Part shown: positions 1 to 7,239 of the stretch, piece by piece
How the letters are laid out: each line of letters opens with the position of its first letter
How positions within the stretch are numbered: the first letter of the stretch is position 1
IMG/VR virus record: IMGVR_UViG_2529292835_000020
Source of the DNA: a virus
Lineage: Duplodnaviria; Heunggongvirae; Uroviricota; Caudoviricetes
Length of the DNA stretch: 7,239 nucleotides
Direction: 5' to 3' (one strand)
Program-made: the position numbers and the translations under genes
The notes under the pieces: generated by a model
What the model was told of the DNA's origin: nothing
Seen by the model: the letters and a program-made list of their open reading frames with translations, nothing else
The model's database searches: none

Positions 1-296
1 AACACATCTCGATTTTTTGAAGCAATATGGTGATTTTGAAAATGGTATTCCTGTTCACGATACCATTGCCAGAGTTGTATCCTGTATCAGTCCTGCAAAA
101 TTTCACCAGTGCTTTATTAACTGGATGCGTGACTGCCATTCTTCAGATGATAAAGACGTCATTGCAATTGATGGAAAAACGCTCCAGCACTCTTATGACA
201 AGAGTCGCCGCAGGGGAGCGATTCATGTCATTAGTGCGTTCTCAACAATGCACAGTCTGGTCATCGGACAGATCAAGACGGATGAGAAATCTAATG
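1..296 (+). repeat. Direct repeat, identical to 6944-7239 (internal segment of the transposase gene)
   Basis: Base-by-base comparison by eye of window start and window end shows no mismatch. Confidence 0.9.
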
Positions 297-982
297 AGAT
301 TACAGCTATCCCAAAACTTCTTAACATATTGGATATTAAAGGAAAAATCATCACAACTGATGCGATGGGATGCCAGAAAGATATTGCAGAGAAGATACAA
401 AAACAGGGCGGTGATTATTTATTCGCGGTAAAAGGAAACCAGGGGCGGCTTAATAAAGCCTTTGAGGAAAAATTTCCGCTGAAAGAATTAAATAATCCAG
501 AGCATGACAGTTACGCAATGAGTGAAAAGAGTCACGGCAGAGAAGAAATCCGTCTTCATATTGTTTGCGATGTCCCTGATGAACTTATTGATTTCACGTT
601 TGAATGGAAAGGGCTGAAGAAATTATGCGTGGCAGTCTCCTTTCGGTCAATAATAGCAGAACAAAAGAAAGAGCCCGAAATGACGGTCAGATATTATATC
701 AGTTCTGCTGATTTAACCGCAGAGAAGTTCGCCACAGCAATCCGAAACCACTGGCACGTGGAGAATAAGCTGCACTGGCGTCTGGACGTGGTAATGAATG
801 AAGACGACTGCAGAATAAGAAGAGGAAATGCAGCGGAATTATTTTCAGGGATACGGCACATTGCTATTAATATTTTGACGAATGATAAGGTATTCAAGGC
901 AGGGTTAAGACGTAAGATGCGAAAAGCAGCCATGGACAGGAACTATCTGGCGTCAGTCCTTGCGGGGAGCGGGCTTTCGTAA
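1..982 (+). CDS. ISAs1-family (H-repeat-associated, DDE-type) transposase, 5'-truncated by the window edge; codons start at nt 2, stop TAA 980-982
   Basis: Open frame from the window edge to 982; provided ORF 17..982 translation (…[29 protein letters not shown]…[20 protein letters not shown]…) matches, from memory, the E. coli H-repeat proteins (YhhI/YdcC/YbfD paralogs); I cannot say which paralog. Its first 296 nt are identical to 6944-7239, the continuation of the complete 5' end seen at 6789. Confidence 0.9.
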
Positions 983-1011
983 TCTTGCCCTGGGTAGGAG
1001 GCCCTCCAGGG

Positions 1012-1464
1012 ATGTTAGTCGGTGCGGCAGTTGGAGCGGTGGTTATTGGTGGTGGTATAGTAATATACAACAATCGCGAGGCTGTTGGGGATGCGATTGA
1101 GAAAAGTATGGAGATGCGGGGTGAAGCCGAATTATTAAATGCACAAAGTCAAATGGAATTCTGGCGAGATCCCTATGGTGCTTTTTCCAGCGTGTTTGGA
1201 AATGATGATTCATCAAAAGAGAATCCAAATGTCGGGAAGGATTTGACGGATGAAGAGAAGAACTGTTTGGGCAGTGGCAGTACAGGAGGTTCGGGAGGGT
1301 GGGAGCCAGATGAGGATGGCGAAATAAGAAATACCTACAGGTCTATTAAGGATGCTCCTCAGTATCCCAGAGGGTTTAGGAATGTCCAAAATGGCACTAC
1401 AAGGAATGTTGTAAAGGATCAGCAGTTATTGAAACAATTACGTAAAGTAGATTCAGGAAAATAG
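1012..1464 (+). CDS. Hypothetical protein with N-terminal glycine-zipper-like hydrophobic segment; possible orphan toxin-like remnant; ends at amber TAG 1462-1464 but the frame stays open to TAA 1582-1584
   Basis: ATG 1012 preceded by AGGAGG 995-1000 (the ORF track's 985 start is a TTG). N-terminus MLVGAAVGAVVIGGGIVIY is hydrophobic and Gly-rich, followed by a hydrophilic body. Body is AT-rich unlike the rhs core. Function not recognised. Confidence 0.4.
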   Translation: MLVGAAVGAVVIGGGIVIYNNREAVGDAIEKSMEMRGEAELLNAQSQMEFWRDPYGAFSSVFGNDDSSKENPNVGKDLTDEEKNCLGSGSTGGSGGWEPDEDGEIRNTYRSIKDAPQYPRGFRNVQNGTTRNVVKDQQLLKQLRKVDSGK

Positions 1465-1583
1465 AGTAAAGTTTATAAAGATGGATTTGATGCGTCAGGT
1501 CGAAAAGTGTCCATTCACTATTTTGAAAGTCAGAGTGGTCGAGTATTTAATGTAAAAGTAAAACCTTATTGGAGTAATTTATA

Positions 1584-1924
1584 ATGAGAATTGATTATAG
1601 TATTAGCAATGAACACGCAGAGAAATTTATCAGTCTTTTAGTGTTGGGTGTTTTATATTCTATTGAAAAAAAGCAATATCTATAGATGAGGCAGAAGGTT
1701 TTATATTTAAGCCATCTACGTCAAAAACATTGAATGCTGCATCGCACTCTAAAAACTTAATTGACATTATAGATTCTGGTTGTGAGCTTGAAGATATATC
1801 TAGCATCATTCCTGAAAATTTATCAGGTAATATTGATAAATTAATTAACCAGACGCTGGATTTTATTCGAGGTGCTCCTGATTTTGGCGGTGCAGTCGAT
1901 AAGGAAATTATTTTAGTCAAATAA
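1584..1924 (+). pseudogene. Small gene (candidate immunity-like partner) split by a -1 frame change at an A7 tract: 1584..1685 (33 codons) continues in the -1 frame 1667..1924
   Basis: ATG 1584 overlaps the upstream TAA (TAATG) with GGAG at 1571-1574. The frame stops at TAG 1683-1685, but the -1 frame is open from 1667 to TAA 1922-1924 and has no plausible ATG of its own. One extra A in the 1666-1672 run would fuse both parts into a 113-codon ORF. Confidence 0.35.
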
Positions 1925-1958
1925 AAATATATCGTTAATATATGTTGGTGATGTTTTG

Positions 1959-1990
1959 TTGAGGGCTTTTTTATTGTTAGTGGTATAAAT
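1959..1990 (+). promoter_or_regulatory. Candidate sigma70 promoter for rhs: -35 TTGAGG (1959-1964), extended -10 TGgTATAAA (1981-1989)
   Basis: Hexamer matches in the AT-rich intergenic region upstream of the rhs RBS AGGGAG (1993-1998) and ATG 2005. The 19-nt spacer is longer than optimal. Motif-based only. Confidence 0.3.
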
Positions 1991-2156
1991 ATAAGGGAGT
2001 GAGAATGAGCGGAAAACCGGCGGCGCGGCAGGGCGACATGACCCGCAAGGGACTGGATATTGTGCAGGGTTCAGCAGGGGTGCTGATAGGCGCGCCGACG
2101 GGGGTTGCCTGCTCGGTGTGTCCTAAAAAAAGGACAGTCCAAATTATGGCAACCCG

Positions 2157-3407
2157 GTGAACCCGGTGCTGGGTGCAAAGGTGCTGCCGGGCGAGACGGA
2201 CATTGCGCTGCCCGGCCCGCTGCCGTTCATCCTTTCCCGCGCCTACAGCAGTTACCGGACCAGGACGCCCGCGCCGGTAGGGGTGTTCGGTCCCGGCTGG
2301 AAAGCGCCCTTCGATATCCGCTTACAGATACGCGATGAAGGCCTGATACTCAACGACAGCGGCGGCAGGAGCATTCACTTTGAGCCGCTGTTTCCCGGCG
2401 AGGTAAGCTACAGCCGCAGCGAGTCACTCTGGCTGGCGCGGGGCGGAGTAGCGGCGCAGCACAGTTCGCAGCCGCTAAGCGCGCTCTGGCAGGTGCTGCC
2501 GGAAGATGTTCGCCTGAGTCCGCATGTGTACCTGGCGACAAACAGCCTTCAGGGGCCGTGGTGGATACTCAGCTGGCCGGAGCGGGTGCCGGGGGCGGAC
2601 GAGGTGCTGCCGCCGGAGCCGCCCGCATACCGGGTGCTGACGGGCGTGGTGGACGGCTTCGGGCGGACGCTGACTTTCCACCGGGCGGCGGAGGGTGACG
2701 TGGCGGGCGCGGTGACGGGGGTGACGGACGGCGCGGGCCGCTGTTTTCACCTGGTGCTGACCACACAGGCGCAGCGGGCGGAAGCCTTCCGTAAACAGCG
2801 CGCCACGTCTTTATCTTCCCCTGCCGGTCCCCGTTCTGCTTCCTCTTCTTCTGCTTTCCCCGACACGCTGCCCGCCGGTACAGGATACGGTGCCGATAAC
2901 GGTATCCGGCTGGAGGCGGTGTGGCTGACACACGACCCGGCATACCCGGATGAACAGCCGACTGCGCCGCTGGCGCGCTACACGTACACGGCCAGCGGAG
3001 AACTGCGGGCGGTGTATGACCGCAGCGGGACGCAGGTTCGCGGGTTTACTTATGATGCGGAGCACGCCGGGCGGATGGTGGCGCACCATTATGCGGGGAG
3101 GCCGGAGAGCTGCTACCGGTATGATGATACCGGTCGGGTGACGGAGCAGGTCAACCCGGAGGGGCTGGACTACCGCTTTGAGTACGGAGAGAGCCGGGTA
3201 ATCATCACGGACAGCCTGAACCGGCGGGAGGTGCTGTACACGGAAGGCGAGGGTGGCCTGAAGCGGGTGGTGAAGAAGGAGCATGCCGACGGGAGCATCA
3301 CCCGCAGCGAGTATGATGAGGCGGGGAGGCTGAAGGCGCAGACGGATGCGGCGGGGCGGCGGACGGAGTACCGGCTGCATATGGCGTCGGGTGCGGTGAC
3401 GCGGTGA
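2157..3407 (+). CDS. Rhs N-terminal core fragment (a gene caller would report this segment of the rhs pseudogene as a separate CDS)
   Basis: ORF-track frame; translation aligns with the Rhs N-terminal region as I recall it (NPV-GAKVLPGETD-ALPGPLPFILSR-YSSYRT…). Not an independent gene. Confidence 0.5.
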   Translation: MNPVLGAKVLPGETDIALPGPLPFILSRAYSSYRTRTPAPVGVFGPGWKAPFDIRLQIRDEGLILNDSGGRSIHFEPLFPGEVSYSRSESLWLARGGVAAQHSSQPLSALWQVLPEDVRLSPHVYLATNSLQGPWWILSWPERVPGADEVLPPEPPAYRVLTGVVDGFGRTLTFHRAAEGDVAGAVTGVTDGAGRCFHLVLTTQAQRAEAFRKQRATSLSSPAGPRSASSSSAFPDTLPAGTGYGADNGIRLEAVWLTHDPAYPDEQPTAPLARYTYTASGELRAVYDRSGTQVRGFTYDAEHAGRMVAHHYAGRPESCYRYDDTGRVTEQVNPEGLDYRFEYGESRVIITDSLNRREVLYTEGEGGLKRVVKKEHADGSITRSEYDEAGRLKAQTDAAGRRTEYRLHMASGAVTR

Positions 3408-3905
3408 CGGGGCCGGACGGCAGGACGGTACGGTATGGCTATAACAGCCAGCGGCAGGTGACGTCAGTGACGTACCCGGACGGGCTTCGCAGCAGCCGGG
3501 AGTATGATGAGAGGGAAGGCTGACGGCGGAGACCTCGCGCAGCGGTGAGACAACGCGGTACAGCTATGATGACCCGGCGAGTGAGCTGCCGACAGGGATA
3601 CAGGACGCGACGGGCAGTACAAAACAGATGGCATGGAGCCGTTACGGTCAACTGCTGGCCTTCACGGACTGCTCGGGGTACACGACGCGGTATGAGTACG
3701 ACCGGTACGGTCAACAAATCGCCGTTCACCGGGAAGAAGGCATCAGCACTTACAGCAGTTATAACCCGCGTGGCAACTGGTCAGTCAGAGGGATGCGCAG
3801 GGGCGGGAGACCCGTTATGAGTACAGCGCCGCAGGCGACCTGACAGCGACGATATCACCGGACGGTAAACGCAGCACCATCGAATATGATAAACGCGGGC
3901 GTCCG

Positions 3906-4613
3906 GTGAGTGTGACGGAAGGCGGTCTGACGCGCAGCATGGGGTATGACGCTGCCGGGCGCATCACTGTGCTGACCAACGAGAACGGCAGCCAGTCCAC
4001 GTTCCGGTATGACCCGGTCGACAGGCTGACGGAGCAGCGTGGCTTTGATGGCAGGACGCAACGTTACCAGTATGACCTGACCGGAAAACTCACGCAGAGT
4101 GAAGATGAGGGGCTTATCACCCTCTGGCACTACGATGCGTCGGACCGCATCACCCGGCGCACGGTGAACGGCGACCCGGCGGAGCAGTGGCAGTATGATG
4201 AACACGGGTGGCTAACCACCATCAGCCATACCAGTGACGGCCACCGAGTGTCGGTCCACTACGGCTATGACGATAAAGGCCGCCTGACGGGCGAACGGCA
4301 GACGGTGGAGAACCCGGAGACGGGGGAGATGCTGTGGGAGCATGAGACGGGGCATGCGTACAGCGAACAGGGGCTGGCGACCCGTCAGGAGCCGGACGGC
4401 CTGCCGCCGGTGGAGTGGCTGACGTATGGCAGCGGTTATCTTGCGGGGATGAAGCTGGGCGGAACGCCACTGGTCGAGTACACGCGGGACCGGCTGCACC
4501 GTGAGACGGTGCGCAGCTTCGGCGGTGGCAGGCCTGATGAAGCTTGCCACCGCCTGGACATACACCCTCACAGGGCAGCTACAGAGCAGGCACCTGAACC
4601 TCCCGCAGCTTGA
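3906..4613 (+). CDS. Rhs central core fragment with YD repeats (segment of the rhs pseudogene)
   Basis: ORF-track frame; YD-repeat content ([18 protein letters not shown]); homologous frame actually opens at about 3765. Confidence 0.45.
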
Positions 4614-6240
4614 CCGGGACTACGACTGGAACGACAACGGACAGCTAATCCGCATCAGCGGCCCGCAGGAGAGCCGGGAGTACCGTTACAGTGACACGGG
4701 AAGGCTGACGGGCGTCCACACCACGGCGGCGAACCTGGATATCGATATCCCGTATGCGACGAACCCGGCAGGAAACCGGCTGCCGGACCCGGAACTGCAC
4801 CCGGACAGCACCCTCACGGCGTGGCCGGATAACCGCATCGCGGAAGATGCGCACTATGTCTACCGCTACGATGAATACGGCAGGCTGGCGGAGAAGACGG
4901 ACCGCATCCCGGAAGGGGTGATACGGATGCACGACGAGCGGACCCACCACTACCACTACGACAGCCAGCACCGTCTGGTGTTCTACACGCGGATACAGCA
5001 CGGTGAGCCGCAGGTGGAGAGCCGCTACCTCTATGACCCGCTGGGCCGCCGGACGGGAAAACGGGTGTGGCGGCGGGAGCGTGACCTGACGGGGTGGATG
5101 TCGCTGTCGCGTAAACCGGAGGAGACATGGTACGGGTGGGACGGTGACAGGCTGACGACGATACAGACCGGCACCACGCGTATCCAGACGGTGTACCAGC
5201 CGGGGAGCTTCACGCCGCTCCTGAGAATCGAAACAGAGAATGGCGAACAGGCGAAGGCGCGGCACCGTAGCCTGGCGGAGGTGTTGCAGGAGGACACGGG
5301 TGTGACGCTACCGGCGGAGCTGGCGGTGATGCTGGGGAGGCTGGAGCGGGAACTGCGCGCGGGAGCGGTGAGTGCGGAGAGTGAGGCATGGCTTGCGCAG
5401 TGCGGGCTGACGGCGGAACAGATGGCCGCGCAGATGGAGGCGGAATACATCCCGGAGAGGAAACTTCATCTTTACCACTGTGACCACCGTGGACTGCCGC
5501 AGGCGCTCATCACCCCGGAAGGCGAAACGGCGTGGTGCGGGGAGTATGACGAGTGGGGGAACCAGCTTAATGAGGAGAACCCGCATCACCTGTACCAGCC
5601 GTACCGTTTGCCGGGGCAGCAGTATGATGAGGAGTCGGGACTGTATTACAACCGTCACCGGTACTACGATCCGTTGCAGGGGCGGTATATCACCCAGGAT
5701 CCGATAGGGTTGAAGGGGGGAATAAATCTATACACGTATCCACTGGCACCAATACGTTACACTGATCCACTGGGGTTAGAACGAGTTATAAGTGTATATG
5801 GGCCTCCCGCTCCAGACCGGGCAGGTGCTGAAACTCCTCTTGTTCTTACTGATATGACTGGAGGAGTGACTATTTATTATGATCCTGAAACAGGTGATTC
5901 AATGACTTTTGATAGTAGCAATAGAATTGATCGTCGTTCTCAACGTGGTGCTGGTGATCCATATACAGGTGAAGTCGTTGGTTGTGAGACAAATGAATCA
6001 GGAATATCGGCAGCATATGGCACAACGAAGATCTATACTACAGATACTAGAGCAAGATGGCTACATGGTGGGGGATCATCGTTGCGCGATCCTTATGCTC
6101 CTCGACAAGGCTGGAAACCAACTATGGGATGTACCCGTGCACAGAATGAAGATGTAGATGAGTTGTGTAAGAAAGTGACAAGTTGGATGTATTCGCATCC
6201 TGGAGAGAGAATTAGATATGAACGTTTTAAGACACGTTAA
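4501..6240 (+). CDS. Rhs C-terminal core plus toxin tip (longest intact segment of the rhs pseudogene)
   Basis: 579-codon open frame containing YD repeats, DPLGL (5764-5778) and the 153-codon C-terminal domain; stop TAA 6238-6240. Confidence 0.55.
5779..6237 (+). other. Rhs C-terminal toxin domain, putative L,D-transpeptidase (YkuD) fold
   Basis: Begins immediately after DPLGL. Contains WLHGGG (His codon 6064-6066) and, about 22 residues later, [17 protein letters not shown] (Cys codon 6130-6132), resembling the YkuD His … (S/T)xGC(I/V)Rx-N-D…L active-site signature. Composition switches to AT-rich. Confidence 0.5.
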
Positions 6241-6610
6241 TGCGATTAACATGGGAGTGTGCATTCTAATTTTGGTTATTGGATGTGCAAATGCTAAAGT
6301 TCTTAAACGATGTATATTACCCGCTCCTGATGGTGGCGTAGAAAAACTATCAAAACCCAACTTACATGGAGTAATTAAAAAAGTTGATTTGAACACAAAT
6401 GAAGCGGAAATTAAAATAAAAGAGGGGGGGGCAGTGAGTTTTATTTTTAATGAGGAAACATTGTATTTTACTGTTTTTGGTGGGGATTTTATTATGGATG
6501 ATTTAAAAAAAGTAAAAAATACGGAAGCATGGGTATGGTATAAAAATTGCGATAGTAAAAATAAAAATGTGGCAGTTGAACTTCTTCAAATCTACGAATT
6601 GCATCAATGA
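6218..6610 (+). CDS. Predicted lipoprotein or exported small protein; candidate cognate immunity protein of the Rhs C-terminal toxin
   Basis: ATG 6218 overlaps the last codons of rhs (stop 6238-6240). N-terminus [23 protein letters not shown] has a positive n-region, hydrophobic core and lipobox-like VIGC (AXA-like ANA follows). AT-rich; stop TGA 6608-6610. Position matches Rhs immunity genes. Confidence 0.65.
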
Positions 6611-6650
6611 AAAATATAGTTAAATAGAGGAGGTTATTAATAGCAGGAAA

Positions 6651-6674
6651 AGCATCACGTGATGCTGATTTTTT
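6651..6674 (+). terminator. Candidate intrinsic terminator: palindrome AGCATCACGTGATGCT followed by T6
   Basis: Perfect 16-nt palindrome at 6651-6666 (about 6-bp stem, 4-nt loop) followed by TTTTTT at 6669-6674, 41 nt after the 6610 stop. Stem is short and only moderately GC-rich. Confidence 0.4.
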
Positions 6675-6788
6675 GCACTAAATAATTCGCATTTTATGTT
6701 TAAAAATTGAGATATTCCTTATTACCTAAAGCTGTTTTTTATTGCTTATACATGATCAAATACTCCTTACATAATTAAGGAGAACAAA

Positions 6789-7239
6789 ATGGAACTTAAA
6801 AAATTGATGGAACATATTTCTATTATCCCCGATTACAGACAAGCCTGGAAAGGGGAGCATAAATTATCGGATATTCTACTGTTAACTATTTGTGCCGTTA
6901 TTTCTGGTGCAGAGGGTTGGGAAGATATAGAGGATTTTGGGGAAACACATCTCGATTTTTTGAAGCAATATGGTGATTTTGAAAATGGTATTCCTGTTCA
7001 CGATACCATTGCCAGAGTTGTATCCTGTATCAGTCCTGCAAAATTTCACCAGTGCTTTATTAACTGGATGCGTGACTGCCATTCTTCAGATGATAAAGAC
7101 GTCATTGCAATTGATGGAAAAACGCTCCAGCACTCTTATGACAAGAGTCGCCGCAGGGGAGCGATTCATGTCATTAGTGCGTTCTCAACAATGCACAGTC
7201 TGGTCATCGGACAGATCAAGACGGATGAGAAATCTAATG
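6789..7239 (+). CDS. ISAs1-family (H-repeat-associated) transposase, complete 5' end, 3'-truncated by window edge
   Basis: ATG 6789 preceded by AAGGAG (6777-6782). Translation [67 protein letters not shown]… runs to the window end with no stop; 6944-7239 is identical to 1-296. Confidence 0.9.
6944..7239 (+). repeat. Direct repeat, identical to 1-296
   Basis: Same comparison as for 1-296. Confidence 0.9.

Follow-up and report, generated by a model that had tools for sequence, protein, structure and literature searches.

Identical ends of an Escherichia coli Rhs contig mark a self-overlap within a single ISAs1 element

Introduction

The stretch of DNA analysed here (the window, 7,239 nucleotides) starts and ends with the same sequence and contains an Rhs toxin gene with its neighbours in between. 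Such an arrangement raises the question of whether two copies of an IS bracket the Rhs element, as the headline of a first-pass annotation had it, or whether one IS has been written out twice. At face value the same-orientation IS sequence at both ends resembles a composite transposon. Unlike in a composite transposon, only one IS copy is demonstrable. Outer ends, target-site duplications, and clear terminal inverted repeats were not found, and the contig does not extend beyond the IS into an outer flank.

Results

The contig overlaps itself within one ISAs1 element

By direct self-comparison, positions 1-296 equal positions 6944-7239 on the same strand with 0 mismatches in 296, exactly as the annotation had reported. 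The period is 6943, and the pair was also recovered as direct repeat D1 in a repeat search of the window. It is impossible that a 296-nt exact match originated by chance. The window is the entire 7239-bp WGS contig AQEA01000005.1 (range 1-7239) of Escherichia coli 2747800 (assembly GCA_000354775.2). Because it represents a whole contig and not a cut-out of a chromosome, the terminal repeat, which touches both ends, is a self-overlap of the contig. Furthermore, because the identity continues up to the first and the last nucleotide, the 296 nt measure how far the contig overlaps itself and do not give the size of a repeat. The respective features are:

1..296, + strand: left copy of the contig self-overlap, at about IS coordinates 275-570, identical to 6944-7239
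1..994, + strand: 3' part of the ISAs1 element, with the transposase stop at 982 (Pfam, NCBIfam, joined ORF)
6670..7239, + strand: ISAs1/ISEc1 (H-repeat), 5' part of the same single element (blast boundaries against many IS copies)
6944..7239, + strand: right copy of the overlap, repeating the DNA of 1-296 (whole-contig status and exact identity)

Homology with other IS copies begins at about 6644-6670 and runs to 990-994 (about 1.27-1.29 kb by blast), and no convincing terminal inverted repeats were found at these boundaries. At 6789 the transposase has its start codon, and a gene with DDE_Tnp_1_assoc is called at 6789-7239. Joining 6789-6943 to 1-982 restores the interrupted gene as an intact transposase ORF of 1137 nt (378 aa), and 1137 nt is also the size of annotated ISAs1 genes in complete genomes. 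The repeated segment had been placed inside a transposase gene, which is correct, and this gene belongs to the ISAs1-type DDE transposases according to NCBIfam NF033564 (367 bits, cut-off 70), Pfam DDE_Tnp_1 (E=1.5e-30), and DDE_Tnp_1_assoc.

In related complete genomes both contig ends map to one IS copy, which in genome L007 is located at 10453-11720, and the joined ends are contiguous there. In L007, L013, L001, L008, L012, and L005 one IS copy is located after the immunity gene, and positions 1-296 match it with 100% identity. Two separate IS copies, as a composite transposon has them, are thus not what the ends represent, because the ends are the same allele of an element present as one copy in the related genomes. 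The proposal that two same-orientation IS copies bracket the Rhs element is not supported for this sequence, also because the joined ends rebuild exactly one intact 1137-nt transposase gene. The contig describes a 6943-bp circular path with one ISAs1 element and not two.

Gene content of the loop

Starting downstream of the IS, the path contains the following genes:

1012..1464, + strand: 150-aa "orphan" ORF, always found after the IS in such modules, annotated as hypothetical protein (WP_000960005.1 and similar)
1730..1924, + strand: small DUF3969 protein, encoded ahead of Rhs (Pfam PF13108, E=1.1e-07; annotated as DUF3969 family in related genomes)
2005..6240, + strand: disrupted Rhs gene with PAAR-like N-terminus, DUF6531, RHS repeats, core, and C-terminal toxin (Pfam, ORFs)
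5779..6240, + strand: L,D-transpeptidase-like C-terminal toxin domain of the Rhs protein (weak Pfam YkuD, RefSeq name of the equivalent fragment)
6218..6610, + strand: immunity gene cognate to the toxin, with a 23-nt overlap with the Rhs stop and a product of 130 aa that has a signal of the lipoprotein type (..LVIGC..)
6611..6669, + strand: spacer between immunity gene and IS, of the yafV/T6SS-locus type (0 mismatches to L007 and L013)

This corresponds to the architecture of T6SS-associated Rhs polymorphic toxins, comprising PAAR (weak), DUF6531, RHS_repeat, RHS, a DPxGL core end (DPIGL/DPLGL at 5698-5778), and an overlapping immunity gene, and related Rhs loci are found in VgrG/Hcp context. 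The toxin domain matches Pfam YkuD only weakly (E=6.6e-4; its 20.7 bits do not reach the cut-off of 23.4), and the RefSeq label of the equivalent toxin fragment is "L,D-transpeptidase family protein". The exact immunity protein is encoded downstream of the VgrG-linked Rhs1 gene in L006-L013. From the stop of the immunity gene to the transposase start there are 179 nt. The orphan ORF matched no Pfam or NCBIfam family, and NCBIfam did not name the DUF3969 protein or the toxin-immunity pair either.

Every ORF belongs to the IS, the Rhs gene, the immunity gene, or a small hypothetical protein, and neither a replication initiator nor a mobilisation gene was found among them by Pfam and NCBIfam. We therefore rejected a plasmid origin. 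The contig closes on itself and similar records of 6.8-7.3 kb have been deposited as plasmids, as would be expected of an autonomous small plasmid. However, these look-alike records are typed non-mobilizable in PLSDB and in thousands of genomes the entire sequence is part of the chromosome, so that the chance of a true plasmid is negligible. A phage origin was rejected as well, because the matches in the phage collection searched are only fragments in short unannotated records.

Two chromosomal loci with similar gene order

In L007 the order is VgrG-linked Rhs1 (with the L,D-transpeptidase-like toxin and its immunity gene), a single IS, orphan ORF, DUF3969 gene, and Rhs2. We infer that the chromosome of strain 2747800 resembles that of L007, which was used as proxy genome. 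The window from 5251 to 6943 and on from 1 to 3150, in total 4843 nt across the join, aligns gap-free to L007 9034-13876 with 12 substitutions. Nine substitutions within the IS are clustered at 520-781 and could result from natural gene conversion. None of 5426 complete E. coli genomes contains the arrangement of the window at more than 97.8% identity.

The other locus of interest is pptA (RhsE), which has the order IS, orphan ORF, DUF3969 gene, Rhs with the same toxin, immunity gene, IS, and pptA in L002 and L003. If strain 2747800 had two real ISAs1 copies in direct orientation around the orphan-DUF3969-Rhs-immunity unit, as found there, a contig beginning within one copy and stopping further along within the other would also have identical ends. 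The architecture exists in these two complete genomes, and the window is collinear with it over 1-6690 at 97.1% identity. Units of this kind, which many E. coli strains have at pptA (e.g. NZ_CP035884.1 and NZ_CP013662.1), also share with the window the one-strand order of ISAs1, orphan ORF, DUF3969 gene, Rhs with the same toxin, an immunity gene of the same family, and ISAs1. In contrast to the window, they have two distinguishable IS copies, an intact Rhs ORF of 4242 nt, and pptA as known outer flank. The period of the pptA-type locus is about 7201 and not 6943, and in the two loci mapped there are 225-243 nt of extra DNA between immunity gene and IS, which the window does not have. Whether the immunity gene can be directly joined to the IS at pptA was tested with a synthetic immunity-IS-pptA query of 2225 nt. 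In every pptA-locus genome listed the corresponding span was at least 2401 nt, and each of the listed genomes needed at least two pieces and at least 176 extra nucleotides. The IS pairs bracketing the unit differ at 4-5 of 296 positions (two loci read), and neighbouring ISAs1 copies in complete genomes differ at 2-7 of 296 positions in all compared pairs but one. Finally, both ends of the window have the allele of the IS following the immunity gene at the yafV/T6SS locus, and the Rhs gene, intact in the pptA version, is in the window a Rhs2/Rhs1 hybrid with frameshifts. Two real IS copies at a pptA-type locus are therefore very unlikely to be the source of the contig.

The Rhs gene is a hybrid of two paralogs

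Painting of informative sites against the two Rhs paralogs of L007 divided the Rhs gene as follows:

2005..4020, + strand: part following the downstream paralog (Rhs2 of L007), by informative-site painting
4040..4212, + strand: switch zone with Rhs2-like and Rhs1-like states in alternation, where the loop is closed, by informative-site painting
4214..6240, + strand: part following the upstream VgrG-linked paralog (Rhs1 of L007), by paralog comparison

The bins from 2005 to about 3100 are all Rhs2-like and those from 3300 to 4020 almost entirely so. Rather than being mixed evenly from both paralogs, the Rhs2-like part agrees with Rhs2 at about 97% of the informative sites. The gene accordingly combines the 5' end of the downstream copy with the 3' end of the upstream copy, as the join of a tandem duplication does, and the collapse of a repeat yields the same pattern.

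Compared to the intact 4242-nt gene of L002, the Rhs gene of the window lacks a single nucleotide at four sites and contains a segment that is out of frame, and its frame is broken at 2124, 3400, 3512, 3771, and 4527-4555. The A8-to-A7 frameshift at 2124 is common to many genomes, leading to a lineage-restricted 51-aa ORF whose protein matches are on the chromosomes of other strains, while the remaining breaks are specific to the window. These window-specific indels are all found within the zone common to the paralogs. The 1-nt deletions at 3400, 3512, and 3771 all (3/3) fall on columns at which Rhs1 and Rhs2 of L007 differ, although such columns comprise only 11-18% of the region (p roughly 0.001-0.006). 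Positions 4500-4581 are an out-of-frame chimera of two allelic forms. For 4400-4700 the best full-length match in the 5426 complete genomes has 94% identity, and a window-specific 51-nt pattern from 4500-4581 had no exact match in viral contigs, species-representative genomes, and metagenome contigs. Judged from the sequence, indels at paralog-variable columns in a hybrid core would favour a collapse over a real join. The deletions could also be the natural decay of an existing pseudogene.

Discussion

How the loop may have been closed

The explanation that we regard as best supported, with a probability of roughly 0.7, is that the contig is a circular path through a collapsed repeat, with one IS copy and closed in the Rhs core. 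The chromosomal stretch of the strain would consist of VgrG, Rhs1 with the L,D-transpeptidase-like toxin, the immunity gene, the IS, the orphan ORF, the DUF3969 gene, and Rhs2. The Rhs1 and Rhs2 cores of about 1.8 kb are similar direct repeats and would have been merged. The assembler could then have followed a path from the 5' end of Rhs2 through the shared core to the 3' end and toxin of Rhs1, and via the immunity gene, the IS, the orphan ORF, and the DUF3969 gene back to the 5' end of Rhs2. Subsequently, it would have written out this circle with overlapping ends. The most likely reason why the ends overlap inside a single IS is thus a fusion of two similar Rhs toxin genes in the assembly, and it is the merging of the directly repeated cores that would have closed the loop. 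We infer that the assembler, and not the cells, brought about this merging. A circularised or collapsed repeat had already been considered in the first-pass annotation as one of three options. It is the option that holds best, except that the collapsed repeat closing the loop would be the Rhs core and not the IS.

The tandemly duplicated unit, another of these options, is possible in the sense that it is compatible with the same contig. The sequenced culture could have contained the 6.9-kb toxin-immunity-IS-orphan unit as a real tandem duplication, or as an excised circle that does not replicate, if the direct repeats formed by the Rhs1 and Rhs2 cores had undergone unequal crossing-over dependent on RecA. 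In this case the contig would show a true join of the Rhs2 5' end to the 3' end and toxin of Rhs1. The polarity of the hybrid is as expected of such a join, and the same self-overlapping contig with the same mixed consensus would result. That Rhs cores can recombine in this way is documented. For E. coli K-12, duplications mediated by rhs were described by Lin, Capage and Hill 1984, as cited in PMC3967940, and recombination between main and orphan rhs as well as duplication of the locus are known from Salmonella (PMC3967940). Like the window, these cases involve directly repeated Rhs cores as homology and chimeric Rhs products. They were shown by experiment, and the junction detected in Salmonella joins the main 5' end to an orphan toxin, which is the polarity of a deletion, whereas the hybrid of the window has the reciprocal polarity and may exist only in the assembly. 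In addition, loop-shaped contigs of like make-up are present in three other E. coli assemblies, where they have been deposited as plasmids. However, the absence of the duplicated arrangement from all 5426 complete genomes speaks against a real duplication. Duplications that are not under selection are also lost easily and seldom encountered in a culture, with loss rates of up to 10% per generation quoted in PMC3967940. Moreover, a single clean crossover should yield an in-frame hybrid of two parts and not alternating states and indels at paralog-variable columns. A real duplication or circle in the culture is therefore unlikely.

The best-studied analogue also points away from a real duplication. 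The pseudo-plasmid pL65-4 (NZ_CP034740.1, 6767 bp) resembles the window in gene content and order, in having one IS, and in a loop closed in the Rhs core. It is a contig redundant with the chromosome, which already has the intact locus, and covers Rhs1, immunity gene, IS, orphan ORF, and Rhs2 with Rhs and IS frames broken by indels. Aligned to the Rhs1-to-Rhs2 interval of its own chromosome, it shows 97.3% identity and 74 gap openings. It differs from the window in having another Rhs1 toxin/immunity pair (with an immunity protein of 85 aa) and in being much noisier. By analogy, pL65-4 may be regarded as an independent precedent for a loop contig with one IS.

Implications for Rhs loci

AQEA01000005.1 is most likely an ordinary by-product of assembly, and its identical ends do not provide evidence for two IS copies around the Rhs element. 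In general, identical ends on a short contig should be taken as a signal of self-overlap and not of two repeat copies. Loop-shaped contigs arise easily from Rhs loci, which combine paralogous cores of kilobase length with ISAs1 elements in multiple copies, and some of these contigs have been deposited as plasmids. It is quite improbable that such a loop is instead a real and recurrent product of Rhs-core recombination at VgrG-linked loci, in which toxin, immunity gene, IS, and orphan module would be amplified in tandem or excised as a circle, and that the loops of pL65-4, pF873-2, and pN18EC0432-5 represent a common state of a subpopulation. If the loop were real, it would provide a direct view of the amplification or excision of a toxin-immunity unit mediated by Rhs cores. 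Because the original "rearrangement hot spot" work and the Salmonella studies have already established the principle of this process, a real loop would extend and not overturn the known biology. If it were recurrent, it would be a subpopulation state raising the dosage of the immunity gene or shuffling the toxin tips.

Identical ends and gene content

The window starts and ends with the same 296 nt (1-296 and 6944-7239; same strand, period 6943), a stretch from inside a transposase gene of the ISAs1 family (Pfam DDE_Tnp_1, E=1.5e-30; NCBIfam NF033564, 367 bits, cut-off 70). Self-comparison and profile matches thus confirm what the first-pass annotation had described. Because the identity extends to both sequence ends, the 296 nt give the length of an overlap instead of measuring a repeat. 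The window-specific 416-aa ORF (2157-3407), looked up by exact match, returned one record, contig AQEA01000005.1 of GCA_000354775.2 (Escherichia coli 2747800; proteins EMW81496.1 and EMW81497.1). With its 7239 bp the contig coincides with the window (1-7239), which is therefore an entire small draft contig that overlaps its own end. A self-overlapping contig is the usual written form of a circular assembly path. Joining 6789-6943 to 1-982 restores a single unbroken transposase ORF of 1137 nt and 378 aa, exactly the length of the annotated ISAs1 genes in complete genomes. The flagged repeat reflects the way in which the record was written out and is not a demonstrated biological structure. The window contains:

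~6644/6670-7239 and 1-994: one ISAs1/H-repeat element, divided between the ends
1012-1464: 150-aa ORF without family match in Pfam or NCBIfam ("orphan")
1730-1924: DUF3969
2005-6240: Rhs gene with PAAR-like N-terminus, DUF6531, RHS repeats, core, and C-terminal toxin
5698-5778: end of the Rhs core (DPIGL/DPLGL)
6218-6610: immunity gene (130 aa), overlapping the Rhs stop

Chromosomal context and number of IS copies

Two chromosomal contexts have to be distinguished. At the pptA (RhsE) locus some strains have the order ISAs1, orphan, DUF3969, Rhs with the window's toxin, immunity gene, ISAs1, and pptA (complete-genome loci L002 and L003), and here the unit is truly bracketed by IS elements. The yafV/T6SS locus (read in L006, L007, L010, L011, L013, L021, and L025) starts with Hcp, VgrG, an upstream paralog Rhs1 with the window's toxin, the exact immunity protein of the window, and, after 179 nt, a single ISAs1; it continues with orphan, DUF3969, a downstream paralog Rhs2 with another toxin, ydcD, two IS, and yafV. 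Judged by its sequence, the window is of the yafV/T6SS type and not of the pptA type. From the immunity gene into the IS it matches L007 and L013 with 0 mismatches, while all listed pptA-type genomes contain extra DNA at this position (L002 and L003: 225-243 nt). A synthetic query joining immunity gene, IS, and pptA (2225 nt) spanned at least 2401 in the records of the genomes listed and always matched in at least two pieces.

Taking L007 as stand-in for the chromosome of strain 2747800, the window from 5251 to 6943 and on from 1 to 3150 (4843 nt across the join) corresponds to L007 9034-13876 without gap and with 12 substitutions. When the window is tiled on L007, one IS (10453-11720) receives both ends. 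In the complete-genome loci compared, neighbouring ISAs1 copies show 2-7 differences over the 296 positions, with 4-5 in the bracketing pairs at pptA; the only identical pair consists of non-adjacent copies in NCTC8623, the record behind both L001 and L013. The headline of the first-pass annotation, two IS copies around the Rhs element, is very unlikely: such an architecture exists at the pptA locus, but junction, period, IS alleles, and the intact Rhs gene there are all unlike the window.

Nine of the 12 substitutions fall within 260 nt of the IS interior (520-781), and in 150-nt tiles these stretches are closer to other ISAs1 copies than to the local one. The cluster represents a patch of gene conversion or else a consensus from several IS copies.

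Loop closure within the Rhs core

Aligned to both L007 paralogs, the window's Rhs gene is Rhs2-like from 2005 to ~4020 and Rhs1-like from ~4212 to the stop, with both states alternating at 4040-4212. This switch means that the loop closes within the shared Rhs core and not in the IS. The earlier suggestion of a circularised or collapsed repeat is the best supported one, with the Rhs core, and not the IS, as the probable collapsed repeat.

NZ_CP035884.1 has an intact gene of 4242 nt; against it, the window's Rhs frame is broken at 2124, 3400, 3512, 3771, and 4527-4555. All window-specific indels are inside the Rhs zone common to both paralogs, and the remainder of the contig has zero indels against L007. 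The 1-nt deletions at 3400, 3512, and 3771 are all at columns where Rhs1 and Rhs2 of L007 differ, which make up 11-18% of the region (p ~0.001-0.006). The segment 4500-4581 is a mixture of two allelic forms, out of frame with each, and its top full-length match in 5426 complete genomes is 94%. We therefore regard a circular assembly path with a single IS, in which the collapsed Rhs cores of the two paralogs close the loop, as the probable origin of the contig (about 0.7).

Many other draft contigs end at 4500-4581, marking it as a point of paralog divergence and assembly breakage. The E. coli P0304816.7 draft (P0032 and P0037), which to judge from the strain name belongs to the sequencing project of 2747800, has frameshifted Rhs fragments ending in this hypervariable core segment.

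The frameshift at 2124 (A8 to A7, A-run 2117-2124) is natural because it is common to many genomes; the identical 51-aa ORF occurs in 1110 listed blocks of the collection. The shift cuts the downstream Rhs gene into a PAAR-like N-terminus of 51 aa and the remainder, and it is present at both pptA and yafV loci (L020-L029), with A8 and an intact gene kept in other strains. It could be a lineage-inherited pseudogenisation or a slippage-prone homopolymer switch.

Look-alike records and a possible duplication

The window's arrangement as such is absent from the 5426 complete genomes; the top match, 97.8% in two pieces, is NCTC8623 with a permuted single-IS order. PLSDB contains three records of like composition (6.8-7.3 kb, one IS each), pF873-2, pL65-4, and pN18EC0432-5, all typed as non-mobilizable. 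These E. coli "plasmids", deposited as NZ_OY757120.1, NZ_CP034740.1 (pL65-4), and CP048292.1, have the loop IS-orphan-DUF3969-Rhs-toxin-immunity, no mobilisation typing or replication gene is listed in their records, and they are probably not plasmids. The loop of pL65-4 is the same as the window's. The L65 chromosome carries a complete yafV/T6SS-type locus, and pL65-4 aligns to its T6SS-linked Rhs1-to-Rhs2 interval with 97.3% identity and 74 gap openings, wrapping through the cores; in its annotation both IS and Rhs carry frameshifts. Here the contig is clearly redundant and of low quality.

A real tandem duplication or an excised circle, generated by unequal crossing-over between Rhs cores, would result in an identical-looking contig. 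Such crossing-over is already known for Rhs cores (PMC3967940, which in turn cites Lin, Capage and Hill 1984). However, none of the complete genomes has such an arrangement, duplications are unstable without selection, the junction is messy instead of a clean in-frame hybrid, and the contig of the pL65-4 precedent is clearly redundant. This origin seems rather unlikely.

Toxin, immunity, and possible cassette movement

The toxin (153 aa) is L,D-transpeptidase-like. Within the toxin-immunity region (5779-6610), the toxin contains a stretch similar to the His...Gly-Cys motif at the active site of L,D-transpeptidases and Tlde1-type T6SS effectors; its match to Pfam YkuD is below threshold, and RefSeq gives part of it the name "L,D-transpeptidase family protein". 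A lipoprotein-type signal (LVIGC) is present in the immunity protein, in keeping with a toxin acting in the periplasm.

In NCTC8623 (L001 4854-9415) an ISAs1 directly adjoins a 5'-truncated Rhs gene with the window's toxin and immunity pair, and upstream there is a further full Rhs, again accompanied by an immunity gene and an IS. Displaced toxin-immunity-IS modules are stacked here into an array. At the pptA locus (L002 12924-13242, L003 12664-12948) a short copy of the IS left end (corresponding to window 6644/6670-6690) comes after the cassette; the 225-243 nt of other DNA and the full IS follow in this order.

The surrounding biology is already known, namely an Rhs array that is linked to VgrG and contains an ISAs1 element and further Rhs modules downstream. 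The short IS-end copy at pptA suggests that the toxin-immunity cassette may have moved between the two Rhs loci carrying an IS edge, for which the Rhs core and the IS would have provided the flanking homologies.

Follow-up and report, generated by a model that had tools for sequence, protein, structure and literature searches.

An Amber-Interrupted Orphan Rhs C-Terminal Fragment and Its Frameshifted DUF3969 Partner Gene in Escherichia coli rhs Arrays

Organization of the Locus

The window, which is the whole stretch of 7,239 nt analyzed here, opens with an ISAs1-family insertion element. This is followed on the same strand by a small module of two genes, a large PAAR-Rhs gene with a short overlapping open reading frame, and the start of a second ISAs1 transposase gene (Table 1). 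The transposase frame of the first element ends with TAA 980-982. The right end of the element was set by comparison of two ISAs1 copies in strain E110019, which are common up to ...TAATCTTGCCCTGGG and then diverge, placing the end of the element at about position 994, so that the remnant behind it starts at about 995. Self-alignment did not locate the terminal inverted repeat of ISAs1. Homology to Rhs proteins begins at the residues VGGPPG, and one related protein (P0015) begins about 30 residues earlier, at DPLGL. Since ISAs1 abuts the fragment at about position 994 and the homology starts from VGGPPG onward, both the Rhs core and the DPxGL junction were lost to the insertion element. The module thus consists of an orphan Rhs C-terminal fragment, truncated by an IS, and of a partner gene, and is not a stand-alone gene.

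Table 1. Features of the window and the basis of their assignment.
Feature	Position	Strand	Basis or content
ISAs1-family (H-rpt / ISEc1-like) element	17-994	+	RefSeq annotation of the identical stretch (IAI1, others)
Orphan Rhs C-terminal fragment up to the amber codon	995-1464	+	Gly-rich hydrophobic stretch, linker, first 48 residues of the toxin domain
Complete toxin domain of ~88 aa, amber read through (GEIRNTY...PYWSNL)	1318-1581	+	Alignment A1, profile search, AlphaFold2
Amber TAG, derived from TGG (domain Trp49)	1462-1464	+	Family Trp, TGG in Salmonella L002
3' part of the toxin gene, now untranslated: 39 codons (β2-β4) and ancestral stop TAA 1582-1584	1465-1584	+	Alignment, model, profile
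GGAG ribosome-binding site (1571-1574) and TAATG overlap with the presumed immunity gene	1571-1586	+	Same arrangement in Salmonella, Gilliamella, Xenorhabdus
DUF3969 (PF13108) presumed immunity gene, broken	1584-1924	+	1-nt deletion in A-run 1666-1672 (A7; ancestral 8)
PAAR-Rhs gene, frame broken at several points, C-terminal domain YkuD-like	2005-6240	+	Downstream context
Presumed immunity gene of the downstream Rhs	6218-6610	+	Equivalent gene annotated in C41
Second ISAs1 transposase gene, start	6789-7239	+	Bases 6944-7239 identical to 1-296

Bases 960-1960 (1001 bases) recur with 100% identity in many complete E. coli genomes, among them IAI1. The order of genes in IAI1 is vgrG (a pseudogene), an RHS core protein, dsORF-e4, an IS1 remnant, the ISAs1 transposase, an ORF of 150 aa and a DUF3969 ORF of 64 aa; behind the module follow a second RHS core protein with a downstream ORF, ISAs1, pptA, yddH and nhoA. 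In strain 120899 the same module lies behind the hcp-vgrG-rhs genes of a full T6SS cluster. A scan of positions 850-2100 for promoters and terminators gave no promoter-like site on the + strand and fewer sites than shuffled sequences.

The two ends of the window (1-296 and 6944-7239) are identical. Two ISAs1 (H-rpt) copies in the same orientation bracket the orphan module and the downstream Rhs gene, an arrangement open to deletion or duplication through homologous recombination. The downstream PAAR-Rhs gene shares 97.5% identity with an intact copy in C41, relative to which it has 1-nt deletions at about positions 3400, 3512 and 3773, a cluster of indels at 4523-4552 and, in the PAAR region, CCTAAAAAAAGGACAGTCCAAATT in place of 2123-2140. 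An identity of 99% or more over this PAAR-Rhs stretch is reached by no complete E. coli genome, and the differences may be either true lesions of a pseudogene or errors of the assembly. Its C-terminal domain (5710-6240) gives a weak match to the YkuD (L,D-transpeptidase) family of Pfam (E = 3.4e-5, just above the cut-off), which suggests a peptidoglycan-targeting effector. The overlapping ORF at its end encodes 130 aa with a hydrophobic N-terminus and presumably represents the cognate immunity gene.

The Amber Codon and the Frame Behind It

The first ORF of the module starts with ATG 1012 and runs over 150 sense codons to TAG 1462-1464. Beyond this amber codon the same frame continues with 39 sense codons (SKVYKDGFDASGRKVSIHYFESQSGRVFNVKVKPYWSNL) to TAA 1582-1584, and this second stop overlaps the ATG at 1584 of the next ORF (TAATG, 1582-1586). 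The earlier note had described this in-frame TAG with its 39 codons and the overlap, and the translation of 1012-1587 confirmed the coordinates. Both other reading frames are closed by stops between 1465 and 1584. At the local base composition (38% GC, 0.08 stops per codon), a run of 39 codons free of stops has a probability of about 0.04 of arising by chance. As evidence for a gene the open run is suggestive only, and homology decides.

Upstream, ATG 1012 is preceded by AGGAGG (996-1001). At the other end, the GGAG in front of the partner gene sits within the conserved Trp-Ser codons of the toxin gene. This nested position, together with the conserved adjacency to and overlap with the DUF3969 gene, sets the end of the ancestral gene at 1584. 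The automated annotation (PGAP) has a CDS at 1012-1464 for a 150-aa ‘hypothetical protein’ (WP_000960005.1) and a CDS at 1730-1924 for a 64-aa ‘DUF3969 family protein’ (WP_000990552.1), thus treating both fragments as ordinary coding genes and not as pseudogenes.

A C-Terminal Domain Shared With Rhs Proteins

The read-through translation was searched against 5.8 billion protein clusters. The hits comprise two groups. The first consists of near-identical E. coli fragments that end with ...RKVDSGK (P0002, P0003 and P0007). The second contains proteins of Salmonella, Snodgrassella, Gilliamella and Xenorhabdus and of metagenome-assembled genomes (MAGs) of Enterobacteriaceae and Syntrophomonadaceae; those with a complete C-terminus all continue across the amber position in the pattern ...ESGKW.KVYKDG.D.SG.KVSIHYF.SQSG.VFNVKVKP.WSN and end 0-3 residues later. 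No intact protein with more than 67% identity was present among the 5.8 billion clusters.

A profile of the domain of about 88 aa, scored against 1.84 billion representatives, matched 394 proteins at E ≤0.001 (themselves representatives at 50% identity), including 96 at E ≤1e-30. The domain is located at the extreme C-terminus in nearly all of these matches, whose lengths span about 100 to 3686 aa. All retrieved proteins were realigned to this profile, in which the amber codon corresponds to position 49. A tryptophan occupies this position in 159 out of 160 sequences. Most matches extend far beyond it, with 154 out of 168 reaching profile position 84 or further and mostly ending at most six residues from the C-terminus of the protein. 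Among the 168 matches, a stop at position 48 is seen only in the E. coli alleles P0002, P0003 and P0007. Homologs that end where the window has TAG 1462-1464, which the earlier note had named as refuting evidence, were thus not found beyond these alleles.

The closest DNA relative is a Salmonella homolog with 78% identity over 700 nt. Its AAAATGGAGTAA (L002) stands against AAAATAGAGTAA in the window, so that the amber site differs by one G-to-A change. As the tryptophan is near-invariant and the Salmonella copy has TGG, the amber codon is a TGG-to-TAG transition. The earlier note had placed the original end of the gene at 1584 and taken the amber for a later nonsense mutation; both proposals are borne out, the former by the homologs that cross the amber position and by the TAATG overlap in three other genera, the latter by the family tryptophan and the Salmonella TGG. 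The Salmonella enterica copy (L002, 2860-2890) keeps TGG and has a 1-nt deletion of its own (GTAAAA-TAAAACC), which truncates the last ~8 residues.

The carriers of the domain are diverse. They include RHS-repeat proteins, proteins that combine RHS with a PT-HINT domain (P0099, P0170) and a PAAR-like protein (P0016). P0049 (1588 aa) and P0170 (3101 aa) both have RHS repeats with the toxin domain as their last ~86 residues, and the Salmonella proteins P0005 and P0006 are RHS proteins carrying the domain as well. We also observed the domain without an Rhs carrier, on proteins of about 150 aa with N-termini that resemble Sec signal peptides by eye (Xenorhabdus japonica L008 2501-3309, P0024 and P0027). 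In X. japonica L008, DUF3969 comes directly after the toxin gene and overlaps it in TAATG, and a phage-lysis gene is close by. Modular spread over different carriers and a small gene that stays in place downstream are, taken together, the hallmark of a polymorphic toxin/immunity pair.

The read-through product had no match in Pfam or NCBIfam, and family scans of the 14 alignment members at E-values up to 10 returned scattered single hits only. The PDB contains no sequence match to the toxin domain.

Predicted Structure of the Toxin Domain

A confident AlphaFold2 model was obtained from the 14-sequence alignment (mean pLDDT 88.8, pTM 0.78). The predicted elements are β1 (residues 21-31), a helix (35-41), β2 (49-57), β3 (63-71) and β4 (76-83), so an amber codon at position 49 removes β2-β4, or three of the four predicted β-strands. 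The invariant residues lost past the amber codon are K51, Y53, S65, H67, Y68, F69 and K80. Any product now lacks the three strands and most of the conserved polar residues and would very probably be non-toxic. The 39 codons behind the amber still keep every invariant residue, meaning that either the mutation is recent or the region is not yet drifting. A Foldseek search with the domain model gave nothing significant and thus no solved structural relative.

The DUF3969 Partner Gene

The second gene of the module is broken by a frameshift. Its zero frame stops at TAG 1683-1685, whereas the -1 frame runs to TAA 1922-1924. The break, mentioned in the earlier note as an A7 break, lies at the A7 run 1666-1672, where a change to the -1 frame restores a protein of 113 aa. 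This restored product matches DUF3969 across the break (residues 10-103, E = 4.7e-18 in Pfam; 65.6 bits against a gathering cut-off of 25) and covers profile positions 4-96 out of 106, which is nearly the whole model of a family that has no described function. Literature searches for DUF3969 and PF13108 returned no paper mentioning the family. The Salmonella immunity gene reads GAAAATAAGG against GAAAA-AAAG in the window, leaving a 1-nt gap in the latter. With the amber codon in the toxin gene and this gap in its partner, the proposal of the earlier note that both genes are disabled is upheld.

A DUF3969 gene is located directly downstream of the toxin-domain gene in four other genera. The junction is a TAATG overlap in Salmonella (L002), Gilliamella (L006) and Xenorhabdus (L008) and a 20-nt spacer with AAGGAG in Syntrophomonadaceae (L007). 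From this conserved adjacency in five genera, we infer that the DUF3969 protein is the immunity protein of the pair.

The A-run is polymorphic in E. coli, with A6 in L003, A7 in nearly all copies and A8 in two out of 604 genomes. Both A8 genomes (SCU-152 and VCSW8) still carry the TAG. Their assemblies contain many other frameshifts, so the A8 may be an assembly error.

Distribution of the Disabled Alleles

A 70-mer with the TAG is present as an exact match in 588 out of 607 E. coli records, which stem from 605 of 5426 complete genomes with 735 copies in all and up to three per genome. The same 70-mer with TGG has no exact match in any of the E. coli records. The one of the 19 variant records that was inspected keeps the TAG and has a Ser-to-Pro change after it. 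Among 185,579 species representatives, a 32-mer is found only in Shigella flexneri, where the ISAs1 junction, the TAG and the A7 run are likewise present. TAG is thus the only allele found in E. coli and Shigella, through which a single disabled haplotype has spread.

The amber-bearing domain also occurs in a second E. coli context, behind a different pre-toxin linker (P0007; L003 1-420 from the Logan assembly SRR12298635, and L009 6001-6424). In E110019 this linker corresponds to the end of a main Rhs gene, which implies that the C-terminal region recombined between rhs loci after it had been mutated. A P0007-type fusion was not found in E110019 itself, where only the end of the main Rhs gene with the linker is present, running into other downstream genes. 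Further damaged copies were seen elsewhere: P0015 and P0028 have a frameshift after KDAP, P0008 and P0009 one in the linker. Given such independently damaged copies, decay of the cassette seems to be common.

Alternative Explanations

We considered four other readings of the interrupted frames. In the first, the truncated product of 150 aa, which consists of the hydrophobic Gly-rich segment, the linker and the first third of the domain, would have gained a new function under selection. This would explain the wide spread of the identical allele, found in ~11% of complete E. coli genomes, and ATG 1012 does have an AGGAGG in front of it. However, the near-identity of the copies is equally explained by recent common descent and hitch-hiking in the rhs array, the AGGAGG corresponds to Gly-Gly codons of the ancestral protein, and frameshifted variants of the very same fragment exist (P0008, P0009). 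A selected product is therefore improbable in our view.

A second reading takes the two interruptions as a pair of recoding sites, with low-level read-through of the amber codon and -1 slippage in the A-run together yielding a weak yet still working toxin/immunity (addiction) module. The run and the following G 1673 form A_AAA_AAG in phase with the zero-frame codons AAA 1668-1670 and AAG 1671-1673. This heptamer is the slippery site of dnaX, on which a low percentage of shifting occurs even where stimulators are absent. The match to a dnaX-type site is thus exact, the phase is right, the -1 frame is the DUF3969 frame and gives the full-length protein, and the codons after the amber are undamaged. 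The stimulatory elements are, however, absent from the window: no significant RNA structure was detected downstream of the run (z = -1.08) and no SD-like stimulator upstream of it. Neither the stop nor the shift is conserved, as the homologs have a tryptophan and one continuous immunity ORF. The length of the run varies between A6, A7 and A8 in the manner of a mutational hotspot, and the fragment has lost the Rhs core and the usual expression signals. The break is therefore best taken as a 1-nt homopolymer deletion and not as a programmed -1 frameshift, and a codon that is Trp in 159 of 160 members likewise speaks against a programmed read-through. A recoded module that still works is very improbable, and it is more probable that the domain of about 88 aa represents an undescribed family of polymorphic toxins with DUF3969 as its immunity family.

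The two remaining readings carry next to no weight. Sequencing or assembly errors of the source genome were conceivable as the downstream Rhs gene has several 1-nt deletions relative to intact copies and the source assembly could be error-prone, but the replication of 960-1960 at 100% identity in many independent complete genomes including IAI1, and of the TAG 70-mer in 588 of 607 records and in S. flexneri, excludes an error. That the gene truly ends at 1464 and the later codons are a chance open frame is no more credible: PGAP ends its CDS at the TAG and the chance expectation of ~0.04 is not negligible, but the part of the family that is conserved best (K51, Y53, H67-Y68-F69, K80 and W85) lies in these 39 codons and is covered by 154 of the 168 matches.

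Relation to Known Orphan Rhs Modules

Orphan rhs-CT/rhsI modules downstream of main rhs genes are well described (PMC3150448, PMC3967940), and Poole et al. (2011) reported one orphan with an in-frame stop codon (PMC3150448). The module in the window resembles these orphans (PMC3150448, PMC3967940) in that it consists of a toxin fragment with a small partner, located behind a main rhs gene that is linked to vgrG and behind the immunity gene of the latter, and in that its C-terminal domain is also found on full-length Rhs proteins elsewhere. It differs in two respects. In typical orphans, part of the rhs core is retained along with the DPxGL junction, allowing recombination with the main gene, whereas here both were lost to ISAs1. 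In addition, the studied orphans encode functional pairs, while the toxin and immunity genes of the window are both mutationally broken.

Starsta et al. (2020) showed that some Salmonella Rhs-CT/immunity pairs are expressed internally and behave like type II TA systems (PMC7043789). The module in the window is similar to these pairs in having an orphan Rhs-CT, an immunity gene that overlaps it downstream and, with AGGAGG ... ATG 1012, a start that may be internal. However, the P2 promoter of the Salmonella pairs is located in the rhs core upstream of PxxxxDPxGL (PMC7043789), a region that is missing here, and the toxin gene of the window differs by its nonsense mutation.

Decay of the Module in E. 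coli rhs Arrays

We consider it highly probable that positions 995-1924 hold an orphan Rhs toxin/immunity module in decay, which belongs to a T6SS-associated vgrG-rhs array of E. coli, and no observation contradicted this reading. ISAs1 (H-rpt) removed the Rhs core with the DPxGL junction, leaving the Rhs C-terminal region and the DUF3969 gene behind. The toxin gene once ended with TAA 1582-1584, where its overlap with the DUF3969 start in TAATG provided translational coupling. One G-to-A transition turned the near-invariant Trp codon TGG 1462-1464 into TAG. With ribosomes stopping 120 nt before the immunity start, this coupling would be lost. The immunity gene, in turn, lost one A from an A8 run. 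The amber was probably the first of these two changes, or at least the earlier one, because two A8 genomes still carry the TAG.

The biological importance of the locus itself is small, as it adds one more decaying orphan toxin/immunity cassette to the E. coli rhs arrays and no new mechanism. For the RefSeq entries of 150 and 64 aa, two pseudogenes would be the better description. Only the toxin domain family, which has no name as yet, and its connection with DUF3969 are new, and only mildly so. With DUF3969 as the likely immunity partner of this widespread C-terminal domain of about 88 aa, the DUF3969 family acquires a function that can be tested.

Follow-up and report, generated by a model that had tools for sequence, protein, structure and literature searches.

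Loss of one A from an in-frame A8 run as the probable origin of a dnaX-type slippery heptamer in a DUF3969 gene of the Escherichia coli rhsE locus

In dnaX of Escherichia coli, the slippery heptamer A AAA AAG is accompanied by an internal Shine–Dalgarno (SD) sequence about 10 nt upstream and by a strong stem–loop a few nucleotides downstream, and this arrangement is conserved. Transposases of the IS3/IS911 type join orfA to orfB on the same heptamer, a short ORF being followed by a longer −1 ORF that has no ATG; families of IS elements keep this two-frame layout, and RNA structures stimulate the shift (PMC4066793). Heptamers of the V_VV.A_AA.G class shift in E. coli at a frequency of about 0.3% when unstimulated, and even the most favourable 3′ context raises this to no more than about 3.7% (Sharma et al., 2014; PMC4066793). 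Slippage on a homopolymer can also regenerate traces of a full-length protein from a gene with an indel, as for the 'savior' indel in the G-run of the herpesvirus thymidine kinase gene, where selection has been shown to act on the trace product (Atkins et al., 2016; PMC5009743). A polymorphic toxin followed by its immunity gene is in turn a described signature (Poole et al., 2011; PMC3150448), and in orphan rhs-CT/rhsI modules a CT fragment devoid of core or start is directly followed by a small ORF with an SD sequence and an ATG, IS/H-repeat elements being present in the same Rhs locus (PMC3150448; Koskiniemi et al., 2014, PMC3967940).

The reading frame at positions 1584–1924 of the window (the whole stretch of 7,239 nucleotides that was analysed) shares something with each of these systems. 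It has the same 0-frame heptamer as dnaX and depends on the same host translation apparatus; unlike dnaX, however, the site has no significant structure or conservation around it, and its sole SD-like element, GGGUG, is weak and lies 16 nt upstream. Its short ORF and longer, ATG-less −1 ORF recall the IS3/IS911 transposases, but the DUF3969 family to which it belongs is read in a single frame, the split allele being confined to E. coli and Shigella. As with the herpesvirus thymidine kinase, slippage could regenerate a trace of full-length protein; here, in contrast, the partner toxin is dead and any role of the trace product would be hypothetical. The CT fragment, the small ORF behind it and the neighbouring IS/H-repeat element are those of an orphan rhs-CT/rhsI module, with the differences that point lesions inactivate both partners (a TAG codon in the toxin, an A8-to-A7 deletion in the immunity gene), that the module lies upstream of a resident PAAR-Rhs gene, and that toxicity and immunity are putative for this pair. 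We conclude, with a probability of roughly 0.86, that 1584–1924 is an ordinary, nearly fixed pseudogene within a dead orphan Rhs toxin/immunity module, and not a programmed frameshift.

Read from the window sequence, the ATG at 1584–1586 starts an ORF of 33 residues that ends at TAG 1683–1685. The ATG overlaps the stop codon upstream (TAA, 1582–1584) as TAATG, and a GGAG SD sequence (1571–1574, + strand), kept in the Salmonella orthologue, lies 9 nt 5′ of it. In the 0 frame the codons are GAA (1665–1667), AAA (1668–1670), AAG (1671–1673), CAA, TAT, CTA and TAG (1683–1685); the A7 tract (1666–1672, + strand), which we take as the site of a 1-nt deletion in an ancestral A8, is followed by G1673, and A AAA AAG thus occupies 1667–1673 in the 0 frame. 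The −1 frame, with a TGA at 1664–1666, is open from 1667 to TAA 1922–1924 and has no ATG. A −1 shift on the heptamer would join 30 codons to 83 codons of the −1 frame in a product of 113 residues, with ...YSIEKKAISIDEAEGFIFK as the junction peptide. An earlier description made from the letters of the window (here, the sequence-only reading) had reported the in-frame heptamer, a stop four codons on, an open −1 frame devoid of ATG and a fused length of 113 residues, and it is accurate in each of these coordinates. The region has a G+C content of 32%, at which many stop codons are to be expected, and the fused translation belongs to a known family; the long −1 frame is therefore more than chance.

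That family is DUF3969 (PF13108), matched by residues 10–102 of the fused translation with 69.6 bits (E = 2.7e-19), against a Pfam score cut-off of 25 bits. Single-frame homologues of 112–121 residues align end to end with the fused translation, which is 47–66% identical to them over 96–100% of its length (Salmonella, Xenorhabdus and other bacteria); identity is 63–66% for the Salmonella homologues and about 50% for those of Xenorhabdus. Residues 1–30, encoded in the 0 frame, match the N-termini of the homologues, with M1, Y5, F15, L19, L21, G22 and L24 conserved, and the frameshift junction falls directly before K-x-ISIDEAEGFIFKP (K-x-ISIDEAEGFIF), the block that varies least within the family. 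The colinear match over the full length, together with the position of the junction at the conserved block, indicates that the two ORFs are the halves of one ancestral gene. The 5′ part, in the 0 frame (1584–1685, + strand), has 30 authentic codons followed by an out-of-register QYL and the stop; the 3′ part, in the −1 frame (1673–1924, + strand), has 83 codons and a TAA. An intact member of the family would be read in one uninterrupted frame; in the window this is possible only through a −1 shift at 1667–1673, and the allele so has the attributes of a pseudogene of its family.

An AlphaFold2 model of DUF3969, built from an 18-sequence alignment, is of low confidence (mean pLDDT 56.7, pTM 0.45); it is mostly helical, and its first helix (residues 9–29) is encoded by the 5′ ORF. 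A search of PDB sequences with DUF3969 gave no match, and a literature search for 'DUF3969' found no paper that mentions the name. Internal starts for the 3′ part were considered and rejected: neither TTG 1730 nor the ATA starts of some annotations is preceded by an SD-like sequence, and the product would be devoid of the conserved N-terminal helix. PGAP leaves the remnant unflagged as frameshifted and instead records short CDSs of 64–86 residues under the name 'DUF3969 family protein', namely 64 (from TTG 1730), 82 (from 1676, an ATA in the window) and 86 (from a TTG, in A6 alleles). Such truncated entries populate the protein databases, for example as a 437-member cluster with an 80-residue representative.

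How other species read the gene bears directly on the origin of the heptamer. With one genome scanned for each species, relatives of DUF3969 were found at 27 loci, and the gene is single-frame in 26 of these 27 species representatives, the A7 frameshift being found in Shigella flexneri only. All 26 representatives from outside Escherichia and Shigella are thus single-frame, several of them with an in-frame run of A6 to A9 at the same codons: GAA AAA AAA ATA in Xenorhabdus (A9), GAA AAA AAA CTA in Proteus cibi (A8), and A6–A7 runs in other species. The closest orthologue, from Salmonella (66% identical), has no A run and reads GAA AAT AAG GTA ATA TCT ATA GAT GAG. From these codons we infer that the ancestral E. 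coli sequence was GAA AAA AAA GCA. Removal of one A gives GAA AAA AAG CA, and with it a 0-frame A AAA AAG; the in-frame heptamer is an automatic outcome of the A8-to-A7 deletion and, as such, adds no independent evidence for recoding. Across the 27 species-representative loci, the two-frame architecture is not conserved among diverged homologues. The sequence-only reading had offered a dnaX-type programmed −1 frameshift, a pseudogenising A8-to-A7 deletion and a sequencing error as possible explanations, and had proposed a homologue search with the fused 113-residue translation, in which homologues encoding the fused protein in one frame with A8 would count against programmed shifting. That search returned single-frame homologues, some of them with an in-frame A8. 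The single-frame genes of Salmonella, Proteus cibi, Xenorhabdus and E. coli VCSW8 (A8) argue for the deletion, and the dnaX-type frameshift loses its support.

The partner toxin of the DUF3969 gene tells a similar story of decay. The window represents an E. coli rhsE-type region (the ydcC...ydcD locus), in which an ISAs1/H-repeat transposase gene, a 159-codon ORF, the DUF3969 gene, a PAAR-Rhs gene (from 1999) and a small downstream ORF follow one another. The transposase, of the ISAs1 family (H-repeat, ydcC-like; 17–982, + strand), matches Pfam DDE_Tnp_1 (1.5e-30) and DDE_Tnp_1_assoc, and the equivalent gene appears in RefSeq as 'ISAs1 family transposase' or ydcC; it abuts the toxin fragment, in the place where an Rhs core would be expected. 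The fragment itself (985–1464, + strand) has neither an Rhs core nor an ATG and ends prematurely at a TAG. Its product, a 'hypothetical protein' in RefSeq (WP_000960005), is 59% identical to a Salmonella Rhs C-terminus, beginning just past DPxGL. As the homology begins after this end of the core, 985–1464 can be read as an orphan Rhs-CT, the core of which was replaced by the IS element. The TAG nonsense codon (1462–1464, + strand) stands at the conserved Trp (TGG) of the GKWxKVYKDG motif; all intact homologues aligned across this position have a W, and every E. coli and Shigella copy examined has the TAG. Past the TAG, the remainder of the domain continues in the same frame for 39 codons (1465–1584, + strand; SKVYKDGFDASGRKVSIHYFESQSGRVFNVKVKPYWSNL and then the stop) up to TAA 1582–1584, and corresponds, in those homologous loci whose alignment covers it, to the best-conserved stretch of the toxin domain, which the E. 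coli toxin consequently loses through the TAG in place of the Trp. In strain 700462 the toxin has a second stop, and the DUF3969 gene an A6 tract; in VCSW8 the toxin carries an ISEc1 insertion. Judging from its sequence, then, the E. coli partner toxin is dead, through the loss of the Rhs core to ISAs1 and the Trp-to-TAG change. A search of the + strand between 900 and 2100 found no promoter-like site.

The toxin domain, of about 90 residues, is unannotated; in the window it lies at 1300–1584, with the pattern YxSIKDAPxYPxGF...GKWxKVYKDG...SIHYFxSxSGxVFxVKVKxxWSN. It had no match in Pfam or NCBIfam, and nothing credible among PDB sequences (best E = 0.24). In 25 of the 27 loci the domain is encoded directly upstream of the DUF3969 gene, the gap between the end of the toxin and the start of DUF3969 being 2–23 nt in most of the 25. 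It is carried on different scaffolds, including Rhs/YD-repeat C-termini in Salmonella and the Bacillota, CdiA-like proteins, after VENN, in Proteus, and small signal-peptide proteins in Xenorhabdus. A conserved adjacency of this kind is the signature of polymorphic toxin/immunity pairs, and it suggests an immunity role for DUF3969, which we regard as a candidate immunity gene. The guess of the sequence-only reading that the fused product is an 'immunity-like protein' gains support from this synteny with a polymorphic-toxin C-terminal domain. The domain of about 90 residues and DUF3969 would form a candidate new toxin/immunity family pair, with a distribution from the Enterobacterales to the Bacillota. 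The most useful by-product of the analysis is this functional hypothesis, in which DUF3969 is the proposed immunity partner of an unnamed polymorphic-toxin domain.

We propose that the E. coli rhsE (ydcC...ydcD) locus holds an orphan Rhs module in which DUF3969 is the candidate immunity gene, and that this gene was inactivated by the loss of one A from the in-frame A8 (GAA AAA AAA GCA to GAA AAA AAG CA). The A7 state is close to fixation in E. coli and Shigella. The partner toxin is dead too, ISAs1 having replaced its Rhs core and a TAG its Trp. The A AAA AAG heptamer would be a by-product of the deletion rather than a signal that evolved for recoding. Translation from ATG 1584, helped by a good GGAG SD sequence, would mostly terminate at TAG 1683 after 33 residues, and a small fraction of the ribosomes may slip into the −1 frame (about 0.3%, with a few per cent as the upper limit, a rate that we infer from the literature). 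Possibly, RNA polymerase also adds an A on the A7 run from time to time. Slippage or an added A would regenerate the exact ancestral protein of 113 residues, at a trace level and provided that the region is transcribed. Nothing indicates that this leak is selected, or that it is enough for immunity. Two points weigh against a plain pseudogene: A AAA AAG belongs to the most shift-prone class of heptamers in E. coli, and some full-length product is to be expected; and frame-restoring alleles (A7 with an added T, A5 and A8) are on record, so the intact protein may be useful in some lineages.

Of 5,426 complete E. coli genomes, about 604 contain the segment, at 99% identity or more in nearly every case, and 563 of the 606 E. 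coli records that carry the locus (about 93%) have an exact match to the A7 86-mer. A6, the most common secondary length, leaves the frame broken and was seen in at least 15 genomes. The frame is restored by A5, found in one complete genome and some short contigs, and by A7 with a T insertion 9 nt downstream (EKKQYLIDE), found in seven contigs and in none of the complete genomes; the A8 80-mer is found in two E. coli records only. The assemblies of SCU-152 (NZ_CP051698, A8) and GCA_025988885.1 (A5) contain many homopolymer indels when set against other strains, for instance A5 to A7 and T5 to T9, and for this reason the A8 of the former and the A5 of the latter are untrustworthy without read-level support. 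More generally, the tract-length alleles were set aside as proof of selection or of phase variation, several of the variant assemblies being error-prone. A run in the PAAR-Rhs gene (2125–2131), 450 nt downstream, served as a control: 488 of 578 records have A8 there, and 73 share the A7 of the window. Hence assemblies can call an A8 correctly, and the A7 minority at the control run indicates that A8-to-A7 deletions arise and spread at this locus. The whole segment of 541 nt is 100% identical in most genomes; for that reason the retention of A7 with an intact downstream frame says almost nothing for or against selection.

Of the alternatives, the one that survives best is that of a 'pseudo-pseudogene', in which unstimulated slippage, or the addition of an A by the polymerase, would yield enough DUF3969 to act against the intact toxin of competitors. 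The heptamer is in the correct frame and a shift on it restores the exact ancestral sequence; a good SD sequence and the ATG have been retained; motifs of this class shift at about 0.3% even when unstimulated, a figure that can reach about 3.7% if the 3′ context is favourable (PMC4066793); indels are known to be compensated by frameshifting at a low level (PMC5009743); and the intact toxin is present in Salmonella, Proteus and Xenorhabdus. However, immunity proteins are normally stoichiometric, and an output of 0.3–4% is therefore unlikely to protect. Nor is purifying selection seen: in E. coli the DUF3969 gene has five nonsynonymous SNPs (V23G, A31T, a K-to-R, an H-to-Q and a T-to-M change) and two synonymous ones, a set of about seven that lies near the neutral expectation and is consistent with neutrality, although the sample is too small for a formal dN/dS. 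Moreover, the A6 alleles found in at least 15 genomes destroy the frame of the heptamer, and no promoter-like site was found. We consider this alternative unlikely. It is very unlikely that the A7 leak gives E. coli and Shigella a standing protection against the toxin of Salmonella, Proteus or Xenorhabdus while sparing them the cost of full expression.

A genuine programmed −1 frameshift of the dnaX or IS3 type, with products of 33 and 113 residues in a set ratio, would account for the exact 0-frame A AAA AAG, the stop four codons on and the long −1 ORF, in an allele that is nearly fixed in E. coli. Against it stand the absence of the arrangement from all 26 other species, the fact that the motif follows automatically from the A8-to-A7 deletion, and a neighbouring toxin that is itself a pseudogene. 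The expected stimulators are also missing. Downstream of the heptamer, neither the 87 nt at 1674–1760 (−13.7 kcal/mol, z = −1.21) nor the 47 nt at 1674–1720 (−6.4 kcal/mol, z = −0.84) folds significantly better than shuffled sequence, and the best hairpin 3′ of the heptamer begins 13 nt downstream; folding thus bears out the earlier impression, gained by eye, that no obvious hairpin follows. No internal SD sequence lies 10–14 nt 5′ of the heptamer; the sole SD-like candidate, GGGUG at 1646–1650 (−6.3 kcal/mol), is 16 nt upstream, inside conserved Leu-Gly-Val codons, and other sites in the gene match the anti-SD more strongly. An Rfam search matched no family. Programmed frameshifting at this site is, in our view, highly improbable.

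We would be just as surprised to find a phase-variable switch, in which slipped-strand mispairing on the poly-A tract would toggle the immunity gene between an active state (A8 or A5) and a silent one (A7 or A6). A5, A6, A7 and A8 do all occur among E. coli assemblies, but 563 of 606 records have A7; the other states make up at most about 4% between them and are confounded by assembly error. A run of 7–8 A is, in addition, short for efficient phase variation. Finally, a sequencing or assembly error in the window, the true tract being A8, might be suspected from three private 1-nt deletions in the Rhs core, which hint at an imperfect source; it is excluded for practical purposes by the identical A7 86-mer in 563 independent records and by the comparable run 450 nt away, which is given as A8 by 488 of 578 records.

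The pseudogene has little bearing on the biology of recoding, other than as a case in which a homopolymer deletion at Lys-Lys codons mimics a dnaX-type signal. An in-frame A AAA AAG followed by a long −1 ORF is, in other words, insufficient evidence for programmed frameshifting.

The remainder of the window has further interruptions. A second A-run frameshift lies in the PAAR-Rhs gene, at the run used above as a control, where CCT AAA AAA AGG, with an A7 at 2125–2131, splits a gene that starts at about 1999–2006 into ORFs 1999–2160 and 2157–3407; with A8 the gene is intact and reads CPKKKDSPNYGNPVNP, and RefSeq flags the A7 copies as 'frameshifted'. In the Rhs core, at about 3400, 3512 and 3772, three 1-nt deletions in G-rich runs, relative to 120899, NCTC8623 and CPww7, are private to the window and yield the further ORFs 3404–3523, 3628–3843 and 3906–4613; they may represent additional decay or errors in the source sequence. 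The best complete E. coli genome is at most 97.8% identical to the whole window. The C-terminus of the resident Rhs protein (5700–6610 region) has a sub-threshold match to a YkuD L,D-transpeptidase (E = 6.6e-4), and the overlapping ORF of 130 residues that follows it (6218–6610) a sub-threshold match to DUF4367; together they presumably form an active-type toxin/immunity pair. At the same locus, CPww7 has a different Rhs C-terminal domain, followed by ydcD.

Follow-up and report, generated by a model that had tools for sequence, protein, structure and literature searches.

RHS elements of Escherichia coli

The core genes of E. coli RHS elements, which include RhsE-locus and T6SS/VgrG-linked copies such as WP_216349489.1 and WP_126123763.1 (strain 120899), are the closest described relatives of the gene considered here. 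[quoted passage not shown] Disrupted copies are also annotated: RefSeq lists rhs pseudogenes with a seven-adenine (A7) tract in strains 120899 (CXW56_RS28485), NCTC8623 (EL131_RS25020) and 13KWH46 (BWI84_RS17100), and these carry either A7 alone or, in addition to A7, a deletion of 587 nt plus a few further indels near the tip. The underlying biology is already known and comprises an Rhs toxin paired with an immunity gene, flanking ISAs1 copies and the A7 frameshift allele, which is common. Collapsed-repeat misassembly with consensus errors is a general artefact of draft-genome assembly.

The DNA analyzed here is a stretch of 7,239 nt (the window), which is in full the contig AQEA01000005.1 (7,239 bp) of the draft assembly GCA_000354775.2 of E. 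coli 2747800. Homologous E. coli loci compared with the window are labelled L001, L002 and so on, L002 being that of strain LSN03-016011/A.

Organization of the locus

The features of the window are collected in Table 1. The locus has the usual makeup of Rhs polymorphic-toxin loci in E. coli, being flanked by ISAs1 H-repeats, with a PAAR-like N-terminus, a DUF6531 domain, YD repeats, an RHS core ending in PxxxxDPxGL and a variable tip. Pfam searches of the window gave a weak match to PAAR_motif (E 0.0025), a match to DUF6531 (9.6e-17) and RHS_repeat in three fragments, and the intact homologue L002 scores 2626 bits against the NCBIfam model NF041261 RHS_core (cutoff 2000). The complete motif occupies positions 5749-5778, where the GC content changes from ~0.65 before it to ~0.45 after it. 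The 150-aa ORF upstream of rhs, for which no Pfam or NCBIfam match was found, corresponds to the hypothetical protein WP_000960005/9 in L001, L002, L005, L007, L008 and L013.

Table 1. Features of the 7,239-nt window, with the basis of each assignment.
Feature	Position	Strand	Basis
ISAs1-family (H-repeat) transposase gene, 3′ part	1..982	+	Pfam DDE_Tnp_1 1.5e-30; ISAs1 annotated in homologous loci
Conserved hypothetical ORF, 150 aa	1012..1464	+	Called gene; always after ISAs1 copy in the module
DUF3969 family ORF, 64 aa	1730..1924	+	Pfam PF13108 1.1e-7; annotated alike in all homologous loci
Composite rhs coding region	2005..6240	+	Mismatch map against 120899 paralogs; repaired ORF 1411 aa
Lesion 1, A7 tract versus A8 in intact genes (-1)	2125..2131	+	Alignment to homologues
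Lesion 2, one base missing between 3400 and 3401	3400..3401	+	Column T, G or A by rhs paralog
Lesion 3, one base missing	3511..3512	+	Missing column A/C, next column A/G among paralogs
Lesion 4, one base missing (3772/3773)	3771..3773	+	Column C, T or G by paralog
Lesion 5, garbled variable patch, 25 nt	4524..4548	+	Main-gene patch plus four inserted bases
DPLGL of PxxxxDPxGL motif, conserved Rhs core end	5764..5778	+	Translation; Pfam RHS 4.9e-13
Variable C-terminal toxin tip, intact	5779..6240	+	No mismatch to intact 120899 main rhs tip
Presumed cognate immunity gene, 130 aa	6218..6610	+	Position; overlaps rhs stop by 23 nt
5′ part of the ISAs1 copy in which the contig begins	6789..7239	+	Called gene with DDE_Tnp_1_assoc

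Toxin tip and immunity gene

A preliminary description of this DNA had regarded the toxin tip and the immunity gene as intact, and the comparison with strain 120899 agrees: from position 5124 to its end at 7239, the window matches at 100% identity the 3′ end of the intact VgrG-linked rhs gene of that strain, its immunity gene and the following ISAs1. The tip is probably L,D-transpeptidase-like, an assignment that is tentative and is suggested by a sub-threshold Pfam match to YkuD (E 6.6e-4; 20.7 bits versus a cutoff of 23.4) and by the name "L,D-transpeptidase family protein" given to the same tip where it forms a separate ORF in strain G3/10. Neither the toxin tip nor the immunity protein had a significant match in PDB sequence and NCBIfam searches. 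The tip differs from those of L005 and L013.

The 130-aa ORF that overlaps the rhs stop has an N-terminal lipobox-like sequence (LVIGC) and a weak match to DUF4367. Its exact protein is present on at least 1000 contigs, and it always accompanies the tip of the window (L001, L002, L003 and L007); from its position, it is presumed to be the cognate immunity gene. The same description had proposed that tip and immunity gene could act as a silent cassette. Their integrity holds, and in strain 120899 the same tip sits in an intact VgrG-linked gene. If the contig is chimeric, the tip would be part of a gene that is whole and expressed in the actual genome, rather than a silent cassette downstream of a disrupted one.

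Reading frames and types of the lesions

In the contig as deposited, rhs is read as six ORF fragments (2005-2160, 2157-3407, 3404-3523, 3511-3843, 3765-4613 and 4501-6240), which lie in frames 0, 2, 1, 0, 2 and 0, have no internal stop and are each terminated by a stop codon. Rhs-type content (PAAR-like, DUF6531, RHS_repeat and RHS) runs across these segments. The frame path, the span of 4236 nt and the shared frame of the first and last segments all agree with the preliminary description, which had proposed at least five frame-changing lesions with no net shift.

Alignment to four intact homologues (L002, L005, L013 and the main gene of 120899) places the indels at the proposed positions and revises their types to four deletions of 1 nt and one garbled patch. 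Single-base losses are confirmed at the A tract (A8 to A7 at 2125-2131), at 3512 and at 3772/3773. The supposed gain of 8 nt at 3393-3408 is instead a loss of one base at 3401, so that the original call was right only modulo 3; a duplication was rejected, because two GCGGTGAC units, 9 nt apart (AVTAVT), are native to intact genes, and the window lacks one base between its two GCGGTGAC units. The supposed single +1 at 4521-4525, again right only modulo 3, is replaced by four separate 1-nt insertions at 4524-4548, a net +4 relative to the closest patch type. The 13-residue reading that a single +1 would produce is absent from all recovered patch types, and removal of the four bases yields FGGEACELATAW, a reading that does exist.

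The five lesions do sum to 0 nt. Undoing all of them gives a 1411-codon ORF with no stop, which shares 96.5% full-length identity with the intact L002 protein WP_216349489.1; one uninterrupted ORF of ~1400 codons is obtained only after these five repairs. Alignment to the intact homologues revealed no large deletion in the rhs gene of the window.

The A7 frameshift allele

The shortening of A8 to A7 is probably a real lesion, representing a common natural and already annotated frameshift allele of the rhs N-terminus. The exact 66-mer containing A7 is found in 73 of 576 complete genomes, the 51-aa fragment that results from the allele is present on 647 contigs, and in L008 A7 is the sole lesion. 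The tract occurs in two rhs contexts and is A7 or A8 depending on strain and copy. Because A7 is such a widespread natural allele, the zero frame sum is most likely a coincidence and not the mark of a recently intact ancestor. The idea of recent decay thus applies to the A7 tract, but not to the other four lesions, for which there is evidence of assembly error.

The variation in tract length among strains and rhs contexts might suggest functional recoding or phase variation, in which the A7/A8 tract would be either a switch that works by slippage or a site of -1 frameshifting, and frame changes further downstream would be tolerated or compensated. A -1 shift on the A run before a rare AGG codon would restore the frame of an A7 gene, and the stop codon of the 51-aa fragment overlaps a GTG. 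Recoding is nevertheless extremely improbable. Tracts of seven or eight adenines are short for efficient slippage, there is no sign of switching within a strain, genes with A7 are pseudogenes according to PGAP, and lesions 2-5, each of which makes a stop, would still break the frame.

Rarity and placement of lesions 2-5

Lesions 2-5 are very probably consensus errors of a collapsed repeat, in a contig that would combine several near-identical rhs copies from a single E. coli genome. The option of assembly or sequencing indels, which had been offered alongside decay, is favored for four of the five lesions, a consensus drawn from merged rhs paralogs being the proposed cause.

These lesions are rare. 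In a set of 5,426 complete genomes, the 61-mer spanning lesion 2 (3401) is absent, as is lesion 4 (3772). Lesion 3 (3512) occurs in one of the 5,426, MY732, in a different paralog, a VgrG-linked rhs gene already flagged as frameshifted; its recurrence in a RefSeq "complete" genome could point to a real mutational hot spot. The patch at 4524-4548 has no match above 90% in the 5,426 complete E. coli genomes, and its 27-mer core has no exact match among GTDB species representatives. The fragment proteins of 416, 233 and 567 aa are each present solely on AQEA01000005.1. Lesions of a decaying pseudogene would be shared with relatives or independent assemblies, as only A7 is.

Their placement follows the differences among rhs paralogs. 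Tri-allelic columns account for 11 of the 2,344 core columns (0.47%), and two of the three private deletions, at 3401 and 3773, fall on such columns (P ~7e-5, for a criterion picked after alignment), while the third (3512) removes a polymorphic column. The patch consists of the main-gene patch GGGGAGGCCTGTGAACTTGCC and four single inserted bases, T, C, A and G, each of which is the RhsE-type patch base of that column, and the repaired patch reading SFGGEACELATAW also occurs elsewhere among E. coli proteins (P0018). Because main-type patch plus RhsE-type bases account for the sequence, the idea of a novel natural patch type was abandoned. The error-riddled assembly L010 was used in this comparison solely for its patch DNA. 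Outside the patch, every base of the window is present in at least one paralog of the panel, giving zero private substitutions in 7,239 nt, and the private indels of the contig are three deletions and four insertions. Errors at columns that differ between copies, and a hybrid sequence joining two copies, are the traits of a consensus artefact.

Real recent decay would mean a single full-length rhs gene in which an A7 slip was followed by three 1-nt deletions and scrambling of the patch, leaving a silent tip and immunity cassette. Disrupted rhs genes are indeed annotated in complete genomes, with A7 only (L008) or with A7 and the 587-nt deletion (L001 and L007), the rhs gene of the same type in G3/10 has an internal stop, the same gene architecture is intact in L002, and the rhs gene of the window has lost no large segment. 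Decay is nonetheless unlikely. In E. coli mutation-accumulation data, indels are about one-tenth as frequent as base substitutions, so that a combination of roughly four private indel events and no more than one or two substitutions would have P ~0.001-0.02; here, seven private indel bases stand against zero private substitutions outside the patch, and the private substitutions, including nonsense changes, expected alongside indels in a decaying pseudogene are not found there. Moreover, neutral deletions have no reason to strike tri-allelic columns (post hoc P ~7e-5), nothing would make neutral insertions reproduce another paralog column by column, lesions 2 and 4 are absent from the 5,426 complete genomes, and an unrelated draft assembly shows the same pattern.

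That assembly, P0304816.7 (L014), is an independent draft. Its unique T6SS DNA is clean, with one intergenic indel in 4.5 kb, and its rhs gene is clean for 1.57 kb before six small deletions and rising mismatches appear. The damage begins where the rhs core becomes common to paralogs; one deletion lies inside the same patch, and four of the seven deleted columns are paralog-variable.

Random platform errors in a correctly assembled single gene, such as the homopolymer under-calls of 454, Ion Torrent or early long-read sequencing, are very unlikely. Each of the four 1-nt deletions can be aligned to a run of 2-8 identical bases, and the 296-nt overlap of the contig ends (see below) would suggest longish reads and an assembler of the overlap-layout kind. 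Three of these runs, however, are just 2-3 nt long, and no indel relative to the best references is present in the AT-rich flanks, which have longer runs, or in ~3.5 kb of non-core DNA. Random errors would not favor paralog-variable columns, nor would they give four insertions within ~20 nt that match another paralog.

It is quite improbable that the lesions are real in the sense that 2747800 carries a full-length rhs gene with five frame changes summing to zero and with deletions targeted to paralog-differing sites, while, separately, A7/A8 serves as a slippage switch by which Rhs delivery is turned on or off and the tip and immunity gene persist. If the lesions were real, they would point to error-prone gene conversion or heteroduplex repair between rhs copies, producing indels at mismatched positions.

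Paralog mosaic, contig ends and a model

Mismatches per 100 nt to the three rhs paralogs of strain 120899 were used to map the composition of the gene. Up to ~3300 it is of the A7-paralog type, from 4000 to 5100 it is of the RhsE-locus type, broken by the main-type patch, and from 5124 onward it is of the VgrG-linked main-gene type. Natural recombination occurs among rhs paralogs, so that the mosaic alone is no proof of misassembly.

The DNA is multi-copy, with a median of 8 matching places per E. coli genome, and the contig both ends in a repeat and is cyclic through it, as expected for a collapsed repeat. Its bases 1-296 and 6944-7239 are identical (296/296), and the other ISAs1 copies of the reference loci diverge by ~2-5% from the ISAs1 ends of the window. 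Positions 3001-7044 of L001 correspond to window 3189-7239 and positions 6749-11070 to window 1-4318. Because these two maps overlap by exactly 296 nt inside one ISAs1 copy, the contig corresponds to a linear genomic segment that has been cyclically permuted, and the same relation holds for strain 120899 (L007). Collapsed ISAs1 copies could be an alternative source of the identical ends.

The true genome order would resemble that of the complete genomes 120899 and NCTC8623: vgrG, an intact main rhs gene with the tip of the window, the immunity gene, ISAs1, the hypothetical ORF, DUF3969 and a second, A7-frameshifted rhs gene. The assembler may have closed a loop through the shared 65%-GC rhs core, which would produce a cyclic contig with a "gene" composed of an A7-paralog 5′ end, a mixed middle and a main-gene 3′ end. 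At the consensus step, columns without a majority would have been dropped where reads of the paralogs disagreed, giving the three private 1-nt deletions, and the four 1-nt insertions would stem from retaining the bases of both paralogs in the patch, which varies in length. A natural gene of the same architecture, from ISAs1 to ISAs1, is intact in complete genomes such as L002, which counts against a chimera; because the gene order is intact there, the order can be accounted for without a whole-gene chimera, which is retained solely as the most likely origin of the contig.

Because Rhs cores are multi-copy, GC-rich and near-identical between loci, chimeric genes and rhs "pseudogenes" with multiple frameshifts can arise purely from draft assembly. 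Fragments of such artefacts enter protein databases (EMW81496.1, EMW81497.1 and fragments from P0304816.7), where they are open to misreading as gene decay or silent toxin cassettes. Lesions that fall on paralog-variable columns, and a scrambled patch that is the union of two paralogs, provide a read-free test for other pseudogene calls in repeat families.

Comparison with known systems

The window resembles E. coli RHS core genes in its N-terminus, DUF6531, YD-repeat core, PxxxxDPxGL motif, tip and immunity gene, and its 3′ 2.1 kb is identical to the 120899 locus. Unlike those genes, its copy carries a hybrid patch as well as four deletions of 1 nt, switches among three paralog types and has ends that close on one ISAs1. 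With the RefSeq A7 pseudogenes it shares the identical A7 tract and the identical upstream module of ISAs1, hypothetical ORF and DUF3969, and window 1900-3300 shows at most 1 difference per 100 nt from the A7 copies of 120899 and NCTC8623; those pseudogenes, in contrast, have neither the lesions at 3401 and 3772 nor the patch.

The window is like collapsed-repeat misassemblies in its multi-copy DNA, its repeat-bounded, cyclic contig, its errors at copy-differing columns and a hybrid found nowhere else. The silent cassette proposed earlier matches the orphan rhs-CT/rhsI arrangement (PMC3150448), and in NCTC8623 the same tip and immunity gene lie on an N-terminally truncated rhs fragment downstream of the main rhs gene. 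In contrast to displacement of an orphan rhs-CT, the broken full-length gene upstream of the tip in the window is best explained by assembly.

Contig layout and genomic distribution

The window corresponds in its entirety to contig AQEA01000005.1 (7,239 bp) of GCA_000354775.2, a draft assembly of E. coli 2747800. E. coli chromosomes match it over its full length, and in 968 of the 5,426 complete genomes a single place accounts for 80% or more of its length; across these 5,426 genomes the top identity is 97-98%, with a median of 8 matching places per genome.

Features of the contig and their coordinates
Feature	Coordinates	GC content
ISAs1 (H-repeat) transposase gene, 3′ part	1-982	
Conserved hypothetical ORF	1012-1464	
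DUF3969 ORF	1730-1924	
rhs coding region, GC-rich	2005-6240	0.60-0.70 (0.29-0.47 in flanks)
130-aa ORF, overlapping the rhs stop	6218-6610	
ISAs1 gene, 5′ part	6789-7239	

ISAs1, a glycine-rich hypothetical protein of ~150 aa and a DUF3969 protein of 64 aa form a fixed module (985-1924), which lies 5′ of this rhs N-terminus in all loci examined (L001, L002, L005, L007, L008 and L013) and is present at the RhsE (pptA/nhoA) site as well as at the T6SS (yafV) site. The last two genes could be a putative orphan toxin/immunity pair that travels with the H-repeat.

Frame path and placement of the lesions

The six rhs segments of the preliminary description are all open in the frames assigned to them (0, 2, 1, 0, 2, 0), are each closed by a stop and all carry Rhs-type domains; the deposited sequence does have this frame path, a span of 4,236 nt and a net-zero shift. 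The lesions were placed by nucleotide alignment to four intact genes, namely L002:5279-9520 (same tip), L005:2122-6387, L013:4634-8896 and the VgrG-linked gene of 120899 (L011). This alignment bears out that the frame changes are indels, four of which are 1-nt deletions that are the same against every intact gene: a loss in the A tract at 2125-2131 (A8 to A7), and a single missing base between 3400 and 3401, at 3511/3512 and at 3771-3773. The 8-nt gain proposed at 3393-3408 has to be withdrawn, because both GCGGTGAC units are native and code for AVTAVT; the real change is the one base absent between the units. When the four deleted bases are put back and the four bases inserted at the fifth lesion are taken out, a stop-free ORF of 1411 codons is obtained, which is 96.5% identical to the intact L002 protein over its full length.

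A common A7 allele and private lesions

The 51-aa N-terminal fragment produced by A7 is recorded on 647 contigs, and of the 576 complete genomes with this rhs N-terminus, 73 contain the exact A7 66-mer. A7 occurs in two contexts: a T6SS-linked paralog with an additional deletion of 587 nt (NCTC8623 and 120899), and a full-length RhsE-locus gene in which A7 is the sole lesion (13KWH46). As judged from these sequences, the A8/A7 tract, just 3′ of the PAAR-like region, varies naturally in length, and A7 is most likely a real, already common frameshift allele. With A7, the stop of the 51-aa fragment overlaps the GTG that opens the next ORF (GTGA at 2157-2160). The rare codon AGG adjoins the A run on its 3′ side, and a -1 slip there would restore the frame. 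Putative slippage or phase variation at the tract is possible; as an account of the frame path as a whole, a functional role of the A tract is extremely improbable.

The other lesions appear to be essentially private to the window. The 61-mers across 3401 and 3772 were found in none of the complete E. coli genomes, that across 3512 was found in only one (MY732), where it lies in another rhs that is VgrG-linked and had been flagged as frameshifted before, and the fragment proteins of 416, 233 and 567 aa are recorded on the window contig alone. The MY732 gene (NZ_AP026907.1, 3532-7756; 'complete' in RefSeq) has two 1-nt deletions, one of which is the loss at window position 3512, a paralog-variable column. 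This shared loss may have arisen in the polishing of a finished genome, or the site may be a true hot spot.

A cyclic contig, probably merged from several rhs paralogs

Positions 1-296 and 6944-7239, both within ISAs1, are 100% identical over 296 nt, and the ISAs1 copies elsewhere in the reference loci are ~2-5% divergent from these ends. The deposited contig is therefore, as far as its sequence tells, in effect circular, with a length of 6,943 nt, and an overlap this long may reflect an assembler of the overlap-layout kind more than one based on a k-mer graph. In the NCTC8623 locus (L001), window 3189-7239 maps to 3001-7044 and window 1-4318 to 6749-11070, two ranges whose overlap, exactly 296 nt, lies within one ISAs1 copy. 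Relative to the linear genomic segment, the contig is thus cyclically permuted. The order of this segment in NCTC8623 is the 3′ part of an rhs, tip, immunity gene, ISAs1, hypothetical ORF, DUF3969 and the 5′ part of the next rhs. The order in 120899 is the same, and the upstream gene there is an intact VgrG-linked rhs.

With the three paralogous rhs genes of 120899 as reference, the window is of the A7-paralog type from 1900 to ~3300 (0-1 mismatch per 100 nt), of the RhsE-locus type over ~4000-5100, broken by a patch of the main VgrG-linked type, and 100% of the latter type over 5124-7239, so that the tip and the immunity gene are intact, as had been described. The private lesions all fall within 3401-4548, the stretch of greatest likeness among the paralogs.

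The fifth lesion sits in a short patch (4524-4548) between 'RETVRSFG' and 'YT..GQLQS', the length of which differs among rhs paralogs and of which at least three types exist. No match above 90% to the patch of the window was found among complete E. coli genomes, and no exact match to its 27-mer core among GTDB representatives. It consists of the main-gene patch of 120899 and NCTC8623 (GGGGAGGCCTGTGAACTTGCC, coding for GEACELA) into which four bases (T, C, A and G) are inserted at separate points, and each of these is the RhsE-type base of the same alignment column; by this alignment, the patch unites two paralog alleles column by column. The protein database has many partial Rhs entries that stop exactly at 'SFGGE...', which indicates that short-read assemblies fork here, and the patch is probably a place where contigs routinely break between rhs paralogs. 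Partial proteins from short-read E. coli assemblies (P0018-P0025 and P0028) end at GGEA, GGEAV or GGEACEL, within the patch.

Consensus error as the probable origin of lesions 2-5

Outside the patch, every base of the window is present in at least one paralog of the panel, giving no private substitutions in 7.2 kb, and the private indels comprise three deletions and four insertions. In mutation-accumulation studies of E. coli, substitutions prevail over indels by ~10:1, and neutral decay should give many more substitutions. Real decay of the rhs, one of the two origins initially considered, is therefore improbable, since it predicts an excess of substitutions and the window has seven private indel bases; it survives for A7 alone, as the allele of 73 of 576 genomes.

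In a MAFFT alignment of nine rhs paralogs, the column lost at 3401 is T, G or A and that lost at 3773 is C, T or G. Such tri-allelic columns number 11 among 2,344 core columns (0.47%), and the chance of two of three private deletions falling on them is P ~7e-5; the third removes an A/C column adjoining an A/G column. Random platform indels are a still poorer candidate than decay. A consensus called over piled-up reads of several rhs copies would yield both the deletion pattern and the hybrid patch: columns without a majority base would drop out as 1-nt deletions, and columns of gap versus base would resolve to the base, leaving the insertions of the patch. Of the origins initially considered, assembly error thus fits lesions 2-5, which are essentially private, lie on paralog-variable columns and include the hybrid patch, and these lesions are very probably consensus artefacts of collapsed paralogs. 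With lesions 2-5 artefactual and A7 real, the net-zero frame sum would be a coincidence.

Like damage is found in an independent draft contig of E. coli P0304816.7 (AQBE01000002.1), in which unique T6SS genes (tssBC, hcp, vgrG) run into the VgrG-linked rhs. Against 120899, the unique 4.5 kb has one indel, which is intergenic, and the first 1.57 kb of the rhs one mismatch and no indels; beyond this point there are six small deletions (7 nt in total) and rising mismatches, with sequence of mixed type in the shared core. The deletions begin in a paralog-hypervariable stretch, one falls in the same variable patch as that of the window, and of the seven columns deleted, four vary among paralogs, compared with a background of 16%. 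This contig stops ~3 kb into the rhs (6098-9165 of locus L014), giving the database fragments ENF65120.1 and ENF58208.1. In another locus (SUML01000006.1, 1-12582, from a 460-kb scaffold), hcp, vgrG, rhs and ISAs1 are all split into small ORFs, a sign of a long-read assembly left unpolished and rich in errors; fragments from it, too, are in the protein database.

Tip, immunity gene and comparison with known Rhs elements

The real genome most likely carries the tip and immunity gene either on an intact VgrG-linked rhs or, like NCTC8623, on an orphan 3′ fragment. The tip has a sub-threshold match to YkuD (L,D-transpeptidase), with an HGGG...GCTR motif, and as a separate ORF in strain G3/10 it bears the PGAP name 'L,D-transpeptidase family protein'; the 130-aa ORF 3′ of it has a lipobox-like LVIGC at its start and a weak DUF4367 match. 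The YkuD match, the PGAP name and LVIGC together suggest that the toxin acts in the periplasm on peptidoglycan and that its immunity partner is a lipoprotein, a tentative reading because searches of PDB and NCBIfam with the tip and the immunity protein returned nothing.

There is no new biology in this locus. The PxxxxDPxGL motif and the concept of orphan modules are taken from earlier work (PMC3150448), and the boundary formed by this motif lies at 5749-5778 in the window. The locus has the same parts as the standard E. coli Rhs polymorphic-toxin element: PAAR-like and DUF6531 regions, YD repeats, PxxxxDPxGL, a variable tip and a small downstream ORF.

Follow-up and report, generated by a model that had tools for sequence, protein, structure and literature searches.

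The distal end of the rhs gene in the 7,239-nt stretch of DNA analysed here (hereafter the window) probably encodes an Rhs polymorphic toxin–immunity pair, in which a YkuD-fold L,D-peptidase predicted to act in the periplasm is accompanied by a putatively exported immunity protein, the rhs copy in the window itself being broken. Judged from its sequence and Pfam content, the window as a whole is an Rhs element of the Escherichia/Shigella type, the features of which are collected in Table 1. The 159-codon ORF following the first transposase gene has an annotated counterpart, the hypothetical protein WP_000960005.1, in strains 120899 and NCTC8623. In both strains, the counterpart of the short ORF just 5' of rhs (the Pfam match of which spans profile positions 50–98 of 106) is annotated as a DUF3969 family protein, and ISAs1 is annotated at the position corresponding to the second transposase gene. 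The window begins and ends with a direct repeat, positions 1–296 being 100% identical to 6944–7239. GC content amounts to 0.60–0.71 in the rhs core, 0.44 in the tip, and 0.28–0.36 in the ORF at 6218 and beyond, with the fall starting at the PxxxxDPxGL motif. A search for promoters near the tip and the immunity gene returned no excess over the shuffled expectation.

Table 1. Features of the 7,239-nt window, in order of position.
Feature	Position	Strand	Basis or remark
ISAs1-family (H-repeat) transposase gene, 3' part, cut by the window start	17–982	+	Pfam DDE_Tnp_1, E = 1.5e-30
159-codon ORF with no Pfam or NCBIfam match	985–1464	+	Kept between ISAs1 and rhs in E. coli
Short DUF3969 ORF, just 5' of rhs	1730–1924	+	Pfam DUF3969, E = 1.1e-7
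rhs body: PAAR-like N-terminus, DUF6531, RHS repeats, and RHS core; frame-broken mosaic	1999–5778	+	Pfam
PxxxxDPxGL core-end motif, core/tip boundary	5749–5778	+	Direct sequence reading
Rhs C-terminal toxin tip, 153 aa, predicted YkuD (L,D-peptidase) fold	5779–6240	+	
Putative cognate immunity gene, 130 aa, predicted to be exported, "type B" family	6218–6610	+	hhalign, linkage
G8 homopolymer within the immunity gene	6424–6431	+	Sequence
Terminator-like hairpin and T-run, about 40 nt past the immunity stop	6651–6676	+	Consensus scan only
Second ISAs1 transposase gene, 5' part, cut by the window end	6789–7239	+	Sequence

The Rhs core closes with DPLGL at 5764–5778, preceded by P-IRYT to give the PxxxxDPxGL motif, and the frame then continues for 153 codons. 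RHS repeats and a core, the terminal motif, a compositional shift, and a variable tip, which together define the Rhs polymorphic toxins, are all present. An exhaustive profile search with the toxin domain yielded 340 cluster representatives at E ≤ 0.001, in which the domain is C-terminal among the matches listed, and each of the seven long members scanned carries RHS-type domains (RHS repeats, teneurin YD-shell, or RHS core), accompanied among these seven by DUF6531, PASTA, and VgrG plus RHS. The first-pass annotation, made from the letters of the window alone, had taken the tip for an Rhs C-terminal toxin, which is upheld by the RHS repeats and core upstream and by this placement across the family. 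The details that it had read at the tip and the next ORF (DPLGL, WLHGGG, the 153 codons, the overlap of the ORF at 6218, and LVIG-C) were likewise all correct.

The same annotation had noticed by eye a resemblance of the tip to the L,D-transpeptidase (YkuD) fold, and both profile and structural comparisons agree with it. The Pfam YkuD profile (PF03734) matched the isolated tip at 25.1 bits (E = 3e-5), clearing its gathering score of 23.4; within full-length Rhs proteins, the score was 20.7–21.6 bits, just under the threshold. YkuD was also matched independently by 12 of 13 homologues sharing 45–55% identity (best E = 3.2e-6). The AlphaFold2 model of the tip, built from a 17-sequence alignment, reached a pLDDT of 83.5 and a pTM of 0.79, and the best 11 Foldseek matches in the PDB were all of the YkuD fold, the top ones including Csd6, Bd1075, LdtA, a YkuD, Pgp2, YcbB, and DpaA. 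An hhalign comparison of the family profile with E. coli LdtB gave E = 3.2e-4 over one segment, which pairs 25 residues of each protein and aligns T115-x-G-C118-x-R...NED of the tip to S-H-G-C-V-R...NED of LdtB, with Cys118 falling on the Cys of SHGC. Sequence searches of the PDB, whether with the tip alone or with the family profile, reached neither an Ldt nor Tlde1a, and the sequence link to YkuD is therefore remote; weak as it is, it rests on the Pfam match, the single hhalign segment, and the predicted fold. NCBIfam contained no match for the tip or the immunity ORF. From these sequence and model comparisons, the tip is assigned to the YkuD domain proper, as a divergent member.

The candidate active site lies in two stretches, WLHGGG (tip residues 94–99) and a 17-residue stretch spanning residues 117–133, with the codon of His96 at 6064–6066 and that of Cys118 at 6130–6132. 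Read as H96-GG-x16-T115-M-G117-C118-T against the YkuD motif H-x-x(14-17)-[S/T]-H-G-C-h, the tip possesses candidates for both the catalytic His and the catalytic Cys. His96 lies outside the segment aligned to LdtB, and its designation as the equivalent of the catalytic His is a putative one drawn from conservation, from an IHG/LHG match by eye, and from spacing. In the family alignment of 155 sequences, His96 is retained in 153 of 154, Cys118 and Gly117 each in 154 of 155, Arg120 in 152 of 154, Asn123 in 154 of 154, and Thr115 in 150 of 155, with Gln110 and Gly98 being essentially invariant too; the His and Cys are conserved among homologues with hardly an exception. Position 116, occupied by the second His in the classical (S/T)HGC, varies (L 33, Y 23, M 22, H 18, E 11, K 9), and 135 of 154 sequences have a Thr at position 119 in place of the hydrophobic residue of the classical motif. 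Since the second His is not conserved and a Thr follows the Cys, the substrate or chemistry may differ from that of the classical Ldts.

In one rival reading, the toxin acts in the periplasm on a bond of another kind, be it the link between Lpp and peptidoglycan (as a DpaA/LdtF-like amidase) or a periplasmic protein, so that the envelope is loosened while cross-linking is left unblocked. This is unlikely: the comparison of the family with E. coli DpaA by hhalign was not significant (E = 0.54) as opposed to that with LdtB, and the top-ranking folds are those of Ldts and L,D-carboxypeptidases, enzymes whose substrates are stem peptides. A shade less probable again is membership of the Tlde1 (DUF2778) family. 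Tlde1, typified by Tlde1a of Salmonella Typhimurium, is a YkuD-related T6SS effector with periplasmic toxicity and L,D-carboxypeptidase/exchange activity, and Rhs-fused Tlde1c members have been noted in Shigella and Escherichia; a tip of that family would combine L,D-carboxypeptidase activity with D-amino-acid exchange. However, DUF2778 (PF10908) matched neither the tip nor 13 family members at E up to 1, the His–Cys spacing is 22 residues in the tip compared with 10 in Tlde1a (H121–C131; PMC9638812) and 16 in LdtB, and Tlde1a is not the closest structural neighbour of the tip. The Shigella sonnei protein WP_052983304.1 from the Tlde1 preprint was not among the cluster members listed. On the absent DUF2778 match and the spacing, the first-pass description "Tlde1 type" was imprecise, and YkuD proper is the preferred assignment.

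With a 23-nt overlap across the rhs stop, the ORF at 6218 stands directly downstream of the toxin, where the immunity gene of an Rhs toxin is expected. Its close database relatives comprise only the same Escherichia/Shigella protein, without diversity, and many of the database variants have tails frameshifted exactly at the G8 run. Partners of more distant toxins were gathered by scanning one genome per species with the toxin profile, which located 22 loci (in Variovorax, Acidovorax, Curvibacter, Nitrosomonas, Stenotrophomonas, Desulfovibrionaceae, and several metagenome-assembled genomes, among others), to which metagenome loci were added. The genes directly after the toxin belong mainly to two families, namely type A, of about 185–205 aa with a CxGxxC[LVI] motif (11 loci), and type B, of about 126–142 aa with the pattern KCxLPxPDGG...SxPNxxG...YTAFGGD...VWYKxC (6 loci). 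When compared by hhalign with the six type B proteins, the E. coli ORF matched with a probability of 98.4% and E = 8e-15 over 80 columns; it was found to be unrelated to type A. In Acidovorax, Curvibacter, and others, type B genes immediately follow distant homologues of the toxin. Because this family stays directly after the toxin across beta- and gamma-proteobacteria, the ORF at 6218, which had been put forward as a candidate on its position, is identified by homology and linkage as the cognate immunity gene, travelling with the tip and related to the partners of distant toxins.

Assignment of the immunity protein to a described family was also attempted. DUF4367 was rejected as noise (21.7 bits, below threshold, in one of seven family members), and the faint similarity of the immunity family to YobA/DUF3221 (E about 0.02–0.5) was not taken as evidence. 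In Pfam, neither the ORF at 6218 nor either partner family matched Imm16 (DUF2750) or Imm57, assuming that the Pfam copy includes both. AlphaFold2 modelling of the immunity protein without an alignment gave a pLDDT of 32.

The signal region of the protein encoded at 6218 comprises codons 1–26, with a charged n-region (R5) followed by a hydrophobic core. A lipobox follows the pattern [LVI][ASTVI][GAS]-C and closes the signal peptide of a lipoprotein. A sequence fitting this pattern is LVIG|C23 (Cys codon 6284–6286) with Ala at +2, and the E. coli immunity protein is possibly lipid-anchored on this ground. The alternative is cleavage by signal peptidase I at ANA|K27, which lines up with AxA|K of four homologues; a lipobox-like Cys occurs in only two of six type B homologues. 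Nearly all of the 24 downstream partner ORFs examined have a signal-like hydrophobic N-terminus; a simple signal rule flagged 17, the other seven lacking an early Lys/Arg yet being visibly hydrophobic. Export thus appears from the sequences to be conserved in the immunity family and lipidation not, so that of the lipoprotein immunity first suggested, the export half is supported across the family and the lipid half is no more than possible for the E. coli protein.

Three independent features point to the envelope or periplasm as the place where the toxin acts. The first is the signal-like N-termini of the partners. The second is found among the toxin homologues, several of which are short: a Sec signal is followed by ~35 residues from the end of the Rhs core (RYxxSDPIGL...DPxGL) and then by the toxin, an arrangement suggestive of export without an Rhs shell. 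The third is the co-occurrence of Cys69 and Cys130 in the toxin, with both present in 31 sequences, neither in 101, and one only in a single sequence; this suggests a Cys69–Cys130 disulfide, although the pair tracks largely one subclade and so reflects few independent events. Two Cys are conserved in the type B immunity family as well. Periplasmic action with an envelope-located immunity protein, as originally proposed, is accordingly supported as the best reading by the partner signals, the Sec-signal homologues, and the Cys pairs. Against it counts the usual fusion of Rhs to cytoplasm-acting toxins, which are the customary cargo of Rhs/PAAR effectors (PMC12994826). The view that the tip works in the cytoplasm as a thiol peptidase or transferase, with the downstream ORF not being its immunity protein, can draw on this custom and on the export of the immunity protein being inferred from sequence only, but it is highly improbable given that the family of the ORF is tied to the toxin family across distant taxa, that nearly all members of type B and of the second partner family have signal-like N-termini, that some toxin homologues bear Sec signals themselves, and that paired Cys patterns occur in both toxin and immunity partner.

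The rhs body upstream of the tip does not form an intact reading frame. Aligned to the window, WP_126123763.1 (the intact 1410-aa homologue from strain 120899) passes through frames 1>3>2>1>3>1, with 1-nt deletions at about 3400, 3512, 3773, and 4303 and 10 extra nt across 4528–4568 relative to that homologue; the broken frame noted at first is borne out by these at least five frame changes. Positions 312–4312 share 98.6% identity with an orphan rhs that lies downstream in strain 120899 and is likewise frameshifted, with a ydcD tip. The VgrG-linked rhs of the same strain agrees with the window at 87–99% over the stretch from about 4300 to 5100; identity is then at least 99.5% from position 5101 onwards and reaches 100% from ~5300 on, the tip and the immunity gene included. 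The stretch 3900–5000 exceeds 97.8% identity in no complete E. coli genome. From this mixed identity profile and the frame changes, the rhs body of the window is a mosaic pseudogene, which could have originated by recombination between rhs copies or because the assembly took a path across the repeated core; a tandem unit bounded by ISAs1 and a cycle induced by the repeat would each fit the identical 296-nt ends. Tip and immunity gene are both intact, and the toxin is probably not made or delivered from this copy.

Beyond the window, a query spanning the tip and the ORF matched 1039 of 5426 complete E. coli genomes, 911 of them at ≥ 80% coverage and nearly all at ≥ 99% identity. Linkage to T6SS VgrG/PAAR is seen in other genomes, the rhs of the window lying between ISAs1 copies instead. 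Some E. coli genomes carry the tip and immunity gene directly after VgrG. In strain 120899, tssB, tssC, hcp, and vgrG are followed by an intact rhs with the tip as main effector, while in NCTC8623 the tip and immunity gene form an N-terminally truncated orphan downstream of a main rhs with a different tip. Some of the tip-carrying E. coli strains bear the tip on an intact rhs.

The following scheme is proposed for the intact copies. The 1410-aa Rhs, encoded directly after Hcp–VgrG of a T6SS cluster, would carry the 153-aa tip inside its shell and, by analogy with other Rhs proteins, release it at the PxxxxDPxGL site. The tip would function as a Cys/His L,D-peptidase of the YkuD fold, most likely directed at peptidoglycan stem peptides in the periplasm, where it may cleave or exchange at the mDAP3–D-Ala4 bond or cleave 3-3 cross-links; the acyl-enzyme would form on Cys118, and His96 would serve as the general base. 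The exported 130-aa protein would shield producing cells and their kin, presumably through periplasmic binding of the toxin, and the intact immunity gene in the window could still guard against E. coli carrying the tip (about 1 in 5 strains). A bolder proposal, possible yet held with considerable doubt, is that these toxins form a separate YkuD-derived clade apart from Tlde1, which has lost the second active-site His, has its own invariant residues (R91, R93, Q110, and N123), is countered by two unrelated exported immunity families, and is delivered in an Rhs shell or via Sec. If true, the clade could perform a peptidoglycan or envelope reaction new among interbacterial toxins, and it would supply in E. 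coli a tractable Rhs-encapsulated toxin that must halt in the periplasm and not cross the inner membrane.

An Ldt-like tip on an Rhs scaffold had seemed a new combination in the first-pass annotation, a claim that does not hold: it was described computationally in 2012 and 2020, many fragments of the tip protein are named "L,D-transpeptidase family protein" in RefSeq/NCBI, and the tip recurs across the E. coli genomes counted above. The pairing of Rhs with a periplasmic L,D-peptidase is uncommon but not new, Rhs being joined as a rule to toxins that work in the cytoplasm. T6SS effectors that target the cell wall are mostly small cargo proteins, and the tips of Rhs proteins mostly act as toxins in the cytoplasm; judged by sequence, an Rhs-borne, putatively periplasmic L,D-peptidase in approximately one-fifth of complete E. 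coli genomes could therefore serve as a convenient model for how Rhs cargo reaches the correct compartment and for the effect of L,D-peptidase chemistry on the wall of a competitor. The literature searched contained neither enzymology nor toxicity data for the toxin family, and no experimental study of the tip or its immunity protein. What is added here is the assignment to YkuD proper as opposed to Tlde1, the immunity family, and a consistent body of evidence for the periplasm, the value of which is incremental because the class had been predicted as early as 2012 and RefSeq already names the domain.

That class is the "Tox-LD-peptidase" of Zhang, de Souza, Anantharaman, Iyer, and Aravind (2012), defined by the fold of PDB 1ZAT and conserved H, S, and C, associated with RHS repeats, T2SS/T6SS delivery, and Imm16/Imm57 immunity, and proposed to hydrolyse peptidoglycan cross-links (PMC3482391). 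The tip belongs to this kind, sharing with it a C-terminal YkuD domain on RHS-repeat proteins, a linked immunity gene, beta- and gamma-proteobacterial hosts, and T6SS or Sec delivery; it differs in that Tox-LD-peptidase is listed with Imm16 (DUF2750)/Imm57, neither of which is matched in Pfam by the partners of the tip, the 2012 paper being computational only. With Tlde1, the tip has in common the predicted nature of an Ldt-related antibacterial T6SS effector with catalytic His and Cys, toxicity in the periplasm, and neutralisation by a periplasmic immunity protein, as well as, for some Tlde1 members, fusion to Rhs. The classical YkuD proteins (E. coli LdtB, E. faecium Ldtfm, Csd6, Pgp2, and Bd1075) share the fold, as well as G-C-x-R...N-E-D...L around the catalytic Cys and a His 16–22 residues upstream. 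Unlike them, the tip is a bare 153-aa domain without a LysM, PG-binding, or NTF2 partner and is joined to a toxin scaffold and an immunity gene; relative to LdtB, it has six extra residues between His and Cys and SxGC in place of SHGC. Lastly, the window shares the order ISAs1 – small ORFs – rhs remnant – tip – immunity – ISAs1 with the orphan rhs-CT/immunity modules of E. coli that are split by the H-repeat (ISAs1), from which it differs in having a rhs body of near full length that is mosaic and frameshifted, whereas those modules are cleanly truncated.

Besides its place at the end of an Rhs protein, the L,D-peptidase toxin also occurs in short proteins of ~190-200 aa without the Rhs shell (P0016, P0022, P0025, P0028, and P0188). 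These consist of a Sec signal peptide, ~35 C-terminal Rhs-core residues, and the toxin domain itself, with the core remnant reading RYxxSDPIGL...DPxGL. At loci L003-L005, the short toxin gene overlaps a transglutaminase-like gene on its upstream side. A fused form, P0129 (672 aa, predicted), combines a VgrG (Phage_GPD) N-terminus, the RHS core, and the tip in one protein, and was probably generated by deletion or mis-assembly between neighbouring vgrG and rhs genes.

For many of the toxin homologues, the next gene was found to encode a second family of exported proteins (type A) of about 200 aa, characterised by a CxGxxC[LVI] motif and four invariant cysteines. Pfam yielded zero matches for it, and it appears to be an immunity family so far undescribed. 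As for the type B immunity gene in the window, the reading frame is lost precisely at its G8 run in several database versions of the protein, which could represent either a sequencing error or slipped-strand variation.

Coordinates of the features discussed (L-handles denote loci encoding the toxin or its homologues)
Feature	Locus	Position	Remark
159-codon ORF	window	985-1464	Gly-rich hydrophobic N-terminus
DUF3969 ORF	window	1730-1924	C-terminal half of profile only; 3' of 159-codon ORF
Mosaic rhs body	window	1999-5778	match to different rhs copies along its length
G8 homopolymer	window	6424-6431	within immunity gene (6218-6610)
Short shell-less toxin gene	L003	6001-6591
Short shell-less toxin gene	L014	about 2800-3420
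Second-family member	L003	6597-7190
Second-family member	L006	4635-5243
Second-family member	L009	1299-1904
Second-family member	L011	2204-2821
Second-family members, further	L014, L019, L022, L023, L025, L029, L030		downstream ORFs
rhs array in T6SS locus	L002 (E. coli NCTC8623)	5502-21878

Both ORFs upstream of rhs have annotated counterparts at the same positions in E. coli genomes (WP_000960005.1 and WP_000990552.1), and a family match was sought for the 159-codon ORF, with none found. The two may be the leftover of another toxin/immunity pair. At the window ends, nucleotides 1-296 and 6944-7239 are 100% identical at a spacing of 6943 nt and fall within ISAs1 transposase genes; the window is therefore a single unit flanked by direct ISAs1 copies, which may reflect either a genuine tandem array or an assembly-graph cycle.

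The rhs body is itself composite and matches two rhs copies of strain 120899: over its 5' 2.3 kb an orphan copy that is frameshifted and bears a ydcD tip, and over its 3' 1.5 kb the VgrG-linked copy. The nearest relative of window positions 3900-5000 is a third, separate rhs locus (97.8%). Such mosaicism fits the name "rearrangement hot spot", or else collapsed repeats. In the T6SS locus of NCTC8623, the main rhs is followed by two more rhs tip/immunity modules with ISAs1 copies between them, the array adjoining yafV-ivy-fadE; the locus clearly illustrates how orphan modules are arrayed.
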